Sequence record: OR352938.1
Strand: one strand, 5' to 3'
Origin: Escherichia phage AV108
DNA length: 64,000 nucleotides
In this document: one piece after another, positions 1 to 64,000 of the stretch
Numbering within the stretch: the first letter of the stretch is position 1
How the letters are laid out: every line of letters starts with the position of its first letter
Translations under genes and position numbers: made by a program
The notes under the pieces: model-generated
What the model saw: only the letters and a program-made list of their open reading frames with translations
What the model was told of the DNA's origin: nothing
The model's database searches: none

Positions 1-1365
1 GATTGTTTCGTTAAACTCTTCATCTAGCGTAAAGATATAATCCGCTTCCATGATATCTAGATAATACGCAATCCGATCATTGAAATATGGAATATATTTC
101 TTGACGATAGACGCCTTAACACCGGAATCCTTCAACATTTCTGTTACAAATCCACGATGATATTTTTCAAGAACTAGCTTTGATTTTTCATTAGTAATCT
201 CTACCAGTTCGTGTTCCAGTTTAGCAAGTTCTTCGGAATTGTCAACCCTTTCTTTTTGTAATTCCTGAATTGCTTTCTGGATCTGTTTAGCCCGACCTAC
301 AGATGCCGTTAAATTCGCTCTCAGTGACTCTATAGCGCGTTTAATTTCCAAGACCTTAGTTTGTGCTGTCTGGAAAGAATTGGCTTTCTCTGCGTATTCT
401 ACGCGTTTCTCGTCAATCAGAGACAGTTTATGTTCTGCTTGTGCTTTTTGTTCGCGTACAGCTTGATCATTACCCTGAATGATCGGTTGTGTGCACGTAG
501 GACAGATCCCGCCTTTCTCGTGCATATGGATAACACGATCAAAGTTCTGGATCTGTGCACCAATCTGTGCGATAGCCGTATTAATTTTAGCCAATGTCGC
601 GCTAGGATCTTCCGGCATAACAGCAGCCAATAGCTCATCGGTCAAGCGCGTTTCTTCGGCTTTAAACGCTTTAGCTGATTCTACTTCTTTCTCGTACATA
701 TTCTGCAAACGCTGTAGATTCTCGGCACTCGCCTTGCTAGCGTCTTCTATGTACTTTTTATGAGTGTTGATTTGTTGCTGAACGTGATTAGCTTTCATTT
801 CCTGCATTTGGATATTCTGGGTAATCTCGCGCACATACGCTTTATTCAGTTTATCCATTTCGCCTAGCGTAGCAATATCAAGCAAATCCTCGACCAGTTT
901 ACGGCGACCCGCTGCCGGAAGACTCATAAACGGAACATAACCAGCAGTGCCTAAAACAACGATCTGTTTAAAGCTGGCTAGGTTCATGCCTATGATACCT
1001 TCAAAATATTCCTGAAAGTCTTTGGTGCTTGCGCTCTCGTCGATCTTTTGACCGTCGCGATGCACTTCGAATACTTCCGGTTTTTGACCACGTTTGATAT
1101 AAAACTCTTTCCCGTCCAGTTCAAACCAGACTTCGACTAACAGTTTCTTTTTGTTGACGCTGTTAATCAATTGGCCTTTCTTGATACTACGAAACGGTTT
1201 ACCGAACAACACAAAGCAAAGCGCCTCAATCATGGTCGATTTACCAGCACCGTTAACACCAGTGATTAGTGTCTTTTTGAATCCGTCTAGCTGAATCTCT
1301 ACAGGTTCAGCACCCACGCTCATTATATTTTGATAGCGCAAGGTTTTAAAATTTAACTTTGCCAT
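1..1365 (-). CDS. 46: recombination endonuclease subunit gp46 (SbcC/Rad50-like ATPase), N-terminal ~455 aa; gene continues beyond window start
   Basis: Minus-strand ORF starting at ATG ~1365 and running off the window (so absent from ORF track). Translation MAKLNFKTLRYQNIMSVG...ITGVNGAGKST (Walker A)...KYIPYFNDRIAYYLDIMEADYIFTLDEEFNET closely matches T4 gp46 as recalled. Confidence 0.85.
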   Translation of the reverse strand, partial: MAKLNFKTLRYQNIMSVGAEPVEIQLDGFKKTLITGVNGAGKSTMIEALCFVLFGKPFRSIKKGQLINSVNKKKLLVEVWFELDGKEFYIKRGQKPEVFEVHRDGQKIDESASTKDFQEYFEGIIGMNLASFKQIVVLGTAGYVPFMSLPAAGRRKLVEDLLDIATLGEMDKLNKAYVREITQNIQMQEMKANHVQQQINTHKKYIEDASKASAENLQRLQNMYEKEVESAKAFKAEETRLTDELLAAVMPEDPSATLAKINTAIAQIGAQIQNFDRVIHMHEKGGICPTCTQPIIQGNDQAVREQKAQAEHKLSLIDEKRVEYAEKANSFQTAQTKVLEIKRAIESLRANLTASVGRAKQIQKAIQELQKERVDNSEELAKLEHELVEITNEKSKLVLEKYHRGFVTEMLKDSGVKASIVKKYIPYFNDRIAYYLDIMEADYIFTLDEEFNETI

Positions 1366-1609
1366 TAATCCACTCCGCAATCACACATTCCATAATATTA
1401 AATGCTAACACATCTTCATCAATGTTGTAAACACTTGCCGCCTTCACTTTAACTAATGTGTCTCTGCGATCTGGCAGCATGATCACATAATCCAGTGTCG
1501 CCGGATCATATGTCATAAAGGGATCAATGTAAATCCCTTTATTCAATGCCAGATATTCGCGAAGACCTTCTATAACCCTGTGTCTAAGGTAGGTCATCGA
1601 TAGAATCAT
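1346..1609 (-). CDS. hypothetical early protein (87 aa)
   Basis: ORF track; sits between gene 47 and gene 46 as the T4 46.1/46.2 ORFs do; no recognisable motif. Confidence 0.5.
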   Translation of the reverse strand: MILSMTYLRHRVIEGLREYLALNKGIYIDPFMTYDPATLDYVIMLPDRRDTLVKVKAASVYNIDEDVLAFNIMECVIAEWINGKVKF

Positions 1610-2178
1610 TTTAGTTTATGTTCCTCTAAAAATTCTTCAATTTCACCTTGCAGGTCTTCCGCTTGTTGTTCCAGAATATCGCGAAATTCACCTACAGTCA
1701 AGCGGTAATCACACTTCACCAGTCGATGCGGGAGAATATACCCTTTATACATTGTCTCTGACGCTTCCAGGAATACCCCACTATGCATGACAGAGATCCA
1801 ACCTGTTAACGTCAATGGAGTATTCGGAAAATAATACTTGCTGGATTGTTTCCACTGGACGAAAGCACCATATACAATAGGATTATATTCACCAACCACA
1901 CTCTTAATAATGGATTCTACTTTGTCTTTTACAAAGTCGCCAATGTCCATAGTTATCATCAACTCTTTTGGATTAATGATTTTAAGGTAACGACGATAGT
2001 CATCATCATAATACAGCTTAACTACTGGTTCACCCCACATAGACGAAATATTCGCTTTCAGATATCCATAAATCGGATTCTTATCATAGGATTGTTTTAG
2101 CGTGTAGTTATGCAACAGCGTAATAAAATGTCGCATTACCAGTTTATCTGGATCAACCGCGCCCATAGTCGTATTCAT
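1606..2178 (-). CDS. hypothetical early protein (~190 aa; start uncertain)
   Basis: ORF track 1606..2196; ATG at 2178 or 2166 is the likely start; no recognisable motif. Confidence 0.5.
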   Translation of the reverse strand: MNTTMGAVDPDKLVMRHFITLLHNYTLKQSYDKNPIYGYLKANISSMWGEPVVKLYYDDDYRRYLKIINPKELMITMDIGDFVKDKVESIIKSVVGEYNPIVYGAFVQWKQSSKYYFPNTPLTLTGWISVMHSGVFLEASETMYKGYILPHRLVKCDYRLTVGEFRDILEQQAEDLQGEIEEFLEEHKLK

Positions 2179-2470
2179 AATATGTTCCTTTCTCAATGGC
2201 TTCTTGTTTCAGGTCTTCTAACATTTCATCAATAGCTTGTTTCAGCATATGACGCAGAGTAAAGTAGTAGTGTTCATCAAATTCTATTTCCGCGCGAGGA
2301 ATAGAGCGAAACTTACACTTAACGGTAGTATCAGTGAGTCGCTTTTCGACCATCATCCGAACTTCTTCATGCTCTTTGGAATACCATACATCAACGGTGA
2401 TCCCCTTACGTCGAGCAAACATAGGCAATGCCGCATTAAATTCCATTACCTTTTGTGCAAGTGTTTTCAT
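2153..2470 (-). CDS. hypothetical early protein (105 aa)
   Basis: ORF track; stop/start overlap with neighbours suggests translational coupling. Confidence 0.5.
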   Translation of the reverse strand: MKTLAQKVMEFNAALPMFARRKGITVDVWYSKEHEEVRMMVEKRLTDTTVKCKFRSIPRAEIEFDEHYYFTLRHMLKQAIDEMLEDLKQEAIEKGTYYEYDYGRG

Positions 2471-2718
2471 CGTACAGACTCCGTAGATCCACGCGCAATA
2501 ACATTCTGGGTAATATCAGCAACCTTACGGGATACGATGTTTGTAAGCCCCTCTTTGGTGATATTTTCACGATCAAATGGGATTTCGTCATGAGTCCACA
2601 AACCATAGTTAGATCGAAATGATAGCATATACTGACCATCTCGCACAACCTCAAATACATGGATCTTAGTGAATTTCGATAAACCTTCGTTGATTTCTTT
2701 CAGTGCATTAGTAATCAT
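2467..2718 (-). CDS. hypothetical early protein (~83 aa)
   Basis: ORF track 2467..2730; ATG at 2718 preceded by GGAGG RBS. Confidence 0.5.
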   Translation of the reverse strand: MITNALKEINEGLSKFTKIHVFEVVRDGQYMLSFRSNYGLWTHDEIPFDRENITKEGLTNIVSRKVADITQNVIARGSTESVR

Positions 2719-2771
2719 AACAACCTCCAATCAATTTTAGATAGTATAACGGGGATTTCTCCCCGCGTCAA

Positions 2772-3797
2772 CTAACTTTTTGCGCTATTTACTTCGGCTA
2801 AAAGTTCATCAGAAATACGCTTGACCGCCGCAAGTTCTTCCGGTTCTAGGTTTTGTTCTTCCAGATATTCATAGACCATCTGAATAGTGCTTTTAACTTC
2901 AATAACACCTGTTTCCTGTGATGCGCTACTCTCCAGCTTATGGACCACTTTTAGCTTGTGCACAACGGCCTCTAACGCGCTTTCTAACTTAGTTAACCCA
3001 TTATCAGCAACCGTTGCGATAAGACGCACACTAAGCCCCTTAAAGCGTTCTACATCGATCTTATCATCTGACGGGTAAGTGATACGCACATGATAAGTTT
3101 TGTCATTCTGGATAAACTCTTTTTTGTGTGTATCGGTATCGAATACCCAAAACCCACGCGGATCGTTTTCGTCACCCGCCGTTAGTGTGTATGGTGTACC
3201 AATATACGTTACGTTACCGCCATCGCTGATAGTATGAAAATGACCAGAAAACACTTCACGGTATTTCTTGAGAAAGTCCGCGCTATAACCTTCGGATTTT
3301 AGCCCTTTATAGAAATAGTAACCGGACAATTCCCAATGGCCTACACAATATTCGCTGAATGAGTTTTGAATAAACTCTAAAATCTCTGATTTATTGTCAT
3401 CGCAAAACCACGGAAACAGATCAAATGATACACCATCAAAGGTAACTGTTTCCGGCTTATCAATAACTTTAATACAATCATATTGGCTTAACACTTCACG
3501 CGGTGCGTTAGGCTGGATCTTGTTTCGTTTAAACATATCATGGTTCCCGACCGTGATATAACAAGTAATACCAGCCTCTTCCAGTAGCGGGATGACCTTA
3601 GTACGGTTAAATTTCATGGTTTCATGGGTAATTGCTTTTCGGCAATCAAACCAATCCCCTGTTTGAATCCATGTCTTAATATTATGCTCTTTGGAGTATT
3701 CAACCGCCTTCTTGATGGTATCAAGAATATACTCATGCACCCACGGATCATCGCCACCGATACCAGTATGCAGATCACCTAAAAGCAAAATTTTCAT
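2772..3797 (-). CDS. 47: recombination endonuclease subunit gp47 (SbcD/Mre11-like phosphoesterase)
   Basis: 341 aa; MKILLLGDLHTG..., GNHD, GHWEL, GHFHT metallophosphatase motifs; near-colinear with T4 gp47 (339 aa) as recalled. Confidence 0.9.
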   Translation of the reverse strand: MKILLLGDLHTGIGGDDPWVHEYILDTIKKAVEYSKEHNIKTWIQTGDWFDCRKAITHETMKFNRTKVIPLLEEAGITCYITVGNHDMFKRNKIQPNAPREVLSQYDCIKVIDKPETVTFDGVSFDLFPWFCDDNKSEILEFIQNSFSEYCVGHWELSGYYFYKGLKSEGYSADFLKKYREVFSGHFHTISDGGNVTYIGTPYTLTAGDENDPRGFWVFDTDTHKKEFIQNDKTYHVRITYPSDDKIDVERFKGLSVRLIATVADNGLTKLESALEAVVHKLKVVHKLESSASQETGVIEVKSTIQMVYEYLEEQNLEPEELAAVKRISDELLAEVNSAKS

Positions 3798-3844
3798 AGT
3801 CTCTTCCTCTCTTCGTTTTCGATGCTCTCACTATATCACAGAAA

Positions 3845-3885
3845 AATAAAAAGGGAAACCCCTTTCAGAGTCTCCCTTATAAAGC
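3845..3885 (-). terminator. rho-independent terminator-like hairpin plus T-run between the 95-aa ORF and gene 47
   Basis: Minus-strand reading aaaggggtttcccttttt followed by atttttctg. Confidence 0.45.
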
Positions 3886-3887
3886 CA

Positions 3888-4175
3888 TTACAGCATACTT
3901 AATACCGTTTGCCGTGTACTAATCCACATAGCAGAAAGCAGTTCTGGCGTGTGTGGCTGTTTGTAGATATCACGTAATTTTCCGATAGCGTAGATATACG
4001 CATCACGATTATCATCGATGATAGCTTGTTCAGCCCACCGCTTAAGTCGTGCAATCTCTCGCGAGTTCTTACGCAAGATCTTTTCCGCTTTCTTAGCGGC
4101 TTTAGCCTCTAGTTCTGCTTGTACTTTGTCTACTTCATTCACTGCAATCTTGTCATGCTGTTCATCGTAAGTCAT
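3888..4175 (-). CDS. hypothetical early protein (95 aa, charged/coiled-coil)
   Basis: ORF track; KAAKKAEKILRK... basic helical segment. Confidence 0.5.
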   Translation of the reverse strand: MTYDEQHDKIAVNEVDKVQAELEAKAAKKAEKILRKNSREIARLKRWAEQAIIDDNRDAYIYAIGKLRDIYKQPHTPELLSAMWISTRQTVLSML

Positions 4176-4176
4176 G

Positions 4177-4410
4177 TTATTTTACCTCTGGGATATAATC
4201 AATTATTAAAGAAAATTCATCTTCTGATACATTATAGCTATGTGAGATTGTACCCGTCAAGACCTCAAGATCCGGTGATTTGATATTGCACGGATCGATA
4301 ATCACCGGAACGCCGCAATCTCTCAAAAATAATTTGGCGAAATACGGCACGAGGTCAGTTTCAAACTCTGCTTCTTCCAGCAAACGGGAAATGTTAATTT
4401 TCAATCTCAT
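4177..4410 (-). CDS. hypothetical early protein (77 aa)
   Basis: ORF track; overlaps the 3' end of gene 55 by 17 nt. Confidence 0.45.
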
Positions 4411-4927
4411 AAAATTGGTCCAGGCTAGGCAATTCCTCGGTCAATACATCTTCAACCTTTGGCGCTTTCGGTTTATTGACCGATTCCTCGTAGTTGTTGA
4501 TTTTATCGTAAATGTCCTGTATGAATGCCTCATCAGCAATCTGGCACATATCAGCGTCGCGTTCGTCATATACATGATGCACAAAATATTTGTATTTTGC
4601 GGCTGTCGCTGTTCTCTCTTTTTTAATGCGCTGTACAAAAGCATTAAAGCACGCTTGCGTGATGTAAGCATGAGGATTTTTATACTTTGTCTCGTCAAAA
4701 TTAATCAAACCCTTGACCGCCGCTTCGATTCCGTCGTCGATCATTTCTTCGCGCCATGTTTGACTATAACCAGAAAAGTTAAAACGACGTGATAGATTTT
4801 TAGAGATTTGCATAATTGCTAGGCCGATTTGATCGCTCATTGGAACTTGCCGACCTTCTGCTGCAATTTGTTGTTTCCAACGGCAAATTTCTTCGTAAAG
4901 CTCTTTATTGTTTACATAATCAGACAC
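4394..4927 (-). CDS. 55: late-transcription sigma factor gp55
   Basis: 177 aa; ...[59 protein letters not shown]... nearly identical in its core to T4 gp55 as recalled. Confidence 0.92.
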
Positions 4928-4967
4928 TTCGCACCCTCGCTATTATTTAGGAAATAACCCGTTCGGG

Positions 4968-6437
4968 CTATTCCCCATTACCATTATACTTTCTTTGCTT
5001 AGTTATCCACACTCTAACCATCTCTACAGATTCGCCGTCAGACGGATCAAGAGTTTTTCCTTTTTTCTTCATGCGGTACTTAAATCCGTTAAATCTTGCA
5101 TTCTCTTGCTCGTTAAAGTCGAACATCTTTTTAAATGATTTTCGCCCTTTACGCTCACCGCATTCTAGCGGAATCATTCGGTCTGTTATTACATTGGCAT
5201 TAGGCAGAAACGTTTTTAGATAATCAACCAACGCCCAATCAGGAACATATAGATTAACATTCTCCTTGCTCTCGTTGTCTCTCAGGTTACAACGCAAACA
5301 TAATTGAAATGCTGGTTCCAGATAATCAGACACATGACGCGCTTTCAAAAACTCGTTTGTCGGGAGATCGCAACTATTAGCAAGACCTTTTAAAATATCA
5401 ATCTCCCATCGTTGAGGGTTAAAGCTGAACATCACAGCAACATTTTTATGATGAATGTAAGAGTTAAGACCATAAGATCCGTAAGGTATCCGCTCACCAA
5501 TACCATTTGTGCACGCTTCACGGTCCCGATTCACGGTATAAATGAAGTCATCACCACATTCATTTTTAACCATATCAACAAGACGTTCAAAGGTATTGTT
5601 TGTTTCTGACTGGTGACGCGACCATCGTTCGGAGTCCGTCATAAGGATGATATTAACTCTATCTGTATTTTTATACTCTTTGAAATATAGTCTGGATTCT
5701 AGCGCACTAGGAACAAAATCGCAATTTGCATAGTATCGTAGATACTTCCCACTATATGTATCAAAGAGATTTGCACATGCTATCGTAACCTTTTTAAAGT
5801 CTCCCCACGTACCGTGTTTGTTATCGTTCAAGAAAACAATTTTCGACCCATTCTTCCGGTGTCCTTCGTTATGTTTTACCATAACGTTGATTTTCTTCTC
5901 TAATAACGCCTCATAAAGCCCTCTAAGAGAAGAATCGATCATATCAGTACCATCCTTTGCACTTTCTATCTTTTCTTTGATAGCGGCCTTCTCAGAGTCT
6001 TTTAGAACTAAGTTCTGTAGGCATTCCGATTCGTCGGCGATTGGTTCGCAATGCTTCGTGATAAGTTCAAGATTAGACTTAAACGGATACTCATTAAATT
6101 CAACCAGTTGAGGAACTTCATCAATGTAAAGAGCATATTCACCAAACATTTTTGAACGTTCCATATTAGATAACGCTGTATGTGTAATGAATATCACATC
6201 AGCACCATCTTTAACTGATTGCATTATAGACGCTTGCACTGTCTTAAGGCTTCTTAGTCTTGTGCTATCAATCAAGACAGCACGACCGCCCATTCTTTTA
6301 AACTTATTGTAAGATTGTTCACTTAAAACACGAGATGGCGAAGCAATAACCGCTTTTTCTTTTGTCTCTAGGACGTGGGAAAGTATAGCATCAGTTTTCC
6401 CCGCCGCTGGCAATGCGATTAATGTTTCAATCTTCAT
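4968..6437 (-). CDS. P-loop NTPase with helicase-like motifs (489 aa), function unknown
   Basis: Walker A LPAAGKTD (aa 8-15), PTRxL-like ASPSRVLSEQ, Walker B/DExx-like ALYIDEVPQ about 90 aa downstream; start overlaps stop of upstream 101-aa ORF. Confidence 0.6.
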   Translation of the reverse strand: MKIETLIALPAAGKTDAILSHVLETKEKAVIASPSRVLSEQSYNKFKRMGGRAVLIDSTRLRSLKTVQASIMQSVKDGADVIFITHTALSNMERSKMFGEYALYIDEVPQLVEFNEYPFKSNLELITKHCEPIADESECLQNLVLKDSEKAAIKEKIESAKDGTDMIDSSLRGLYEALLEKKINVMVKHNEGHRKNGSKIVFLNDNKHGTWGDFKKVTIACANLFDTYSGKYLRYYANCDFVPSALESRLYFKEYKNTDRVNIILMTDSERWSRHQSETNNTFERLVDMVKNECGDDFIYTVNRDREACTNGIGERIPYGSYGLNSYIHHKNVAVMFSFNPQRWEIDILKGLANSCDLPTNEFLKARHVSDYLEPAFQLCLRCNLRDNESKENVNLYVPDWALVDYLKTFLPNANVITDRMIPLECGERKGRKSFKKMFDFNEQENARFNGFKYRMKKKGKTLDPSDGESVEMVRVWITKQRKYNGNGE

Positions 6438-6742
6438 TAGAAACCCTTACGTCGTGCTTTCTGGCATTTCTTGATCATTTTATCAGAAATTTCGCGCTTA
6501 GGTGCAATCTCTTTCACACCGAAAGCACTAATGCCAAATTCAGAGAGAATATATTCAACCAACAATTCACGCACACGCGCTTTACCGATATTCACGCCGT
6601 TATTTTTCAGATATGTCTGACCTTCGACTTGCATCAGATCTAAGTCTGCGTCGGTAATATTGATTTCTTCCATGCGCCCAAATCGAGAATAAACCATGTG
6701 TGCGATTGCATTGTGTACTAACATAATATATTCCTCACTCAA
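6437..6742 (-). CDS. hypothetical protein (101 aa), translationally coupled to the P-loop NTPase
   Basis: ORF track; stop overlaps start of 4968..6437. Confidence 0.5.
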   Translation of the reverse strand: MSEEYIMLVHNAIAHMVYSRFGRMEEINITDADLDLMQVEGQTYLKNNGVNIGKARVRELLVEYILSEFGISAFGVKEIAPKREISDKMIKKCQKARRKGF

Positions 6743-6744
6743 GA

Positions 6745-6903
6745 ATTACTTAATGATACTTACTTTACCAGATCCGTGACAATGAGCGCAACACCCATCA
6801 CCACGCAATCCTGTTCCGTTACAGTGTTTACACTTCTTCAAAGGTAAAGCCATTATAGCAAATAAAGCAATAATGAATACCGAAACTAAATTCTCAATAA
6901 TCA
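6745..6903 (-). CDS. small membrane-anchored zinc-finger peptide (~52 aa; coordinates approximate)
   Basis: Hand translation MIIENLVSVFIIALFAIMALPLKKCKHCNGTGLRGDGCCAHCHGSGKVSIIK: N-terminal hydrophobic helix then two CxxCxGxG motifs (DnaJ-type); below ORF-track size cut-off. Confidence 0.35.
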
Positions 6904-7163
6904 TAAATCGCCCTCAGTTCTTTATAGCCTCCAATGTGCTCGTTGTCAATGAATATCTGGGGGTATACAAACCGGAGGCTCTTTGAGTTCAGCCTCCCCG
7001 CCAGTTCTTCAATCATATCACGGTCGGGAATAATGTCAACCCCGACCTGCTTGAATACTGGTTTAAGTGTATACGGAATACCCAGATCATCCAGTAGCTT
7101 CATTGCACTAATACAACCATAACAATGATAAGCCTCTTTCGGTATGCCGTATATCTCGATCAT
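6894..7163 (-). CDS. nrdH: glutaredoxin/NrdH-like redoxin
   Basis: 89 aa; CYGC active-site CxxC near N-terminus; C-terminal IFIDNEHIGGYKEL glutaredoxin motif; near nrdG as in T4. Confidence 0.65.
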   Translation of the reverse strand: MIEIYGIPKEAYHCYGCISAMKLLDDLGIPYTLKPVFKQVGVDIIPDRDMIEELAGRLNSKSLRFVYPQIFIDNEHIGGYKELRAIYDY

Positions 7164-7660
7164 TTCTCAGCCTTTAATCTTTCTAGTTCTTCTTCCAGTT
7201 CCTTGATCCGTTGGTCACGTTCAAAGTCACGCTGCAACTTAGTGGCAAATACTCGTTTAAACTGTTTGTAATCATCGATTTTAAACACTTCTTCTTCGCC
7301 ATAGCGACGCACAGAAACTTCGTAGTTATTGAAGAATTGTTGCATCATTGCTTCGGATGATAGTTCTGCTGATACCACTTTAAAATATTGATCTTCGGTC
7401 GGTGAAAACCAATTACAAGCATAAAGATAAACCTTTTCATTGTCTGGACACTGGTAAGCCTTACCATCGATTTCAATCACAGAAACATATTCAGGTATAG
7501 TCGATGAATCAATAGCTAAGACTTTAAACTGACGGTCCCCGATAAACTCGGAGATCACACGATTCGCATCACTGGTTGCAAAGGCTTTACGCGCTTGTTC
7601 GCTTTTCCACTGATAGGTCATACCAACAACAAACATATTACCAACCTCGCTCTTTACCAA
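7160..7660 (-). CDS. paralog-family protein D (166 aa; WF-xxR-xFF domain plus C-terminal coiled coil)
   Basis: GMTYQWKSEQA, VIEIDGK, NWFSPTEDQYFKVV, tail RDQRIKELEEELERLKAEK; related to 7638..9189 and 13006..15643 ORFs. Confidence 0.55.
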   Translation of the reverse strand: MVKSEVGNMFVVGMTYQWKSEQARKAFATSDANRVISEFIGDRQFKVLAIDSSTIPEYVSVIEIDGKAYQCPDNEKVYLYACNWFSPTEDQYFKVVSAELSSEAMMQQFFNNYEVSVRRYGEEEVFKIDDYKQFKRVFATKLQRDFERDQRIKELEEELERLKAEK

Positions 7661-8171
7661 TCAAAAATTCAACTTCACGACGTTTAATATCTTCTTGAAG
7701 GTCTTTAATCTTCTGTCGATCTTGCATGATTTCATCCATCTTGTCAAGTGCTGCAATGAAATCATCGAAACGTTCAAAGGTTTTACCTTCATTTGCTTCG
7801 CTAAATTTAACCATAGTCAGACCGTAACGACTACTAAACAGACGTTTCAACTGTCCAACGATCTTAGAATCAGTGGTTATAACTTCCAATTCTTCTACTT
7901 CTTGAAAGAATTTTCTATCAGAATCAATAAACCAGCTAGTTCCTTTATGGTTGCTATCTTCGGTTGCACTCATTAGAGTATGGTCTTTACCATCAATTTC
8001 AATTACATCAATTTGCCCACATGGACTAACCTTTTTAACAGTAAAAGGTCTATAATTTATTGCTCGTGCAATAACATAATTAAGGTTAGATACGTTTTCA
8101 GCATAATGGCAGAAGTCGGTCATAGCATTCGCATCTTTCCAGGTGTAAGTTTTACCAATTTCCCATTTCAT
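7638..8171 (-). CDS. paralog-family protein C (177 aa)
   Basis: MKWEIGKTYTWKD, VIEIDGK, SWFIDSDRKFFQEV, charged C-terminal tail. Confidence 0.55.
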   Translation of the reverse strand: MKWEIGKTYTWKDANAMTDFCHYAENVSNLNYVIARAINYRPFTVKKVSPCGQIDVIEIDGKDHTLMSATEDSNHKGTSWFIDSDRKFFQEVEELEVITTDSKIVGQLKRLFSSRYGLTMVKFSEANEGKTFERFDDFIAALDKMDEIMQDRQKIKDLQEDIKRREVEFLIGKERGW

Positions 8172-8183
8172 AATATATTCCCC

Positions 8184-8663
8184 TTAACCGATTTTATCAA
8201 GTTCGTTTAATGCTTTCTCTGCTTCCTGTATAGCTTGCACCCTTTCCGGCATTTTGTCAAGAAAATCTTTCAACTCTTCAAAACTGGAGATATGACGCAA
8301 GGCGTTAGCACCGATAGCCGCATGTGATTTGCATTCAAAGCGGATTTTATAATTATCCATCGCCAACTTGAGAAGATCAATTAATTTAGATTCTTCTGGA
8401 ATAATAATTTCTTCAAATCTGCTACGGTCATGATCCAGAAACCAACAAGATAGACCTACATCGGTTGAACTCATATAAGTTCCATCATGAAGATAAACAG
8501 ACCGCACGTATCCTTTTTTCGCATCAACCGACGCAACTTTAAACGGTAATCGCAGATATTTCAAATAATCAACATCATACCATTTAAAAAATTGGTTTGC
8601 ATCTTTTACATCTTTCCACGCATAGGTCTTACCAGCTTCCCATTTCATAATATCATCTCTCAT
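8184..8663 (-). CDS. paralog-family protein B (159 aa)
   Basis: MKWEAGKTYAWKD, CWFLDHDRSRFEEI, helical C-terminus. Confidence 0.55.
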   Translation of the reverse strand: MRDDIMKWEAGKTYAWKDVKDANQFFKWYDVDYLKYLRLPFKVASVDAKKGYVRSVYLHDGTYMSSTDVGLSCWFLDHDRSRFEEIIIPEESKLIDLLKLAMDNYKIRFECKSHAAIGANALRHISSFEELKDFLDKMPERVQAIQEAEKALNELDKIG

Positions 8664-9189
8664 TTTTGATACGTGATTCTAATTGGATCATACGGTCGCG
8701 CGTTTGTTTGTATTCTCGGATAGCACCGATCCGGCTAGGCATACCATCCAGTACGCTCTTAATACCTTCTAGGGTAGTAATTTTGGCAATGCTATTATGT
8801 AACCCCATCTTATCGATCAACTGAATGTCGTAGGCTTCCATAAGCAGACCCAAGCGTTCTAAAGTTAGGTCTTCTTCTTTTTCTTCCGAATCTGGAATCT
8901 TAGGTTCAATAGTAACTTCGGTAAAGAAACGACGCTCACCCGACCAAAACCACACGCCGGAACAACCAATAGGGGATTCTTTTAACGTCATAGAGTCGAA
9001 ATTACTACCAATAATAGTAATTTCTCTAACATCACCATCATCGTCAAGGTCTTCTACCCTAAACGGGCGACCAGCCAACAGGTCAACAATACATCTGTTA
9101 ATAGACGACGAAAATTTAGTCAGTTCGGCTTTCGACGCTTCACATTCAATCTTGTAAGTTTTACCAACTTCCCATTCCATAATAATCAC
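8653..9189 (-). CDS. paralog-family protein A (178 aa)
   Basis: MEWEVGKTYKIE, VWFWSGERRFFTEV, C-terminal IREYKQTRDRMIQLESRIKNER. Confidence 0.55.
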   Translation of the reverse strand: MIIMEWEVGKTYKIECEASKAELTKFSSSINRCIVDLLAGRPFRVEDLDDDGDVREITIIGSNFDSMTLKESPIGCSGVWFWSGERRFFTEVTIEPKIPDSEEKEEDLTLERLGLLMEAYDIQLIDKMGLHNSIAKITTLEGIKSVLDGMPSRIGAIREYKQTRDRMIQLESRIKNER

Positions 9190-9190
9190 C

Positions 9191-9700
9191 TCAAATAATT
9201 TTCACTGGAATACTATTAACAATCTTGTATTGTACTTGATTGTCAGACCCCCGCCACGGCTTCTTCGTTGGCATATCTTTAATATAACGCCCATCGATGA
9301 ACATGTCAACTGATTCTACAATTTTTCTTTGCTCATCATTCAATTGGTCAAGGGTATAACCAGACCATAGCCAAATATCTTTATTTGGCATCCATGATTT
9401 TACTTCATCGATGATCCGCTGTACACCCTTTAAATTGCGTTTATACAGTGGATCACCACCTAAGAATGTTAGCCCCTGAATAAAATCAGGTCTAAGCAGA
9501 TCCAGAATCAATCCCATTGTATCATCGGTGAATGGTTCCCCGTTCTTAGGATTGAGTATACTGGAATTAAAGCAACCATCACATGCGTGTGAACATCCGG
9601 TAACGTAAAGGGAGACTCTCACTCCCTCACCGTTAACCATATCACAATCTTTAATATCGGCATAGCGTAGTTTGCCGTATGTATCAGAACTCATATTCAA
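9191..9700 (-). CDS. nrdG: anaerobic ribonucleotide reductase activating protein NrdG (radical SAM)
   Basis: 169 aa; CSHACDGC (Cx3Cx2C) cluster motif; immediately downstream of nrdD region as in T4. Confidence 0.85.
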   Translation of the reverse strand: MNMSSDTYGKLRYADIKDCDMVNGEGVRVSLYVTGCSHACDGCFNSSILNPKNGEPFTDDTMGLILDLLRPDFIQGLTFLGGDPLYKRNLKGVQRIIDEVKSWMPNKDIWLWSGYTLDQLNDEQRKIVESVDMFIDGRYIKDMPTKKPWRGSDNQVQYKIVNSIPVKII

Positions 9701-9836
9701 TTACCCCGAACTCGTTTACAATCTGCGCTTTATAGTAACCACCGCGAGATGCTAATAGATAAGCTGGGCTTAGGTATTCGTATTCACGGATTTCTACTTG
9801 TGCGTTTTCAGTTTCCCAAATCAGTAAAGTCCACAT
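9684..9836 (-). CDS. small hypothetical protein (~50 aa)
   Basis: ORF track 9684..9911, but the first 25 codons overlap the promoter cassette; ATG at 9836 directly follows the conserved aggagaatcaaa leader. Confidence 0.4.
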   Translation of the reverse strand: MWTLLIWETENAQVEIREYEYLSPAYLLASRGGYYKAQIVNEFGVIEYEF

Positions 9837-9910
9837 ATTTGATTCTCCTGTAAAGTTGTATCTCGTCTTGATGAATATAGTATAGGGGATCTCGCGATCC
9901 CCGTCAAGCA
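9837..9910 (-). promoter_or_regulatory. PeSL-like early promoter-leader cassette
   Basis: Minus strand: TTGAC(G) -35, GGGGATC..GATCCCC palindrome (two GATC), TATACT -10, leader ...caggagaatcaaATG. Confidence 0.55.
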
Positions 9911-9911
9911 T

Positions 9912-10439
9912 TTATTTTAAATTTTTTCGAATGTAGTCAGACCATTCCTTCCCTGTCAGTTCGGTCCCATTCTGGAAACTGAAATATTCATACGGCATCG
10001 AGTCAAGATAAAACAGGATCATACATCGCGCCATATAATACCAATCACGATTAAAGTAAACTACGTTATCACCAGTACCATCAACCCCTTTATCATAACC
10101 ATCGCGGGTACGGGCAACCCATTGAATAGTATCATTTTTCTCACGGATAGTAACAGGTTCCCAATATCCAGCACATCCAGCATGACCACACGAACAAGTA
10201 AGGAAATATTGTCCTTTTGCTTTGTTGTCATCCCATTCACGATGGATCGGTTTGATTTCGTGAAACATTGCCAAACAATCATGATTATGCAACACCGGCT
10301 TACCATCAATCAATGCATGGAATGTATACAAACGACCCGTAGACAAATAGCTATCCTCACGCTCAACCAGTTCAATAGCAATCTTTTTAGCTCGTTCTTT
10401 GTGTCGTTGTGCTTTACGCTTACGGTTTAATGATTTCAT
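9912..10439 (-). CDS. hypothetical early protein (~175 aa)
   Basis: ORF track 9912..10460; ATG at 10439 preceded by GAGGTG RBS; Cys/His-rich (CSCGHAGCAGYW). Confidence 0.5.
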   Translation of the reverse strand: MKSLNRKRKAQRHKERAKKIAIELVEREDSYLSTGRLYTFHALIDGKPVLHNHDCLAMFHEIKPIHREWDDNKAKGQYFLTCSCGHAGCAGYWEPVTIREKNDTIQWVARTRDGYDKGVDGTGDNVVYFNRDWYYMARCMILFYLDSMPYEYFSFQNGTELTGKEWSDYIRKNLK

Positions 10440-10456
10440 ATTCACCTCACACATTA

Positions 10457-10996
10457 TCAAAGGTCGCGATATAGTACATTATGAAAATGAGAACTTGCAT
10501 TACCAATATTGTAGATAATAAATTCTTCATCCGGCGCTTGCGCTACAAATTGAGTATGAGCAACCGCCACAACCTTAAAAATACGATCCGTGATCTTGTG
10601 TTTAATTTCTGCCCCTACTTCCATAGGAACATATTCATTTGTTTCTGTTTCAGTCGCAAAACAGCCATCTTCTTCATAAGCACGAACAAATCTGTCGCAA
10701 TCAGTACGCTTAACAAATTCAAGAGTATATAATTCTCGTGAATTGTCGGTATAGACCAATACAGAATTATTATGATAGCGAATCACATACAGGTTATTAT
10801 CATCGTCAATTACGCAAAAGCTACGGATTCCTTCGCCTTGACTCCAGCAGATATTAACCACCGTTCCTCTAATAAAAAAACTTTCCTTTAAATTAAAACT
10901 AGTCAATGTGCTAGCGTGCATTTTAACAACAACACCATCGCCAATTTCCAGTTTACGAATTTTAACTTCTTTGCTCAGTACACAAAACATCATCAT
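10457..10996 (-). CDS. hypothetical early protein (179 aa)
   Basis: ORF track; first gene after a promoter cassette; MMM start. Confidence 0.5.
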   Translation of the reverse strand: MMMFCVLSKEVKIRKLEIGDGVVVKMHASTLTSFNLKESFFIRGTVVNICWSQGEGIRSFCVIDDDNNLYVIRYHNNSVLVYTDNSRELYTLEFVKRTDCDRFVRAYEEDGCFATETETNEYVPMEVGAEIKHKITDRIFKVVAVAHTQFVAQAPDEEFIIYNIGNASSHFHNVLYRDL

Positions 10997-11056
10997 GTTG
11001 TCCTCTCGTTGTTTTCGATGTGAGCATTATACATTAGCTAATCATGTTGTCAACAC
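10997..11056 (-). promoter_or_regulatory. PeSL-like early promoter-leader cassette
   Basis: Minus strand: GTTGACA -35, ~16 bp spacer, TATAAT -10, leader ...aacgagaggacaacATG. Confidence 0.6.
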
Positions 11057-11059
11057 CCC

Positions 11060-11095
11060 AAAACGAAAAAGCCGACCCTTTCGGATCGGCTAAAA
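11060..11095 (-). terminator. rho-independent terminator after nrdD
   Basis: Minus strand hairpin agccgatccgaaagggtcggct followed by ttttt. Confidence 0.6.
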
Positions 11096-11096
11096 A

Positions 11097-12959
11097 TTAC
11101 ATGTGCTTAACGCGGTTTACCATCTCGGAGTGTTTCCCGTGGTTAAATGGACGCAGATCAACAGATCCAAGATATCCACTAACGCGACGGATAACATTCA
11201 TCTTTTCCAGATTGTCGTTGCCGCAATCAGGACAAACAAAACCAGACTCGGTCGCTCTCATTTCCTTATTAGACCCGCATACATGACATACATCAGAAGG
11301 AGTATTAACACCGAAGTAGTGCAATTTATCCATTGCATAGTCTACTACAGTTTCAAGACCTTTCAGGTTGTTTTTCATGTCTGGGAACTCAACATAAGAG
11401 ATCATGCCACCGGACGCCAGCCAGTGATAATCTTTCTCAAAGTCAATTTTCTCAAACGGTGTAACCTTCCGGTCTACGTCAAGGTGGAATGAGTTGGTGT
11501 ACCAGTCTTTATCGGTAGCACCCTTAACAATACCAAATTGCTCTCTGTCCAGTCGATTAAATCGATAGCAAAGGCTCTCGGCTGGCGTACCGTAAAGACT
11601 AAACCCAAGTCCGGTTTCGTCCTTCCATTTTTCAGTATAATGACGCAAGATCTTAAGAATATGTTTACCGTATCGCTGCGCATCTTCCGAATCAAACGGA
11701 TGAACATCAAACAGGACGCTCAATACCTCATGTAAACCAATATATCCAAGAGAGATACTAGCGCGACCATCTTTCAACACTTCCAAAATTTCATCGTTTT
11801 GATGAATACGGAAAAATGCACCTTCGGTATATAGTACAGGAGCAACATTGGCTTTAGCGCCTTTTAAAGCGTCTACGCGACTCATGAGCGCATCAAAACA
11901 AATAGGCATACGATTAGCTAGCTCTTGTTCGAATAGCTCAATTCTGCGCATTACAGACGCTTTACCAGCACGACGCGCGGCAATAAGAGCAATACGCGGA
12001 AGATTCAGAGTCACAACACCCAAGTTATTACGTCCGTCTAATACTTCTTCGCCTTTCTCATTATGCCATACACCCAGGAAGCTACGACAACCCATCGGGC
12101 TAACCGGAACACTAGATCCAGTGATGCTACGGTTATTCTTCGCAGAGATATAATCAGGGTAAAGACGCTTACTAGAACATTCCAATGCAAGTTGCTTAAT
12201 GTCGTAGTTCGGATCTTCCGGTTTAAGGTTTAATCCTTCTTCTAAGAACATCACCAGCTTAGGAAACACCGGAGTTATACCGTCTTTACCTAAACCTTTA
12301 GTTCGAACTTTCAGGATCGCTTTCTGAATCAGTTTTTCTTCCCAGCTAGTACCCATACCAAAGGTTAAAGTCACAAAAGGCGTTTGACCGTTGGTGGAGA
12401 ACAAAGTGTTGATTTCATATTCCAACGCTTGATACCCGTCTAGCGTTTCTTTTTCTGTCTTCTCTTGTGCATAGAGAGTATCAGCTTTGATTCCGTAGGT
12501 TTCGGCATCAGCAAGGTGTTTATGATATGTTTTCTCAACGTATGGCGCTAAAACCTGATCGATGTTTGCAATTGTGGTCCCGCCATATTGATGACTTGCC
12601 ACCTGTGCGATAATTTGAGCGGTTACAGCACAAGCAACGCCGATCGATTTCGGACTTTCGATTTGTGCGCTACCCAATTTAAAACCATTCTCTAACATGT
12701 CTTTGAGATTAACAAGACAGCAGTTAGTAAACGGCATAGCGGGTGCATAATCCATATCATGATAATGAATATCACCGTCTACATGCGCTTTATAGATGTG
12801 CTCAGGTAACACGGTTTTAGCAATCTGTTTAGACACAGCGCCAGCAATCAGATCTCGACGTGTCGGGAATGTTCGCGCGTCTTTGTTCGCGTTCTCTTTA
12901 CTTACTTCGTTTTCTTTACCCGTTGCGATCTCTGTAATGTCTTTGATTAGTTTTTCCAT
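11097..12959 (-). CDS. nrdD: anaerobic ribonucleoside-triphosphate reductase NrdD (glycyl radical enzyme)
   Basis: 620 aa; C-terminal Zn-ribbon CHVCGS...CPDCGN; intact ORF with no intron-like interruption. Confidence 0.92.
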   Translation of the reverse strand: MEKLIKDITEIATGKENEVSKENANKDARTFPTRRDLIAGAVSKQIAKTVLPEHIYKAHVDGDIHYHDMDYAPAMPFTNCCLVNLKDMLENGFKLGSAQIESPKSIGVACAVTAQIIAQVASHQYGGTTIANIDQVLAPYVEKTYHKHLADAETYGIKADTLYAQEKTEKETLDGYQALEYEINTLFSTNGQTPFVTLTFGMGTSWEEKLIQKAILKVRTKGLGKDGITPVFPKLVMFLEEGLNLKPEDPNYDIKQLALECSSKRLYPDYISAKNNRSITGSSVPVSPMGCRSFLGVWHNEKGEEVLDGRNNLGVVTLNLPRIALIAARRAGKASVMRRIELFEQELANRMPICFDALMSRVDALKGAKANVAPVLYTEGAFFRIHQNDEILEVLKDGRASISLGYIGLHEVLSVLFDVHPFDSEDAQRYGKHILKILRHYTEKWKDETGLGFSLYGTPAESLCYRFNRLDREQFGIVKGATDKDWYTNSFHLDVDRKVTPFEKIDFEKDYHWLASGGMISYVEFPDMKNNLKGLETVVDYAMDKLHYFGVNTPSDVCHVCGSNKEMRATESGFVCPDCGNDNLEKMNVIRRVSGYLGSVDLRPFNHGKHSEMVNRVKHM

Positions 12960-12964
12960 TGTAT

Positions 12965-12995
12965 CACCTATGAAAAAGCGGGATTTTCTCCCGCT
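12965..12995 (-). terminator. rho-independent terminator between 13006..13500 and nrdD
   Basis: Minus strand gcgggagaaaatcccgc hairpin followed by ttttt. Confidence 0.5.
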
Positions 12996-13005
12996 CGTTG
13001 ATAGT

Positions 13006-13500
13006 TTATTTTACCAGTTCTGCTAATTCTTTTTCTTTAGCTTCTAGTTCAGCTTTAAGCTGTTTAATCTCTTGTCGCTTCTTATTAGCGGCTTCTTGCT
13101 TACTATTTCGGATAACCTGATCTAGATACAACTCCCAATCCTGAATATTTTTGATAATGTATCCGTCAACATTAATTGGTCGGAGATTCAGTACAGCTTC
13201 CAGTTTAGTCGCAAAAACTTTAATTGCTGGTGTGAAGTATTCATATTCGTTATCTTCAAACCAATAACCTAGACTTGCATTATCAATACGAAGACGAAGT
13301 TCAAGATCAAGGTCTTTATCTTCGGTGTAAAGATCTTTCACCTGACCCAGCGAACTAACAACAACTTTAAAACGAATTTTATCTACACCACCAAACACAT
13401 CAGTAAGTATATCAGCAATTGAGCTATTAGCGCAAGATTGGTCGCTGAATGCGTCAAGGTTTTCTTTAGTTACAGTATACCAAACATCTTGTACCCACAT
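13006..13500 (-). CDS. paralog-family protein H (164 aa)
   Basis: GYWFEDNEYEYFTPAIKVF motif; C-terminal coiled coil KQEAANKKRQEIKQLKAELEAKEKELAELVK. Confidence 0.55.
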   Translation of the reverse strand: MWVQDVWYTVTKENLDAFSDQSCANSSIADILTDVFGGVDKIRFKVVVSSLGQVKDLYTEDKDLDLELRLRIDNASLGYWFEDNEYEYFTPAIKVFATKLEAVLNLRPINVDGYIIKNIQDWELYLDQVIRNSKQEAANKKRQEIKQLKAELEAKEKELAELVK

Positions 13501-13560
13501 AATATAATCCTCTCGTTGTTAAGTGGGAGTATTATAGCATACTCCCTTCGCATGTCAAGC
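13501..13560 (-). promoter_or_regulatory. PeSL-like early promoter-leader cassette (variant with gaggattatattATG leader)
   Basis: Minus strand: TTGACA -35 overlapping stop of upstream gene; TATAAT -10 inside inverted repeat gggagta..tactccc; RBS GAGGA. Confidence 0.55.
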
Positions 13561-14733
13561 ACTAACTTTTTTCTTTACTGCTTTCACCTTCTGGCGAATT
13601 GCTCGAATCTCTTCGATCTCTTTTTCAGTATCTTTAACAATTTCTTTGCGATTCTGAATATCTTTATCGAGATTATCATCAAGTTTAGGCAGCATGTCAA
13701 TCAAGAACTTTTTAAGGTCTTTCAGGTTGCGAATAACAGTACCTTCACCCATTACCGCCACGCCTACACCATCCGGCAGATCACCAAACAGTTTAACCAG
13801 TTCAGACAGATGATCATGATCTTCTAGTGCTTCTTCCGGTTCAGATGGCAGTTCAACAAAGTAATAACGTTCATCATTGCTGATCAGGTGATACCAGCAA
13901 AGCCCAAAAGATTTAGGAGTATATTCTACACCACCAACTTCAACTGCGTCAACACTTCCGAAAGAATCTACTTTAGTTACCTTAAATCCATGTTCCAGCG
14001 TTTTAATAATTTCAATAACATGACTGGATACGGTTTCAGTATTAAACCAATGAGGCAAATTATGTGGATTTGGCTTGTATCGTTCGCCTACTTTAAATCT
14101 CTGACCACGCTCTTGCATACGGACATATTCAACTCGCGTGATTTCCGCGAAGTATTCAAATTCGCTACCGTCAAACAAGCAATTCCATTGATCACAAAAA
14201 CGATCCGCCTTGACGGTTTCACCTTTCGCGGTGATCATGGTAGCTGATCCGTGCAATTCTTCTTCAACTAAAAAGCCATATTCGACAAAATCAACAAGTT
14301 TCATGGCTTCTTTGTGCTCTGGGTCATGCTCTCCCCAGAATCGCTTAAATTCTTGCAAACCTTCTGGGGTAAACGAATAACATTTACCTTTTTCAAAGTA
14401 AGTCGGCATTGCATCCTCTTTCTTGTTCATCGCTTCGTATGCCTCTTTTGAGATACGTTTAAAGTATTTGCGCTCATTGTGCATAATCATAGTAGACCAA
14501 TAATAAACGATATCCTCAGCGGAATAAACTACATCTCCAGCTTCAATAGTAATAACATGACCGTGGTCATCTTTTTCTAATACTTTAAAGCCCTTTTCTA
14601 CGATTTCAGCAACCCGAATATGACCACGGCGCGAAGCATCGGTCAGAATAATTGAATAGCGAGAAAAGTCTAGAAACTCATCTTTACCGCCTTCACGGAA
14701 TGCATAGTAATGACCTTCAAAGAATTTAGCCAT
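13555..14733 (-). CDS. paralog-family protein G (392 aa; three tandem copies of the family domain)
   Basis: Three repeats: YYWSTMIMHNERKYFKRI, QWNCLFDGSEFEYFAEI, CWYHLISNDERYYFVEL; KGFKV/HGFKV motifs; charged C-terminal tail. Confidence 0.55.
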   Translation of the reverse strand: MAKFFEGHYYAFREGGKDEFLDFSRYSIILTDASRRGHIRVAEIVEKGFKVLEKDDHGHVITIEAGDVVYSAEDIVYYWSTMIMHNERKYFKRISKEAYEAMNKKEDAMPTYFEKGKCYSFTPEGLQEFKRFWGEHDPEHKEAMKLVDFVEYGFLVEEELHGSATMITAKGETVKADRFCDQWNCLFDGSEFEYFAEITRVEYVRMQERGQRFKVGERYKPNPHNLPHWFNTETVSSHVIEIIKTLEHGFKVTKVDSFGSVDAVEVGGVEYTPKSFGLCWYHLISNDERYYFVELPSEPEEALEDHDHLSELVKLFGDLPDGVGVAVMGEGTVIRNLKDLKKFLIDMLPKLDDNLDKDIQNRKEIVKDTEKEIEEIRAIRQKVKAVKKKVSA

Positions 14734-14805
14734 AATATAATCCTCTCGTTGTTTAGATGGGAGTATCTTACTACTCCCGTTTCATCATGTCAAGCGTTAA
14801 ATGAC
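14734..14805 (-). promoter_or_regulatory. PeSL-like early promoter-leader cassette
   Basis: Minus strand TTGACA -35, inverted repeat gggagtagtaagatactccc around the -10, gaggattatattATG leader. Confidence 0.55.
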
Positions 14806-15374
14806 TTTTGGATCTCTTTCAGTTCAGCTACTTTATCGGCGCTGAATTTAGCGTAGGTATCATGTCGAATAATTTCACTTTCAAGAAAGGTTTCCAGCCG
14901 AGATCTATTTTCAATAAGGAACTCTTTCAGGTCTTCCGCGTTCTTGATAAAGATTTTATTGTCAGTAATGTCATCTTCAATCGCAAAGGAGATAGAGCGA
15001 ACTTTACCAAACAAGTTAATCAGATCTTCCAGAGATTCTTCTTTCTTAACTGGTTTCATTTCTTCAAACTGCTTTTTAGTGATGCGTTTAAAGTATTTGC
15101 GCTCGCTTGCATCAATCATGATTGATGCACCCTCATAATCATGAGTTTCTACCAAATACACTTTACCCATAACATTAACCGTAAGAACTTTAAAGCCCCT
15201 GTGAAGCACACCATACAGGAACTTGTTATGTTGTGGGTAGCGTTTAACAAATTCCTCTGCGGACTTAGCATTACGGAAAGTGTAATAACGACCTCGTTCA
15301 AAAACAGCATCATTTGAAGACTTAGCCGGATACAATTTATACGTTTTCTGTACCATAATATAATCCTCTATCAT
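14790..15374 (-). CDS. paralog-family protein E (194 aa)
   Basis: RGFKVLTV, IMIDASERKYFKRITKKQ; helical C-terminus. Confidence 0.55.
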   Translation of the reverse strand: MIEDYIMVQKTYKLYPAKSSNDAVFERGRYYTFRNAKSAEEFVKRYPQHNKFLYGVLHRGFKVLTVNVMGKVYLVETHDYEGASIMIDASERKYFKRITKKQFEEMKPVKKEESLEDLINLFGKVRSISFAIEDDITDNKIFIKNAEDLKEFLIENRSRLETFLESEIIRHDTYAKFSADKVAELKEIQKSFNA

Positions 15375-15382
15375 TTCACTAA

Positions 15383-15643
15383 TTAAACAGCACGGAACAG
15401 AATGCGCTCACACGGAAGCAGCATAAATTCCCAACGCGGGTCAAAGTCTTTAGCGGTGTATGTTTTCCCATCAACCGCTATTTCACTTACATAACCAACA
15501 GGTGACACTTTAAGAACAGTAAACCCGTTCTTGATGACTTCGTAGGTATCTTTCACCCCTTCGTATTCATCATCTAAGAAGTCTTTATGTGCTTGCTCAG
15601 ATTTAAAAACATAGGCCACACCGGATTTAAACATCTTACGCAT
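15383..15643 (-). CDS. paralog-family protein F (86 aa; single domain, no tail)
   Basis: GVAYVFKSEQAHK, NGFTVLKV, AVDGKTYT, RWEFMLLPCERILFRAV. Confidence 0.5.
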   Translation of the reverse strand: MRKMFKSGVAYVFKSEQAHKDFLDDEYEGVKDTYEVIKNGFTVLKVSPVGYVSEIAVDGKTYTAKDFDPRWEFMLLPCERILFRAV

Positions 15644-15706
15644 TGTTGATTCTCCTTCTTGATTAGATGGGAATATTTTACTACTCCCATTTCATGTTTG
15701 TCAACT
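15644..15706 (-). promoter_or_regulatory. PeSL-like early promoter-leader cassette
   Basis: Minus strand GTTGACA -35, hairpin gggagtagtaaaatattccc containing TAAAAT -10, leader aggagaatcaacaATG. Confidence 0.55.
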
Positions 15707-15707
15707 A

Positions 15708-16181
15708 CTATCTTAATCTTTGTATGAATTGTTTCTTATACTTCTTCGTGATTTCTTCTCGTGTATCAGCGTCGCAGTAATCGAAACCTTCTGCGTCCAT
15801 AATATCAACCATCTCCGCGCGTGTCAAGCGTGAAAATCGTTTTACTTTATCAACAGCATATTGAGGATGTAAATGATTGTTGGTGTAGTCTCCTTTGATG
15901 TAATTAACATAGTTTGTAGCCCAAACAACGAAATCAGCACCTAAAGCACCAACACCAAACCGTTTAAAGTCTCCGGTCAACGATCCTTCTAGGCGGTTGC
16001 AACACGAATGAAGCAATCCCCTTACGCGGCCTTGCCCTTTCCCATCTAGATCATGATCATGGTCAAGATGGTTTTTGCTCATATCCTCAAAAAGTGGCAA
16101 TTGACAAAGGGGGCAAATGCCCCCCTGTTTTTCGAATAGTTCTTGTTTGTACTCTTTAGCACTCTTAGCAGTCAGTAACAT
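15708..16181 (-). CDS. 49: endonuclease VII (Holliday-junction resolvase gp49)
   Basis: ATG at 16181 gives 157 aa MLLTAKSAKEYKQ...CPLCQ...NHLDHDHDLDG...VRGLLHSCCN..., matching T4 gp49 (157 aa) as recalled; GGAGGGTG RBS. Confidence 0.85.
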   Translation of the reverse strand: MLLTAKSAKEYKQELFEKQGGICPLCQLPLFEDMSKNHLDHDHDLDGKGQGRVRGLLHSCCNRLEGSLTGDFKRFGVGALGADFVVWATNYVNYIKGDYTNNHLHPQYAVDKVKRFSRLTRAEMVDIMDAEGFDYCDADTREEITKKYKKQFIQRLR

Positions 16182-16205
16182 AAATTCACCCTCCAAAGAA
16201 GGTAT

Positions 16206-16487
16206 TTAACCATTAATCTTGTTTTTGACTACAAAGGATCTGAACTCATCAAAACCACCTATATAATCACCATTATAGAAAATCTGCGGCATGGTGGCAA
16301 TAACTTCTACCCCTGCGCGATCCTGAATGTCGGCAATGATAGAATCAATCTTTACCGGACGACCGTTTTCGTCTACACCATCATTAACCGGAATGTAGAT
16401 GTAAGGGATCTTACGCGATTCACAAAGGCGCTTTGCATTCTGGCAATACTTACAGTTGTAACCTTCAAAACCAAAAATTTCTACCAT
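16206..16487 (-). CDS. nrdC: NrdC-like thioredoxin/glutaredoxin
   Basis: CKYC CxxC active site; ...MPQIFYNGDYIGGFDEF... glutaredoxin signature; resembles T4 NrdC. Start at internal ATG (track start is TTG). Confidence 0.8.
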   Translation of the reverse strand: MVEIFGFEGYNCKYCQNAKRLCESRKIPYIYIPVNDGVDENGRPVKIDSIIADIQDRAGVEVIATMPQIFYNGDYIGGFDEFRSFVVKNKING

Positions 16488-16495
16488 ATTATACC

Positions 16496-17308
16496 TCAAT
16501 CTACGTTAGTTACATAAACTTCTTGCGTATCAGAAGACTTGCCACCTGAACGATCTAGGCAATAGGTCTTATTCAACAGGACGCAGTTTAGATCATTCCG
16601 CTTGATAAAGTCAAGAAGATGATCATTTACCTTTCCCTTATGATGCGTGACATTACTGATACCAAACTGAAAACCACGCGCCATAATAGATTCTACCCAC
16701 TGATAGAATTTAATCTCTTCCTCGTCACTCCAGAACTTATTATATTCCGCAGAAGTGATAAGATACGGCGGGTCCAAATAAACGAAATCACCTGGCAAGA
16801 TCTCGATCTCGTCATATCGTCCAGAAGTAAAAATGATTCGACCGTCTTTGTTTTCTTCCTTAAAATTCAGGACACGCTCTACCGCGTTTTCGTTAAAAGT
16901 CCGGCGACCAAAATTAGCATTAAATTCTCCCTTTCGGTTATGGCGGTTAATGTTGCTAAAACTGTGCTGAATCAACACAAACAGCGATAGCGGATCTGGA
17001 TTCTCGTTATACTTCTTACGAAATGTCATGTAAGCGTCTTTATCTTCGCGAGACAAATCATTTTCGGCAATAATCCGCTTGATCGTAGAAACCGGATCAG
17101 GACACTCGTCAATCGCTTTGTACGCGTCAATTAAGCGGTGATCATAGTCATTAGCCAGCACATCCCCTTCGACGTACAGAGACACGCTCAAGCCTCCACA
17201 AAAGGCATCAACAAAGCGGTTATAGTGCTTAGGGAAATACTTACTAACACCTGGCAATAGCTTTTCCTTATTGCCAGTATAGGGAATTAAACCTAATGCT
17301 TTCTTCAT
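16496..17308 (-). CDS. dam: DNA adenine methyltransferase Dam (GATC, D12 class)
   Basis: 270 aa; FVDAFCGGLSV (AdoMet motif I) ... DFVYLDPPYL (motif IV DPPY); colinear with T4 Dam as recalled. Confidence 0.88.
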   Translation of the reverse strand: MKKALGLIPYTGNKEKLLPGVSKYFPKHYNRFVDAFCGGLSVSLYVEGDVLANDYDHRLIDAYKAIDECPDPVSTIKRIIAENDLSREDKDAYMTFRKKYNENPDPLSLFVLIQHSFSNINRHNRKGEFNANFGRRTFNENAVERVLNFKEENKDGRIIFTSGRYDEIEILPGDFVYLDPPYLITSAEYNKFWSDEEEIKFYQWVESIMARGFQFGISNVTHHKGKVNDHLLDFIKRNDLNCVLLNKTYCLDRSGGKSSDTQEVYVTNVD

Positions 17309-17739
17309 TATCCCTTCCTCAAATAAGTTCGCTCAATCTCTACCAGTTCGAAAAATTCCTGCCAATCACACGGAAAATTGCAGTTTCCGAAATGATCCTC
17401 TTTGTAAAGTTCTTTACCGGATGGCAGCTTAATATCTGTTACGCTGTAGTATCCGCAACAATCGCAATCACCCTCTGTATATTCTGTTTTAGTCGGAATA
17501 TCCAACATTGCCAGATACAAAGGTACATCGTCTTGCTCAAAGTTCATGTAACCTTCATGGTCAAACGAGACAAAGTTATCATCGCCACCGAAAGGGATAT
17601 AATGGTCATAATCTGTTACAGGTTGACCGTGTAATTCCCATTCTACAATTTTAACATTACCGCTAAACTTGATACCCATAATTTCAACAAGAAAATGAGT
17701 ATCGTCAATGTAAATCTTACTAGGGGTTGGATAAACCAT
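17308..17739 (-). CDS. hypothetical early protein (143 aa, Cys-rich C-terminus)
   Basis: ORF track; gaggattatataATG start context; CDCCG...CNFPCDW. Confidence 0.5.
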   Translation of the reverse strand: MVYPTPSKIYIDDTHFLVEIMGIKFSGNVKIVEWELHGQPVTDYDHYIPFGGDDNFVSFDHEGYMNFEQDDVPLYLAMLDIPTKTEYTEGDCDCCGYYSVTDIKLPSGKELYKEDHFGNCNFPCDWQEFFELVEIERTYLRKG

Positions 17740-17749
17740 TATATAATCC

Positions 17750-18046
17750 TCATATCTCAGAGAATAGAATCTCTGTTAGCTTAACTGACTGCTCTCTGAA
17801 TGTTAGCGTATACTCGAAAGGAAAGTCAACACCCAACTTCAAAAGAGAATAGCCTACAGCCTCTTTATGCTTATCGGTTAGAGCAATCCTAACCAATTCC
17901 CGTTGAATCTCTTTAGGCGGTGAATGGATAGTAACACGGGTATCATGCAATGTCCAGTCACCATTTCGAATTAAGATTAACGGTTTATCATCATTGAAGA
18001 TCACCGACCCCTTTCCGGTAGGTGAGTGTTTTAGACTAATCATCAA
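17750..18046 (-). CDS. hypothetical early protein (98 aa)
   Basis: ORF track. Confidence 0.45.
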   Translation of the reverse strand: MMISLKHSPTGKGSVIFNDDKPLILIRNGDWTLHDTRVTIHSPPKEIQRELVRIALTDKHKEAVGYSLLKLGVDFPFEYTLTFREQSVKLTEILFSEI

Positions 18047-18275
18047 ATTCTAAGAAATATTCTGGAACGATATACCCGTTAAAGTCATTACACTTATAAA
18101 AATGTGGTGCATTCAATGCTGGATGAGCATTAGTAAAGAGTTTACCCTCTAGAAACAGAATGTAATTAATAGGTCTAATACCGACAGAATCAGGGTCTAA
18201 ACCTTTTTCTTTCAGTTCAGCCAGCGTTAAAACTCGTCCAGATCGTAACTTAGCCATGATTTGCCCCCAATTCAT
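18036..18275 (-). CDS. hypothetical early protein (~79 aa; start uncertain)
   Basis: ORF track 18036..18278 (TTG start); ATG at 18275 or 18257. Confidence 0.4.
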   Translation of the reverse strand: MNWGQIMAKLRSGRVLTLAELKEKGLDPDSVGIRPINYILFLEGKLFTNAHPALNAPHFYKCNDFNGYIVPEYFLEFDD

Positions 18276-18543
18276 CAAGATTGTGTCGCAGCATTTCAGA
18301 GTATTTTTCTACTTCCTTAATCTTAGTGTGGATATCCACGATCTCATCCACACTATCAGAAATTTTAATGGCATTCGCGAGCGTGCTTTTACCCGCTTTC
18401 ACAGTCTCTTTCATTTCAACCAACATGTCCGCGTGTTTCAATAGTAATTCTTCACGTCGAACATAAGCGGCGGTCAAAGCCTCATCAGCGATTTCTAAAG
18501 CATTTTCAGCGACACCAACAACCATTTTACGAGTAGACAGCAT
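18250..18543 (-). CDS. hypothetical early protein (97 aa, helical)
   Basis: ORF track. Confidence 0.45.
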   Translation of the reverse strand: MLSTRKMVVGVAENALEIADEALTAAYVRREELLLKHADMLVEMKETVKAGKSTLANAIKISDSVDEIVDIHTKIKEVEKYSEMLRHNLDELGANHG

Positions 18544-18557
18544 AAATTCACCTCACA

Positions 18558-18866
18558 TTATTTCACGTTAACGCCGTCATCAATCCAGCCGACGCTATTG
18601 GGTTTAACAGTTTTACCATAGGATGCATACTTAATCAAGCATGGTTTAACATCATTATCAAATCTTCCTAAACGTACTCCCAAATCAGGAATATCCATGT
18701 ATGCGGCTTTATATCCCCATGTACCGTATTCAGAATCAATCTCAACCGGACGGCCTTTAAAAGCATACACTACACCGTGACGGTCAACGATAACATAGCA
18801 ATAACCAGCCGGAAGATACACAGTTTCGCCGTAAACTTTAACTGGAGTAGCAGAAGAGATAAACAT
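18558..18866 (-). CDS. hypothetical early protein (~102 aa)
   Basis: ORF track 18558..18902; ATG at 18866 directly follows the gaggattatatt leader of the promoter cassette. Confidence 0.5.
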   Translation of the reverse strand: MFISSATPVKVYGETVYLPAGYCYVIVDRHGVVYAFKGRPVEIDSEYGTWGYKAAYMDIPDLGVRLGRFDNDVKPCLIKYASYGKTVKPNSVGWIDDGVNVK

Positions 18867-18932
18867 AATATAATCCTCACATCGTTCATTTGATGCGGTC
18901 ATTATATGATAACCGCATTTTCATGTCAACAG
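18867..18932 (-). promoter_or_regulatory. PeSL-like early promoter-leader cassette
   Basis: Minus strand TTGACA, 17-bp spacer, TATAAT flanked by inverted repeat gcggt..accgc, gaggattatattATG. Confidence 0.6.
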
Positions 18933-18936
18933 TTTT

Positions 18937-19275
18937 TTAAAAATCTTCTTCCGGTTTATATCGACCGTCATCGACTGGTTTTGGACTGAATCCTTTATGC
19001 GTGCGCGGCTTCGCTTCCGGTTTACCAGCAATCATCAAACCAAAACATTTCAGCCCCTTATAACACATAACAATATCAACCACGGTCCACGTTATAGGCC
19101 ATACGATTGCAGCAATACAAAATGCTCCTGTATCGACCTCTTTGGTGTCCTTGTCGAATCTGGCGTACAAGCAGAATACTAGATACGAGATCATTGCACC
19201 AGTAGTCCAGATATAAAGCACATTAACAATATCTTGTGTTGTCACATTATCCTCCTTACATGTCTTGCAGTGCAT
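18937..19275 (-). CDS. small membrane protein (start uncertain)
   Basis: ORF track 18937..19359; hydrophobic segments AMISYLVFCLY and FCIAAIVWPITWTVV; several candidate ATGs. Confidence 0.4.
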   Translation of the reverse strand: MHCKTCKEDNVTTQDIVNVLYIWTTGAMISYLVFCLYARFDKDTKEVDTGAFCIAAIVWPITWTVVDIVMCYKGLKCFGLMIAGKPEAKPRTHKGFSPKPVDDGRYKPEEDF

Positions 19276-19537
19276 AAAAGCATTTTTCTTCATAGTCATA
19301 GAAAATGTCAAAGTATGCCTTTTCCACATACTCGCCATTAATCCAAGCGGCAGTAACAATCAGAGTGGTCCAGTTAGATCCGCTCTCAACGGTAAAGGTT
19401 TTAATACCCAGCTTCGCTGCCAAGTCGAACGCAAACCGGACGCAACCACGACAGGAAGTGATATTGGAAGTTTTGATTTTAAAGCCACCGCGAGTTTTAG
19501 AAATTTCTACTTTAGCGAAAGACAGGTTGCTCATTTT
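19256..19537 (-). CDS. hypothetical early protein (93 aa)
   Basis: ORF track 19256..19591; ATG at 19537 directly follows aggagaatcaaa leader. Confidence 0.5.
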   Translation of the reverse strand, partial: KMSNLSFAKVEISKTRGGFKIKTSNITSCRGCVRFAFDLAAKLGIKTFTVESGSNWTTLIVTAAWINGEYVEKAYFDIFYDYEEKCFYALQDM

Positions 19538-19607
19538 GATTCTCCTTAAAAAAGTGTGTTTCGTTTTGATGTGTGTAGTATAGGGGATCACCGATCCCCT
19601 GTCAACA
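19538..19607 (-). promoter_or_regulatory. PeSL-like early promoter-leader cassette
   Basis: Minus strand GTTGACA, palindrome ggggatcggtgatcccc (two GATC), -10 TATACT, leader cgaaacgaaacacac...aggagaatcaaaATG. Confidence 0.6.
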
Positions 19608-19613
19608 ACTTTT

Positions 19614-19943
19614 TTATGATTTTAGTGAATTAACCACTACATCAAAATGATGTACAGAGCACACCTTACGAAACACATACTCATCATGTTTAGGGGTCGC
19701 CCCCAACCTCTCTATTTCGCTCGCCATAACGACAAACTGTTTATCTGGTGCATATGCCTTGTGTGCTTCAACAACGCACGGAAAACGCGTTTTAGAGAGT
19801 TCTGGATAGTTTTCTGAATCCAGAAGGACGATGAATACCCTATTACATTGATTGTAGAATCCGGTTTTTGATTTCATCAAGTTTTCTTCTCTGTGCAATT
19901 CGTGCAATCTTCCTTTCATGATTTCGTTGGTTCCTGTCTTCAT
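19614..19943 (-). CDS. hypothetical early protein (109 aa; overlaps upstream ORF by ~100 nt)
   Basis: ORF track; long out-of-frame overlap with 19843..20181. Confidence 0.4.
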   Translation of the reverse strand: MKTGTNEIMKGRLHELHREENLMKSKTGFYNQCNRVFIVLLDSENYPELSKTRFPCVVEAHKAYAPDKQFVVMASEIERLGATPKHDEYVFRKVCSVHHFDVVVNSLKS

Positions 19944-20181
19944 AGTCTACCCACTCAACAAGATCTTTACCTAACTCGAAAGCCCATTCTCGATCCTGCT
20001 TTACGTTTTGTAGGTATGAGCTTTCCGACACTCGACGAAGTGATGTTGTCGTAACAAGAATGATCTCAGGAATGGTCGGATGTTCTTTTCCATATACAAT
20101 AGGACGCGAGTCACTATCAATACCTTGTAAGAAGGTGTATCCTGAATCACTTAGAATCATATACTTTTTCATTTCACACAT
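19843..20181 (-). CDS. hypothetical early protein (~112 aa)
   Basis: ORF track 19843..20184; ATG overlapping the stop of the upstream gene; GAGGAA RBS. Confidence 0.45.
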   Translation of the reverse strand: MCEMKKYMILSDSGYTFLQGIDSDSRPIVYGKEHPTIPEIILVTTTSLRRVSESSYLQNVKQDREWAFELGKDLVEWVDYEDRNQRNHERKIARIAQRRKLDEIKNRILQSM

Positions 20182-20438
20182 CACAGTTTCCTCAACCAGT
20201 TATTCAAGCGAGTAAACCATGATGCTTTTCGTGCTTCTTTTACTTTATGTGCACGTAAACCACTGAAACACCATTCATAATCATCACTGAAACATGATTC
20301 AACAGGAACACCCGCATTTCGTAGTTCTCTGGTCTTTATCATGAATCCTTGACATAAGGGGCGACCTTCAACAATGATAGGAAGTTTAACTTTTTCCATG
20401 AAAGTATACCCAGCACGGTCAATAATTTCAATTTTCAT
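20181..20438 (-). CDS. hypothetical early protein (85 aa)
   Basis: ORF track. Confidence 0.45.
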   Translation of the reverse strand: MKIEIIDRAGYTFMEKVKLPIIVEGRPLCQGFMIKTRELRNAGVPVESCFSDDYEWCFSGLRAHKVKEARKASWFTRLNNWLRKL

Positions 20439-20682
20439 TTACATTATCTCCATAGATCTTTCCAGCAATATCAATTTCACCAGCGCGAACATCTAGGATA
20501 AGATGCGGTAGGTGTATGCAGTTTTCCCACCCTACGCGCTTCATTTCTTCTACGGTAACGTAAGCCCACCCGTTCGCTGTAATAAAGTCTACTTCAACCT
20601 TGAGAGGAAAGCAAGACTTTTCTATGTCTTCGAATCCGACAATATGTTTTGTTGTTGAATATGGAATATATCCGGTGATCAT
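20428..20682 (-). CDS. hypothetical early protein (84 aa)
   Basis: ORF track. Confidence 0.45.
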   Translation of the reverse strand: MITGYIPYSTTKHIVGFEDIEKSCFPLKVEVDFITANGWAYVTVEEMKRVGWENCIHLPHLILDVRAGEIDIAGKIYGDNVNEN

Positions 20683-21113
20683 TTTGTGATCTCCTTATAC
20701 TCAACACACCATAAGCGGGTAGCCCATGATAAACGCTCATAACGCTGGCAGAAATCGGACCATAGATATTGTGCACCGTTCGGCATAGTTGAAATATGCG
20801 TTTTCTCTCCAACTTTCACGAAAGAAGTATTCGATTTTGTGATCTCGACCGGAGTATATCCGAAAGCGGGTTCCAAGCCAACATCTGAACTAAATGCCAA
20901 TTTAACAGAATTTGTTTTTCTGACCGCTGTCCGGTTTCCTTCTGGGTATAGCACAGCAGGTTTAGCGCCTAAGCGGATAAACTCAGTATTTTTAATGAAC
21001 AGAATATCATGATAACCGTCATATTCTGACACTTCCATAGTAACAGGAAAATCGACATGTGCTAAACCTGGTAGATCTCGCATATCATGAAAGGTCGCCA
21101 TCAACTTTTTCAT
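20679..21113 (-). CDS. hypothetical early protein (~144 aa)
   Basis: ORF track 20679..21185; ATG at 21113 with GAGGAA RBS just after the stop of the upstream ORF. Confidence 0.45.
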   Translation of the reverse strand: MKKLMATFHDMRDLPGLAHVDFPVTMEVSEYDGYHDILFIKNTEFIRLGAKPAVLYPEGNRTAVRKTNSVKLAFSSDVGLEPAFGYTPVEITKSNTSFVKVGEKTHISTMPNGAQYLWSDFCQRYERLSWATRLWCVEYKEITK

Positions 21114-21123
21114 TCTATATTCC

Positions 21124-21321
21124 TCACTCTTCTGTTTCATTTCTTTTATATGGTACGATAACAGGATTAATACAGCAAGCACCAATTACGTTATGAGCAC
21201 CACAATTTAAACATTTATAGTCATGGAACTTATTAAGGAATCGACCAAACTCATAACCGACTAGCGCCGCATGTACTTGAGTCTCGATCTCATCCATATC
21301 AGCCAATGTTTTAACCTTCAT
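21124..21321 (-). CDS. small zinc-ribbon protein (~65 aa)
   Basis: ORF track 21124..21360; ATG at 21321 with GAGGATTATACT leader; CLNCGAH...GACCINP Cys cluster. Confidence 0.45.
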   Translation of the reverse strand: MKVKTLADMDEIETQVHAALVGYEFGRFLNKFHDYKCLNCGAHNVIGACCINPVIVPYKRNETEE

Positions 21322-21331
21322 AGTATAATCC

Positions 21332-21622
21332 TCAAATGGTAGTTTTGCGAAGATGGTCATTACATGCTTTTAATGCATCAGTCGCGGTGTCATAGCGAGT
21401 ATTATCATAGCACCAATAACCATCTGTCAACTGATAAATTAATCCATCCTTTTTAGCTTCGATGAAAGATAACTCTTTGAAAGTTTCTACTTTCTTTGCT
21501 GATACTCCACGGTCACGGCGTTTATAGAGTTTAGCTAAAATGCGTTCAGCTTGTTCCTCTTTATCACCTGACAGATCCCAGATGATGTTTCGGATATGCT
21601 TGATTAATTGTTCAGTGGTCAT
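21332..21622 (-). CDS. hypothetical early protein (96 aa)
   Basis: ORF track; first gene after a promoter cassette. Confidence 0.5.
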   Translation of the reverse strand: MTTEQLIKHIRNIIWDLSGDKEEQAERILAKLYKRRDRGVSAKKVETFKELSFIEAKKDGLIYQLTDGYWCYDNTRYDTATDALKACNDHLRKTTI

Positions 21623-21681
21623 CTTTGATTCTCCTTAGTTGGTATGCGTGCATTATAGCATTGTGATTATCTTTGTCAACA
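21623..21681 (-). promoter_or_regulatory. PeSL-like early promoter-leader cassette
   Basis: Minus strand GTTGACA -35, CATAAT-like -10 (tatagcataatgc), leader ...aggagaatcaaagATG. Confidence 0.6.
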
Positions 21682-21689
21682 CCCAAAAA

Positions 21690-21717
21690 CAAAAAAAGGC
21701 TACCCCGAAGGATAGCC
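21690..21717 (-). terminator. rho-independent terminator after the Gly-rich gene
   Basis: Minus strand ggctatccttcggggtagcc hairpin followed by tttttttg. Confidence 0.6.
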
Positions 21718-21725
21718 CATAAAAA

Positions 21726-22502
21726 TTACACGCGAGCACCGTAGATCGTGCCTACTTTATCCCAGCGAGGGGCATTGCCAGTAACAGCCTTACCAGCCGC
21801 TCCGCCATTATACTCTGTACCGTTCCCCTGAGTATTACATCTTCCTCCAGCAGCACCAACGTTACCGCCCGCACCGCCTGTATATGCACTAAGAGACCCC
21901 GAACCAACAGATCCTTTACCCGGAGCGGAAATGGAGCCAGCGGTTGCACCAGAACCCATATTAGAGGAAGACCCGGCAGCACCGAATGGGCGACCACCGC
22001 CACCACCAAATACTAGTCGACCCCTGTTACCTCCACCGCCGCCACCGCCGCCACCAGCGATAGCACCGTTATTTGTAATTCGTAGACGTGTACCGATAGC
22101 GTTATTGATTGCGTTTCCACCAGCAGCGCCAGCAGCGTTACTACCACCATTACCCCCACGTCCGTAGACAGTCACACCGGAGTTAATGATCAATGTTACA
22201 TATTCGTTTGTTAACGAGCTAGGGAAGTCAAGACAAGGAACGCCAGTAGATTGGGAAACAATATCACCCGTGATAGTAATTACTACAGGAGTAGATCCTT
22301 GTGCTTTCATCCAGTTAATAAGAGTGTCTTTATTGTAAGAGTTACTAGCACCAATGCTATAATGAATCTCTTTAGAGCGTCCGACCATTGCCGACATATA
22401 CGCCGGACGACCTAAGCGTACAGCTTGCATTGCGGCGCTCATCCACCGTTGACCAGTCTCGGACACAGCAGATGATCCTACCCATCCAGAAGATATTGCC
22501 AT
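21726..22502 (-). CDS. glycine-rich protein resembling T2/T6-type gp38 long-tail-fibre adhesin (258 aa)
   Basis: N-terminus ...GWVGSSAVSETGQRWMS...; C-terminal ~150 aa dominated by Gly-rich motifs (GRGGNGG, GGGGGGGGGN, FGGGGGRPFGAAG, GGAGGNVGAAGG) separated by short variable segments; ends ...GTIYGARV. Size and motif layout match gp38 adhesins as recalled, not searched. Confidence 0.55.
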   Translation of the reverse strand: MAISSGWVGSSAVSETGQRWMSAAMQAVRLGRPAYMSAMVGRSKEIHYSIGASNSYNKDTLINWMKAQGSTPVVITITGDIVSQSTGVPCLDFPSSLTNEYVTLIINSGVTVYGRGGNGGSNAAGAAGGNAINNAIGTRLRITNNGAIAGGGGGGGGGNRGRLVFGGGGGRPFGAAGSSSNMGSGATAGSISAPGKGSVGSGSLSAYTGGAGGNVGAAGGRCNTQGNGTEYNGGAAGKAVTGNAPRWDKVGTIYGARV

Positions 22503-22556
22503 AAAATTTCCTCACAAGAAAAGCCCCATTTAAGGTGCATTGATTGATAATATTAC

Positions 22557-22779
22557 TTAGATGATCTCTGCTTCACCATTCAGGAAGAAAGACCATGTTT
22601 TGTTAGGATAGCGAAGCGCCCATGATTCAGCAGTTTTAACACCCGCTTCGAACAATTGACGGCTGGTTACTTTAGCCATACCATCGAAGATGGCAACGTT
22701 TTCAATAATCATCGGGTACTTAGCGCCACGCATGAAACCGAAACCAGCGGAAGATTTGATAATTTTAACAGTTGCCATT
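22557..22779 (-). CDS. hypothetical early protein (~74 aa)
   Basis: ORF track 22557..22850; ATG at 22779 directly after aggagaatcaaa leader. Confidence 0.5.
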
Positions 22780-22849
22780 TTGATTCTCCTAGAAAGTGTA
22801 TCTCGTTTCGATGGGTGTATTATGCAATAACACCGGATCGCTGTCAACA
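22780..22849 (-). promoter_or_regulatory. PeSL-like early promoter-leader cassette
   Basis: Minus strand GTTGACA, one GATC in spacer, -10 CATAAT-like, leader cgaaacgagatacac...aggagaatcaaaATG. Confidence 0.6.
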
Positions 22850-22864
22850 CTTTCTAAGAAATTT

Positions 22865-23149
22865 TTAAACTAATCGAATATAACCCAGAATTTCAGCACT
22901 TTTAGCCAGATCTAAAACTTCCCATTCAAGGTCTCCATAGTCATAATTTGCAACCATCAACTGACCATTTTTCATGCAGCAATCATGAGAGAAAATTTGC
23001 CCCGCATAAACTACGATAGTGATAAACTTTCCTGATTCTGGCGGTGTGGAAGACAAAGCGGCCATATGACCATTCAGCTTAGTCACCAGTGATGGAACAA
23101 TAAAATTCGGGCTTACCTTAATACCGTTAAATTCGTTTGTGTCTTTCAT
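22865..23149 (-). CDS. hypothetical early protein (94 aa)
   Basis: ORF track. Confidence 0.45.
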   Translation of the reverse strand: MKDTNEFNGIKVSPNFIVPSLVTKLNGHMAALSSTPPESGKFITIVVYAGQIFSHDCCMKNGQLMVANYDYGDLEWEVLDLAKSAEILGYIRLV

Positions 23150-23496
23150 GCCAGACCTCGCAAAACACTAATAGCATAATCATGCTGGTTATTCATAATA
23201 TCAATTGCATTGTGATAACGAGCTAAACCATCAAGGATAAATTCTTGTTTATCTTGTTTCAGTTTGGTATCACGCGCAGCCATAAGAGCATCAAGAACAG
23301 GTCCAAAGTGATTATCTAATTCATCTTCGGTTGCAATGTTTCCTATTGCCTCGTCGATCCGTGATTCTAATGCTTGCTTTTCGTTGATCACTTGCTGGGT
23401 ATATTCCAACACATCAAGAATATCGCGGGTAACATCGCCATGATAAGGTATTCCCGCATGAAGATGATCAATTAGTCGTTGAATGTCAATGTTCAT
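23146..23496 (-). CDS. hypothetical early protein (116 aa)
   Basis: ORF track; overlapping stop/start with neighbours. Confidence 0.45.
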   Translation of the reverse strand: MNIDIQRLIDHLHAGIPYHGDVTRDILDVLEYTQQVINEKQALESRIDEAIGNIATEDELDNHFGPVLDALMAARDTKLKQDKQEFILDGLARYHNAIDIMNNQHDYAISVLRGLA

Positions 23497-23831
23497 TTGT
23501 AACCCTCCTCTGAAAGCACATCCCAGATCGTTGAGTCAAGGTGCATTAAATTCCACATAATAGAGTCATAACTACCGAAGCCAGAAGTAAAAATTACATC
23601 ACACTGGCGATAGGTCTTATGAAAATCGGTGGCTGTCTCTGCATCAATAGGCATATCGTCACCGGAAAGCACCAGACATTTAAGAATCATAACTCTGTTA
23701 GCCGTTGGCGCTTGCTTAGTCTTTTCAGCATATTTTTCGATGATCCGTTTTGCCTTTTCTTCTTTGATACGTCCAGACCAAATCCGGTTTCGGTATTGAT
23801 TCATAATAATTTCAATCACATCATTTTGCAT
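23493..23831 (-). CDS. hypothetical early protein (112 aa)
   Basis: ORF track. Confidence 0.45.
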   Translation of the reverse strand: MQNDVIEIIMNQYRNRIWSGRIKEEKAKRIIEKYAEKTKQAPTANRVMILKCLVLSGDDMPIDAETATDFHKTYRQCDVIFTSGFGSYDSIMWNLMHLDSTIWDVLSEEGYK

Positions 23832-24030
23832 TCTTCACGGTCTCCATAATTGTTTTGTAAGCCAGTTTAAGATGATCACCGAAAAACTTTGCGGTGTTAC
23901 CCTTCGGATCGCGGAGCATGGTTTCTACGATCTCATCGGCAGTAACAATTTCTCCTTTCTTTGCTGCATGTTCTACCATATACTTCAAAGTTTCTTCGGA
24001 AGCAAGTGCTGCCGCTACTGGATTAATCAT
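23821..24030 (-). CDS. hypothetical early protein (69 aa)
   Basis: ORF track; first gene after a promoter cassette. Confidence 0.5.
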   Translation of the reverse strand: MINPVAAALASEETLKYMVEHAAKKGEIVTADEIVETMLRDPKGNTAKFFGDHLKLAYKTIMETVKNAK

Positions 24031-24091
24031 TTTTGATTCTCCTTTGTTGTCGATATGTGCATTATGCTATACCCTATTCCGGTTGTCAACA
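24031..24091 (-). promoter_or_regulatory. PeSL-like early promoter-leader cassette
   Basis: Minus strand GTTGACA, tatagcataatgcac -10 region, leader ...aaaggagaatcaaaaATG. Confidence 0.6.
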
Positions 24092-24097
24092 CCTAAA

Positions 24098-24130
24098 AAC
24101 GAAAAAGCCACCCTTTCGGATGGCTTTTTG
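24098..24130 (-). terminator. rho-independent terminator downstream of the Dps-like gene
   Basis: Minus strand agccatccgaaagggtggct hairpin followed by ttttcgttttt. Confidence 0.6.
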
Positions 24131-24359
24131 ATTATATTTTATTCACGTCCATTTGTATAGTAGTGTTTGAATCGACCTTTGCTAAACTAGTTAAACATAG
24201 TAACCAATTCACCATCCCTTTCCAATGATAACCCTTCCTCATCTTAGACGGGTCTTCCGATTCGGTAGTAATTGAACACGCGAAAGTATGAGGAAGCCAA
24301 ATAGTTGTGTTAATGCTAGTATTCTTTTACTTCTGGTATGCATCCCACAGTGACTAACA

Positions 24360-24758
24360 TTAATCCAGTCGAGTGAGTTTATAAATTGTTTTAAAGCATA
24401 GAGCTTTGATATCGTCTAAAACGCTCTGTAACGAGCTATCAACATCATTATAAATCTCACTAGCCATTTGCGTTAACTCTTGCAAATAGGCAATTTCGCT
24501 AATCTCCTTGCGGACGACCAACTTTGGCTGATAACGACCAGTGATCCCAATATTGGTTTCAGTGAAATTATCAACCAATTCTTGCATTTCAAGATAGAAC
24601 TCTTCTAGAGCCTTATGTTTTGCATAAGATCCAGGACCAGTTACCCCAAAATGCGCAGAATGCATATAAGTAACACTCATCAGACATTCACCGATAAAGC
24701 GGTCAACTTTATTAGCCTTTCCCTCTTCGGACGTCTTTAGAAAATCACTGAATTTCAT
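24360..24758 (-). CDS. Dps-like mini-ferritin (ferritin-like four-helix-bundle protein, ~133 aa)
   Basis: ORF track 24360..24857; likely start ATG at 24758. AHF-(x11)-H-(x14)-D-(x3)-E has the same spacing as the E. coli Dps ferroxidase ligands H51/H63/D78/E82. Confidence 0.6.
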   Translation of the reverse strand: MKFSDFLKTSEEGKANKVDRFIGECLMSVTYMHSAHFGVTGPGSYAKHKALEEFYLEMQELVDNFTETNIGITGRYQPKLVVRKEISEIAYLQELTQMASEIYNDVDSSLQSVLDDIKALCFKTIYKLTRLD

Positions 24759-25047
24759 GTTCTCGATTCTCCATATTATGCAACAGAACAAATTGTTGTG
24801 CGGCATATCCCCCCATAATAAAACACTGCCTAGAATCCATACATTTACTACGAGCATACATCTTCATAATATGGGCATGAAATTTCTGGCTGGTTTCAAT
24901 GGAAGGAGATATTTTGTTTACATATACTATCATTGCGCCGTCGAAATAATCAGTAAAGTCACCAGTTGGATCATATTGATCAGCACTGACACTTCCGACC
25001 GCAGTCAAGCATATTGCCGCTGTTAGAGTTTTACGAATAAATGACAT
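24745..25047 (-). CDS. exported protein with N-terminal signal peptide (100 aa)
   Basis: MSFIRKTLTAAICLTAVGSVSA-DQ: basic N-region, hydrophobic core, AxA-like cleavage site. Confidence 0.55.
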   Translation of the reverse strand: MSFIRKTLTAAICLTAVGSVSADQYDPTGDFTDYFDGAMIVYVNKISPSIETSQKFHAHIMKMYARSKCMDSRQCFIMGGYAAQQFVLLHNMENREHEIQ

Positions 25048-25080
25048 AAGTCATTCCCCCAGATTGAAAATATTCAGTTA

Positions 25081-25088
25081 TATTTATA
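25081..25088 (-). promoter_or_regulatory. T4-type late promoter motif TATAAATA
   Basis: Plus-strand tatttata, i.e. TATAAATA on minus, ~35 nt upstream of the 25047 start codon in the tk-downstream intergenic region. Confidence 0.4.
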
Positions 25089-25115
25089 ATCCGGGGCTTT
25101 ATTTATGATTAACTC

Positions 25116-25712
25116 TTATTTGGTAGTACCATCAATAAAATGTTTACGACACACAGAAACATATTTATCCTCTGCACCAACTTCTATTTGAGCACCATCG
25201 CGAATAACATTACCATCTTTATCTACGCGAAGGACCATAGTCGCTTTCTTGCCACAATGACAAATACCCTTCATTTCGACCAGTTTATCAGCAAATGCCA
25301 TTAATGCCGCAGATCCTTCAAATAGATTGCCCTGAAAGTCAGTGCGAAGGCCATAGCACAGTACAGGGATATTAGCATCATCAACAAGCGCACACAAGCC
25401 TAAAACATGCTCTTTAGTCATAAATTGGGCTTCATCTACAAATACAGCATCAGGACGCCAGCGATCCGTTCTACGCTTACCTAGTGATTCACGATAAACC
25501 AAGTCGAAAAGATCATCCGATTTAGTGAAGGTGATCGCTGGAGCACTTAGACCAATTCGGGAAACGACTTCACTTTCTGAATCTCGATTATCAATCGCTG
25601 GTTTAAGAATTAATACTCGCATATCACGTTCGGTATAGTTATAAGCACTTTGTAACAGAGAAGTTGATTTGCCAGCGTTCATAGATGCATAGTAGAAATA
25701 TAATTGCGCCAT
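25116..25712 (-). CDS. tk: thymidine kinase
   Basis: 198 aa; YYASMNAGKSTSLLQ P-loop, VFVDEAQF, GLRTDFQG, CHCGKKA zinc motif; colinear with T4 Tk as recalled. Confidence 0.92.
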   Translation of the reverse strand: MAQLYFYYASMNAGKSTSLLQSAYNYTERDMRVLILKPAIDNRDSESEVVSRIGLSAPAITFTKSDDLFDLVYRESLGKRRTDRWRPDAVFVDEAQFMTKEHVLGLCALVDDANIPVLCYGLRTDFQGNLFEGSAALMAFADKLVEMKGICHCGKKATMVLRVDKDGNVIRDGAQIEVGAEDKYVSVCRKHFIDGTTK

Positions 25713-26005
25713 TAATTAATCTCCAAAAATCCAACAAGACCTAAACCGATATAAGTCCAGATACAAAGGAAAAAGAAGCAAACACCCATAGCAAAGATAA
25801 ATCCGCGTAGTGTCTTTGGATAACCTACCCAATATTCCCGACCATCTTCTAACCGGATCAACTTATTGCCTTGCGAGTCCATATCAACTACAACATGTTT
25901 ATTTCGAGATTGCAATAGATATTGTTTTACAATCTCTACACCCGCCATAATAACAATAACGAAAATAAAAGTCCACACAACAAGATTAATGATAGTCTCA
26001 AGCAT
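25712..26005 (-). CDS. small membrane protein (97 aa, two predicted TM helices)
   Basis: Hydrophobic N- and C-terminal segments (LVVWTFIFVIVIMAGV; FIFAMGVCFFFLCIWTYIGLGLVGF). Confidence 0.5.
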   Translation of the reverse strand: MLETIINLVVWTFIFVIVIMAGVEIVKQYLLQSRNKHVVVDMDSQGNKLIRLEDGREYWVGYPKTLRGFIFAMGVCFFFLCIWTYIGLGLVGFLEIN

Positions 26006-26216
26006 TTTCTATCACCTCCACCCAATCAGGTGTTTCCTGAAAGACTCCTTCACCTTCATGATGGTCGCAACCTTTATTGCTGCAATACATCCACCAATCC
26101 CACATTCCCCACGGTAAACGCTGCATATCGTCGTTACAGCAAGTGAAGATAATAGGCCAACCACATCTAACACATCGGCAGTTTTCCTTCATGTGTGCGG
26201 TATTAGGCTTCTTCAT
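25998..26216 (-). CDS. Cys/Trp-rich small protein (~72 aa)
   Basis: ORF track 25998..26240; ATG at 26216 overlaps stop of upstream ORF; CRCVRCGW...TCCND...CSNKGCDHH. Confidence 0.45.
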   Translation of the reverse strand: MKKPNTAHMKENCRCVRCGWPIIFTCCNDDMQRLPWGMWDWWMYCSNKGCDHHEGEGVFQETPDWVEVIENA

Positions 26217-26407
26217 AGATGACTCCAATATAATCGACATTTACATTTAGGGCAATGCGGTTCTTTAATATAATACCCGTCTGTCTTTGGAACACTAACA
26301 GGAGCGGTTTTTATATTGTATTCAGTGAAACAACGAAAACAAGTTACGTTTTCTACAGACTGACGTTTCACCCAATCACCGGAATATAGATCATTTTTAT
26401 TTGTCAT
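26213..26407 (-). CDS. zinc-ribbon protein (~64 aa)
   Basis: ORF track 26213..26443; ATG at 26407; CFRC...CPKCKC. Confidence 0.45.
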   Translation of the reverse strand: MTNKNDLYSGDWVKRQSVENVTCFRCFTEYNIKTAPVSVPKTDGYYIKEPHCPKCKCRLYWSHL

Positions 26408-26852
26408 ATTCAACCACCACAATGTTAATGTCTGGAGTAGCAATATTAATAATCTCTTCTACACACTCCCACTCAAGGCCACCGATACCGCAACCGATTT
26501 TAGGAATATAGAAAGGCTGTATAGCACCCTCAAAAACATCATTGAGAGACTCAAATCCTTTCAGGATAGCACCATATTCAGCATTTGGACCCGGTCGGAA
26601 TTGGGTATAGAGATTCACCCCGCACCAGTTATAACCATTAACTTGATGCGTCCAGATACTAAACCCACCCAGCTTTTCTACCTTACCGCGAGAAGTTTGC
26701 TTGTCAATCTCTAACGCTTGCGGGAACTCTTTCGCGATCTTTGCAGCAATACCAGCACCCATAGTATGAAAACAATTACAACCATGAATTAAATGACCGT
26801 TTCCTTGTTTAAACAGGGCGATGAGATCGCCCTTTACAGTATCAATAATCAT
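26397..26852 (-). CDS. macrodomain protein, TARG1/OARD1/DarG-like (ADP-ribose binding or hydrolase)
   Basis: 151 aa; VKGDLIALFKQGNGHLIHGCNCFHTMGAGIAAKIAKEF and PKIGCGIGGLEWECVEEI match the TARG1-type signatures (VKGDLFA..LAHCIS..MGAGIA..F and PRIGCGLDRLQWENV) as recalled. Confidence 0.75.
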   Translation of the reverse strand: MIIDTVKGDLIALFKQGNGHLIHGCNCFHTMGAGIAAKIAKEFPQALEIDKQTSRGKVEKLGGFSIWTHQVNGYNWCGVNLYTQFRPGPNAEYGAILKGFESLNDVFEGAIQPFYIPKIGCGIGGLEWECVEEIINIATPDINIVVVEYDK

Positions 26853-26867
26853 AATATAAACCTCTCA

Positions 26868-27227
26868 TTAGTCACGGGAAGACAACCCAGCCATAAAACG
26901 GCTTAACAGTGTGTCGCGATAAGCAAAGCATAATTGCTTATCAGGGGCAGTATCACAAAGGTTGCGTTTTGTTTTAGCAAAGCTGGCAATACTCAGATCC
27001 CACGCTCGATTTTTTCGTTTTTCGTCTCGACCTTGTTTGTATGCTTCGTCGAGTTCAAGTGCGATAAAATCACTACACATGTTATCATCATCACAGAAAG
27101 TTTTAATGATCTTTTTGTTGATCTCAAATCCTTTGTATTCGAACTTTGGATAAGGGCGCTCATTACTAGCAAGCGCACCAGCCGAGAACATCATAGCAAT
27201 CATAGCAATTATTGTCAACTTTTTCAT
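26868..27227 (-). CDS. secreted/periplasmic protein with signal peptide (119 aa, 4 Cys)
   Basis: MKKLTIIAMIAMMFSAGALA-SNE signal peptide. Confidence 0.55.
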   Translation of the reverse strand: MKKLTIIAMIAMMFSAGALASNERPYPKFEYKGFEINKKIIKTFCDDDNMCSDFIALELDEAYKQGRDEKRKNRAWDLSIASFAKTKRNLCDTAPDKQLCFAYRDTLLSRFMAGLSSRD

Positions 27228-27234
27228 ATATTCC

Positions 27235-35552: not shown

Positions 35553-35630
35553 AATTTGATTCTCCGTTTAAGAAAGTGTGTTTCGTTTCGATGTGTGTAT
35601 TATGCTATAGGCCGGATCTGGTGTCAACAA
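35553..35630 (-). promoter_or_regulatory. PeSL-like early promoter-leader cassette
   Basis: Minus strand GTTGACA, one GATC in spacer, tatagcataatacacac -10 region, leader cgaaacgaaacacac...cggagaatcaaattATG. Confidence 0.6.
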
Positions 35631-35657
35631 CTTTTTTTTAAAAAATTTTAGGCAATA

Positions 35658-35685
35658 AAAAAGCCACTCCGAAGAGTGGCTTATA
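35658..35685 (-). terminator. rho-independent terminator
   Basis: Minus strand gccactcttcggagtggc hairpin followed by ttttttatt. Confidence 0.6.
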
Positions 35686-35832
35686 GGGAAGGTAGCGAAT
35701 CTTCCTTGTCTCCAACCTGCTAGCGGCCTAGCAAGTTAATGCTTTAGCGTACCGGATCGCCCACATACGCTGTAATAAATGCGGCTAGGTGACGTCCAAA
35801 TCATTCTAACCGCGCTGTCTTTAGTTCACTAT
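35686..35832 (-). ncRNA. candidate small non-coding RNA (between a TATAAATA motif and a terminator; no ORF)
   Basis: ~150 nt minus-strand interval with internal hairpins (TGCTAG-gccg-CTAGCA; GGAAG..CTTCC) and no plausible ORF with an RBS; bounded by late-promoter-like TATAAATA (35833-35840) and the terminator at 35658-35685. Confidence 0.3.
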
Positions 35833-36050
35833 TATTTATATCGCTTTCTCTCGCGACGTTTTTGATCTTCTTCCTTGATAGAGTTAAATGCATCAAAAAG
35901 ACACATGACACTAATAATAAACATAACCGTATTTTCTACGATATCCCACGGCTTCGCATCAGTACAGATCCCCCAAACGGTAAGAAATGCAAATAAGGCA
36001 GAAGAGATCACAAGCAGGATACTTGCTAAGATATAAAAAGTCATTTTCAT
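35832..36050 (-). CDS. small membrane protein (72 aa)
   Basis: Two hydrophobic helices; basic C-terminal tail QKRRERKRYK. Confidence 0.45.
   Translation of the reverse strand: MKMTFYILASILLVISSALFAFLTVWGICTDAKPWDIVENTVMFIISVMCLFDAFNSIKEEDQKRRERKRYK
35833..35840 (-). promoter_or_regulatory. T4-type late promoter motif TATAAATA
   Basis: Plus-strand tatttata, i.e. TATAAATA on minus, overlapping the stop of 35832..36050 and facing the ORF-free gap. Confidence 0.35.
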
Positions 36051-36241
36051 GGTTTTACCTCAATTCTTCGATATTCATCACACATCCACGCAGTAAGCAA
36101 GAATCCCAACACATAAGCAACAAAATACGTTAATGCTTCTTCTGGTTCGGTGCTATGCGCCATCATCAGACCAGCGAGAAAGGTCTTAACAATTACATTT
36201 AAAATAATTAGCCACGCAAATAATTTCATCGTTTGCCCCAT
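36047..36241 (-). CDS. small membrane protein (64 aa)
   Basis: Two hydrophobic helices; stop/start overlap with neighbours. Confidence 0.45.
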   Translation of the reverse strand: MGQTMKLFAWLIILNVIVKTFLAGLMMAHSTEPEEALTYFVAYVLGFLLTAWMCDEYRRIEVKP

Positions 36242-36465
36242 TTCGGTCGAGTCTTTTCAAACTTATACATTCCGTAACAATCTCGAATCATCCACGTAAC
36301 AAGAGCACCAGTCAACACAGACAATACACAGAAGAAGTAAAACGGTCCGGTTGCATTATCAACATGAGCAAGCCAGGTAAAGAAAACACATGCAAGGAAT
36401 GTAAAGAACATCATAAAGCACAAGAAAGCGAAATATTTTATACTACTCATAGCGCCACCATACAA
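36226..36465 (-). CDS. small membrane protein (79 aa)
   Basis: Two hydrophobic helices; basic C-terminus. Confidence 0.45.
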   Translation of the reverse strand: MYGGAMSSIKYFAFLCFMMFFTFLACVFFTWLAHVDNATGPFYFFCVLSVLTGALVTWMIRDCYGMYKFEKTRPKWGKR

Positions 36466-36739
36466 CAGATCATAAGAAACCCCAACGCAATAAGAATTGC
36501 GTCAAATTTAGTGAACTCCGGTCCACCTATCAACATCATTCGTTCCTGTTCATTCATAGATCACAGAGCCATCTGAAAGCACCACATAAAGCGAGCAGAA
36601 TACTAGGTATAAACGAGACTAAAACAAGTTGGCAAAAATCATCTAAGGTAACACCGGAATAGCTACCTACTGTAACAACACCGATCATCAGACACAGAAA
36701 GAAAACAAATGCAATCAGAAACAAAGTATTGCTAAACAG

Positions 36740-36943
36740 TTAGTGATCATTAGACACCCCACGACGATCAATTTCAAAAACTTTTTTATCATCAACGAAG
36801 CATGTCACAACTGCCTCGTTGACTTCCGCAAATTGTTGTGTTACCCACTTAAGGTCAGAGCGAAACAATGTTCTATTAATAACAAATGTTTTACCGCTCT
36901 TATCCTTACCCATAAATTTTGCTTTAACCATATCCAATTCCAT
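36740..36943 (-). CDS. hypothetical early protein (67 aa)
   Basis: ORF track. Confidence 0.4.
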   Translation of the reverse strand: MELDMVKAKFMGKDKSGKTFVINRTLFRSDLKWVTQQFAEVNEAVVTCFVDDKKVFEIDRRGVSNDH

Positions 36944-36952
36944 ATTATCACC

Positions 36953-37111
36953 TTATTTGCTAATCGCTAAACCCAATCCGAAGAGAGCACCCGATGCTAC
37001 AGTATACCCGAAAGTTTCAAAGGCAGTAAAGATATCTAAGCCACCAGCTAACAGAGTTGCAGTAAACAGAGTACCAGCTACGAACATAAAAGTTTTACCG
37101 ATAAATTTCAT
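36953..37111 (-). CDS. small hydrophobic peptide (~52 aa; coordinates approximate)
   Basis: Hand translation MKFIGKTFMFVAGTLFTATLLAGGLDIFTAFETFGYTVASGALFGLGLAISK; ATG directly follows the aggagaatcaaa leader. Confidence 0.4.
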   Translation of the reverse strand: MKFIGKTFMFVAGTLFTATLLAGGLDIFTAFETFGYTVASGALFGLGLAISK

Positions 37112-37173
37112 TTTGATTCTCCTTTCGTTTGTTTGTGGGGGTATCTTACTACCCCCGTTTCATGTTGTCAACT
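37112..37173 (-). promoter_or_regulatory. PeSL-like early promoter-leader cassette
   Basis: Minus strand GTTGACA, hairpin gggggtagtaagataccccc containing TAAGAT -10, leader ...cgaaaggagaatcaaaATG. Confidence 0.55.
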
Positions 37174-37177
37174 GTTT

Positions 37178-37552
37178 TTAAGAAAATTTTACTTCGTCTA
37201 CAATGTCTTTCATGACATTGATTTCCATTCCGGTCAGAACACGTTGGAACATGTGCTGCACATACGCTTTCAGGTATTCATTTGATGGCTTACTATCGAA
37301 AGTCTTTTTAGTGTAGTAGTCATCACCGAAAGCTACTGTAATTACATTTTCGTCGTCGTTCCAAGCGATATAAGCAAATTTGCCGTTATCCCAGAAGCGA
37401 GCACTAATTGCTACTTTTGTTGAATCGAATCCTACTTCGCTGTGAGATTCAAGAACTACTTGCGTGCCAGTTTCTTTATGAATGTAGTAGCGGGATACTA
37501 AGTCAAAGTTACGGGTGTAGTGACATTCGAATTTATCTTTAAACATCATCAT
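37178..37552 (-). CDS. hypothetical early protein (~125 aa)
   Basis: ORF track 37178..37621; ATG triplet (MMM) at 37552 directly follows aggagaatcaaa leader. Confidence 0.5.
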   Translation of the reverse strand: MMMFKDKFECHYTRNFDLVSRYYIHKETGTQVVLESHSEVGFDSTKVAISARFWDNGKFAYIAWNDDENVITVAFGDDYYTKKTFDSKPSNEYLKAYVQHMFQRVLTGMEINVMKDIVDEVKFS

Positions 37553-37610
37553 TTTGATTCTCCTAAGTGTGTTTCGTTTCGATATGTGCATTATGCTATA
37601 GTCGTTTATG
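37553..37610 (-). promoter_or_regulatory. PeSL-like early promoter-leader cassette
   Basis: Minus strand GTTGACA - 17 bp - CATAAT, leader cgaaacgaaacacacttaggagaatcaaaATG. Confidence 0.6.
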
Positions 37611-37624
37611 GTTGTCAACACCTA

Positions 37625-37655
37625 AAAACAAAAAACCCCGAAAATTTTTCGGGGT
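37625..37655 (-). terminator. rho-independent terminator after 57B
   Basis: Minus strand ccccgaaaaattttcgggg hairpin followed by ttttttg. Confidence 0.6.
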
Positions 37656-37661
37656 ATAAAA

Positions 37662-38132
37662 TTACAGTTTGGTCGTCCACTCCAGGTCTAGATCTTCGAC
37701 ATACTCATGAGATCGGACAATCTCTAAATCGAACTCTAGGTCAGTGCCAAATTTACGCGCACCAACATCATAAGAAAGCGTGATATGCGGTACATATTCA
37801 GGATAATCCCACGTCGCACCTAAAGCAGTGCCGATATCGTGTCTGAATTGCATGTAGTCGCTTTCAAATGCCAACACAAGTGCATTAGTACCGGATTGAG
37901 TTTCAAACACTTTCAGATGACACAGAGAGCCTAAGAACTTCTCCCCTTCTTCTGGGATAAACGGAACATAGACACGAGAATATAAGATAGTGCTATGCAG
38001 TTTATCACGAGGAACGGCATTAGGCAGATCGTAGAACTCCTGCAATTTTTCAATGCGGTCTAGTGTATCCTCAGTGAATTTAACCGCCGCATATGTACCT
38101 TTAACGGATTCTCTAAACGGGGTCATAATCAA
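37662..38132 (-). CDS. 57B: 2H-phosphoesterase (LigT-like), T4 gp57B/Acb1-type
   Basis: 156 aa with two H-x-T/S motifs (HSTIL, HITLS) typical of the 2H fold; sits upstream of 57A and gene 1 as T4 57B does. Confidence 0.7.
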   Translation of the reverse strand: MIMTPFRESVKGTYAAVKFTEDTLDRIEKLQEFYDLPNAVPRDKLHSTILYSRVYVPFIPEEGEKFLGSLCHLKVFETQSGTNALVLAFESDYMQFRHDIGTALGATWDYPEYVPHITLSYDVGARKFGTDLEFDLEIVRSHEYVEDLDLEWTTKL

Positions 38133-38395
38133 GCCTCCGTGATCAGTTCTACTTCCTCTTCTGCGTCTTCCGCTGCTTCGTCTTTAGGGAGAAGTGCTTT
38201 CACTTCTTCGACAATAGCATCAAGGGAAACAGTCCCGTTTTCGTCTGGCTGAATACCCAGAATGCGTACCAGTTCCATCAATACACGCTCACGATCTTTC
38301 AGTTGGCCTTCTAAGAATGCGGCCTTTTCTTGAGTGTCAAACAGACGTACTTTCAGGACATTAATCATTTGTTCATGCTGATTGGACATATTCAC
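38129..38395 (-). CDS. 57A: tail-fibre assembly chaperone gp57A-like
   Basis: 88 aa coiled-coil protein with acidic C-terminus (DEAAEDAEEEVELITEA), adjacent to gene 1; resembles T4 gp57A. Confidence 0.6.
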   Translation of the reverse strand: MNMSNQHEQMINVLKVRLFDTQEKAAFLEGQLKDRERVLMELVRILGIQPDENGTVSLDAIVEEVKALLPKDEAAEDAEEEVELITEA

Positions 38396-38421
38396 ATCTC
38401 CTATTTGTTGATAACTTTTTA

Positions 38422-39078
38422 TTAAATGTTCGCGAGAATCGCGCTTTCAAATTCTTCTAATGTACCATTATTTATGATAATGGTTTCACCGTCAATAGGC
38501 AAAATTCCTTTTTCGGTGGAGTGAGTCGATACAATACCAGTATCACGCTGAATATGCAACACCTTAGCACCCATAGCACGCATGAGAGCAATTTCAATAG
38601 GCTGACGCACATCAACCACTACAAAATAACCTTCTTCATTTTTGCGCTTCATAAACTCATTCACGAAGAGATTACACCAATAAAGCGGATTGATCAAGTT
38701 AACCATTATATCAGTACCGAGAGTGGTTAACATGAGACGAATAGACCAGACGTTATTATGTTTTTCGCCGATCTCATTAACGACCTTGTAAATCTCAGCC
38801 AGACAATCACAAGTAAAGGAACTACCGCCATACTTCGAATCTAGCATAAGCAGACACTGAATAAACCACTTATGCGCGGTATAGGTATCAATACCTAGAT
38901 CGGCTTCTCTGTCACGCCCTAACCCGTCAAAGTCAAGATAAGTCAGACCTAAGTCTGGTTGGCATTCGCACAATATTTCTTTGATCGGTGCTGCCAGTTG
39001 ATAACTATGTCCATCAATGATTAACGCGGCAGTGTCTTTTCCTACTCGCTTTTTACCACAAAGTGCAATCAATTTCAT
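38422..39078 (-). CDS. 1: deoxynucleoside monophosphate kinase (gp1)
   Basis: 218 aa; N-terminal P-loop LCGKKRVGKDT; position between 57A and gene 3 as in T4. Confidence 0.8.
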   Translation of the reverse strand: MKLIALCGKKRVGKDTAALIIDGHSYQLAAPIKEILCECQPDLGLTYLDFDGLGRDREADLGIDTYTAHKWFIQCLLMLDSKYGGSSFTCDCLAEIYKVVNEIGEKHNNVWSIRLMLTTLGTDIMVNLINPLYWCNLFVNEFMKRKNEEGYFVVVDVRQPIEIALMRAMGAKVLHIQRDTGIVSTHSTEKGILPIDGETIIINNGTLEEFESAILANI

Positions 39079-39093
39079 TATATAAGCCTCTTA

Positions 39094-39684
39094 TTACTTT
39101 CTAAAAGCAGGGTGCATAGCTTTAATACCTTCCACCCTCTGACGATCCGCCGCCTGAATTGCTGGGCGAGGAACGATCAGTTGACCATCACGTTCAATGC
39201 TCATTGTTTTAAAGGGAAGAATTGCAGTACACACCAGAGATTCATGCATATCATCGGTGTATGTTAACTCAAGTTCCCCCAATTGTGAACACCAACAACC
39301 ATAAAAGTTAAAAGTGCACACAATGTTACGTCGTTCGTTGTCCATCATGTGAACTTGAACGGCTTCCGGCATTGAATCCTTCCACGCTGTGGAGTTACCG
39401 TTATTGTAGTCTACTATAGAAAGCATCCATGTGTAAAGGTTTAGATAGCTTTCCAAATGCTCATCAACGATAAACCGGACTACCAACGGGTCAAACTCCA
39501 CATGACTAGACGGATAATCAGCGACCGCCAAACCATATTGACCAGCAACTTGCTTAGTCGGTGGAATGGTTATAGCCGGAAGTGTAACACCTTGACAGTT
39601 TAAAGTAAAGCCTTTTGTTAGTTGACCATCTGGAATGGCAATCTGCCAGTTGCTAGGGTTAGCATAGTTAAAGAGATTGGACAT
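39094..39684 (-). CDS. 3: tail completion / sheath stabiliser protein gp3-like
   Basis: 196 aa ORF in the position of T4 gene 3 (between gene 1 and gene 2); assignment by synteny and size only. Confidence 0.55.
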   Translation of the reverse strand: MSNLFNYANPSNWQIAIPDGQLTKGFTLNCQGVTLPAITIPPTKQVAGQYGLAVADYPSSHVEFDPLVVRFIVDEHLESYLNLYTWMLSIVDYNNGNSTAWKDSMPEAVQVHMMDNERRNIVCTFNFYGCWCSQLGELELTYTDDMHESLVCTAILPFKTMSIERDGQLIVPRPAIQAADRQRVEGIKAMHPAFRK

Positions 39685-39714
39685 TACGATTCCTTAAATG
39701 AAAATATTTATCAA

Positions 39715-40248
39715 CTAAAAATTTAAACTAGCATAATCTCCAAAATGTTCCTTTGCTGCTTCGTCATAAGCCTTTGCAGCATCAACTTCGTCAAGAAAGA
39801 CGCCCAAATGGACCTTTCTACGATTGATTGATATCTGAGCACACCATTTGTTATTCTGTGTTCTAATCACTCCTTTATACTTACTCTTACAACCATCAAG
39901 TTTTCCGCGATTGAACGCATTTTCCTGAGAAGTGGATTCTCTCAAGTTATCCGGTGCATTATTTTCTCGGTTTCTATCTACATGGTCGATCATTTTAACT
40001 TGCGTACCATGTTCAAGATACCAAACAACCCTATGAACTTTAATGACCAAAGAATAGCCATCACTGCGCCAAAACTTAAAACATAGATAACCTCGACTAT
40101 TTTTATAAACTTTAACCGGGTCTCCTGCCTTATACCATCGACCATTCTTTCCACTATCTTTCAAATGATACAATATACCATTAACGTGTTTATACTTATC
40201 TCTAATTTCTTTTTGTGTAAAATCATCCCACATCTTAAAACCAGACAT
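39715..40248 (-). CDS. HNH homing endonuclease with C-terminal AP2 DNA-binding domain
   Basis: MIDHVDRNRENNAPDNLRESTSQENAFN (HNH) and YKGVIRTQNNKWCAQISINRRKVHLGVFLDEVDAAKAYDEAAKEHFG (AP2-like); inserted between gene 3 and gene 2. Confidence 0.75.
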   Translation of the reverse strand: MSGFKMWDDFTQKEIRDKYKHVNGILYHLKDSGKNGRWYKAGDPVKVYKNSRGYLCFKFWRSDGYSLVIKVHRVVWYLEHGTQVKMIDHVDRNRENNAPDNLRESTSQENAFNRGKLDGCKSKYKGVIRTQNNKWCAQISINRRKVHLGVFLDEVDAAKAYDEAAKEHFGDYASLNF

Positions 40249-40465
40249 ACATTTTCTCCTGATATTATTAATAACAACATCAATCTAACACATCCAGTAT
40301 ATAATGTCAATTGTCGCTTTGCGACGTGCCGTAGGCACTGACTACTTTTTAACCGAAACAAATTTTTATTATTCTAAAGATCTTTCTTCGTTTTGGTTAT
40401 GTTTTAACCAATAACTATATTTTTATACAGTAATAAATAAAACTGGTACTATACGAGGACTTCTT

Positions 40466-40720
40466 ATGACAGAAGACATTTTGTTAAAACTCTATGATCG
40501 TTTGGATAACGAATTAGCAACATTGCGGGGTGAAGTTCTCTATTTGTCTAAATGCAATACAGATCTGCTTAAGCAGATTGCAGAAAGGGATGATCAAATA
40601 AAATCCCTTTCAGGTGCATTACGTGATCGCGACAAGGCATTAGAGATTTTACAGCGTGTTACCAATAAGGAAGAATTAAAAGACTTCTTACATGGTTATG
40701 CTCATGCTATCGATCTATAA
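40466..40720 (+). CDS. hypothetical coiled-coil protein (84 aa), lone plus-strand gene in the early region
   Basis: ORF track; GAGGA RBS; upstream late-promoter-like TAATAAATA; followed by hairpin terminator. Confidence 0.5.
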   Translation: MTEDILLKLYDRLDNELATLRGEVLYLSKCNTDLLKQIAERDDQIKSLSGALRDRDKALEILQRVTNKEELKDFLHGYAHAIDL

Positions 40721-40723
40721 TAA

Positions 40724-40752
40724 AAAAAGCCCGTCATTGACGGGCTTAATCT
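40724..40752. terminator. bidirectional hairpin terminator between convergent genes
   Basis: agcccgtcattgacgggct hairpin flanked by A/T runs on both sides. Confidence 0.55.
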
Positions 40753-41894
40753 TAACTATTGATCATATCAATGACGTTTTGTAGCTCTGATATGGATAGC
40801 GTTTCTGTATATCCATCGGGCATATCTTCTTTACTAACATAGAAACCTTTATACTTTTTCTTTATTGCACATTCCATAGAAAGAGCATCATCACCGTTAT
40901 CGTATTTTTTATAAAATGTCAACTCATGACGAAATATAGATTTTGAAGATTGGTTTTGTATTCTTTTTATTAATCTGTTGTTGGTTATACCAAATTTTAT
41001 AGCAACCGCAACATCTTCTTTGTATAAAGTTTGTACATAAATGTATGCAGGTTTATTCCTCTTAAATCCATGATTGCTACACATAGGGCAACCGCTATTT
41101 TTTGATACGTAGTCTCCTAAGTTTGGCGTAAATTCATGTCCGCTACTACAACGCATTACCAATTTTGTTTTTAGCATTCCTCTATACTCACCGCCAACAA
41201 AATCAACAAATGTATCACCTTTATCAATCGCCTTATCTGTTATTTCCTTTACTACTTGCTCAGTTGACTTCTTGTTTTTACCTGAACATAGTTTACATCT
41301 AGATCCATTAACTAAAAACGAGTGACCGGATGCAGTATATTCATGTCCATTAGGGCATTTAACTAAGATATTTCTTTCATAAAAATCTTTATAATCAGAC
41401 ACATAGCCAATGACTTCGTGGTCTTTTTGGTTATTCCTCATCTCTGTTAGCAACTCTTCGCTATTCCAGCGTTTACCCTTAACGCAGAGACAACCATGAC
41501 CTTGATAAAGATATATAAATTTCTTAGTAAAGTTTTTGTTGCAATCAGGACAATGCATTAGTAATTCTGTCATTTGACCTGTATATCCTTTAGGAATATC
41601 GATCAATGTGTATTTTCCGCATATTGTCTTTAATGCATCATCTATTCTTTCTTTGGTCCAGCGTAAGCGACCAGTGCATTCATGACATTTTACACCCAGT
41701 CTAAGAGTATCTAAACTAAATATAGTTGACGTATGTCCTTTATCACATTTTAACTTAAATCTAGTATCCTTTGCGTTGGTGTATTCTCCGACTAGACCAT
41801 ACCATTCATAACCACATGGGATATGTTCTTTTACCTTCTCTAGATATACACCGAACGGTCTAGGAACTGAATTAGGTTTTCTTTCTTTAGTCAT
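40752..41894 (-). CDS. protein with four zinc-ribbon repeats and C-terminal T5orf172/GIY-YIG-like domain (putative homing endonuclease or mobile-element protein)
   Basis: 380 aa; repeats KCDKGH..VKCHECTG, HCPDCNKNF..GCLCVKG, KCPNGHEY..RCKLCSG, RCSSGHEF..GCPMCSN; C-terminus KPAYIYVQT...AIKFGITNNRL...FRHE resembles the T5orf172 domain. Confidence 0.55.
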   Translation of the reverse strand: MTKERKPNSVPRPFGVYLEKVKEHIPCGYEWYGLVGEYTNAKDTRFKLKCDKGHTSTIFSLDTLRLGVKCHECTGRLRWTKERIDDALKTICGKYTLIDIPKGYTGQMTELLMHCPDCNKNFTKKFIYLYQGHGCLCVKGKRWNSEELLTEMRNNQKDHEVIGYVSDYKDFYERNILVKCPNGHEYTASGHSFLVNGSRCKLCSGKNKKSTEQVVKEITDKAIDKGDTFVDFVGGEYRGMLKTKLVMRCSSGHEFTPNLGDYVSKNSGCPMCSNHGFKRNKPAYIYVQTLYKEDVAVAIKFGITNNRLIKRIQNQSSKSIFRHELTFYKKYDNGDDALSMECAIKKKYKGFYVSKEDMPDGYTETLSISELQNVIDMINS

Positions 41895-41904
41895 ATTTTT
41901 ATAT

Positions 41905-41940
41905 CCTGTAAATTAAAGCGCCGTCACCAGCGGCGCTATT
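41905..41940 (-). terminator. hairpin downstream of gene 2
   Basis: agcgccg-tcaccag-cggcgct inverted repeat. Confidence 0.4.
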
Positions 41941-41950
41941 TTTATAATCA

Positions 41951-42772
41951 TTAAAACAATTTCCACACCTTACGAGCATCATATTTCTTGTCTTTGCTCA
42001 TAAACTGGTAGGTCGGAAGATACACAACCGTGCCCCAATCTTTTGGTGCGATCTCAATCAGTTTTGTTTGGATGTGTCCAGGCAAATATGCTTTGATCAT
42101 GTGGTCTGCGCCTCTCATACCTTTAACATCACTCCATTTAATTTTTAAACGAGTTTTATTACTAAGAGTAGGTGTACTCGCGTATTGTCGCAACAACGCT
42201 TCTAAGAACTGCTGGCGAGCTTTAGGTGGCGCATAGTGCAAGTTCAAACCTAGCATAATCTCGTTTCCCGCTTTAGATGTACCAAATCCTAGACAGATAA
42301 TCAAGGGGTATCGGTCAAAGAATGGCAAAGAATCCCGATATTTTGGGTTATACGCATAAGTATAGATCCGTCCCACTTGTGGTTTTACTACCTGATGACC
42401 TTTTACACCATCCTTGATGGTCTTCATAAACCACTCCTGTGATTTTTCTTTAGGACGACTCTTTGATACAGCACGCATAGACGCACGAAAATCATTAATC
42501 ATCATCATTGCGCGTTGCTGCTTATTGAGACCCTTTGCACTTTTCCCTTTTAGTTTTTCAACTTCTATTGCTGTTTTAATTTCGCTGGCATAACGAGACA
42601 TACTTTTAGTGAAAGTCGCATAAGCAATACCCTTAGAATCTGCAAATGCTTTAGCTGTCATGCCTTTGGCTTTTGCTTTCGCAAATTCTACACCCAATTC
42701 GACCCACTGTTTAGACTTTCGTTTTTGGGGAGACGGCTTTTCGTCTTCGGTGATTATTTCAAATACGCTCAT
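41951..42772 (-). CDS. 2: DNA end protector protein gp2-like
   Basis: 273 aa (T4 gp2 is 274 aa), basic protein, located between gene 3 and gene 4. Confidence 0.6.
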   Translation of the reverse strand: MSVFEIITEDEKPSPQKRKSKQWVELGVEFAKAKAKGMTAKAFADSKGIAYATFTKSMSRYASEIKTAIEVEKLKGKSAKGLNKQQRAMMMINDFRASMRAVSKSRPKEKSQEWFMKTIKDGVKGHQVVKPQVGRIYTYAYNPKYRDSLPFFDRYPLIICLGFGTSKAGNEIMLGLNLHYAPPKARQQFLEALLRQYASTPTLSNKTRLKIKWSDVKGMRGADHMIKAYLPGHIQTKLIEIAPKDWGTVVYLPTYQFMSKDKKYDARKVWKLF

Positions 42773-42783
42773 AATATTATCCT

Positions 42784-43257
42784 CTATTTGTTAAGCCCTT
42801 TAAAGCCAAACACTTTCTTTAATGCATGTTCGGTTATGATCTTAAACTCCATGTTATGCTTTTGGCATAATTTCACGGCAGCTAACCATTTTTCAGTATT
42901 TTTTGTGTATGTCCATACTTCATGCATATATCGTTGCTTTGTCTTCGCGGTCATTCTTTTTGGCTTTTCCGGTGGCCTTGTCTCTTTAGCTGGTTTAACT
43001 TCCCATAAATGCTCCTTGCCATCATCAAACTTAACGTAAAAATCCATAAAGTATCTGTGTCTTTTTCCGTCTGTTGATGACTCATAAGGAATTACTACGG
43101 TCTCAGATCCCCATTTTGCAACTCTAGGATTGCGGTCTAGCCACTGCATGATCCATCTTTCCCAGCTTGAACGGTATGTGATCTTACGTATATCCCCTTT
43201 ATACTTTTCCTTATTCTCAGGAACATACTTGCCCTTATAAGTGTTAGATCCTCCCAT
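42784..43257 (-). CDS. 4: head completion protein gp4-like
   Basis: 157 aa; YRSSWERWIMQWLDRNP... motif family recalled from T4 gp4/gp50/gp65; divergent from gene 53. Confidence 0.7.
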   Translation of the reverse strand: MGGSNTYKGKYVPENKEKYKGDIRKITYRSSWERWIMQWLDRNPRVAKWGSETVVIPYESSTDGKRHRYFMDFYVKFDDGKEHLWEVKPAKETRPPEKPKRMTAKTKQRYMHEVWTYTKNTEKWLAAVKLCQKHNMEFKIITEHALKKVFGFKGLNK

Positions 43258-43272
43258 TTTAGCACCCTTTAT

Positions 43273-43280
43273 TATAAATA
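43273..43280 (+). promoter_or_regulatory. T4-type late promoter TATAAATA upstream of gene 53
   Basis: Exact TATAAATA ~33 nt upstream of the gp53 ATG in the divergent 4/53 intergenic region. Confidence 0.6.
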
Positions 43281-43312
43281 CATAATACTATTTATCAATT
43301 GAGGGTGATAAA

Positions 43313-43867
43313 ATGCTCTTTTCTTTCTTCCCTGCCATTGAATACAACGGCAAGATGATTACTGACATTGTGCGCAATTACCGCGCATATTTCAACGCAA
43401 TAATTTCTGATTATAACATACAAACATATTACATTCAAGGTAGTCCACGACCGGAACAAGTTGCATATGAAGTATACGGAAACCAACAACTTTATTGGAT
43501 CTTGCTGATGCTTAATGACGTATACGATCCGTTCCATGACTGGATCACCGATCAAGAGACAGCATATGAATCAGCCGAACAGCGATATGCAAGTGTAGGA
43601 GGAAATCAAGTATTATACCACGTTGATATTGACGGAAACAAGTATTGGAATCTTACCGAATATCCGAAAGGATCAAGCAATTGGTATGATAAAGGGGATA
43701 TTCATCATCGTCATTTGCAGTTTCAAGGTGCACTATCGGCAGTAGACACACTGGAAGATGCGATCCTCCGTAATGAGGAACGACGCAAGATCAAGATCAT
43801 AGATCCTACACAAATTAAACAATTTATTAACGCATTCATTCGAGAAATGGAAAAGGCTGATGTGTAA
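43313..43867 (+). CDS. 53: baseplate wedge protein gp53
   Basis: 184 aa, immediately upstream of gene 5; synteny and size. Confidence 0.75.
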   Translation: MLFSFFPAIEYNGKMITDIVRNYRAYFNAIISDYNIQTYYIQGSPRPEQVAYEVYGNQQLYWILLMLNDVYDPFHDWITDQETAYESAEQRYASVGGNQVLYHVDIDGNKYWNLTEYPKGSSNWYDKGDIHHRHLQFQGALSAVDTLEDAILRNEERRKIKIIDPTQIKQFINAFIREMEKADV

Positions 43868-43878
43868 GGTGATTAATT

Positions 43879-45678
43879 ATGCTAATGTTTAATAACTCCG
43901 TTAAATGGTTTACCGGAATTGTAGAAAACAGGGAAGACCCATTAATGCTGGGGCGTGTTCAGGTTAGGATTCATGGTATACATCCCTCGCTATCCGCACA
44001 CGGTGACATTCAAGGTCTCCCAACCGAAGATCTATTATGGATTACGCCAGTACAAGATATTACAAGCGCGGCGATCTCCGGTATAGGTCAAAGCCCTACT
44101 GGTATTGTTGAAGGTTCAATGGTATTTGGTTTGGCTTTAGATGAACGTTATTTAAACTGCGTTATTCTGGGTACTATTGCCGGACAATATACAGAGAAAC
44201 CACTCACTACAGAGGGTTTTTGTGACCCTTCTGGTGCATATCCTCGTTATATTGGTAATGATGTTAATATTCTTGCTCGTGGCGGTATTAACCCAGAAAC
44301 CGGACAAACAACAAAACCTGATAGTGTCTATATTCGAGATGAAAATACTGGAGTTGCAGTAAATCCAGACGACGAGCCATTAGACCAAATTCCGGTTGAT
44401 GATAATCCTGATTTTACAATAGAAAAAATGCTGCGTGGAGATGAGGGGTATCGCGAGAAATGGTATCTTGATTCAGAAGGATATCCGACAATAGGCATCG
44501 GGCATTTGATCATTTATAAGAAAACCAGTGATCTTGGTATTATCAATAATGAACTTTCTAAGCTGGTAGGGCGTGAAGTTACAAACGGAAGACTTACCTC
44601 CGAAGAAGTTAGTAAAGTATTTGCTGACGATATAGAAAAGACTCGTCGTGATATGCGCAAACATCCACGAATTGCACCTGTCTATAATAAATGTAATGCC
44701 TCACGTCGTATGGCATTAGAAAATATGGCGTTTCAAATGGGTGTTGGAGGATTGGGTAAATTTAAGAATAGTCTTGCTGCGATGTTAGCGGAAGAATGGA
44801 AACAAGCCTATGATGGATTACGTCAATCGGTATGGGCTAACCAAACTCCAGGACGCTCCAGCCGTGTTTCTAAAATTATTTTAACTGGTAACTTAGAATC
44901 ATATGGCGTAATTGCTCCAAAGAAAGAGGAATCAATTTCGGATGATCCGCGAGCACGTTTGAGAAATGCCCGTATTGCTGCCTATAAGACGCAGAGAGCA
45001 GAAGAAGACCCAGAAGCACCGTTTACCCCACAAGACACACGAATCATGTTTAAAGAGCCTAAGAGTTCGTATTCTGCAAGGTATCCATATAACCATGTGT
45101 ACGAGTCAGAGAGCGGTCATATTATCGAGATTGATGATACTCCTTCTCATGAGCGATATCATCGTAAACATCCTTCTGGTACATTTGAAGAAACCAGACC
45201 GGATGGAACGAGGGTAGAAAAGATTGAAGGCGATGATTATCTGATCGTTAAACAAGGCCGGAAAGTAAACGTCAAGGGTAATTTGCAAGTTGTTGTTGAA
45301 GGTGACGCGCAAGTTTATTATATGGGTAATGTGATGCAAACCGTTGATGGTAACGTCACTGAATTTATTCGTGGCAATGTTAATCAGACCGTTGAAGGTA
45401 CTGCTAACATGCATGTTGTTGGTGATGTTATCGCACAGCTTGACGCTAATTTGACGGCTAACGTCAAGGGTAATGCTGAATTAATGATCGATGGTAACAC
45501 TACCGAAACAATTAAAGGTAACTATGATTTAACCGTTGAGGGTAATTTTAATATGACAGTCAATGGCACTAAATCAGATCAGGTTAATGGTGACTGGTCC
45601 CGTAATTGTGGTGCAAGCGTTAAAGATATTGCAACTGGTACAGTTAAAATTGATGGTAGCCGTATTGATCTTGGGTGA
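43879..45678 (+). CDS. 5: baseplate hub / cell-puncturing device with lysozyme domain (gp5)
   Basis: 599 aa; N-terminal MLMFNNSVKWFTGIVENREDPLMLGRVQVRIHGIH...; central lysozyme domain GYREKWYLDSEGYPTIGIGHLI; C-terminal VxGNxx beta-helix repeats. Confidence 0.9.
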   Translation: MLMFNNSVKWFTGIVENREDPLMLGRVQVRIHGIHPSLSAHGDIQGLPTEDLLWITPVQDITSAAISGIGQSPTGIVEGSMVFGLALDERYLNCVILGTIAGQYTEKPLTTEGFCDPSGAYPRYIGNDVNILARGGINPETGQTTKPDSVYIRDENTGVAVNPDDEPLDQIPVDDNPDFTIEKMLRGDEGYREKWYLDSEGYPTIGIGHLIIYKKTSDLGIINNELSKLVGREVTNGRLTSEEVSKVFADDIEKTRRDMRKHPRIAPVYNKCNASRRMALENMAFQMGVGGLGKFKNSLAAMLAEEWKQAYDGLRQSVWANQTPGRSSRVSKIILTGNLESYGVIAPKKEESISDDPRARLRNARIAAYKTQRAEEDPEAPFTPQDTRIMFKEPKSSYSARYPYNHVYESESGHIIEIDDTPSHERYHRKHPSGTFEETRPDGTRVEKIEGDDYLIVKQGRKVNVKGNLQVVVEGDAQVYYMGNVMQTVDGNVTEFIRGNVNQTVEGTANMHVVGDVIAQLDANLTANVKGNAELMIDGNTTETIKGNYDLTVEGNFNMTVNGTKSDQVNGDWSRNCGASVKDIATGTVKIDGSRIDLG

Positions 45679-45686
45679 GGTAACTA

Positions 45687-46253
45687 ATGGTTGAAATTCT
45701 TCCGATGAGTTCAAAATTGGAGGATATCAGCGAGCGAGAAATCTTTGAGGTGGTGTTCTCTTATAAAGCAACGCCACCGGATGCAAATACCACATACACG
45801 ATTAAAGAGTTTAAGATCAGCGAGTATCGCCCTAATAAGGGCGTTACCGTTGAAGAAACTAAAATATCTGGTGAGTATCGGGATAGTTTTTCGCTTGGCG
45901 CGGATTCTCTTAAATATATAACGAAAGATAGAATTAAAAAATCTGCCGGAAGTTTTGATGATTTACCAGATCCAACTACCGCAGATCTATATTATTTTAA
46001 CGCTCCTACACGTCTACAGGAGGTTTATACTTATAAAGTAACCCTAACCTATATCCAATCTGTTTCAGAGTCTTCTGGTGGTTCTGATGAAGGAAATAGT
46101 GGTGGTTCCAATAGCCGAGAGGGTGCTGGTGAAACTAATCCGCCTCCGGTAGTAACCGAGCACACAATAGAGAAAGTTTATACTCAAACCGTTTTTGGAA
46201 ATTGGGATGTGTGGGCGCAGCAACTAAGAGATTATGTACATAGGGGTGTTTAA
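45687..46253 (+). CDS. 5.1: gp5.1-like baseplate-associated protein
   Basis: 188 aa between gene 5 and the PAAR gene; synteny. Confidence 0.6.
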
Positions 46254-46546
46254 TGGCTGGATTATCCTACGATAAAGCTAAAACTACAGGGCACGGAAAC
46301 TACCCACCTACGGTAATTAATGCAACTCAATCTAAGGTATTTGTTGAGGGTATCCCTGTATTAGTCGAAGGAGACCCAATTACACCACATACAAAAACAA
46401 CAAAGCCTTATGATACACACGGGGGAACTACGGTCGCCAGTACCCCGAAAGTATTTGTTACCGGAAAGAAAGCAATTCAAATGGCAGATCGTATTAGCTG
46501 TGGCGATACCGTCGCTATGGCATCACCGAAGGTATTCATAAAATGA
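46253..46546 (+). CDS. 5.4: PAAR-repeat spike-tip protein (gp5.4)
   Basis: 97 aa (same length as T4 gp5.4); PAAR-like conical-tip pattern; directly after 5.1. Confidence 0.7.
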
Positions 46547-48447
46547 CAAAGCAAAAGATTACACAAATTCCTGATATTTTTAATGCTGCTACGTTTGATG
46601 AAATTAAAAGCGCATTAACAGACTGGATGAGAAACCAGGAAGAATTTAAAGATTTTGATTTTAATGGTGCTGGCATTAACGTATTGATGGACTTGCTCGC
46701 ATATAACACTCTGTATATTCAGCAATTCGCTAACGCCGCGCTATATGAATCTTTTATCAGAACGGCAATTAAGCGTAGTTCAGTTGTTCAAGCCGCGCAA
46801 GATTTAGGATATTTGCCAGCAAGTAAAACTAGTGCATCGACCACAATTATGTTGCACGTATCACATCCGCGAAATCCGGCAAGTATTCGAATCCCACGAG
46901 GAACTAAATTTATTGCAAGTGTGGATCGCCAGACTTCTTACCCGTTTGTGACTACAGAAGACGTTGTGAGCGTTTTAGGTTCAAATGGTTTATATACGCC
47001 TATGCTTAAAGTCGCACAAGGTCGTATTGTTCGTACAGAAATGTTATTTGATCCGAAGAAACAAATTCTGATCCGTGATCCTGATATTGACCGCGCTCAG
47101 GTTAAGTTGTGGGTAGATGGTGCTGAATGGAAAGACTGGACACGAGAAAGCATTGTTAACGCAACTGGCGCTAGTAATATTTTCTATATGCGTGAAACCG
47201 TAGACGGTCATACAGAAATCTTCTTTGGTGAAGGTGAATCAACTTTATCTGCTGCTGGCGGGGCGCTGGAAGCAAATTATATTGGTGGACTTAAGCCGTC
47301 AACTGGTGCTAATATTGTTATCGAATATATTAGCACTAAAGGCGCGGAAGCAAACGGTTCAGTTAATTTTACATATGCGGATACCCTTGCATCTATCTCT
47401 ATTGTTAAAATTATTGAGAATCCGACAAATGATCGTGATTATGTCGGTGCAGATGGTGGTGGTGATCCTGAATCAATCGAACGTATCCGTGAACTTGCTC
47501 CGGTAATGCGTGAATCTCAGCGTCGTTGTGTTACTGCTTCTGACTATGAGGCTTTTGTATCTAGCCGTTTTGGTAGTATTGTTCAGGCGGTACAATGTTT
47601 CACCGACCGAGAAAAACCGGGTTATGCTTTTGTTGCGGTTAAGCCTAAATCTGGCTTGCGCTTGACAACTGTTCAAAAAGAAGATATGAGGGATTATCTG
47701 GCAAAATATAATCTTGCCCCTATCACGCCGAGCATCATTGACCCTAACTATCTGTATATTAAACAGAATATTAAAGTTTCCTATTCAATCAATGACTTGT
47801 CAGAATCAGAGCAGTGGTTGCGAGGTGCGGTTATTGATCAGATAGATGCATATTATACCGACGAAGTGGAAATTTTTAACCAGACCTTTAGTAAGTCTAA
47901 AATGCTTGCTCGTATTGACAAAGCTGACGTGTCTGTGATAGGTTCTAGTGCAGAAATCGAGATGGTGCGAGAGATCGACAACTTCTATAAAGCACCTATG
48001 GCTGGAATCAAGTTTTTAAACCAGTATAAGAGCGGAATCAAGTCTAGTTCGTTCAACTTCGAAAAGGACGACAAGCAATATCCGATCCATTATGTAAGTA
48101 CAGAAATGAACAAAGAATCAGGTTTAGCTAAATTGTTGGTTGGACCTTTCCCTGTTGATTCTACAATCGCTTTACCGCACTATTCCGGCACTGATTTTGA
48201 TAAAGAGGTTATTGACGGGGCGGACCTATACTTTGAGGTTGGAGAAGTTCAGCATTATGACGACCTTATTTCATGGGATCTGGGTAAACTGAATATCAAT
48301 AGCGATCGCTTTACTGGTTCATATATTGAGTTGACAGCTAAACCGATTGCTGATAACATCTTTACTAAAGACGGTTCTTTGATCGTGTTTGAAAACGATC
48401 TCCGTCCTCAGTACACAACTATTAGTCTGGAGGCAATTGCTCAATGA
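46543..48447 (+). CDS. 6: baseplate wedge protein gp6
   Basis: 634 aa (T4 gp6 is 660 aa); synteny 5-6-7-8; overlapping stop/start. Confidence 0.8.
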
Positions 48448-51400
48448 TTAAAGCGCCTAGTGTAACTAGCTTGACAATAGAAAAATTGTCTGCTAATCAG
48501 GCGTATATCACATGGGATGACGTAGGCGAAAACTTCTTTTATTTTGTGGAGTTAGCCGAAACCAGAACACGAGACGGGGAGATCATCCCCGTCGATGAGT
48601 TAAGCTGGGTAAACCTGGGATATACTGCCGACCAAAACTGGTTTGAGGATAAAAACCTTTTTCCAGAATATTATTACAAATTTCGTGTAGCAGTAGCCGC
48701 AGAAGGATTTGAACAAAGTAAATGGATTGAAACCGAAGAGTTTCAGACATTTAAAACAAACGCATATAATTTTTCTATGATGCGAGAGTTCAACCTTGCA
48801 AACGAATTTGTTAAGCAAAAGTTTACATATGATAATCGTGATTATATTAAATTCAATACTGATTTAATTCAAGCATCATTGATGCAGGAAGATTTTGTCT
48901 TTAGTCCTGAATATGCAAACATCACAAATATTTCTAACAAAATTATTGTTGATGAAAACTTTCATGAAATACAGGATCACATAGAAAAAGTTTGTACTGA
49001 TATAAACCGCACTATGTTAGCGGAAATGAACGGTGTTTTGTACCTTTTCGAACGGTTCCAGCCGATCGTGAAAGTGTCAAATGATAAAGGTCAATCATGG
49101 AAAGCATACAAGGCTTTTAATGATCGTGTAGGCAATCCGGTTTCCCGCACATGCGTTTATCAGTCTAAAACCACTACTTACGTTTTAGGATATGACCGAA
49201 TCTTTTACGGACGACAAGCGAGCGATACTCGATGGAGCGCGGACGATGTTCGATTTAGTGATGATACGATCACTTTTGCAAAGGTTGGTGACGAGAACGA
49301 TTTAGGCTTTGACGTTGAGGTCTTTGGTGTATTTTCCAGATTAACAGGGGACACCACAAAATACGCCGAAGCTATGGCGTGCAGTGATGACTATTTGTGG
49401 GTTGGTGCTAAAGATGTTATTCGCCGGATTCGTCTTAAGAATACTCCAGTTGATACCGTACAGGGTTCGCCTACGTTTGGCGAAAAAATATTCGATCCTG
49501 ATGTTATCCGAGTAACAGGAAATGATAAAGCTGTCATTCAGAAAATGGATGTGATCGACGGTAAATTGCTTGTATTTGTTACTGGTGAAGTTAAACAGCG
49601 TTATCAAGATCCAACCAAACCAGAAAACGTTGTTCCGTCAGATGATGCGGGTGTATACTTAATAGGGAGTGATGGTCTGTCTTTTCAGAGAGTATTTGGC
49701 AACACTCCGCAGGAAAGGGAATATATTCAGCATGGGTTCAGTAATATGTCAACCAATGGTGATGAGGTGTTTATAAGCCATTATAATCATCACTTCGAAA
49801 GCATTTTACCTGATCCAGAAACTGCCGCGAAATATGAATTGGGCGAAGCTGTAAAATATTCTCAGGAGCCAACTTATCTAACTGATAAGAAAATACATCA
49901 AACTACTTTCAGAGCAAGTTATGATGATTTGCGTATTTGGGAGTTAGGACCGCAAGCGTATTATAATGAGGCCGACTATACATGGATGCGTCGAAACGGT
50001 GTTCGTGTATGGATCACAAATGATAATCGCCCGTTGGTTGTTTATCCAGAAGTTGTCTATACGCAGGAAGTTGATACTTCCGGCATTCTTGATAAAAACA
50101 GAATTAACCGTGAAGTTTATGATAAAGGGACCGTGACCTGTTATCTTAACAATGTTAAATTTGAAGGATTCAAACAATATGCATCCGGTGTAATGTTCCA
50201 TAAAAACACGGGAGAGATCATTGGATTCTATCAATTTAATTATCGTGTTCGTGACCAAGTTGGTGTATATTGGAAACCTACAAATGTAGCATTTGTTGCT
50301 GAATTGCAAAATCAGGTTCGAGAGGTTCCCTGGGTTCCGGTTCACTACGATCGAGAGCAAGATCCAGATTTGCGACCTTTACTGAATAAGATGACACCTG
50401 ATAGCTTTTTACTTGAGAACGAAAATTTCAGAAAATTCTCTGAATATTATCTGCAATTCTTAAGTGATGGTTCAGGAACATATTATAATAAACTAAAAAA
50501 TCTGATTAAAAACAAATATCCACGCGAGCAAGATGCATATGAGTATCTTTGGTCAGAGATGAACAAACGAAACATCTATGCAGATAAAAACAAGCGAGAT
50601 GCGGTCGTAAGATTCTTTGAATCCCGCAAATCAGATTTTTATTCCACTAAGGGCGTGGAGGCTTCTTATAAGTTCTTGTTTAAGTTACTTTATAATGAAG
50701 ATGTGGAAATTGAGGTTGAATCACAAGCCGGACTAGAGTATGATATTGTTGTTAGTTCAACGAACATTGACGAGGATATCGTAGGTCGCACGATTTATAC
50801 CCCGACCGGACGGGCTAACGTGACTTATCTTGAAAGGGAATATGAAGGTGGACGTCTACGCTGGCGAGTAACCATTCATAACCTGATCGGGCGGTTCGAA
50901 GAAGGTCAAGTGATCAAATCAGAGAAAACAGCGTTTGAAGGGATGATCCTTGTTGGTGTGCGTGGTAAAGAGTTGTTGAGTAGTTCAATCGACTATATCA
51001 ACCGCTCACGAAGCCAATACACCATGAAGATTAAAAGTGCATTGCCAGTTTCGCGCTATGCAAATGATGTAATGCGATTCGTTCATCCTGTCGGCTTTGG
51101 GTTTATCGGTGTTACCCTGCTTACGATGTTCATTAACAGCGGGTTGAGCATGAAGCACACCGAGACGATAATTCAATCTCTGAAAAATTATAAGTTTGAC
51201 AGCGGATTGCCTAGCGTGTATCCTGATCGGGTGGCAGACCTTGACGTTGACGGAAACATTAAGAAAGACCCACTAACAGGGAAACCATTATACTTAACGT
51301 CACCGACAATGGGCGAAGAGTTCCCCGTTCCTCCTGAATATGATCAGGAGAACAGCGAATTGTTCCACGGACTTAAAGCAAGCGAACGAAGATTTGCAAT

Positions 51401-51530
51401 GAGTCCACTGTTTGACCAGTCGGCGGTAACATTCTCTATGTTCCGTGAACTTGTAGATAAACGGTTGAAGGATAATATAGGGAGTCCACGCGATCCGAAG
51501 AATCCGACACAGAGGAAAATTAATGGCTAA
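48444..51530 (+). CDS. 7: baseplate wedge protein gp7
   Basis: 1028 aa (T4 gp7 is 1032 aa); synteny. Confidence 0.8.
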   Translation: MIKAPSVTSLTIEKLSANQAYITWDDVGENFFYFVELAETRTRDGEIIPVDELSWVNLGYTADQNWFEDKNLFPEYYYKFRVAVAAEGFEQSKWIETEEFQTFKTNAYNFSMMREFNLANEFVKQKFTYDNRDYIKFNTDLIQASLMQEDFVFSPEYANITNISNKIIVDENFHEIQDHIEKVCTDINRTMLAEMNGVLYLFERFQPIVKVSNDKGQSWKAYKAFNDRVGNPVSRTCVYQSKTTTYVLGYDRIFYGRQASDTRWSADDVRFSDDTITFAKVGDENDLGFDVEVFGVFSRLTGDTTKYAEAMACSDDYLWVGAKDVIRRIRLKNTPVDTVQGSPTFGEKIFDPDVIRVTGNDKAVIQKMDVIDGKLLVFVTGEVKQRYQDPTKPENVVPSDDAGVYLIGSDGLSFQRVFGNTPQEREYIQHGFSNMSTNGDEVFISHYNHHFESILPDPETAAKYELGEAVKYSQEPTYLTDKKIHQTTFRASYDDLRIWELGPQAYYNEADYTWMRRNGVRVWITNDNRPLVVYPEVVYTQEVDTSGILDKNRINREVYDKGTVTCYLNNVKFEGFKQYASGVMFHKNTGEIIGFYQFNYRVRDQVGVYWKPTNVAFVAELQNQVREVPWVPVHYDREQDPDLRPLLNKMTPDSFLLENENFRKFSEYYLQFLSDGSGTYYNKLKNLIKNKYPREQDAYEYLWSEMNKRNIYADKNKRDAVVRFFESRKSDFYSTKGVEASYKFLFKLLYNEDVEIEVESQAGLEYDIVVSSTNIDEDIVGRTIYTPTGRANVTYLEREYEGGRLRWRVTIHNLIGRFEEGQVIKSEKTAFEGMILVGVRGKELLSSSIDYINRSRSQYTMKIKSALPVSRYANDVMRFVHPVGFGFIGVTLLTMFINSGLSMKHTETIIQSLKNYKFDSGLPSVYPDRVADLDVDGNIKKDPLTGKPLYLTSPTMGEEFPVPPEYDQENSELFHGLKASERRFAMSPLFDQSAVTFSMFRELVDKRLKDNIGSPRDPKNPTQRKING

Positions 51531-52518
51531 TGAAAATAGTGTGATCTATCGCTCAATCATTACTAGTAAATTCAGAACGGAAAAACTTCTGAATTTCTAT
51601 AATTCTGTAGGCGATGAGGCAAATCAAATTACAATTTATGGAACGTTTGGACGTTCGGAGCCGTGGTCAGAAAACGAAAAAGAGGTGGGCTTTGCCCCAC
51701 CTTATCCGACCGATTCAACAGCTGGTGTTGTTGACATGTGGACCCATATGATGGGGGCGGTTAAGATTAACAAATCACTTCTTGATGCGGTTATCCCTCG
51801 TAAAGATTGGGGTGATACCGGACAGGATAACCCGCGCACATTCTTTATCAATGACATTGTTGTTGTCAACTCAGCACCATATAACCGAACTGATGTTGGT
51901 AGCGGCTGGATGGTGTATCGCGTAACCGATGTTCCTGATCGCGGTTACTGCTCGATTTCAAGCATTGACGCTAAAGTAGAGTGTTTGAAGTTGGGCGGAA
52001 AGTGGACACCCACTCATGAATCAATTGCGCCACCTGTAGGAAAGGGCGATTCTATTGATATGGGTGATGGGTATCGTTGGGAATATCTGTACACAATTCC
52101 ACCTGATGCGGCGATCAACCGTTGCACCAATGAACATATTGTTGTACCGTTCCCCGATGAACTGCGACAAGATCCGGCGCGTTGGGGCTATGACAATGCG
52201 ATCACATGGTATAATGACTATAATCTTCTTTATCGGCTGAAAGTAGTAACTTTGCGTTTTCAGGCTTATATGGACTCTGCGCAATTCCCAACTACCGCGT
52301 TAGTGGGTAATACTGGTTTCCGTCAGTTAAGCATTATCCTTAACCCATTGGAAAAGAAAGCACGCCCTAGCGATCCAGACGTTAAAGCGGTCAAAGATAA
52401 GTACCGACCGCAAGACTTAGAGCCACACTCAGGCGAAATGATCTACATGGAAAACCGACAACCTATCGTTCGGTCATTAGATCAAACAGAACTTGTTTCT
52501 GTATTGTTTGAGTTCTAA
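51523..52518 (+). CDS. 8: baseplate wedge protein gp8
   Basis: 331 aa (T4 gp8 is 334 aa); synteny. Confidence 0.8.
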   Translation: MANENSVIYRSIITSKFRTEKLLNFYNSVGDEANQITIYGTFGRSEPWSENEKEVGFAPPYPTDSTAGVVDMWTHMMGAVKINKSLLDAVIPRKDWGDTGQDNPRTFFINDIVVVNSAPYNRTDVGSGWMVYRVTDVPDRGYCSISSIDAKVECLKLGGKWTPTHESIAPPVGKGDSIDMGDGYRWEYLYTIPPDAAINRCTNEHIVVPFPDELRQDPARWGYDNAITWYNDYNLLYRLKVVTLRFQAYMDSAQFPTTALVGNTGFRQLSIILNPLEKKARPSDPDVKAVKDKYRPQDLEPHSGEMIYMENRQPIVRSLDQTELVSVLFEF

Positions 52519-52524
52519 GTGTAT

Positions 52525-52560
52525 GATTTTAAAAGCCAATTCGAGAGAGTTGGCTTTTTC
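52525..52560 (+). terminator. rho-independent terminator after gene 8
   Basis: agccaattcgagagagttggct hairpin followed by ttttctatttt. Confidence 0.6.
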
Positions 52561-52571
52561 TATTTTGAGTG

Positions 52572-52628
52572 TTGACAATCTTATTTGGTAAGGTATAATA
52601 CACACATCTAAACAACGGAGGATAAATT
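52572..52628 (+). promoter_or_regulatory. near-consensus sigma70 (early-type) promoter plus RBS inside the late baseplate cluster
   Basis: TTGACA (52572-52577), 16-bp spacer, TATAAT (52594-52599), GGAGGA RBS, ATG at 52629. Confidence 0.65.
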
Positions 52629-52886
52629 ATGGCACGTCGTAAATTTACAGATAATTGTGAAGCAATTCAGGTATCCCCTTGCGGTTGGGATGTGATCGCG
52701 AACGGTGAAAAGATCGGAGAGATCATCGATCATACTCATTCATCATTAGCCGATTACACCGATGAACTGTGGGAGGGTATCAACTTCATGAATGACACTA
52801 AACGATTCAAGACTATCGACGAAGCTATCTATTTTGTGTATAATCCAACTTTCGGTATGTGGGGAACTAGAAAATGGCACGCGTAA
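52629..52886 (+). CDS. hypothetical protein (85 aa), first gene of inserted cassette
   Basis: ORF track; MARRKFTD...; no motif. Confidence 0.5.
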   Translation: MARRKFTDNCEAIQVSPCGWDVIANGEKIGEIIDHTHSSLADYTDELWEGINFMNDTKRFKTIDEAIYFVYNPTFGMWGTRKWHA

Positions 52887-53206
52887 ATATTAAATTGCAT
52901 TACACAATGAATAAAGCTAAGTTCCCAATGCAAAAGCATTACTATGGTCTACGTGCACAAGATCCTAAACTCTATGGTACTCATTGGTTTTGTAAACATG
53001 ATAACCAATGGCACACATACGAAGAAATGCACGAGATGATGAAACAGGGTATTGAATTTAGTTATTCTAATTATGACCATCGTATAACTTGCATTCGAAA
53101 ATTGAAACGATGGATTCGTAAGAATCCGCAATTTAAAAACTTTGTGTTCTTTATGTCTCATGTTTATTTGGGACATAGCGTTACCGTCACAGCAAAGGTT
53201 AAATAA
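52874..53206 (+). CDS. hypothetical protein (110 aa), second gene of inserted cassette
   Basis: ORF track; His/Trp-rich (HWFCKHDNQWHTYEEMHEMM). Confidence 0.5.
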   Translation: MARVNIKLHYTMNKAKFPMQKHYYGLRAQDPKLYGTHWFCKHDNQWHTYEEMHEMMKQGIEFSYSNYDHRITCIRKLKRWIRKNPQFKNFVFFMSHVYLGHSVTVTAKVK

Positions 53207-54045
53207 TGGCACGACTTTCTAAACAAGAACAAAAATTACACGATCGGGTGATGGAGTTGATTAATTCAGATCGCCCATTGACATATGAAGAAAAAGAATT
53301 TTGCTATAATAACTATCATGGCGATGGTCTAGGCGGTTCAGGTGCATTCTTTACCCCAGAAGGGCTTGCATGGGATTTTACCATCGATGCACATTGCACA
53401 GGAAAAGTATTAGATCTTTGTGCTGGGATCGGTCGCTTATCTTTTTGTATGTTACATCGTTGTAAGCCAGAAAAGATCGTATGCGTCGAACTCAATCCAG
53501 AATTTGCGCGTATTGGCAAGCGACTATTACCGGAGGCAGAATGGATCACCAGCGATGTATTCGAATTTGAGTCAAACGAAAAATTCGATGTTGTAATTAG
53601 CAATCCACCTTTCGGGAAAATCAACACAACCAACACAAAGGATGTATTTGAATATACTGGCGGTGAGTTTGAATTTAAGGTTATGACATTAGGCCAGAAG
53701 TTTGCCGATGTAGGTTATTTTATTGTTCCTTCTGGTTCCGCTGGTTTTGCTTATTCCGGCAGACCTTATTATGACGGGACCATGAAGTCCAATAAATATC
53801 TAAAATGGAGCAAACAAACTGGTTTGGTGACTTATGCCGGATGTGGGATCGATACATCAATCTATCGCGATGAATGGCACAGTACCAACGTTTTAACAGA
53901 AGTGGTTGAGGTTCGGTATTACGAGAAAGAAGCCGTAGAAGCGCCTAAATCACGCCCTAACGAACAAATAGAAGAAAGTAAGGAGATTACCTTACCGAAA
54001 CAGGAAAGCGAGTCTGGGACGCTCTCAGATTTGTTTGACATTTAA
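53206..54045 (+). CDS. SAM-dependent amino-methyltransferase (N6-adenine/N4-cytosine class, gamma-type motif order)
   Basis: 279 aa; motif I VLDLCAGIGRLS followed ~75 aa later by motif IV VISNPPFGK. Confidence 0.7.
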   Translation: MARLSKQEQKLHDRVMELINSDRPLTYEEKEFCYNNYHGDGLGGSGAFFTPEGLAWDFTIDAHCTGKVLDLCAGIGRLSFCMLHRCKPEKIVCVELNPEFARIGKRLLPEAEWITSDVFEFESNEKFDVVISNPPFGKINTTNTKDVFEYTGGEFEFKVMTLGQKFADVGYFIVPSGSAGFAYSGRPYYDGTMKSNKYLKWSKQTGLVTYAGCGIDTSIYRDEWHSTNVLTEVVEVRYYEKEAVEAPKSRPNEQIEESKEITLPKQESESGTLSDLFDI

Positions 54046-54047
54046 TT

Positions 54048-54078
54048 ATAAGCCGTCCTCGTGGGCGGCTTTTTTGTA
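54048..54078 (+). terminator. rho-independent terminator after the methyltransferase
   Basis: agccgtcctcgtgggcggct hairpin followed by tttttg. Confidence 0.6.
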
Positions 54079-54085
54079 TGTATTT

Positions 54086-54093
54086 TATAAATA
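54086..54093 (+). promoter_or_regulatory. T4-type late promoter TATAAATA upstream of gene 9
   Basis: Exact TATAAATA ~28 nt upstream of the gp9 ATG, after the terminator. Confidence 0.6.
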
Positions 54094-54120
54094 ATACATC
54101 ATAACATGAGGAATTAAACA

Positions 54121-54975
54121 ATGGCACAAGTTCCAAAGAAAAGAATAGACACAGGTACTGTCGGCAATCCATCGACTGGCGATATCTTATATGATGGCGG
54201 TAATAAAATTAACGATAACTTTGATTCAATATATGACGCATTTGCTGATCAGCGGTTTAAAGACGTAGACCACGGCGTGGGAAGAATGGTTATTCATGCA
54301 ACCGGATACTATCAGAAGCATCCACGTCAAAGCTACGCTGGTTCCGCTGTTGAGATTGGGAGTCTACACGATATCGATACAACTCAAGGCGCACTTATTG
54401 CTATTCTACCTAAAGCAAAGGTCGGTGAGGGTGTTGTATTCATAAATAGTAACGGTAGCCTTTCAACGACGACACCGCTCAATATTCGAACTCAAGCAGG
54501 TGATTCTATTAGCGGTTATTCCGGTGATGCTACAATAACACAACCATTTTCAAAAGTCACTGTTTGGTGTACTGCCGTTGAAGGTAGTCGCGTAACATGG
54601 CGATTGGGTATCGAAAGTATGTTTACCGATACAACAACGCCATTAGATAAAACAGTTAACGTAACTGGAGTAGCAACAAACGTTGCTATTGCCGCAAAAA
54701 CAGAATACGTTTCCATCAAATTATTAACTACCGCTAGCAATACATCCGGTTCAAAAATGCGTTCAAGTGAAACGCTACTGATGATTGATTCTAAAGCCGG
54801 AAAAGTTTATGCGACGGAATATGCAGTTTTGCAGAAGACAGAAGATGAACTATACACGGTTCATTATTTCATCGGTTCCGGCGATAAAGTATATGCAGAG
54901 TATAAGGCTACTGGCGAAAATATTCGTTTAGCAGTTAAAGCCGTAGACACTATTAAAATCGGGGTTGCTACATGA
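54121..54975 (+). CDS. 9: baseplate wedge / long-tail-fibre socket protein gp9
   Basis: 284 aa (T4 gp9 is 288 aa); synteny with 10-11-12. Confidence 0.75.
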   Translation: MAQVPKKRIDTGTVGNPSTGDILYDGGNKINDNFDSIYDAFADQRFKDVDHGVGRMVIHATGYYQKHPRQSYAGSAVEIGSLHDIDTTQGALIAILPKAKVGEGVVFINSNGSLSTTTPLNIRTQAGDSISGYSGDATITQPFSKVTVWCTAVEGSRVTWRLGIESMFTDTTTPLDKTVNVTGVATNVAIAAKTEYVSIKLLTTASNTSGSKMRSSETLLMIDSKAGKVYATEYAVLQKTEDELYTVHYFIGSGDKVYAEYKATGENIRLAVKAVDTIKIGVAT

Positions 54976-56774
54976 AACAATTAATTAATATCGGTAACGT
55001 TGTTGATGACGGTACAGGTGATTATCTAAGAAAAGGCGGTCAAAAGATTAATGACAACTTTTCTGAACTTTATACTAAGCTGGGGGATGGTGATATCCCT
55101 CATGCATCCGGCGCGTGGAAAACTCACACACAACCAGTATTAAAACCAAATTTTGGTGATGCATGGGCGATTAATACAACGAACAACGCTGTTTCTGTTG
55201 AATTGCCTAAAGGAAGCGCGAGTGATTATAATAAAACAATTAAACTTCGTGATGTTTGGCGCTCATGGGCTGCACATAACGTAACGTTGAAGCCAGCGCA
55301 AGGTGATACCATTAAGGGATCTCCAATCGACCGTGAGTTGTATAAAGATTTCATGGATGTTGAATTGGTTTATTGTGCGCCCGGACGTTGGGAATATGTC
55401 GAAAATAAACGAGTAGATACTATCACCACTTCCGATTTAAGCACAGTCGCTAAGGAAGTTTATATTGCAACCGAAGGACAAACAGACTTCCCTAATGTGT
55501 TTGGTTCCAATACTTACAATATTCGAAATGTTGAAGTGTATTATCGCGGTAACTTGCTTTATTATGGCAAGGATTTAACCGATGATTCTAACTATGGTTC
55601 AATCGGTGAAAACGGTGATATTGTTCCTCTGGACGGTAAAAGCATTAAATTACGCTTCCCTTGTTCGGCGGGTGATACCATTCAAATCATCACTTATATG
55701 GACGGTATCGCATCCTTCCGGTCAAGCTATATTACTCATACAATCCGCGTTTATGAAACAGGAATGACCACTTTGGAATCCATCCCTGGTGAAGTTTGGG
55801 TCGGTGAACTTGCTAATAAGAAAGAGTTTACTAATGCTGAATTAGGCGTAAGTAAGCGAGATCTTATTAATCCAAATTCATTTGAATTGCTGATCAACGG
55901 CACACAAATGATTAAAGCGGGTGATGCGGATTTACCTTCCTTTATTTGTGAAGGTGCTGACGGTGAAACGGAAGAAACCTGCGTACTTGCTGGCGGTCAA
56001 TGGGTGGAATCTGGTGAAGATTATTCATTAATGTTTGACGAAAACAGCGTGGTGACTGGTATTAAATTATCTAAAGCACTAGATAACAGAGACACTATCA
56101 CAATTCGCTGGTTTAATAATGATATCGGAACATTAATGGAATGGGATGGTGTAGGCGGTATTAAAGAAAAAGCAGATAAAATCTATCTTAATAACGAAGA
56201 TGAAGTTACTCTGACAAATCGAATTGAATATACCGATTTCCAGAATCCAAGCCAAGCAACTAAACGCCCAATGGAAGATTATACAGGTCGTGTGATGGAT
56301 ATCTATTCCATCTTTGATATTTTCCATCCTATAGGCACAATTTATGAAAACGCGCATAACCCAGCTAACCCGGCGACATATATGGGAATTGGTACATGGG
56401 TACGTTATGCGGAAGGAGAATTTCTGGCTGGTTGGTCTTCTGACGCAAGCGATCAAAACTTCGCACTAAACAACAACGATCTTGATACACATGGTCAACC
56501 TACACACACCGCAGGTGGTAACGGTGGTGATGTTGCATACCAGATCAAGAAAAATATGATTCCTGAATTACAGAGCAACGATCGAGTTCTTGTAAAAGAT
56601 GATAACGGAAATATTATTATCGGTGGTTGTCAGGTAGACCCTGATGCAGTAGGTCCAGCGTTTACCAAATATCGAGAAGATAATGTTAAAGTTAATCAGG
56701 GAAATACCGATCCATCAATGATGGGTATTCTTCCTCCATACAGAACTGTCTATCGTTGGCTAAGGGTAGGTTAA
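54972..56774 (+). CDS. 10: baseplate wedge protein gp10
   Basis: 600 aa (T4 gp10 is 602 aa); N-terminus shares an MKQ..NIG...DDGTGD..RKGG.KINDNF motif with gp9. Confidence 0.8.
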   Translation: MKQLINIGNVVDDGTGDYLRKGGQKINDNFSELYTKLGDGDIPHASGAWKTHTQPVLKPNFGDAWAINTTNNAVSVELPKGSASDYNKTIKLRDVWRSWAAHNVTLKPAQGDTIKGSPIDRELYKDFMDVELVYCAPGRWEYVENKRVDTITTSDLSTVAKEVYIATEGQTDFPNVFGSNTYNIRNVEVYYRGNLLYYGKDLTDDSNYGSIGENGDIVPLDGKSIKLRFPCSAGDTIQIITYMDGIASFRSSYITHTIRVYETGMTTLESIPGEVWVGELANKKEFTNAELGVSKRDLINPNSFELLINGTQMIKAGDADLPSFICEGADGETEETCVLAGGQWVESGEDYSLMFDENSVVTGIKLSKALDNRDTITIRWFNNDIGTLMEWDGVGGIKEKADKIYLNNEDEVTLTNRIEYTDFQNPSQATKRPMEDYTGRVMDIYSIFDIFHPIGTIYENAHNPANPATYMGIGTWVRYAEGEFLAGWSSDASDQNFALNNNDLDTHGQPTHTAGGNGGDVAYQIKKNMIPELQSNDRVLVKDDNGNIIIGGCQVDPDAVGPAFTKYREDNVKVNQGNTDPSMMGILPPYRTVYRWLRVG

Positions 56775-56775
56775 T

Positions 56776-57420
56776 ATGATTTCTAAAACACGTTCAAAAG
56801 CTAGTGTATTTTCCAGCGATGCGGCGTTTATTTCATACGATCCAGGATCGAAAGATCCTGTTATCGGTGGTTCTCGTCCAATTGGTGGCGTTAATGTCGA
56901 TCAATCAAGAAAAGGTTCCTATGTAAACAACGTTCAATCTGCAATTGATGACCTTTATTCATTGTCAATGATCCGAATTGGTGATGTGTTGGTTACAACC
57001 AACTCAACTCCACCACAAGCCGCAGGACAGATTGAAACTCTGTCATTTTCTGGTTCTGTTAACAATCAGCATAATCCAGACACAAACAAAGTATTAATTG
57101 ATGTTTTGGGTTATCCATTTATTGTTGATGTTGGGTCTTCCGGCGTTTCTCTATGTGAGAAAGTAACGGAAAAATTTACCGAACTAATGAATAAAAACAT
57201 TATGTTCAAAGAAGTAAAAAGAAAAGGAAGTAGCAACGACCAATTAGAAATTCATTATATCGATTCTCTTGAACACCCACCAACCGATATTAACAAGTAC
57301 GGAATTACAATCACAGGAAATGTTGATTCTCCTGCTCGTGTTGGTTATGGTTCATGGTCTCGAATGGGTACAGAAGAGAAATTTGGAACTACCCTATATT
57401 ATTTCAAACGTATTGCATAA
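56776..57420 (+). CDS. 11: baseplate wedge protein gp11 (short-tail-fibre attachment)
   Basis: 214 aa (T4 gp11 is 219 aa); synteny. Confidence 0.75.
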   Translation: MISKTRSKASVFSSDAAFISYDPGSKDPVIGGSRPIGGVNVDQSRKGSYVNNVQSAIDDLYSLSMIRIGDVLVTTNSTPPQAAGQIETLSFSGSVNNQHNPDTNKVLIDVLGYPFIVDVGSSGVSLCEKVTEKFTELMNKNIMFKEVKRKGSSNDQLEIHYIDSLEHPPTDINKYGITITGNVDSPARVGYGSWSRMGTEEKFGTTLYYFKRIA

Positions 57421-57431
57421 GGTGATGTATA

Positions 57432-58832
57432 ATGGCAAACAATACTATTAACCATGTAAAAGACGATGCTCAATACGTCAAGTTTAACCCTGTAAATGAT
57501 TGGCCTCAAAGCATTACCAACGTACAAGCGGCTTTAGCCGCTATTAATGGCTTTGCCGTAAATGGATTACCGGACGCTACGGAAGATACAGCCGGGATCG
57601 CTGCAATCGCAACTCAGGAAGAAGTAAACGACGGCACTGTAGACAATAAGATCGTGACTCCAAAAACACTAGCTGTTAAAATGTCACGTCCAGATGCTAC
57701 AAAAGAAGTAAAAGGCATTACCCGATTTGCCACGATGGAAGAATCGCTGCAAGAGAGCAACGAGAACATGGCAATCGGTCCAGACACACTAAACCATTAC
57801 TTCACCACTAAAAAGGCGTCAGAGAGCGTTCAGGGGACTATTAAGATATGTTCTCTTGAGGCGGCAAAGATTGGCAGCGATGACACAATGGCAGTAACAC
57901 CGAAAAAGATGCACACTGCCATTGCACAGATTGTGCCGGGATTAATTCCAGATCAAAACACAGCAACCGAAAGCGCACAGGGTTTAGTTCAGTTAGCAAC
58001 TAATGCGCAGGTTTTACAAGGCCAGATTCGAGAAGGTTTTGCAATTAGCCCTTATGCATTTGCAAATGCTCGCGCCAATGAGAATCAGGCGGGTACTGTT
58101 AAGATCGCCAGCCAGTCACAGATGAATGCTGGTTCAGATGATACTGTAGTTGTTTCTGCTAAGAAGTTTGCAAGCACTAAGGCAACAACGTCTCAATACG
58201 GCATTGTTAAACTACGAGACACCGTAGGAAGTGAGGCTAACGCTGCACTATCAGCAAATGCTAAGGTTCTTCCGAGCACTGGCGGTACGGTAAGCGGAAA
58301 CGTCTATAAAGGTTCTAACTCAGACGGCAACCAGTTTGTTACTAAAAATGAATTAGCGAATCACGCAATGCCAATTGGTGGTATTATCCTTTCTGGATTC
58401 AATGCCGATCGAGGTGACTTTCTGATCTGTAATGGTCGTTCACTGAATAAAAATCAATATCCGCAATTATTTTCTGCGATTGGTTATACCTTTGGTGGTT
58501 CAGGTGACAATTTTAATCTTCCTGATATGCGCGGTTTAGTTGCTCGTGGTTGCGATCATGGAAGAAACCTTGATCCAGGTCGTCGATTTGGTTCTTATCA
58601 AGAAGACGCAATGCAGAGAATTACTGGTAAATTCCCTGTAGCTGACCGCTGGCGCGGTTGGTATGGTGGAGCATTTACTGCACAGCGCGGTCAATGGAGC
58701 ACGAACTATAAAAACGGTGGTGGTGATGATTGGGGTACTACTGTTAACTTTGACTCAGGAAGATCCGTAAGAACGGCTAACGAGACTCGCGTCAAGAGTC
58801 TGGCATTAAACTATATCATAAGGGTGCGCTAA
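57432..58832 (+). CDS. 12: short tail fibre protein gp12
   Basis: 466 aa; repetitive central region (GxxKIAS..AGSDDTxxVTPKK repeats); C-terminal phage-tail-collar-like domain (CNGRSLNKNQYPQLFSAIGYTFGGSGDNFNLPDMRGLVARG). Confidence 0.8.
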   Translation: MANNTINHVKDDAQYVKFNPVNDWPQSITNVQAALAAINGFAVNGLPDATEDTAGIAAIATQEEVNDGTVDNKIVTPKTLAVKMSRPDATKEVKGITRFATMEESLQESNENMAIGPDTLNHYFTTKKASESVQGTIKICSLEAAKIGSDDTMAVTPKKMHTAIAQIVPGLIPDQNTATESAQGLVQLATNAQVLQGQIREGFAISPYAFANARANENQAGTVKIASQSQMNAGSDDTVVVSAKKFASTKATTSQYGIVKLRDTVGSEANAALSANAKVLPSTGGTVSGNVYKGSNSDGNQFVTKNELANHAMPIGGIILSGFNADRGDFLICNGRSLNKNQYPQLFSAIGYTFGGSGDNFNLPDMRGLVARGCDHGRNLDPGRRFGSYQEDAMQRITGKFPVADRWRGWYGGAFTAQRGQWSTNYKNGGGDDWGTTVNFDSGRSVRTANETRVKSLALNYIIRVR

Positions 58833-60601
58833 TGATTGAACAATTAAACATCCACGAGATCCCACATGTTGACGGTGTACCAAGCGAAGGACAGCACCGT
58901 ATTAACTGGATCAAGAATGGCGAATGTTTAAGCGCAGCAACGACACAGACTGGCAATGACGGGACGCTTAACCGCGCCCCGGTTGCAATTCAAGAAAACG
59001 TTGCACGCGTAAACGAAAACGCAAAATCAACCGTCGCTAAAGTTAACGAGGTTGTAACGGCGGTTAACGATATTAAAACAACTTTAGGGGTAATTTCTGA
59101 CGGAAGTATCATTGATGTGGTTAACCAGACTGTCGCAAAAGTTGAATCCGTCGAAGATAACTTAGGAGAAACAGCAAGAACTCTACAAACAACGGTAGAC
59201 GCTGTATCAGAACTTAACATCAAGATTGGTGATCGCCCCGCTGCCGATCCTAGCACAAGAACAATCTATGATGACATTTCTTTCATCAAACAAGAAATGG
59301 GTTCTTATCCTAACTTTAATATCAATGGTTCCCCTGATGCTGGCAGTTCCGGTTCTGGCATCAAATACCGAGTTATTCAGAATACCGCAGCATTAAATGA
59401 CCACGGTCGCCGAATCATTCAGCTTGAAAACGACTGGCAAGATTCTGACGTAGGCGAGTTAACAAAACAAGTTAACAAAATGCGCAGTGAGATCGGCGAC
59501 ACGTCTCTTGCAACACAAGAAAATGTGTATGTTCGTCTCCGCACCAACGCAAGAAACATTGCTAACTTATCAAACGAAGTTCTAGAAGTCAAGAAAGCAA
59601 TTTTGTTTGATTCAATCCCTGATATCGGGACTAAAGTCACTACGCTGGGAACTAATTATGAACGTCTAAACAATGATGTTAATGGTGTAGATTCCGGTAT
59701 TCGTCCTCGTCTTCTGGCTGTCGAGAATAAGATCGGAACGCCTCAATCGGCTGGAAGCATTGACTATCGATTAACCAACACAGAGCGAGAATTTTTAGAT
59801 CTTAAACAGGTTGTTGGTGTAAGCGGTGCTGACGGTTTGCGCGGTGAAGTTGTTCGACTTTCCAATGAGATTGGCACTGACAGCGATCGACATACTCTAG
59901 CCGGACGTCTTAAAGTTGTAGAAAACACTCAGGGTCGGTTAGAAGCAAGCGTACAGGACATGGAACAGATTGTAGGTGATCGCGAATCAGGTTTGACCGC
60001 TGGCGTTATTAAACTATCAAGTGATATCTATGGCGATGATGGTTCAGAAGATCCATTTACTCAGAAAGGCGTGATTAAAATCGTCAAAGAGCTACAAACA
60101 TCTAACGGAAACAAAGTAGATGATGTACCTGATGACGGTTTCCATTATCTGCGTAAGCGCGGAGAATGGGTGCAAGTTGCATATGCTGCTGGAGCATTTA
60201 AAAATACCGCAGATATTACGGTTGAACTTGACGAACAGGATGTTTATAAACCGATTCCGCTTAACGACATGGCGGAAGAAGTTAATGCTCGTCAAATGGT
60301 GAAAAGTGAATCTGTTGTTACCGTTCAGGACAAAGGTTTATTCCGTTGTGTATTCCGTTGTGATGTACAAGCTCAACATAATGCAACATTCATTGTTGCG
60401 ATTTTCAAAAATGGACAGATGGTACATGAAGCGAAAAATGGTCATTACGGAACAGACGAATTGATCAGCTATTCTACCAGTGCTTTCCTAAATATTGAAA
60501 CGGGAGATCAGATTAACATCAGTATTAAGGGTGTATCTGCCGAAGCAGTAGCACAGCCAGTACAAATTAAAGAGTTCCTCTTTGGGATTTCTCCGGTATA
60601 A
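58832..60601 (+). CDS. wac: fibritin (whisker antigen control, wac) with additional C-terminal domain
   Basis: 589 aa; N-terminus IPHVDGVPSEGQHRINWIKNGE matches T4 fibritin as recalled; coiled-coil body; foldon-like DGFHYLRKRGEWVQV followed by ~130 extra residues. Confidence 0.75.
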   Translation: MIEQLNIHEIPHVDGVPSEGQHRINWIKNGECLSAATTQTGNDGTLNRAPVAIQENVARVNENAKSTVAKVNEVVTAVNDIKTTLGVISDGSIIDVVNQTVAKVESVEDNLGETARTLQTTVDAVSELNIKIGDRPAADPSTRTIYDDISFIKQEMGSYPNFNINGSPDAGSSGSGIKYRVIQNTAALNDHGRRIIQLENDWQDSDVGELTKQVNKMRSEIGDTSLATQENVYVRLRTNARNIANLSNEVLEVKKAILFDSIPDIGTKVTTLGTNYERLNNDVNGVDSGIRPRLLAVENKIGTPQSAGSIDYRLTNTEREFLDLKQVVGVSGADGLRGEVVRLSNEIGTDSDRHTLAGRLKVVENTQGRLEASVQDMEQIVGDRESGLTAGVIKLSSDIYGDDGSEDPFTQKGVIKIVKELQTSNGNKVDDVPDDGFHYLRKRGEWVQVAYAAGAFKNTADITVELDEQDVYKPIPLNDMAEEVNARQMVKSESVVTVQDKGLFRCVFRCDVQAQHNATFIVAIFKNGQMVHEAKNGHYGTDELISYSTSAFLNIETGDQINISIKGVSAEAVAQPVQIKEFLFGISPV

Positions 60602-60603
60602 GA

Positions 60604-60632
60604 AATTAAAGGGGCGTTAAGCCCCTTTTTCG
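60604..60632 (+). terminator. rho-independent terminator after wac
   Basis: aaaggggcgttaagcccctttttcg. Confidence 0.65.
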
Positions 60633-60647
60633 TTTATAGGTGATATT

Positions 60648-61580
60648 ATGTCAGGATATGTAACCAATAACCCAAGAGAATTAAAAGACGCTATTCTGCG
60701 TCGTTTAGGCGCACCAGTAATTAACGTAGAAGTAACAGAAGACCAGATTTACGATTGTATTCAGAGAGCATTAGAACTCTATGGGGAATATCATTTCGAT
60801 GGGGTGAATAAAGGATATAAAGTATTTCGTGTTAGTGCAGAGCAAGCGCAACACGGGGTATTTGATTTAAGCGATTCTGGAGTATTCGCAGTAACTAAAA
60901 TAATTCGAACAAACGTAGGTAGCGCGGCTACGATGGATGGTACTGCCGTTTATCCGTGGTTTACTGACTTTCTGTTGGGTTTAGCTGGTGTAAATGGCGG
61001 TTTAGGATCTGGCTGTAGTAAATTTTATGGTCCAAATGCAATGGGTGGTGATCTAGGATATTTCGAACAGCTTATGAGCTATAGAGCCACTATGCAAAAT
61101 ATGCTCAATCCGCTGCCAGATTATTGGTATAACAGCGCAAACGGACAACTTAAGATAACAGGAAACTTCCGAGAAGGTGATCTCATTGTTGTTGAATTAT
61201 ATGTTAAAAGCTATGTAGACGTTCCTGATATGATCGGCGCGGTTGCTGGTTATGCTCATGCGGGAGGATGTTCTACCGCTGGCGGGATTAGCGCCGTTTA
61301 TGATAATCCAACTGCTGGTTTAAGCGGGATTGTTGCTGGCATGGGACCGATCAGTGAGAACAAGCAGGGCGCATATAATAACCGTTGGGTTAAAGACATG
61401 GCAACCGCTTTCACTAAGGAGGTGTGGGGGTCCATCATGGCTAAACATCAAGGTCTGCAATTACCCGGCGGTGTCACTGTTGATGGTATCCGAATCATTG
61501 AAGAAGCACGCGCCGACATTGAGAAATTGCGACAAGAACTAGAATTATTAGATCCTCCGTTCGGCATCCTCATGATTTGA
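60648..61580 (+). CDS. 13: neck protein gp13
   Basis: 310 aa (T4 gp13 is 309 aa); synteny wac-13-14-15. Confidence 0.75.
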
Positions 61581-61616
61581 TTTATTGGGGGAGTATTCCC
61601 CCATTTGGAGTAACAT

Positions 61617-62357
61617 ATGTTTAACAACACTCTTTTTGCTCGCCTTGAATCGCAAAAGGATTATGAGAATACACGACAAACAGAGATTCTTAATCCTTAT
61701 GTGAACTTTCACAAATATACAAATACTCAGACGTTAGCCGACGTTATGGTCGCCGAAGCTATTCAGATGCGAGGTGTAGAATTATATTACATCCCTCGTG
61801 AATTTGTCAAACCAGATATGATCTTTGGTGAGGATGTTCAAAGCAGATTTACTAAAGCATGGAAATTTGCGGCGTATATTAACTCATTTGATGGGTATGA
61901 AGGAGCGGGTAATTTCTTCTCTAGTTTCGGGTATCAAGCTAATGATGAATTAACTTTTACGGTTAACCCCAACCTATTCAAGCATCAAGTAGATGATCAA
62001 GAGCCAAAATCAGGTGACTTAATTTATATTCCAATGAGTAATGATCTCTTTGAAATTAATTACGTCGAGCCATATCAGCCGTTTTTTCAGGCTGGAAAAA
62101 ATGCCATGCGTAAAATTATTGCAGAGAAATTCGTGTATAGCGGTGAGGAATTGCGACCAGAATTACAACGCAATGAGGGAATTAATGTTGATGAGTTTGC
62201 GGATCTGGATCTTGCACCGATCACTAATCTGGACGGGTTAACAGATATCAACTTAGATCAGTACAAAGAAGATAAGCAATTCAGAAGCGAAGGACAAGAT
62301 TTTATTGATCCGTTTGATCCTATTAATGGCAAGGGTTCACCTTTCGCCGATTTTTGA
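61617..62357 (+). CDS. 14: neck protein gp14
   Basis: 246 aa (T4 gp14 is 256 aa); synteny. Confidence 0.75.
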
Positions 62358-62397
62358 TAAATACTTGTATTGATATAATATAAGGATCTAATGACTT

Positions 62398-63153
62398 ATG
62401 AAAAACTATTATCTATACGAAATAAAGAACAATATAAATGGTAAGATATATGTTGGCATTCGTGGGTATGATGGTGACATAAGTCAAGATCCTTATATGG
62501 GTAGTGGATTGACTCTTAAGAGGTCTATTAAAAAGAACGGGATAGAAAACTTCACAAAAACAATTCTCAAAACGTTTGACTCATGGAAAGAGGCAAGGAA
62601 AGCAGAAAGAGAAATAGTTACAGAGGAATTTGTAAAAAGAGAAGATACCTATAATGTTTCGGTTGGTGGACAAGGTGGAAATACTCACGCTGGGATGAGC
62701 GAAGAACGAAGAAAACTTGCAAGCGAAAGACACGCAGAAGCAAACCGAAATAGAGTATGGAAGCAAGAATCTAGAGATAAGGTTAGCGCAAGATTCAAAG
62801 GTCATAAGCTATCACAGAAGCAGATAGACGCGCTAAAGAAGGCAAACACAGGAAGAAAGTTCACAGAAGAACACAAGTTCAAAATAGGTAAAACGTGGCG
62901 AGGAAAGAAACGACCAGATATAGGAGAGAAGGTTGCGGCAAAATTAACAGGAAGAAAACTACCCCCAGAACATGTGGCAGCAATAACGCAAAATACACCG
63001 AGAGGAAAACAACACTTTAGGGCAAAAAGATTCTTCATCGACGATATGGAATTTTATATTTTGAGTGACGCAGCTAAAATGTTTGGTATAAGTTATAAAA
63101 CGGTTAAAGCTAGACTTCTCTCAGATAAGTTTCCTACATGGAGATATGAATAA
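62398..63153 (+). CDS. GIY-YIG homing endonuclease (Seg-like) with NUMOD3-type repeats
   Basis: N-terminal YLYEIKNNINGKIYVGIRGY (GIY-YIG); repeated ...K.S.E...KI... helix motifs; inserted between gene 14 and gene 15. Confidence 0.75.
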   Translation: MKNYYLYEIKNNINGKIYVGIRGYDGDISQDPYMGSGLTLKRSIKKNGIENFTKTILKTFDSWKEARKAEREIVTEEFVKREDTYNVSVGGQGGNTHAGMSEERRKLASERHAEANRNRVWKQESRDKVSARFKGHKLSQKQIDALKKANTGRKFTEEHKFKIGKTWRGKKRPDIGEKVAAKLTGRKLPPEHVAAITQNTPRGKQHFRAKRFFIDDMEFYILSDAAKMFGISYKTVKARLLSDKFPTWRYE

Positions 63154-63987
63154 ATGTTTTCACATTTTTACAATTCGTCAATTAGACGGTATATTGTATT
63201 GCTGGGTAATTTATTCTCCGGCGTACAAATTAAAAGGGTGCGTAGCGACGGTGAGAGTTTTATTAAAGTTCCTATCACCTACGCAAAGAAAGAAAAATTC
63301 ATGATGAGTCTGGACAAATATAACAATATCTCAAGTGAGGAAGACGTAGCAAAGGTAGAAACTATTTTACCGCGTATGTGTCTTTCTTTGATTGATATGA
63401 CATACGCCCAGAACTTTAAAACAAATATTGCAAATAAGACAGTACCAAAATATACGGCTGATGGAATCAGGAGCGTAACACAATATAATCCTGTACCATA
63501 TAAGTTTACTTTCGAGTTAGGGATTTATACGCGTAACGAAGATGATATGTTTCAGATAATTGAACAGATTCTTCCTTACTTCCAGCCTCATTTTAACTGT
63601 AAGATTAAAGAACTACACGGTAATGATGTATGGATTGATCGAGATATTCAGGTCACTATTAGTTCTATTACTCCAGATGAACAGGTAGGCGAAGATAAGT
63701 TTTCTCGTCGTCGTCTTGAGTGGACCATTATGTTCGAATTTATCGGCTTTATATATCCTCCAGCTACCGACGTTAAGGGGGAAATTAGAACGATTTATCT
63801 TGATTTTCATGCTAATTCTCGTGAATTAAATCCTAGCGGTAATTTTGAATCAGTGGATCACGAGGTCGTTAAACGTGACGTCGAGCAAGAAGATTGGGAC
63901 GGAACAATCAAAGAATCATATTCTAGTGATATTCCAATACCAGTTGCACCAACTCCACCGGGTCCACGTATTGTAAGAGAATTTTAA
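63154..63987 (+). CDS. 15: tail sheath stabiliser / tail terminator gp15
   Basis: 277 aa (T4 gp15 is 272 aa); synteny. Confidence 0.7.
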   Translation: MFSHFYNSSIRRYIVLLGNLFSGVQIKRVRSDGESFIKVPITYAKKEKFMMSLDKYNNISSEEDVAKVETILPRMCLSLIDMTYAQNFKTNIANKTVPKYTADGIRSVTQYNPVPYKFTFELGIYTRNEDDMFQIIEQILPYFQPHFNCKIKELHGNDVWIDRDIQVTISSITPDEQVGEDKFSRRRLEWTIMFEFIGFIYPPATDVKGEIRTIYLDFHANSRELNPSGNFESVDHEVVKRDVEQEDWDGTIKESYSSDIPIPVAPTPPGPRIVREF

Positions 63988-64000
63988 GAGGTAATTTATT

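Follow-up and report, generated by a model that had tools for sequence, protein, structure and literature searches.

The genome of Escherichia phage AV108 carries, on the minus strand at the end of its early dmd operon, a conserved, non-coding interval that is predicted to fold into a series of hairpins and is bounded by a T4-type late-promoter motif and an intrinsic terminator (Table 1). A phage small RNA not seen before, or a structured 3' UTR, is a plausible identity for it. The more specific reading that we prefer, tentatively and with doubt still slightly the stronger, is that it represents a functional structured RNA element of about 170 nt, specific to Krischvirus. Small structured phage RNAs and sRNAs embedded in 3' UTRs are a known sort of element; this one is undescribed in the searchable literature and in Rfam.

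Table 1. The candidate RNA interval, its predicted parts and its borders; positions are those of the 64,000-nt window.
Feature	Position	Strand	Description
Last ORF of the early dmd / small-membrane-ORF operon	35832..36050	-	72 aa; predicted membrane protein; = RB49p118 / GEC-3S BN201_0119; stop codon adjoins interval
TATAAATA, T4-type (gp55) late-promoter motif	35833-35840	-	exact match; predicted start near 35826
Candidate RNA interval	35683-35831	-	149 nt; stops in all six frames
Hairpin 1, GCGCGGUUAG..CCUAGCCGC	35781..35813	-	inner stem UGAU/GUCA; loop UUGGAC; two U·G pairs
Hairpin 2	35746..35771	-	7-bp stem AGCGUAU/GUACGCU; short inner stem; hypervariable loop
Hairpin 3, UU(C/A)ACUUGCUAG-GCCG-CUAGCAGG-U-UGGA	35711..35739	-	contains TTGCTAG-gccg-CTAGCAA
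Linker GGAGACAA	35706..35713	-	mostly single-stranded; GGAG (RegB-type site) and GGA motifs
Hairpin 4, GGAAG-AUUCGCUAC-CUUCC	35687..35705	-	centroid fold; 9-nt loop; invariant
Intrinsic terminator, AAGCCACUC-UUCG-GAGUGGCUU + U6	35655..35682	-	stem-loop 35661-35682: 9 bp, 5 G-C pairs, UUCG loop, T6 tail; annotated terminator in GEC-3S
PeSL early sigma-70 promoter	35599..35627	-	TTGACA, 17 nt, CATAAT; near-consensus; drives next ORF 35367-35552; sets interval boundary

Genomic setting and non-coding character

The window, that is, the whole 64,000-nt stretch analyzed, is from a Krischvirus genome (an RB49/phi1/GEC-3S-type T4-like coliphage), and the 900 bases around the interval match 58 phage records at 95-99% identity, all of them Krischvirus (RB49, phi1, GEC-3S, JSE and relatives). 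RB49p118 and RB49p117 flank the interval in RB49 and GEC-3S, where it is found 3' of genes 1, 57A, 57B and dmd, in the order 1, 57A, 57B ... interval ... regB, vs, tk, rI; the counterparts of genes 1, 57A, 57B, dmd, RB49p118 and RB49p117 are all on the minus strand of the window. Five small ORFs, several of them hydrophobic and membrane-like, accompany dmd in the upstream operon, whose PeSL promoters are at 37.1-37.6 kb; in T4, dmd belongs together with tifA to an anti-toxin locus (PMC10853763). The curated GEC-3S record has a terminator and a sigma-70 promoter annotated just 3' of the interval, and no annotation inside it.

These 3' flanking elements make up a PeSL promoter-terminator cassette, in which the terminator at 35661-35682 is the stem-loop and is separated from the promoter by an AT-rich stretch. 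In RB49 and phi1, such stem-loops have been shown to act as transcription terminators, and the promoters are of very high strength (Arbiol et al., 2010, PMC2839356). The terminator and downstream sigma-70 promoter that bound the interval are typical of the cassettes described in those phages (PMC2839356). The arrangement of a PeSL unit, a stem-loop and strong sigma-70 early promoter before an ORF, is found for 35599-35682 only; the repeated cassette does not extend into the 150 nt on the 5' side of the stem-loop, which occur once per genome (35687-35831 is single-copy). The intergenic gap is also large, at 279 nt vs. 67-114 nt for other PeSL gaps nearby, and the interval is G+C-rich relative to its surroundings (48.6% vs. 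40.1% for the window, placing it at the 97th percentile). The papers on PeSL in RB49 and phi1 make no mention of the interval or of any RNA gene, and a literature search for Krischvirus RNA-seq found no paper. A second ORF-free stretch of about 230 nt, at 24129-24359, is likewise structured (z -2.9), Krischvirus-specific and in a similar kind of location.

All 58 of the 58 Krischvirus records holding the flanks contain the interval, in one copy each and at no less than 95.7% identity, so that the conservation in related phages proposed as a check by an earlier note on this DNA is borne out. Outside Krischvirus, blastn found matches to the terminator hairpin only, no T-even record being matched by the interval; among E. 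coli genomes, too, only the terminator was matched, with no host homologue found. More diverged homologues were sought with two exact-pattern scans and one protein-anchored scan of IMG/VR and one metagenome scan. The interval is also present in three metagenome/IMG-VR contigs, and the IMG/VR and metagenome scans yielded four extra loci. In the most diverged of these, identity is about 86% for the last ORF and interval together and about 94% for the interval by itself; in IMG/VR contig 3300005711_000030, the upstream ORF is 81% identical at the protein level and the interval almost unchanged.

The interval is non-coding, given that there are several stops in every frame of both strands, that the lone ATG ORF (22 aa, 35736-35804, with no Shine-Dalgarno sequence and with its start codon inside hairpin 1) is frameshifted in relatives by 1- and 2-nt indels in hairpin 2, and that automatic ORF calls in three GenBank records are inconsistent, crossing the terminator and promoter in differing frames. 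The description of the interval in the earlier note as ORF-free on the minus strand thus holds, as do its placing of the start just downstream of an exact TATAAATA motif and of the end at a strong intrinsic terminator.

The same note had been unable to fold the region into a tRNA cloverleaf, and a tRNA or tRNA-like identity can be set aside on the negative ARAGORN and Rfam results: ARAGORN found no tRNA or tmRNA genes in the whole window, and there is no tRNA-clan Rfam match at E <= 10 in 35400-36100. Hairpin 2 bears a superficial likeness to an acceptor/T minihelix, which was rejected; its loop is hypervariable and has no T-loop consensus. With Rfam 15 there were no matches at gathering score in the window. 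The best sub-threshold matches, EF3314_EF3315 (25.8 bits against a gathering score of 100) and RNAI (22.9 against 47), reflect only generic hairpins and the terminator. This negative result carries limited weight, since the T4 stable RNAs rnaC and rnaD are themselves missing from Rfam.

Predicted fold, constraint and the late-promoter motif

Five hairpins, the terminator among them, are present in the minimum-free-energy fold and in the centroid fold alike. Two of them hold the inverted repeats singled out previously, TTGCTAG-gccg-CTAGCAA within 35711-35739 and GGAAG-(9 nt)-CTTCC at 35687-35705; hairpins 1 and 2 (35781-35813 and 35746-35771) are additional. In the consensus fold, the 5' GGA of linker GGAGACAA serves in addition to close the hairpin 3 lower stem, and the linker continues into the AGG of hairpin 4; we infer that it could bind protein. 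The sense strand folds at -61.3 kcal/mol (z -3.4) and the antisense strand at -54.6 (z -3.0), and the z-score is still -3.1 to -3.4 when the terminator is left out. Of 123 control tiles taken from the minus strand, only 4% have z <= -3.0, some of them inside genes, so that the interval is unusual, though it is not unique; z-scores of -3 to -6 are also found within coding regions of the window.

Across 11 aligned sequences, synonymous sites nearby are more variable than the interval, with the exception of a hot spot in hairpin 2. Third codon positions vary in 59% of columns in the 72-aa upstream ORF, 37% in the next ORF upstream and 14.5% in the downstream ORF, compared with 8% of columns in the 60 nt containing hairpin 1 (including a 3-column deletion in one contig) and 6.6% in the 91 nt that include hairpins 3 and 4 and the terminator. 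When hairpin 2 is set aside, variable columns make up about 7%, or about 5% if the MAVA deletion is left out. Hairpin 2 itself (26 nt) varies in 42% of columns, and has at least eight sequence variants plus 1-2-nt indels across 15 relatives. Divergence among these phages is mosaic, with 100-nt bins that differ by 0-27%, coding DNA included, and tracts with 0-2% difference are found in coding DNA too; some of the low variability could thus be due to recombination in the recent past, and conservation alone is not decisive.

The pattern of stem changes was analyzed in fifteen sequences, 14 of them distinct. Pairing is kept in 99.7% of cells, and 39 of the 44 pairs never vary. There is a single compensatory change, G-C to A-U, in hairpin 2. 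Five one-sided stem transitions all keep pairing (A-U to G·U, G-C to G·U, and G·U to G-C or A-U); one-sided changes are seen in three stem pairs, as U-A to U·G in hairpin 1 and as A-U to G·U and G-C to G·U in hairpin 2. The hairpin 1 change, in phage Brandy, is the only variation in an otherwise invariant hairpin, while hairpin 2 carries three one-sided, pairing-keeping changes, its inner pair being G·U, G-C or A-U depending on the phage, as judged by eye. The window itself carries the lone disruptive stem change, in which a C at the hairpin 3 base has become A. In a shuffle control, 32 of 500 shuffles reached the observed covariation score, a marginal result.

The proposal in the earlier note of a candidate small RNA is thus upheld in part: the region is non-coding, conserved, structured by prediction and bounded by a late-type motif and a terminator, but covariation, with its one compensatory pair, is too thin to serve as proof of RNA structure, and the comparative evidence is limited by the close similarity of all known copies. 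On the opposite strand, the G·U-type changes would give A·C mismatches, and together with the better fold of the sense strand they favor an RNA read in the direction of the genes.

By its motif, the TATAAATA copy at 35833-35840 fits a T4-type late promoter, with initiation predicted about 6 nt downstream. It overlaps the Tyr-Lys-stop codons (cga TAT AAA TAA) of the 72-aa ORF 35832-36050. The gene for the late sigma factor gp55 is present in the same window. The earlier note had allowed that the motif might be a chance occurrence, and the evidence here points both ways. The motif is not enriched (4 copies in the window vs. 6.0 expected), and it is kept in all relatives except contig MAVA01000028, where a 14-nt deletion removes it along with the ORF stop codon and leaves every hairpin in place; either the promoter is dispensable or the contig is defective. 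On the other side, the remaining three copies (25081 minus, 43273 plus and 54086 plus) are intergenic and 25-35 nt upstream of a Shine-Dalgarno sequence and ATG, and by position are canonical late promoters, making the copy at 35833-35840 more credible as a promoter. With at most one copy outside a promoter context, as against the approximately six expected by chance, spurious copies are apparently avoided, and a Poisson calculation (P about 0.02) suggests such avoidance in the window.

One alternative is that the interval is a passive structured 3' UTR: the hairpins shield the dmd/membrane-ORF mRNA from 3' exonucleases, or back up termination before the PeSL promoter, no separate RNA is made, and TATAAATA is a by-product of the Tyr-Lys-stop codons. 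We regard this as unlikely, while giving it serious weight. The interval does lie between the last stop codon and the terminator of an operon, PeSL stem-loops are shown terminators or attenuators (PMC2839356), a comparable ORF-free structured stretch exists at 24129-24359, and the numbers for TATAAATA, together with its loss from one relative, are as this model would have them. However, a strong terminator hairpin is already there, the gap is longer than those at neighboring PeSL cassettes, and it is not the stems alone that are invariant in sequence, but also loops and linkers, which is more than a stabilizer needs.

Comparison with T4 stable RNAs and the T-even trailer

Under the preferred reading, as a functional RNA element, the closest precedents by position are in T4, where the segment 3' of 1-57A-57B contains, on the same strand, ipI, the tRNA genes, rnaD, rnaC and a terminator. 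The interval, between 57B and regB, corresponds in position and strand to this tRNA/rnaD/rnaC cluster; Krischvirus is without tRNAs. The stable RNAs C and D of T4 are expressed late and have no known function (PMC3014915, PMC9697503). Like the candidate as proposed, RNA C (species 1, rnaC) and RNA D (species 2, rnaD) are small (119-139 nt), structured, late, syntenic and outside Rfam. They differ in being cut from a tRNA precursor, with tRNA-like ends and a processed 3' end, whereas the Krischvirus interval has no T-arm, CCA or adjacent tRNAs and its RNA would end at a terminator. No alignment of the interval with T4 rnaC or rnaD goes beyond chance, BLAST included, and the 5' half has no similarity to either; with rnaC plus trailer as query, blastn matched no Krischvirus record. 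Homology to rnaC or rnaD themselves was accordingly dropped.

What follows rnaC in T4 is a different matter. Directly after it come CACUUGCC-uug-GCAGGUG GAAccccGACAAGG, then a small hairpin and then a terminator; the Krischvirus 3' half reads CACUUGCuag-gccg-cuaGCAGGuUG GA GACAAGG, then hairpin 4, then terminator. The T-even trailer module, as defined here from T4 70830-70907 and about 16 IMG/VR T-even contigs (in a pattern scan whose background was nine chance matches in unrelated coding DNA), has the conserved blocks CACUUGCC..GCAGGUGGAACCCCGACAAGG followed by a small hairpin and terminator. Whichever of rnaC, rnaD or a protein stop codon precedes it, it is nearly invariant; one T-even contig has it about 100 nt downstream of a tRNA gene. 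No description of it was found in searchable papers. The blocks CACUUGC, GCAGGU, GGA and GACAAGG occur in that order in the Krischvirus interval. The base of the hairpin 3 stem, CACUUGC/GCAGGUG, matches the T-even trailer hairpin of the tRNA region exactly, U·G pair included, and the GACAAGG of the linker is common to the T-even module; the order of parts (CACUUGC/GCAGGUG hairpin with U·G, GGA, GACAAGG, hairpin, GC-rich terminator) and the position at the end of a transcription unit are likewise the same. There are also differences: in Krischvirus the hairpin is longer by three base pairs and contains a bulged U, the linker is 5 nt shorter, and the second hairpin and terminator are unrelated in sequence to those of the T-even phages.

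Statistical support for this resemblance is borderline. With models built from T-even sequences only, the interval was the best match in the 64-kb window for an nhmmer profile, at E = 1.2. It was also the best match in Smith-Waterman alignments with moderate gap costs, where 0-5% of shuffled windows scored as well, and was not the best with stringent gap costs. A covariance model of the whole module (R1) ranked it eighth (E = 1.2), behind other GAAA-loop terminators; this model is dominated by such terminators, and its top match was the end of nrdD with its terminator. A model of the hairpin and linker (R2) did not find the interval. True homology between the 3' half of the interval and the T-even trailer module is possible, if somewhat doubtful, and is to be taken as a lead, not a finding.

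A further possibility is that the interval is a relic of an ancestral T4-type cluster of tRNAs and stable RNAs, its 3' half homologous to the T-even trailer, and now has scarcely any function or none. The syntenic position relative to the tRNA-rnaD-rnaC cluster of T4, the part order and U·G pair common to the T-even module, and the first rank of the interval in the window with the T-even-only profile and moderate-gap Smith-Waterman alignment would all fit. This is nonetheless improbable: the statistics, as given above, are borderline (BLAST, like R2, found nothing, and the stringent-gap alignment did not place it at the top), the 5' half is unlike rnaC or rnaD, and near-invariance would not be kept by a functionless relic while adjacent ORFs diverge by 20%.

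Another possibility is that the conserved feature acts as DNA rather than RNA, as a recombination or packaging site, an origin or a protein-binding site. The region is hyperplastic and shaped by PeSL recombination, both strands fold well, and the terminator loop has been inverted (TTCG to CGAA) in FL15, which is a DNA-level hairpin event. This reading is very improbable all the same, the interval being single-copy and outside the repeated PeSL unit, and the tolerated stem changes being of the G·U type, which pair only in the sense RNA and would be A·C mismatches on the other strand or in a cruciform. That a very small protein is encoded, by the 22-aa ORF or by the PHANOTATE-called ORFs of some genomes, is scarcely credible: although the ATG is 28 nt downstream of TATAAATA, a spacing as in real late promoters, and ORFs are annotated here in three GenBank records, the ATG lacks a Shine-Dalgarno sequence and is enclosed in hairpin 1, close relatives differ in frame through 1- and 2-nt indels in hairpin 2, and the annotated ORFs run across terminator and promoter in frames that differ between genomes.

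Possible expression and role

If the interval is a functional RNA element, as tentatively proposed, it may be made in two ways. Early in infection it would be made as the 3' end of the dmd-operon transcript from the upstream PeSL promoters; early transcription of these bases as the operon's 3' UTR, up to the PeSL terminator, we infer with confidence from the positions of promoters and terminators together with the PeSL experiments (PMC2839356). Late in infection, a species of about 170 nt would probably also be made separately, from the gp55-type TATAAATA at 35833-35840. Both transcripts would end at the PeSL terminator (35661-35682), and a discrete, stable RNA might accumulate, by analogy with T4 RNA C and RNA D from the syntenic position.

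The working parts of such an RNA would likely be its invariant unpaired segments, the hairpin 1 loop UUGGAC and the linker UUGGAGACAAGGAAG with its GGAG and GGA motifs. Segments containing GGA could bind a host or phage RNA-binding protein, or could act by short base-pairing. The U-tailed terminator would give stability and possibly a handle for Hfq; its 9-bp GC-rich stem, UUCG loop and U6 are what is looked for in Hfq-dependent, 3'-UTR-derived sRNAs, namely a Rho-independent terminator with a long U tail.

Enterobacterial sRNAs of the DapZ or MicL type are derived from 3' UTRs and share the terminator of their operon. The interval resembles them in lying between a stop codon and a Rho-independent terminator, in its U6 tail and in having a possible internal promoter that overlaps the coding end. 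It differs in that those sRNAs use a host sigma-factor promoter whereas it would use a phage late promoter.

Two more specific ideas were examined. The likeness of GAUUCGCUACCUU, in the hairpin 4 region, to ToxI GAUUUGCUACCUU, along with the dmd context, prompted a test of the interval as a pseudo-ToxI antitoxin mimic, the ToxI repeat sequence having been confirmed on pECA1039 and many E. coli plasmids. The best match, 12 of 13 nt (score 21), is beaten by five chance matches elsewhere in the window, and no tandem 36-nt ToxI-like repeats are visible in the interval by inspection; the idea was rejected. As to an antisense target, the longest complement in the 64-kb window is 12 nt, as chance predicts.

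A fuller version of the preferred reading would have the interval produce a late-expressed regulatory or decoy RNA that closes the dmd operon, has in its 3' half the counterpart of the T-even RNA module, and acts on a host RNA-binding protein or defense system. Taken as a whole this combination is speculative and rather a long shot.

RB49-type phages have no tRNA genes or annotated RNA genes, and if the interval does encode a functional RNA, it would be the first RNA gene of these phages. A conserved, single-copy candidate in the dmd operon of phages that are easily grown and used in therapy provides a tractable entry point. Should the link to the T-even trailer also be true, it would mean that a conserved element has been overlooked in T4 itself, and that the Krischvirus interval and the T-even module together may represent a conserved non-coding RNA element across the T4 superfamily.

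Sequence variation within the candidate interval

Among 15 near-identical phages, the loop and inner stem of the second hairpin (35746-35771) of the gene-free interval 35655-35831 are hypervariable, with at least eight variants and additional indels of 1-2 nt, whereas the ~150 nt around them hardly vary. This points to diversifying selection on that loop or to a loosening of its constraint. Two relatives differ elsewhere. In phage FL15, the terminator loop (equivalent to window 35670-35673) is CGAA rather than TTCG: this is an exact inversion with the stem unaltered, as is characteristic of template switching within hairpins. In the metagenome contig MAVA01000028.1, a 14-nt deletion (GATATAAATAATAG; ~3332-3345, equivalent to window 35829-35842), accompanied by a 2-nt insertion upstream, has removed both the stop codon of the 72-aa ORF and TATAAATA; the ORF there extends into the first hairpin, and every hairpin is intact.

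A trailer module in T-even phages

The covariance-model searches, built from a trailer module of the T-even tRNA region, are dominated by terminators of the window's own PeSL (promoter-terminator) cassettes with GAAA loops, because these resemble the T4 tRNA-region terminator. The module itself consists of CACUUGCC(U)UAGCAGGUGGAACCCCGACAAGG, a small GNRA/CUA hairpin and a terminator, and lies at the closing end of the tRNA/rnaD/rnaC region. Besides T4, it is carried by compared loci L021, L022, L025, L026, L029-L034 and L038-L045, and is retained alike after rnaC, after rnaD or after a protein stop codon; in one contig, a tRNA gene precedes it by ~100 nt. No description of it was found in the searchable literature, and Rfam has no family for it.

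Locations of PeSL terminators, the T-even module and a further ORF-free stretch
Feature	Location	Strand	Remarks
PeSL terminator	window 11066-11092	minus	common design AGCCxxUCCGAAAGGxxGGCUUUUU
PeSL terminator	window 24105-24128	minus	same design
PeSL terminator	window 30519-30545	minus	same design
T-even trailer module	T4 NC_000866 70830-70907 (L020 1331-1408)	minus	~75 nt; near-invariant among loci compared
Long ORF-free stretch	window 24129-24359	minus	about 230 nt; gene stop to PeSL terminator

Other structured or GC-rich regions of the window

The strongest-structured 140-nt tile of the control set (1401-1540, minus strand; -52.2 kcal/mol, z -6.3) falls within an 87-aa ORF (1346-1609). The highest local GC peak of the window (21739-22059; 57-64%, against 40%) falls within a 258-aa ORF (21726-22502), which is probably the one annotated in GEC-3S as distal long tail fiber assembly catalyst.

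The ORF-free stretch listed in the table is flanked by the stop of gene 24360-24857, the gene downstream of rI, and by one of the tabulated PeSL terminators, and contains only two short ORFs (34 and 36 aa). Its minus strand is structured (-68.4 kcal/mol, z -2.9). It is Krischvirus-specific, matched in all 58 records (over at least 80% of its length in 50) and without annotation in most, and is possibly a further RNA candidate of the type seen at 35655-35831.

Follow-up and report, generated by a model that had tools for sequence, protein, structure and literature searches.

The minus-strand gene at 37662-38126 of the window, by which we mean the whole 64,000-nt stretch of Escherichia phage AV108 DNA that was analysed (OR352938.1), very probably codes for the T4 Acb1 (gp57B) orthologue of Krischvirus, a 2H phosphoesterase predicted to cleave CBASS signals. 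This gene is referred to as acb1 in the following. Across the 2.8 kb around acb1, 58 phage records match with 98-99% identity. They all belong to the RB49/JSE/Phi1 group, and judged from these matches the window is DNA of a Krischvirus (Straboviridae) of the RB49/JSE type. In contrast to T4, this phage is placed outside the Tevenvirinae in the record taxonomy.

The protein matches the Pfam family Acb1 (PF23474) with 174.4 bits (E=1.5e-51; gathering score 27) over profile positions 1-143 of 144. Among solved structures it matches only the Acb1 of Erwinia phage FBB1 (7T26, apo; 7T27, with 3'3'-cGAMP), which is the closest characterised sequence, with 53% identity across residues 10-153 (7T26, E=1.8e-43) and a single two-residue gap. 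T4 Acb1 (NP_049750.1; sequence taken from NC_000866), the founding anti-CBASS nuclease (PMC9117128), is 47% identical over the full length in BLASTP (E=3e-47), and the two proteins are of similar size (154 aa here, 152 aa in T4). Thus the Acb1-like 2H phosphoesterase of the original prediction is recovered as an orthologue of T4 gp57B. No NCBIfam model matched the protein. A single-sequence AlphaFold2 model reached a pLDDT of 37.5, which is too low for use; due to the 53% identity to the solved structure 7T26 over 144 residues, the C-terminus included, we infer a 2H phosphoesterase fold that is compact and has a C-terminal lid. The gene and its functional elements are located as follows.

37662-38126, minus strand: coding sequence of acb1 (gene 57B), encoding 154 aa and ending with TAA at 37664-37662; matches to Pfam, PDB, and the T4, RB49, JSE, and Phi1 proteins
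37989-37997, minus strand: first catalytic motif H44-S45-T46 (T4 H44/T46); H44 and T46 invariant in the alignment
37779-37787, minus strand: second catalytic motif H114-I115-T116 (T4 H113/T115); H114 and T116 invariant in the alignment
37665-37688, minus strand: C-terminal lid, about residues 147-154, with the invariant W150 (T4 W147)

T4 gene 57B encodes Acb1, an enzyme with a 2H phosphoesterase fold and a C-terminal lid (Hobbs et al. 2022, PMC9117128). Its HxT/HxT tetrad consists of H44, T46, H113, and T115, the aromatics Y12, W74, F107, and W147 stack on the bases, E141 contacts the adenine N6, and the H44A/H113A mutant is catalytically inactive (PMC9117128). The window protein was compared to T4 and FBB1 Acb1 in a three-way alignment, with the published residue numbers read as T4 numbering. 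Both H-x-T/S motifs named in the original prediction, which had proposed an alignment to T4 Acb1 as a check, were retained in this alignment with their catalytic His/Thr pairs and the contact residues, and both were also confirmed at codon level in the DNA. Of the nine functional residues named in PMC9117128, seven are identical (Y12, H44, T46, H113, T115, E141, and W147 in T4 numbering), and the remaining two are aromatic-for-aromatic replacements, F74 for T4 W74 and Y108 for T4 F107, with F and Y also occurring in FBB1 Acb1. The set of base-stacking aromatics hence reads Y12, F74, Y108, and W150, and the invariant E144 (T4 E141) is located just upstream of the lid segment. Apart from substitutions, only length differences were observed: compared with T4 and FBB1 alike, the window protein carries a two-residue insertion at 131-132 (within the 129-133 region), and compared with T4 it has an additional residue at 81. 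Due to the identity of 47-53%, this insertion, and the F/Y pair in place of T4 W74/F107, the quantitative specificity could differ from that of the characterised enzymes.

The original prediction had given the gene as 37662-38132. This is a genuine minus-strand open reading frame of 156 aa in the mechanical ORF list, with TTG at 38132 as first possible start, and its extent as an ORF stands; its start does not, since the coding sequence most likely begins with the ATG at 38126-38124, 6 nt inside the TTG, as read from the sequence. The TTG overlaps the stop codon of the upstream gene 57A (TGA, 38131-38129), a GGAGG motif at 38138-38134 is situated 7 nt before the ATG, and all annotated relatives use the equivalent ATG. 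The neighbouring features are listed below.

39684-39094, minus strand: gene 3, tail completion
39078-38422, minus strand: gene 1, dNMP kinase
38467-38495, minus strand: sigma-70-like promoter candidate (TTGACG, 17 nt, AATAAT; 10/12 matches, by consensus match only), within gene 1 at its 3' end
38129-38389, minus strand: gene 57A, tail-fibre assembly chaperone, directly upstream of acb1 (Pfam GP57, E=2.6e-6; phrog_1002, E=2.1e-26)
38134-38138, minus strand: ribosome-binding site GGAGG within the last codons of 57A, read from sequence
37635-37655, minus strand: intrinsic-terminator-like hairpin ACCCCGAAAAATTTTCGGGGT followed by the T-run TTTTTGTTTT, beginning 7 nt beyond the stop codon of acb1
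37618-37590, minus strand: sigma-70 promoter (11/12, consensus match) of the next gene downstream of acb1
36740-36943, minus strand: homologue of Dmd, discriminator of mRNA degradation (Pfam PF17587, E=7.6e-16; phrog_2102, E=1.1e-31)

Since the ribosome-binding site lies inside the end of 57A and the 57A stop codon ends 2 nt ahead of the acb1 ATG, translational coupling of 57A and acb1 is likely; the coding sequences of the two T4 genes share an overlap of 4 nt. The 57A-57B transcription unit ends at the terminator-like hairpin, and a terminator is annotated at the equivalent place in relatives. Together with the promoter predicted for the next gene, this makes acb1 the last cistron of its unit, which could be driven by the promoter candidate at 38495-38467. 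The transcripts of T4 acb1 and acb2 were reported to be predominantly middle/late. For timing, the T4 late-promoter motif TATAAATA is uninformative: it is absent from the minus strand at 35.9-64 kb, and its four occurrences in the window compare with six expected by chance.

The gene order 3, 1, 57A, 57B on the minus strand is that of T4, as established from Pfam and PHROG matches of the neighbours and from the annotations of T4, JSE, RB49, and Phi1; 57A is so annotated in JSE, RB49, and Phi1. Thus acb1 occupies the slot following 3-1-57A, in agreement with the T4 57B position originally assigned to it. The region downstream of acb1 differs from T4. Where T4 carries ipI, the window contains a 124-aa gene; small membrane proteins and dmd come after it.

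acb1 was found in all 58 Krischvirus records, with a protein identity of at least 99% in 55 of them. The 57B proteins of RB49, JSE, Phi1, Ec_Makalu_001, and LF73P4 match the window protein at 100% identity, and SSG23 57B deviates in two residues. The DNA diverges by approximately 2-3% between these phages, with almost exclusively silent changes. For eight intact alleles, 21 of the 25 variable nucleotides are located at third codon positions, only three amino-acid sites vary, and pairwise dN/dS ranges from 0 to 0.09. The gene is under strong purifying selection within the genus, which argues for a working acb1. A scan of IMG/VR returned 11 related loci, three of them Krischvirus-like.

An aberrant allele occurs in vB_Eco_TB34 (OX001802.1; locus L016, 1201-1673). 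Its frame is broken by two 1-nt insertions at separate sites, the first following codon 22 and the second in a CCTGG site near codon 147, and together they disrupt both the N-terminus and the lid. The allele is either a natural loss of function, like that known for Bas43 under pressure from Panoptes, or the product of a sequencing error.

The gp57B of T4 was identified as the cGAMP-degrading activity of infected lysates, FBB1 Acb1 was crystallised with 3'3'-cGAMP bound, and all nine further homologues tested by Hobbs et al. cleaved both 3'3'-cGAMP and cAAA (PMC9117128). The activity expected of a family member is metal-independent and directed 3' of adenosine in 3'3'-cGAMP, cUA, cAAA, and cAAG, with cGG and cA4 left uncut; degradation of cA3 and 2'3'-c-di-AMP by Acb1 is described as well. 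In a CBASS-carrying host T4 acb1 becomes conditionally needed, and protection from CBASS by Acb1 was demonstrated for T4. Conversely, Panoptes types I and II are triggered by Acb1, and T4-like phages escape by acb1 inactivation.

By analogy to these enzymes we infer the activity, the substrate range, and an anti-CBASS effect in vivo for the window protein. As for the T4 and FBB1 enzymes, its ligands would be CBASS signals of the cyclic di- and trinucleotide type with at least one adenosine, such as 3'3'-cGAMP, cUA, cAAA, and cAAG. Y12, F74, Y108, and W150 are expected to stack on the bases beneath the C-terminal lid, and E144 to read the adenine N6. The tetrad H44/T46 and H114/T116 would then cut the 3'-5' bond 3' of adenosine via a 2',3'-cyclic phosphate intermediate, a cleavage that should be metal-independent in this small enzyme. 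The signal would be linearised before activation of the CBASS effector, and abortive infection would thus be prevented. As in T4-like phages, the same activity should expose the phage to Panoptes guards, which fire on degradation of a decoy cyclic nucleotide.

Within the 2H superfamily the protein might instead be a LigT-like 2'-5' RNA ligase or a 2',3'-cyclic phosphodiesterase of RNA repair, acting on RNA ends, e.g., in tRNA repair with PseT and RnlA. The protein is a member of phrog_755, with the legacy label "RNA ligase", and 57B carries the same name in the RefSeq entries of T4, JSE, and RB49. Moreover, LigT and other 2H phosphoesterases of the 2'-5' RNA ligase type share with Acb1 the fold and the paired H-x-T/S motifs, and Pfam 2_5_RNA_ligase2 (PF13563) gives a weak match (E=0.0011). 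However, this match is partial (residues 70-126 only) and with 19.4 bits remains below the gathering score of 27, in contrast to the full-length match of the Acb1 model. LigT-type enzymes lack the lid and the base-stacking set of Acb1, whereas the window protein retains the stacking aromatics, the lid Trp, and the Glu that reads adenine. The name was given at the level of the fold and predates the work on Acb1, and T4 gp57B itself, which bears it, accounts for the cGAMP degradation in lysates. Such an RNA-directed function is therefore very improbable. Somewhat less remote, though still quite unlikely, is an enzyme of Acb1 fold with a main target other than CBASS or with shifted substrates, e.g., cA3 of type III CRISPR-Cas or other adenosine-containing cyclic signals. 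The degradation of cA3 and 2'3'-c-di-AMP by Acb1 is compatible with such a shift, as are F74 and Y108, which deviate from the T4 stacking residues, and the two-residue insertion; Acb1 may also carry a broader load, since a T4-type Acb2 was found neither in the window nor in JSE. F74 and Y108 are, however, the residues of the FBB1 enzyme crystallised with 3'3'-cGAMP, each homologue tested so far cut both cGAMP and cAAA, and the sequence gives no sign of a new specificity.

The third reading, an inactive or decaying remnant that is retained for its location inside the 57A operon, has a practically negligible probability. Natural loss-of-function alleles of acb1 are known from T4-like phages, e.g., Bas43, and the broken frame of TB34 may be taken as a further case; in the window, on the other hand, the frame is intact, all catalytic and contact residues are present, and the near-identity of the protein persists despite the divergence of the DNA. 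A decaying acb1 is excluded by the selection analysis. A functional Acb1 orthologue hence remains the preferred interpretation of the gene.

Other phage proteins that remove nucleotide immune signals serve the same purpose by different means. Acb2 (T4 Vs.4) and Acb4 are sponges of unrelated folds that act by sequestration, and the anti-Pycsar protein Apyc1 is a Zn-dependent phosphodiesterase of the MBL fold. In tblastn searches with T4 Vs.3, Vs.4 (Acb2), Vs.5, and IPI, nothing was obtained at E<=1 in the window, where such single-sequence searches could miss a very divergent Acb2. Likewise, the four queries gave only chance-level matches across the whole JSE genome (searched as loci L023, L003, L001, L024, and L025), with no homologue of T4 Acb2 (Vs.4) or IPI at E<=1; in this genome Acb1 was found at 1e-40 by the same search, and a divergent sponge could again be missed. 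Krischvirus may therefore carry Acb1 without a T4-type Acb2 sponge. Due to the lack of a detectable T4-type Acb2 in the window and in the JSE genome, it is tempting to speculate that Acb1 is the sole tool of Krischvirus against cyclic-oligonucleotide signals and at the same time its Achilles heel towards Panoptes-type guards, with the TB34 allele as a natural escape, although we regard this scenario as rather improbable. As a variant of this reading, three small Cys/His paralogues may represent a non-homologous replacement of Acb2 in the vs.3-vs.5 slot. These paralogues (28338-28673, 28735-28995, and 28977-29171, minus strand; phrog_6261 and phrog_15978) have a C-x-H-L-(x3-4)-W motif in common and are located between regB and nrdC.11, i.e., at the place of T4 vs.3, vs.4 (Acb2), and vs.5. 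They matched no Pfam family and showed no similarity to T4 Vs.4.

The window protein is already known, since it is deposited as gp57B of RB49, JSE, and Phi1, and its family is defined experimentally, structurally, and in Pfam. Hobbs et al. counted 273 phage homologues of Acb1 (PMC9117128), and the window protein is expected to be among them because a BLAST search with T4 Acb1 would find it at 47% identity. The RB49-like phage vB_EcoM-G2494, whose Acb1 differs from the window protein by one residue (D129N), was among the phages of the Hobbs lysate screen. Our literature search for Acb1 together with Krischvirus retrieved no report and no activity data for any Krischvirus allele; in combination with RB49, JSE, Bas46, or Bas47, it retrieved only a paper on Panoptes, which names T4 57B and MM02 gp156 as Acb1. 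MM02 is not contained in the 58 records matching at DNA level and was thus not taken as the same lineage. In most of these 58 genome records acb1 is labelled "RNA ligase" or "hypothetical protein", and the value of the present assignment lies mostly in the correct annotation of gene 57B. For phage therapy and the prediction of host ranges, the intact and strongly conserved Acb1 leads to the prediction that RB49-type phages, which appear to be devoid of a T4-type Acb2, are resistant to CBASS of the cGAMP/cA3 type and sensitive to Panoptes.

Contrary to the original prediction, acb1 shares the window with a second gene that has an established homologue in anti-defence. The Dmd homologue is encoded approximately 0.7 kb downstream of acb1 on the same strand and carries the name dmd in the RB49, JSE, and Phi1 annotations. 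In T4, Dmd is the antitoxin that neutralises the toxins RnlA and LsoA. T4 dmd is located elsewhere, and the RB49 annotation note gives 61.5 as gene synonym. A small anti-defence cluster in T4, with ipI following 57B, was noted by Hobbs et al. (PMC9117128), and the region 3' of acb1 resembles this cluster with a different content. The 124-aa gene of unknown function in the slot of T4 ipI (37178-37552, minus strand; phrog_15253) is, by its position, a candidate anti-defence gene. It is preceded by the strong sigma-70 promoter of its own listed above and by an AGGAG ribosome-binding site; its sole Pfam match, to T4 Gp30.7, is sub-threshold (E=0.004), and a search against PDB gave matches at chance level only.

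Around dmd, from the 124-aa gene to the next block, a series of very small ORFs (36-79 aa; 35832-37111, minus strand), hydrophobic by eye, is kept as hypothetical proteins in JSE, RB49, and Phi1. One of these (36953-37111) belongs to phrog_16462, a family of unknown function. On the other side of the locus, a homing endonuclease with HNH and AP2 domains is situated just upstream of gene 3 (39715-40248, minus strand; Pfam HNH_3, E=2.8e-13; phrog_99, E=5.9e-46). The corresponding place in JSE is occupied by a different "endonuclease" of 380 aa and a small plus-strand ORF, which suggests that the set of homing endonucleases between genes 2 and 3 is variable. Further away, a Tk.4-type macro-domain protein is encoded at 26397-26852 on the minus strand (Pfam Macro, E=6e-7; phrog_335, "phosphatase"). 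Since ADP-ribosylation can be undone by macro domains, a counter-defence role of this protein is conceivable.

Follow-up and report, generated by a model that had tools for sequence, protein, structure and literature searches.

What occupies the interval between gene 3 and gene 2 of Escherichia phage AV108, and did its contents arrive together? The window analysed here (64,000 nucleotides of sequence record OR352938.1) belongs to an RB49-like E. coli phage of the genus Krischvirus that is approximately 99% identical to phage JSE, and in it gp3 and gp2 are separated by about 2.2 kb with three ORFs (Table 1), located as an earlier note made from the sequence alone had placed them. That note took all three for a single composite insertion. 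Comparative genomics indicates, with a probability of roughly 0.78, that the interval consists of two free-standing homing endonuclease genes (HEGs) that are unrelated and were acquired independently, one on either side of resident ORF84: an HNH-AP2 gene in insertion A (cassette A) and a zinc-finger/T5orf172 gene in insertion B (cassette B), both of kinds already described.

Table 1. Features of the gene 3–gene 2 interval and of one further nuclease gene in the window.
Feature	Position	Strand	Remarks
Gene 3, tail completion / sheath stabilizer	39094..39684	-	Pfam Phage_T4_gp19, PHROG 45
HNH-AP2 ORF, 177 aa	39715-40248	-	
Insertion A, 592 bp	39716..40307	-	No counterpart in RB49, JSE, Phi1, PTE-Eco09
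Candidate sigma-70-like promoter of the HNH-AP2 gene	40282..40310	-	Consensus scan, 10/12 matches
Resident twin stem-loop	40313..40340	-	Found in all relatives; RNA fold -15.6 kcal/mol, z -3.4
ORF84, 84 aa, resident	40466-40720	+	PHROG 17832
Resident intrinsic terminator, convergent genes	40727..40747	-	Terminator scan lists minus strand only
Zinc-finger/T5orf172 ORF, 380 aa	40752-41894	-	PHROG 681 "endonuclease", 2e-81
Insertion B, 1196 bp	40755..41950	-	No counterpart in RB49, phiS
T5orf172 (GIY-YIG superfamily) nuclease domain, C-terminal	40755..41069	-	Residues 276-380
Four tandem CapR/DUF4379-type zinc-finger repeats	41070..41861	-	Residues 12-77, 78-141, 142-207, 208-275
G+C-rich hairpin of cassette B	41917..41937	-	Terminator-like site; within DNA missing from RB49
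Gene 2, DNA end protector	41951..42772	-	PHROG 429/32288
Diverged 3' part of gene 2, imported	41951..42440	-	Codons ~114-273, 480 nt; linked to cassette B
True seg-like gene of the window	62398-63153		

In RB49 the order is gene 3, ORF84, gene 2, with no nuclease gene in between, and the majority of the remaining relatives likewise have neither A nor B, ORF84 being kept throughout. Phage phiS has only the HNH-AP2 gene, slot B being empty, while B without A is found in JSE, G37-3, PTE-Eco09 and eight metagenome contigs; A and B occur together in no other genome or contig. Insertion of the HNH-AP2 gene, ORF84 and the zinc-finger/T5orf172 gene as one composite mobile element, suggested by the position of all three between two conserved genes and by a G+C content (0.30-0.37) below that of the flanks, is thus refuted by genome comparison and practically untenable: RB49 and most Krischviruses possess ORF84 without either nuclease gene, phiS and JSE each possess a different one of the two, and the segment from 40308 to 40754 (ORF84 and its flanks) is 99.1% identical to RB49. 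The comparison with relatives that had been proposed for defining the boundaries delivered two pairs of limits, those of insertions A and B, and no single insertion.

ORF84 stands at the same place in RB49, Phi1, JSE, phiS and PTE-Eco09 and was detected by tblastn in 58 phage records, all Krischvirus, at an amino acid identity of at least 95%; by this distribution it is a resident, genus-specific gene outside both insertions. NCBIfam gave no match for either nuclease or for ORF84. Read on the minus strand, the resident twin stem-loop immediately precedes the junction of insertion A. The hairpin at the other end of the resident segment (-16.8 kcal/mol on the minus strand, -15.1 kcal/mol on the plus strand) had been described as ORF84's own terminator, but it is a resident structure between convergent genes, its equivalent in RB49 lying directly 3' of the gene 2 stop codon. 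Because only the minus-strand transcript carries its U-run, it serves as the terminator of gene 2 in RB49 and, in the window, of the 380-aa gene.

Cassette A comprises the 177-aa ORF, its ribosome-binding site (RBS) and promoter-like upstream DNA. Its junction against relatives without A is exact (CAATT^GTT(A/G)ATAAATA), the final base of the TAG stop codon being resident DNA, and its sole other occurrence at the gene 3 site is the phiS copy, which is 98.8% identical. The protein matches HNH_3 (49.7 bits, cut-off 24.8) and I-HmuI (1u3e; phmmer E 4.5e-4); the Pfam AP2 match is sub-threshold (20.1 vs a cut-off of 33.3), and residues 120-177 match solved plant AP2/ERF domains by phmmer (TEM1, E 3e-7; WRI1, 7e-7; ERF096, 9e-4). 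The HNH-AP2 assignment made earlier is upheld, in that the protein is, to judge from these matches, an HNH nuclease with a C-terminal AP2 DNA-binding domain. Such HEGs, which like A encode about 180 residues with HNH_3 N-terminal and AP2 C-terminal and are free-standing and sporadic, have been tabulated for RB49-, RB16- and RB43-type phages (Petrov 2010, Table 5; PMC2993671), and ICP1 has an IPA-HNH class (PMC10448857). The HNH-AP2 protein RB49p040 is 51% identical to that of cassette A; its gene is located between gene 47 and a-gt.4, as opposed to the site of A upstream of gene 3, and is missing from the window.

In the candidate HNH-AP2 promoter, TTGACA-17-TAGATT plus an extended TG, the -35 hexamer straddles the junction, TT being resident and GACA coming from the cassette. 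Reading the sequence by eye revealed no exact T4-type late promoter (TATAAATA) upstream of either nuclease gene. On the other side of A, gene 3 is the resident flank, collinear with RB49, JSE, Phi1 and phiS; identity to RB49 drops to 88-95% across 39460-39715, and the changes specific to A carriers (39679, 39687, which is an indel, 39695 and 39712) all lie within 37 bp of the junction, a possible flank effect based on two genomes and four changes.

Cassette B consists of the 380-aa ORF, whose stop codon coincides exactly in position with that of gene 2 in RB49, and a 56-nt upstream spacer; it is at least 99.7% identical in JSE, G37-3, PTE-Eco09 and the eight metagenome contigs. The four zinc repeats and the GIY-YIG-like T5orf172 domain read earlier from the sequence were borne out, the latter at a borderline score. 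The repeats, each of about 65 residues, align with the ligand sets C50/H54/C70/C73, C115/C118/C135/C137, C180/H184/C200/C203 and C249/H253/C269/C272, of which homologues keep C180, C200, C203, C249, C269 and C272; the protein exceeds the Pfam cut-offs for CapR (49.1 bits, cut-off 24.2) and DUF4379 (34.2 bits, cut-off 24.5), and AF2 pLDDT is approximately 80-89 per repeat. This array is presumed to be the DNA-recognition part. T5orf172 (PF10544, cut-off 20) gave 17.2 bits for the whole protein, 20.0 for residues 278-380 alone and 21.2 for the reference protein, ICP1 gp130; only 6 of 46 homologues reached E 0.01. The catalytic Tyr, Arg and Glu (Y286, R311 and E341) are conserved and the fold of the nuclease domain is GIY-YIG-like. 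A profile search of the sequences of solved structures returned no nuclease, its only matches being DUF4379 zinc-ribbon proteins from kinetoplastid mitoribosomes. By tblastn the 380-aa protein is related to ICP1 gp130/tcgB (E 1e-11) and to T5.141 (E 4e-23), and its homologues are found in 559 phage records.

The G+C-rich hairpin of cassette B, located 3' of the gene 2 stop codon and 5' of the RBS that serves the 380-aa gene (fold of 41885-41960 on the minus strand, -14.4 kcal/mol, z just -1.6), might act as an attenuator of gene 2 read-through; sequestration of the RBS was rejected, given this z-score and a Shine-Dalgarno (SD) sequence outside the stem. In one metagenome contig (L010) a seemingly overlapping gene upstream proved to be an erroneous gene call, the junction there being identical to that of the window.

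The flank of cassette B differs from the rest of gene 2, whose metagenome copies match PF26869. In 60-nt bins the adjoining tract is 63-82% identical to RB49, Phi1 and phiS, and from 42441 on identity leaps to 95-100%; between the two parts, gp2 amino acid identity falls from 99% (residues 1-113) to 78%, and 72 of the 108 differing codons are synonymous. The diverged allele occurs only together with B, its tract being 99-100% identical among the other B-carrying genomes, and no phage record other than those of B carriers comes closer to it than about 71%. Judged by its sequence, the tract shows recombination with a diverged donor and does not by itself identify what made the break; gene 2 is evidently a resident mosaic gene whose 3' 480 nt were replaced and travelled with the nuclease gene. 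A low-identity tract ending in an abrupt jump is the pattern expected of an HEG imported with its flank. Phi1- and ECD7-type phages have slot B filled by another gene of the same architecture (protein 28% identical), and in Phi1 this gene adjoins a separate diverged gene 2 tract of 120 nt. A tentative and rather improbable extension is that the T5orf172 cassette serves as a vehicle for an alternative gp2 C-terminal domain (78% amino acid identity, from an unsampled lineage), in which case the swap may itself matter, for instance by altering resistance to RecBCD-type nucleases or host defences, and slot B would be a contested site from which three or more T5orf172 lineages oust one another, every one of them paired with a gene 2 allele of its own.

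The four endonuclease-like mobile genes that had been counted in the window were all confirmed as indels relative to RB49, and nuclease genes account for every large indel between the two. The proteins of A, ORF84 and B have no paralogues in the window by tblastn, so the other two nuclease genes belong to unrelated families. Transposons and insertion sequences were excluded as carriers, since the cassettes have neither terminal repeats nor a transposase domain. The cassettes might also have moved through regulatory repeats, by shuffling of promoter/stem-loop (PeSL) elements such as the PeSL-mediated indels that separate RB49 from Phi1 (Arbiol 2010; PMC2839356), or by illegitimate recombination, with the nuclease genes as passive cargo. 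Only at the upstream end of A is the arrangement PeSL-like (a resident twin stem-loop, then a sigma-70-like promoter, SD and ATG), and a stem-loop follows a stop codon at each end of B; homologous promoter/stem-loop motifs on both sides were nevertheless found at neither cassette, and such direct or inverted repeats as flank them are short matches no longer than expected by chance. Passive carriage is made unlikely, moreover, by the re-use of slot B by different lineages of one nuclease type, by the nuclease content of all large indels, and by a diverged tract that is one-sided and strictly linked to the nuclease gene.

The function of the T5orf172 protein, called unclear in the earlier note, is less so than stated, as its architecture matches putative HEGs described in Vibrio phage ICP1 (gp130/tcgB, gp53, gp121, gp165 and gp174) and T5-like phages (Netter 2021, PMC8096241; Barth, Dunham & Seed 2023, PMC10448857). 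These studies tie the architecture to essential genes and allele-exchange boundaries and state that T4 itself has no T5orf172 genes. Homing by T5orf172 genes is regarded as an unverified genomic inference by the authors of PMC10448857, and no later proof was found in the literature. Like B, the ICP1 genes encode CapR/DUF4379-type fingers N-terminally and T5orf172 C-terminally, vary among near-identical phages, and lie beside an essential gene at an exchange boundary. The differences are that B resides in a T4-type coliphage (Krischvirus), a group unnamed in PMC8096241 and PMC10448857, that three of its four fingers are of the form C-x3-H...C-x2-C instead of the ICP1-type CxxC...CxC, and that its protein is just ~21% identical to the ICP1 proteins. 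The 380-aa protein fits the CapR-type zinc-finger/T5orf172 homing endonucleases described for ICP1, and presumably cleaves DNA and homes.

Closer at hand, Phi1 ORF130.1 (the ECD7-type "endonuclease") is likewise inserted directly after the gene 2 stop codon with the same architecture, and its C-terminal domain aligns well with that of B, DGYTET included. It has three clear fingers in place of four and, lacking the spacer and hairpin of B, begins with a start codon that overlaps the 3' end of gene 2; this type is present in 11 records, compared with four for the JSE type. T4 Seg enzymes (GIY-YIG; SegF and SegG), known from intronless homing with co-conversion (cited in PMC2993671 and PMC2988022), resemble B in being free-standing between essential genes, in the replacement of the adjacent flank and in the GIY-YIG fold. 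B differs from them in that DNA binding is assigned to a zinc-finger array, not to an I-TevI/NUMOD-type module; in a nuclease domain of the T5orf172 branch, with KFG replacing YIG; and in a reversed domain order (Seg proteins have PF01541 N-terminal and the I-TevI/NUMOD-type module C-terminal). The 380-aa protein has no match to PF01541, the Pfam GIY-YIG family, or to NUMOD.

That the 380-aa protein could be a structural protein conserved among such phages is contradicted by its presence at the gene 2 site in only 4 of about 58 Krischvirus records. This sporadic distribution also speaks against domestication to the benefit of the phage, either as a sequence-specific nuclease aimed at rival phages or satellites, after the manner of ICP1 Odn, or as a DNA-binding regulator (like PLE CapR), a proposal that draws on the co-option of both halves of the architecture in CapR and Odn (PMC8096241, PMC10448857) and on an intact protein at least 99.7% conserved among carriers. 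A paralogue of 28% identity can take the place of the gene, which is also coupled to an imported flank; retention of the catalytic residues makes a purely regulatory role less likely, and marker exclusion by an HEG would itself resemble competition. Domestication is accordingly considered very unlikely.

If both cassettes are HEGs, the four CapR-type zinc fingers of the B protein would recognise a long DNA target on behalf of the T5orf172 (GIY-YIG-type) nuclease to which they are fused, and in a mixed infection with a relative lacking the gene the enzyme would cleave the unoccupied allele close to where the cassette inserts. For A, the start of gene 3 and the region upstream of it would be the likely target, and for B the 3' part of gene 2. 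Phage recombinational repair would then copy the nuclease gene, together with adjoining donor DNA, into the break, and the carrier's own flank, being different in sequence, would be spared from cutting. Both enzymes may be active at present.

These findings correct the logic by which the locus is annotated: the interval would hold two independent selfish genes and a resident ORFan, next to a mosaic gene 2. Among culturable E. coli phages, RB49 offers the empty site, JSE the filled one and Phi1 a rival occupant, all with markers in gene 2, so that a simple cross could provide a first direct test of homing by a T5orf172 gene and map the cleavage site.

The segment is from a Krischvirus (an RB49-like T4-type coliphage) and is about 99% identical to JSE. 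In a comparison of the annotated regions of five relatives, RB49 has gene 3, 190 nt, ORF84 (an 84-aa open reading frame) and gene 2, without nuclease genes; phiS has this arrangement plus only the gene of the 177-aa HNH-AP2 protein (cassette A); JSE and PTE-Eco09 have it plus only the gene of the 380-aa zinc-finger/T5orf172 protein (cassette B); and in Phi1 the slot of the 380-aa gene is held by a different 343-aa 'endonuclease'. Full-length A was found elsewhere only in phiS (one other phage record), and B in four records representing three phages plus eight metagenome contigs, with site A empty in every B-carrying contig reaching that far. In eleven records slot B is occupied by a Phi1/ECD7-type gene. 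A and B together were not found in any other sequence of the phage collection or the metagenome contigs. ORF84 is present in 58 phage records, Krischvirus without exception, at a protein identity of at least 95%, and is evidently a resident genus-specific gene. The gene calls of the earlier note match the ORF listing and its observation is real, but its structural interpretation, a single composite insertion between genes 3 and 2, is evidently wrong: because of the relatives' arrangements and the distribution of A, B and ORF84, two independent insertions flank resident DNA.

Features of the gene 3-gene 2 interval and large differences from RB49 elsewhere in the window
Feature	Coordinates	Strand	Details	Basis
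Gene 3	39094-39684	(-)	gp19-like tail protein	ORF listing; Pfam/PHROG
177-aa ORF	39715-40248	(-)		ORF listing
Insertion A	39716-40307		592 bp; junction CAATT^GTT(A/G)ATAAATA, minus strand	BLAST and junction alignments
ORF84	40466-40720	(+)	84 aa; PHROG 17832 only, no assigned function	ORF listing
380-aa ORF	40752-41894	(-)		ORF listing
Insertion B	40755-41950			BLAST and junction alignments
Gene 2	41951-42772	(-)	DNA end protector	ORF listing; Pfam/PHROG
+598 bp vs RB49	29914-30511	(-)	ORF 29910-30503; 197-aa NUMOD4 + HNH_3 protein	
+803 bp vs RB49	62366-63168	(+)	ORF 62398-63153; seg-like GIY-YIG protein of 251 aa, encoded between genes 14 and 15	
RB49p040 missing	~3794-3798		565 bp in RB49; empty site between gene 47 and a-gt.4	

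The G+C content of the interval is 0.30-0.37, versus about 0.40-0.44 in the flanks. The stretch between A and B that includes ORF84 (40308-40754) is 99.1% identical to RB49, versus about 96-97% for adjacent DNA. ORF84, an unusually constrained ORFan on the strand opposite to its neighbours, is at least 99% identical in 52 of the 58 records at the protein level and has an ATAAATA late-promoter-like motif ~30 nt upstream. The hairpin at 40727-40747, previously taken as ORF84's own terminator, is also present in RB49 and is therefore resident. It folds well on both strands but has a U-run on the minus strand alone, so that it would act as terminator for gene 2 in RB49 and for the 380-aa gene in the window, and does not belong to ORF84 specifically. 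The stop codon of RB49 gene 2 occupies exactly the position of the 380-aa gene's stop codon, directly followed by this terminator. After the gene 2 stop codon stands another hairpin (41917-41937), which came with cassette B. Like the resident one it consists of a stop codon, (T)GATTA, a G+C stem and a loop with TGA at its end, and the two share ~13 of 23 positions in a position-by-position comparison by eye; it could represent the form that this terminator has in the donor lineage.

Beside B, 480 nt of gene 2 (41961-42440) are only 63-82% identical to RB49 in binned comparison, rising abruptly to 95-100% beyond 42440, and are 98-100% identical to JSE and PTE-Eco09; on the ORF84 side of B, identity is 96-100%. 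In gp2, identity to RB49 is 99% over residues 1-113 and 78% over residues 114-273, with 72 of the 108 differing codons synonymous. The tract is genuinely a diverged functional allele imported by recombination, not a product of local decay. Since no phage record besides the B carriers comes closer to it than about 71%, the donor lineage is apparently unsampled and the allele strictly linked to the nuclease gene. A separate and shorter stretch of divergence, 120 nt at 80-85%, accompanies the different gene of Phi1. In the JSE record, gene 2 (3460-4281) is annotated 75 nt shorter because a 1-nt length difference near its 5' end breaks the frame; the full 273-codon frame is open in the window.

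B borders a tract, replaced on one side only, in the essential gene 2; this pattern is familiar from T4 seg genes and their intronless homing (cited in PMC2993671). At A the homing signature is weaker: the first ~250 nt of gene 3 drop to 88-95% identity with RB49, and three substitutions and one indel close to the junction (37 bp or less away) are common to the two A-carrying genomes only. The best explanation of these sequence comparisons is that A and B are two free-standing homing endonuclease genes spreading in mixed infections, in which the nuclease would cut the empty allele and recombinational repair would copy in its gene with adjacent donor DNA. Movement by illegitimate recombination, or by recombination at PeSL (promoter/stem-loop) motifs, whose shuffling was described for RB49 and Phi1 (PMC2839356), has little support: the upstream end of A is PeSL-like (a resident twin stem-loop, sigma-70-like promoter, SD and ATG), but a search for flanking repeats at the cassettes found none. 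A domesticated role of the kind played by Odn or CapR has a small probability; it would be hard to square with a gene that is sporadic, that a paralogue can replace and that is linked to an imported flank. A transposon was ruled out, there being neither terminal repeats nor transposase.

The 380-aa protein has CapR (49.1 bits) and DUF4379 (34.2 bits) Pfam matches over cut-off, and matches PHROG 681 'endonuclease' at 2e-81. Ligand positions bear out the four zinc repeats proposed before (~65 aa and four ligands apiece; C-x3-H...C-x2-C in three, CxxC...CxC in one), and the C-terminal T5orf172 domain is borderline, scoring 17.2 bits in the full protein and 20.0 in isolation, exactly the cut-off of 20; ICP1 gp130/tcgB, a named family member, scores 21.2. 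In this 105-residue domain, Y286, G302, R311, E341, K345 and Y362 are invariant and KFGITN and DGYTET nearly so among 46 homologues. The full-length AlphaFold model is locally confident (pLDDT 84) with domain arrangement not fixed (pTM 0.37); the isolated domain (pLDDT 96) has beta-beta-alpha-beta-alpha topology, and PD-T4-3, UPF0213, I-TevI, R.Eco29kI, UvrC-N and T4 EndoII are lower in its structural match list. A tblastn search found homologues in 559 phage records; among them are ICP1 tcgB (E 1e-11), T5.141 (E 4e-23), phi92, RB16 and phages of Aeromonas and Vibrio. Published work backs both halves of the architecture. The CapR finger binds DNA through its four cysteines and is akin to ICP1 T5orf172 genes (Netter et al., PMC8096241). 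Repeated CapR/DUF723/DUF4379 fingers plus T5orf172 is exactly the architecture described by Barth et al. (PMC10448857), so that the protein, whose function the earlier note called unclear, evidently belongs to a described family. Barth et al. note nuclease activity, dependent on a conserved Glu, for one T5orf172 protein, and homing as unverified; a literature search found no later experimental proof of T5orf172 homing. Most metagenomic homologues in the alignment (P0002-P0034) have a near-identical C-terminal nuclease domain (...SKFDHEIFYELTLQDGQKILELENKIKEAMKGKTSYISKEDMPDGYTETVAPSEL...) and zinc-finger arrays varying in length and sequence, which suggests domain shuffling as reported for Vibrio phage T5orf172 genes. 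By sequence profile, the zinc-finger repeats of the 380-aa protein (residues ~150-275) match DUF4379 proteins of the kinetoplastid mitochondrial ribosome (mS66, E 5e-6; mt-SAF33), apparently a small zinc-ribbon module re-used in an unrelated setting.

The HNH-AP2 assignment of the 177-aa protein holds: HNH_3 is over cut-off (49.7 bits), AP2 is sub-threshold (20.1 bits), the match to solved AP2/ERF domains of plants (E 3e-7 to 9e-4) covers residues 120-177, and that to the HNH homing endonuclease I-HmuI covers residues 39-134. The protein shares 51% identity with RB49p040, also an HNH-AP2 gene product, and diverged copies of its gene occur at several other Krischvirus sites; Petrov et al. (PMC2993671) tabulate HNH-AP2 genes of RB49-type phages.

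All large indels relative to RB49 across the whole window are nuclease genes, and the window does contain four endonuclease-like genes, all absent from RB49. The 197-aa protein, product of a third free-standing nuclease gene without kinship to the HNH-AP2 gene, has weak I-TevI DNA-binding and NUMOD1 matches; the 251-aa protein matches TIGR01453 under cut-off (40 bits). The one-sided diverged-flank pattern recurs nearby, at gene 4 (head-completion protein). In PTE-Eco09 an extra 'endonuclease' (4766-5461) separates gene 4 from gene 53, and next to it the 5' end of gene 4 reaches only 53-90% identity with the window; gene 4 of phiS is also diverged (72-92%), with no nuclease gene annotated beside it in the stretch examined.

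The nuclease genes of A and B are both of known kinds, already present in GenBank phages (JSE, NC_012740/EU863408; phiS, PP449093). The main value of the finding is that RB49, JSE and Phi1 constitute a ready E. coli system for a first direct test of T5orf172 homing.

Follow-up and report, generated by a model that had tools for sequence, protein, structure and literature searches.

In phage T4 the baseplate genes 8 and 9 are adjacent, separated by a gap of 63 bp, whereas in Escherichia phage AV108, a Krischvirus (RB49-like), the same two genes flank a cassette with its own predicted promoter, two small open reading frames and a methyltransferase. The stretch of AV108 DNA analysed here, referred to as the window, comprises 64,000 nucleotides of record OR352938.1. 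The initial annotation of this locus read the cassette as a self-contained, early-expressed module dropped into a late operon, and allowed its methyltransferase DNA, RNA or protein as substrate. The parts named in that annotation (terminator, promoter, two ORFs, methyltransferase, second terminator and TATAAATA) were all found where it had placed them, as follows (window coordinates).

51523-52518, + strand: gene 8, baseplate wedge subunit, left flank (Pfam PF09215 Phage-Gp8, E 4.6e-144; phrog_977)
52531-52558, + strand: hairpin terminator downstream of gp8, forming the stem-loop part of the PeSL (12-bp stem, then T-run)
52572-52599, + strand: sigma70-type promoter, predicted early (TTGACA 52572-52577, 16-nt spacer, TATAAT 52594-52599)
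52629-52886, + strand: ORF85, 85 aa (phrog_16603, E 7e-61)
52874-53206, + strand: ORF110, 110 aa (phrog_12630, E 1.6e-68)
53206-54045, + strand: methyltransferase, whole, 279 aa (motifs GAFFTP, LCAGIG, NPPFG)
53206-53940, + strand: methyltransferase catalytic core, aa 1-245, holding motifs X, I and IV
53341-53358, + strand: motif X, GAFFTP, aa 46-51
53416-53433, + strand: motif I, LCAGIG, aa 71-76
53602-53616, + strand: motif IV, NPPFG, aa 133-137
53941-54018, + strand: methyltransferase linker, disordered, charged and variable, aa 246-271 (from pLDDT and comparison with relatives)
54019-54042, + strand: methyltransferase C-terminal peptide TLSDLFDI, aa 272-279, putative gp45-binding epitope (from likeness to the gp43 tail)
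54050-54071, + strand: second hairpin terminator, closing the cassette (9-bp stem, 6 GC pairs, T-run)
54086-54093, + strand: TATAAATA, late promoter of gene 9, ancestral (exact match, 27 nt before the gp9 ATG)
54121-54975, + strand: gene 9, baseplate wedge tail-fibre connector, right flank (Pfam T4_gp9_10_N, E 1.4e-40; phrog_967)
16496-17308: Dam, of a separate family from the cassette methyltransferase (TIGR00571, E 1.6e-44, score 152.6 against a cut-off of 114.85)

The Stem-Loop and Promoter

The first hairpin folds with −15.6 kcal/mol (z −4.2), which was equalled in 0 of 200 shuffles, and the second with −15.9 kcal/mol (z −4.25). The cassette promoter, TTGACA-16-TATAAT, matches the sigma70 consensus at 12 of 12 positions; six such perfect matches occur on both strands of the whole window, against 0.089 expected under an iid model, and the cassette promoter is the sole strong match (at least 11 of 12) on the + strand. 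Weak promoter-like matches in the region show no excess (11 found, 12.0 expected from shuffled sequence), so that only the perfect match counts as evidence. Ten early promoters on the minus strand of the window have GTGTTGACA and TATAAT-ACACACATC-AAAC in common with the cassette promoter, whose alignment with these 10 spans the hairpin, the T-run, GTGTTGACA, TATAAT and ACACACATC-AAAC; its extended consensus is that of the window's other early promoters. Directly after the 12-bp hairpin, upstream of the −35 element, lies the AT-rich stretch TTTTTCTATTTT, and the layout of hairpin and promoter is the same as at the window promoters at 24089, 11053, 21679 and 37618. A GGAGGA Shine–Dalgarno sequence stands 7 nt upstream of the ORF85 ATG.

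The reference class for such an element is that of the PeSL (promoter-early stem-loop) cassettes known from phages RB49 and phi1 (Arbiol et al. 2010, PMC2839356; Comeau et al. 2014, PMC4122927). Like the present cassette, these combine a terminator in the form of a stable stem-loop with a stretch rich in AT or T, a sigma70 promoter of consensus type and a Shine–Dalgarno sequence, behind which a small accessory gene starts. The stable stem-loop, the AT-rich stretch, the sigma70 consensus, the intergenic site and the Shine–Dalgarno sequence with a small ORF all agree with that class, as do the variable genes behind the promoter, which are swapped among relatives (ORF85 and ORF110, no ORF, or ORF154 in three lineages); shuffling of PeSL-flanked genes is frequent (PMC2839356). 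The gp8–gp9 copy differs in its location, in that this predicted promoter lies on the late-gene strand within a conserved block of virion baseplate genes (genes 6–12) rather than in a hyperplastic region, which is a tendency of the class and no strict criterion. The hairpin and the predicted promoter together are a typical RB49-type PeSL, a class already described in RB49 and phi1 (PMC2839356). In the GenBank entry NC_025425 both terminators and the promoter of the cassette are already annotated, and the available part of the text of PMC2839356 makes no mention of the gp8–gp9 locus.

Conservation and History of the gp8–gp9 Junction

The stretch from gp8 through the insert to gp9 is present entire in 57 of 65 matching phage records, at 92–99% identity. 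These records are of phages of E. coli and Shigella, RB49, Phi1, JSE, ECD7 and GEC-3S among them, and the insert is the same in each of the 57 full-length relatives. The methyltransferase also occupies the same gp8–gp9 slot in two more divergent metagenomic relatives, L094 and L096. The order in L094 is PeSL, methyltransferase, terminator and TATAAATA, with no other ORF, and in L096 PeSL, the unrelated ORF154, methyltransferase, terminator and TATAAATA. The insert differs in GC content from its flanks (0.389, with 0.345 in ORF110, against 0.405–0.412) by too little to indicate origin.

The T4 junction lacks the cassette, as does that of Morganella phage Rgz1, the nearest outgroup examined, where the gap is 57 bp. 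In both, the space between the two genes holds a hairpin terminator and, behind it, TATAAATA, which stands upstream of gene 9 in T4, Rgz1, L094 and L096 alike. Since T4 and Rgz1 already possess the terminator and TATAAATA, the cassette is placed at a long-standing border of late transcription units. On this comparison the cassette is a conserved accessory module of RB49-like phages at a pre-existing late-unit boundary, not within an operon.

The initial annotation thus holds in part. The adjacency of gp8 and gp9 in T4 was correct, and the module does have its own sigma70-type promoter and terminator and is absent from T4 and Rgz1. However, the comparison with related genomes, in which every full-length relative carries the insert and T4 and Rgz1 lack it, does not agree with a recent drop-in, given the 92–99% identity of the whole stretch and the methyltransferase of the two divergent relatives. 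Nor does TATAAATA "restore" gp9 expression, as was claimed, since hairpin and TATAAATA were there already. The cassette is composite rather than a single unit, as the two small ORFs reveal.

ORF110 overlaps ORF85 by 13 nt. ORF85 was found in 61 phage records, including the rV5-like phage HMD-6 at 69% identity, and is split in two in the RB49 record, while ORF110 was found in 88 phage records, with two allele classes among close relatives (at least 95% and about 72%) and homologues of 58–60% identity in coliphages of 135–139 kb. In HMD-6 the ORF110 homologue follows the ORF85 homologue with the 13-nt overlap retained. Searches of Pfam, PHROG, NCBIfam and PADLOC returned no function for either ORF, and ORF85 had no match at all in Pfam, NCBIfam or PADLOC. 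By their distribution, ORF85 and ORF110 are a mobile two-gene module shared with unrelated rV5-like phages. A linkage of the pair to the methyltransferase was considered and rejected: the pair occurs without it in HMD-6, is missing or replaced in L094 and L096, and, among the methyltransferase loci fetched, co-occurs with it only at Krischvirus loci.

Class and Substrate of the Methyltransferase

The motif order of the cassette enzyme, X-I-IV, is of the gamma type, and none of GAFFTP, motif I and NPPFG varies across 26 homologues that are 45–70% identical to the window protein. In Pfam it scores above the cut-offs for Eco57I (PF07669, 29.3 against 25.3) and the generic MTS domain (38.6 against 23), and below that for N6_Mtase (PF02384, 17.5 against 20.4); in PADLOC it matches mad2 (4.7e-17) and the Type II family MTase_II (1e-9), with both matches starting at motif X. 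The enzyme has no match to the Dam family TIGR00571, which the Dam of the window does match, so that the initial separation of the two was right. Compared with the known gamma-class N6-adenine methyltransferases, i.e., M.TaqI, Type I HsdM, Type IIG/IIL enzymes (MmeI, Eco57I) and lmo1582/YtxK-like proteins, the cassette enzyme is much smaller, with a core of ~240 aa and only ~100 residues that might form a target-recognition region, and stands alone, without an S or R partner subunit.

Alternatively, the enzyme could be an amino-methyltransferase of RNA or protein, similar to RsmC/RsmD, METTL5 or PrmC, whose targets would be host ribosomes or release factors at an early stage of infection; the likeness to gp43 described below would then be irrelevant to the substrate. 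The best Pfam match is indeed MTS, the PDB sequence matches include PH1948 and RsmC, and GenBank labels read "release factor glutamine methyltransferase" and "similar to rRNA guanine-N2-methyltransferase". The NCBIfam equivalogs were matched as well, but far under their cut-offs (PrmC 37.4 against 199.1, RsmC 29.3 against 295, L3 glutamine methyltransferase 28.8 against 229.7), and the METTL5/PH1948 alignments cover just the ~170-residue Rossmann core, whereas those with DNA methyltransferases cover 209–237 residues. Motif X and the Type II and mad2 matches in PADLOC indicate DNA enzymes, and in RB43 the homologue lies among replication genes, between primase 61/61.1 and helicase 41. In addition, a clamp peptide, of gp45 type in Krischvirus and of beta type in many homologues, is sensible only for an enzyme acting on DNA, and an RNA or protein substrate is thus considered unlikely.

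The profile libraries and sequence searches (Pfam, NCBIfam, PADLOC, PDB) gave mixed weak matches on DNA versus RNA or protein and no decision by themselves; DNA is favoured mainly because of the clamp-binding-type tail. Of the substrates initially allowed, DNA is the one to which the evidence points. The cassette methyltransferase is most likely an orphan amino-methyltransferase forming N6-methyladenine in DNA. Nucleoside analysis of the Krischvirus TB34 gave "no detectable modified DNA", which speaks against adenine methylation in bulk, although m6A at sparse sites was possibly not looked for.

The closest functional parallels among orphan m6A methyltransferases of mobile elements are M.EcoGIX and M.BceJIII (2020, PMC7736820), whose activity is tied to the replication machinery, for which early anti-restriction functions are reported, and whose clamp-mediated link to Pol I has been proposed by the authors. 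However, they are beta-class enzymes with DPPY, whereas the cassette enzyme has the gamma order with NPPF, and no clamp motif has been described for them. Homologues of M.EcoGIX reside in the leading regions of IncI/IncF plasmids of E. coli. A plasmid search with the window protein gave 193 matches, with Pseudomonas, Streptomyces, Agrobacterium and other non-enterobacterial genera among the organisms listed. Homology to M.EcoGIX and M.BceJIII was rejected on account of the different class and because no E. coli IncI/IncF plasmid was among those organisms.

A Polymerase-Like Peptide at the C-Terminus

The methyltransferase ends in ...GTLSDLFDI and the Krischvirus (RB49) DNA polymerase gp43 in ...ASLTDLFDI, with 6 of the last 8 residues identical. 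The RB49 gp43 tail, SLTDLFDI, can be aligned at every position with that of RB69, SLFDMFDF, and the 11 C-terminal residues of the RB69 polymerase have been co-crystallised with the clamp (PMC2988020). Among 1116 ORFs, the methyltransferase is the best non-self match to the gp43 tail, with a score of 32 against 19 for the next best and a mean of −7.6 (sd 6.5), i.e., about 6 sd above the mean. The gene for the clamp, gp45, is located outside the window.

Residues 246–279 are predicted to be disordered, with pLDDT below 50 (about 41–54 over the linker, residues 246–271), and the linker varies in length and sequence across relatives while both of its ends are kept; a homologue 68–70% identical retains the end as TLTDLFDI despite a diverged linker. 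This arrangement resembles that of the gp43, gp55 and gp33 tails, which are interchangeable clamp epitopes on divergent, unstructured linkers (Geiduschek and Kassavetis 2010, PMC2988020): a folded domain, an unstructured linker and a C-terminal hydrophobic/acidic peptide. Both the gp43-like peptide at the extreme C-terminus and the divergent disordered linker fit a gp45 client. The difference is that the putative client here is a methyltransferase, a class absent from the gp45 ligands in PMC2988020 and PMC9690074. The shared tail peptide suggests that the enzyme may ride the replication clamp and methylate new phage DNA.

The likeness to gp43 might also have arisen by chance, or be a neutral remnant of recombination, with the cassette being an ordinary orphan methyltransferase moron. 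The motif is just 8 residues long, and the frequent shuffling of PeSL-flanked genes would offer an occasion for such a leftover. However, the tail DNA of the two genes is identical at 21 of 27 nt, with synonymous differences and unrelated flanks, showing that the tail was kept at the protein level and not as copied DNA. With the first rank among 1116 ORFs and the retention in the diverged homologue, and with the beta-clamp motifs described below, which appear independently at the same position of the family at a frequency above every shuffle, this reading is very unlikely.

It also draws on other T4-like lineages. The methyltransferase tails of RB43-like phages (NLFTFTIE, DLFTFTIE, TFDFRIE) are not sequence-identical, nor close, to their own gp43 tails (SLNTLFGDDW, SLNDLFGDW, SLSDLFDF), although the two are of the same hydrophobic/acidic kind. 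A strict co-variation of methyltransferase and gp43 tails was tried and rejected, as the tails are alike in kind and unlike in sequence in the RB43-like, the Slopekvirus-like and one further lineage. Altogether, the comparison in these lineages weakly supports the clamp idea.

A near-identical tail could instead serve mainly regulation: gp43, gp55 and gp33 vie for shared sites on the clamp with interchangeable tails (PMC2988020), and the methyltransferase could compete with them as an abundant early clamp ligand, tuning replication or delaying clamp-activated late transcription, with methylation secondary or lost. The very strong predicted early promoter would suit this role, and overproduced clamp ligands upset replication control elsewhere, e.g., MuC. 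However, the catalytic motifs are invariant in the 26 homologues and in the wider family, which argues for selection on catalysis, and many homologues (51 of 145 representatives) lack the tail, which argues that the enzyme works without it. A mainly regulatory role is thus improbable, and tethering of an active enzyme is the preferred explanation.

Tail Types across the Wider Family

A survey of tails covered 145 diverse representatives of the family, of which 94 have tails of at least 8 aa; in the other 51 the core is followed by fewer than 8 residues. The pattern Q..[LMIF]F occurs in the last 12 residues of 30 of the 94 tailed representatives, where 0.42 would be expected and 1000 shuffles gave 3 at most, and in 2 of 2900 random core 12-mers; the shorter [LMIF]F occurs in 50 of the 94, against 7.1 expected. 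Tails such as QLSLFDAA, QLDLFGMAA and KKQLTLF are of the beta-clamp type, the beta-clamp-binding motif being QL(S/D)LF (PMC9690074).

The tail type follows the replicon type in viral contigs. At the C-terminus of homologues in viral contigs of 40–66 kb stand beta-clamp motifs of the QL[SD]LF type, and one homologue with such a motif was also found in a bacterial genome; tail-less homologues are found in bacterial genomes and in viral contigs of 13–37 kb, and tail-less versions are carried by T4-like Aeromonas phages and the jumbo phage GAP32. Slightly more probable than not is a general reading, in which a widespread family of orphan enzymes that methylate DNA, found in phages, prophages, megaplasmids and genomic islands, would be tethered to replicative sliding clamps by an exchangeable C-terminal peptide matched to the replicon. 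The peptide would be of the QL[SD]LF type for the host beta clamp, and the gp45-binding tail of the polymerase in Krischvirus.

Proposed Role of the Cassette

In the proposed explanation, the PeSL hairpin would stop late read-through from gene 8, and the PeSL promoter would let host RNA polymerase transcribe the three genes soon after infection; the second hairpin would end this early unit, after which the ancestral TATAAATA would drive gene 9. The methyltransferase tail would dock on gp45 clamps put by the clamp loader on replicating or nicked phage DNA, concentrating the enzyme on nascent phage DNA so that methylation could keep pace with rapid replication. Progeny genomes would then carry methylation on leaving the cell and be less exposed to host restriction, and the role of the methyltransferase is accordingly worded here as probably anti-restriction. 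Taken as a whole, an early PeSL cassette with a clamp-tethered N6-adenine DNA methyltransferase, probably serving anti-restriction, is regarded as fairly probable.

The genomes of the genus generally have ordinary cytosine. They contain no homologues of 5hmCMP/5hodCMP synthases or DNA glucosyltransferases, and the cytosines of TB34 are canonical (PMC13390438). The methyl group might be a self-mark towards phage nucleases or packaging instead of a shield against restriction, substituting for the hydroxymethylcytosine that RB49-like phages lack; RB49 encodes endonuclease II (denA) and gp46/47, and the phage clamp loader, which loads gp45, would direct the enzyme to phage DNA. However, this is pure conjecture, and the homologues with beta motifs, in 40–66 kb viral contigs and a bacterial genome, could not tell the DNA of the element from that of the host, making a self-mark highly improbable. 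Protection from restriction remains the preferred role.

The nearest known analogue of the proposed tethering is that of DNMT1 to PCNA in eukaryotic maintenance methylation (PMC9690074), in which a DNA methyltransferase is likewise directed to freshly replicated DNA by a clamp-binding peptide, putative in the present case. The analogy is functional only, as DNMT1 is a C5-cytosine methyltransferase and the cassette enzyme an amino-methyltransferase, the clamps are PCNA and gp45 or beta, and the purpose is another. A literature search of incomplete coverage found nothing relevant on clamp-binding methyltransferases of phages or bacteria, and a prior description is possible. What is new is the clamp-type tail of the methyltransferase, whereas the cassette itself is an ordinary, already annotated, genus-wide PeSL-driven module.

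If the explanation is true, the tail would make this family a prokaryotic and viral counterpart of DNMT1–PCNA, and a C-terminal clamp motif would provide a simple sequence rule by which methyltransferases of DNA could be told from those of RNA or protein in the large ambiguous set of MTS-domain phage proteins. A DNA-modifying enzyme would then join the polymerase, late sigma, co-activator and clamp loader among the "toolbelt" ligands of gp45, and the full methylation of phage DNA made in many copies within minutes would be explained. If the tail binds the clamp, mobile elements would couple DNA methylation to the fork by borrowing the clamp peptide of the polymerase, and the peptide would be swapped to suit the clamp in use.

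Organization of the gp8–gp9 junction

The window belongs to Krischvirus, the RB49-like 'pseudo-T-even' coliphages, and its top match is phage kaaroe (99% identity). All elements that the initial annotation placed between gp8 and gp9 (terminator, promoter, ORFs, methyltransferase, second terminator and TATAAATA) were located in the sequence, with a GGAGGA ribosome-binding site upstream of the three closely packed ORFs.

Elements of the cassette and its flanks
ends 52518, +, gene 8 (Pfam Phage-Gp8, E 4.6e-144)
52531-52558, +, hairpin with 12-bp stem and T-run, after gene 8
52572-52599, +, perfect sigma70 promoter TTGACA-16-TATAAT
52629-52886, +, ORF85 (85 aa)
52874-53206, +, ORF110 (110 aa)
53206-54045, +, methyltransferase (279 aa)
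54050-54071, +, second hairpin (-15.9 kcal/mol, z -4.25)
54086-54093, +, late promoter TATAAATA of gene 9
starts 54121, +, gene 9 (Pfam T4_gp9_10_N)

The first hairpin (-15.6 kcal/mol, z -4.2) was equalled in 0 of 200 shuffles. Perfect promoter matches number six in the window versus 0.089 expected under an iid model, and weaker promoter-like matches show no excess over chance.

The cassette had been regarded as a module dropped into a late operon, with TATAAATA restoring gp9 expression. The entire gp8–insert–gp9 stretch is present in 57 of 65 matching phage records at 92-99% identity, RB49, Phi1, JSE, ECD7 and GEC-3S among them, which makes it a fixed feature of the genus. It is absent from the junctions of T4 (gap 63 bp) and Morganella phage Rgz1 (Gualtarvirus; gap 57 bp), the latter chosen as the nearest outgroup found by similarity of the DNA polymerase, gp43. 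Gene 8 of T4 is followed by a stop codon, a GGGAGCCCATGGGCTCCC hairpin, a T-run, TATAAATA and gene 9, and Rgz1 has the same plan, so that the gene 8 terminator and the gene 9 late promoter are ancestral. The junction was thus already a boundary with TATAAATA in place, so that TATAAATA does not repair the insertion; the cassette lies between two late transcription units rather than within an operon.

A stem-loop promoter and a composite insert

Promoter-early stem-loops (PeSLs) are repeated composite motifs in RB49 and phi1, in which an early promoter of sigma70 consensus is combined with an AT-rich stretch upstream and a stable stem-loop that terminates upstream transcription; they flank small accessory genes and mediate gene shuffling (Arbiol et al., PMC2839356). 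The early region of the window carries many PeSL-like elements on the minus strand, ten of which share with the gp8–ORF85 element the hairpin, T-run, GTGTTGACA, -10 hexamer and initial transcribed sequence ACACACATC-AAAC. The hairpin and promoter after gp8 form a predicted PeSL, the only strong plus-strand one in the window, lying in the baseplate block.

On the minus strand, 10994-37671 is dense in near-identical early promoters that follow the pattern GTGTTGACA-N17-(C/T)ATAAT-(A/G)CAC.CATCGAAACGAAACAC, several with a GC-rich hairpin directly upstream; a partial list of their -35 hexamer starts is 37618, 35627, 34665, 24089, 22847, 21679, 19605, 18929, 13558 and 11053. A perfect minus-strand TTGACA-18-TATAAT at ~61781-61810, antisense within late plus-strand ORF 61617-62357, is missing the extended early-promoter consensus and may be a chance match or an antisense promoter.

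Two divergent metagenomic relatives, L094 and L096, whose gp8 is 88% and 81% identical to that of the window, fill the slot differently. In L094, gp8 and gp9 are separated, in this order, by a hairpin, TTGACA-17-TATAAT, the methyltransferase as the sole ORF, another hairpin and TATAAATA. In L096 the methyltransferase is preceded by a textbook RB49-type PeSL and an unrelated ORF of 154 aa, and it is followed by a hairpin and TATAAATA. ORF85 and ORF110 gave no informative family match in Pfam, PHROG, NCBIfam or PADLOC. A homologous pair (69% and 60% identical, respectively), with the same 13-nt overlap and preceded by a hairpin and a sigma70-like promoter, occurs in the unrelated 138-kb coliphage HMD-6 (PQ505080; L097 2001-2575), and ORF110 homologues occur in other 135-139 kb phages. 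The methyltransferase is therefore the constant element, and the upstream ORFs are swappable, in line with the PeSL model.

The pair thus spans two unrelated groups, Krischvirus and the 135-139 kb rV5-like coliphages. Among close relatives, ORF110 (52874-53206) falls into two allele classes, at least 95% identical in most and ~72% in RB49, SFHK24 and ELT4, with its neighbours ORF85 and the methyltransferase at 93-99% identity, suggesting allele replacement within the cassette. In RB49 (AY343333; L002 1729-1975), ORF85 is split into 140w (51 aa) and 141w (32 aa), to be explained by a frameshift, an error in the 2003 sequence or dispensability of the gene.

Neither the kind of element that the cassette represents nor its annotation is new: GenBank record NC_025425 marks its terminator, promoter, -35, -10 and second terminator, and the 2003 RB49 record notes ORF143w as similar to rRNA guanine-N2-methyltransferase.

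Class of the methyltransferase

The methyltransferase belongs to phrog_3820 (E 2e-117), with ~1,700 relatives in a 90% clustered database and 1,044 in a 50% representative library. GAFFTP (motif X), LCAGIG (motif I) and NPPFG (motif IV) are kept in the same order in 26 homologues of 45-70% identity to the window protein. The order X-I-IV is that of the gamma class and is typical of enzymes acting on N6-adenine in DNA. Pfam MTS and Eco57I score above cut-off and N6_Mtase slightly below; PADLOC matches from motif X onward are to mad2 and Type II MTases. NCBIfam PrmC and RsmC matches are far under their cut-offs, and the 'release factor methyltransferase' label of some annotators traces to these. 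The AlphaFold model is confident over residues 1-245 except loop 41-47 (mean pLDDT 83). Motifs, profiles and predicted fold indicate that the enzyme acts on an exocyclic amino group, most likely N6-adenine. By themselves they do not discriminate between DNA and RNA.

A putative clamp-binding tail

Residues 246-279, after the catalytic core, are predicted to be disordered and end in TLSDLFDI; RB49 gp43 ends in SLTDLFDI. Over its last 60 residues, gp43 is 100% identical in the best three matches listed (ELT3, ECD7, SAP), and 56 phage records reach at least 99% identity. Among 1116 six-frame ORFs, essentially one whole Krischvirus genome, the methyltransferase tail was the best non-self match to the gp43 tail, scoring 32 (mean -7.6, sd 6.5), followed by DNA ligase (19) and by Alt and gp33 (tied at 12), the last a known clamp ligand (PMC2988020). 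The match is not trivial. The two tails are identical at 21/27 nt, with synonymous differences and unrelated flanks, and hence reflect protein-level conservation rather than a copied segment. TLTDLFDI also ends a homologue whose linker has diverged and whose identity is only 68-70%, and SLSMFDI ends another.

Every column of the RB49 gp43 tail can be aligned with the RB69 tail ASLFDMFDF, and the last 11 residues of RB69 polymerase have been crystallised together with the clamp (Geiduschek and Kassavetis, PMC2988020). The C-termini of gp43, gp55 and gp33, hydrophobic and acidic in character, can replace one another as clamp-binding epitopes, that of gp55 being borne on a divergent, unstructured linker (PMC2988020). 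The same architecture of body, disordered linker and end peptide is predicted in the methyltransferase.

The gp55 C-terminus was also examined (L007 27531-28064). DNA ligase (RB49 gene 30; L010 40126-41622) ends in …TVKEVFDV, which may be a further putative clamp epitope, and gp33 (L009 8695-8964) ends in …EPTNTLDI.

Tails and genomic settings across the family

Across 80 viral contigs, the type of tail tracks the type of replicon.

Tail types by replicon
Krischvirus: TLSDLFDI
RB43-like and other T4-like contigs with their own gp43/gp45: Pro/Glu-rich linker, then NLFTFTIE, DLFTFTIE or TFDFRIE
40-66 kb contigs: variable linkers, then QLSLFDAA, QLDLFGMAA, QADLFGVAA or QLDIFEQIA
13-37 kb viral contigs and bacterial genomes: no tail, the protein ending directly after the core

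A tail of at least 8 residues is found in 94 of 145 diverse representatives. Q..[LMIF]F occurs in the last 12 residues of 30 of these 94 (shuffled tails: mean 0.42, maximum 3 in 1000 shuffles), and [LMIF]F in 50 versus 7.1 expected. The bacterial beta-clamp motif is QL(S/D)LF (PMC9690074), which the putative clamp motifs of the family match. In RB43-like lineages the methyltransferase tail is similar to, not the same as, the local gp43 tail, and in GAP32 and some T4-like Aeromonas phages the protein is tail-less.

The RB43 homologue (L008 18258-18992) is flanked by primase 61/61.1 and helicase 41. Phages of the RB43-, Karam- and Slopekvirus-like groups (L008, L036-L049) carry the homologue within their cluster of replication genes, with 61.1 on one side and 41 on the other, and an overlapping ~130-aa upstream ORF (RB43ORF031) is conserved at 9/9 T4-like loci examined. 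KP27 carries a homologue; a KP15/KP27 study listed Dam and Dcm only, reporting no further methyltransferases (PMC5219037). The closest non-Krischvirus homologues are chromosomal (54-61% identical, ~238 aa, tail-less), in Citrobacter, Enterobacter, Klebsiella and Salmonella. In C. freundii (L003-L006 10001-10717) the gene adjoins yliH (PF10799) on the margin of an island that contains small unknown ORFs, an HNH gene and IS elements, and the exact protein occurs in 1645 indexed blocks of an assembly collection. Tailed or long homologues are also present in a bacterial island (L092 8001-8978), beside a ParB_N protein and an Xre-RES toxin-antitoxin pair, and on plasmids; 115 of 193 matched plasmid records are 0.4-0.58 Mb Pseudomonas megaplasmids with such homologues.

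Proposed function

A clamp-binding peptide is sensible only on a DNA-acting enzyme, and the putative clamp tail is therefore the strongest argument for DNA, rather than RNA or protein, as the substrate. Host RNA polymerase would fire the PeSL promoter early, and the methyltransferase would build up at the onset of replication. Its tail would dock on gp45, the sliding clamp, loaded on phage DNA, and tethering would raise the local enzyme concentration on nascent DNA, so that adenine methylation could proceed at the pace of DNA synthesis, improving the restriction protection of progeny DNA.

HPLC-MS of Krischvirus TB34 detected no modified DNA; its DNA carries ordinary cytosine, and known cytosine-modification genes are lacking in the genus (PMC13390438). 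This result rules out bulk modification only, leaving room for sparse m6A. The genomes of SAP and TB34 are 99.96% identical, and their cytosine modification reportedly differs completely (glucosyl-methyl-dC in SAP, canonical cytosines in TB34), a difference that the authors left unexplained, the known pathway genes being absent (PMC13390438); nothing in the present analysis links it to the cassette.

The concepts closest to the proposed clamp-tethered methylation are DNMT1-PCNA and two plasmid enzymes associated with replication, M.EcoGIX and M.BceJIII, the latter two being of a different class. A literature search of incomplete coverage turned up no account of a phage or bacterial DNA methyltransferase that binds the clamp. 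The putative clamp-type tail on a methyltransferase and the family-wide swapping of clamp motifs thus appear to be unreported, and both are cheaply testable.
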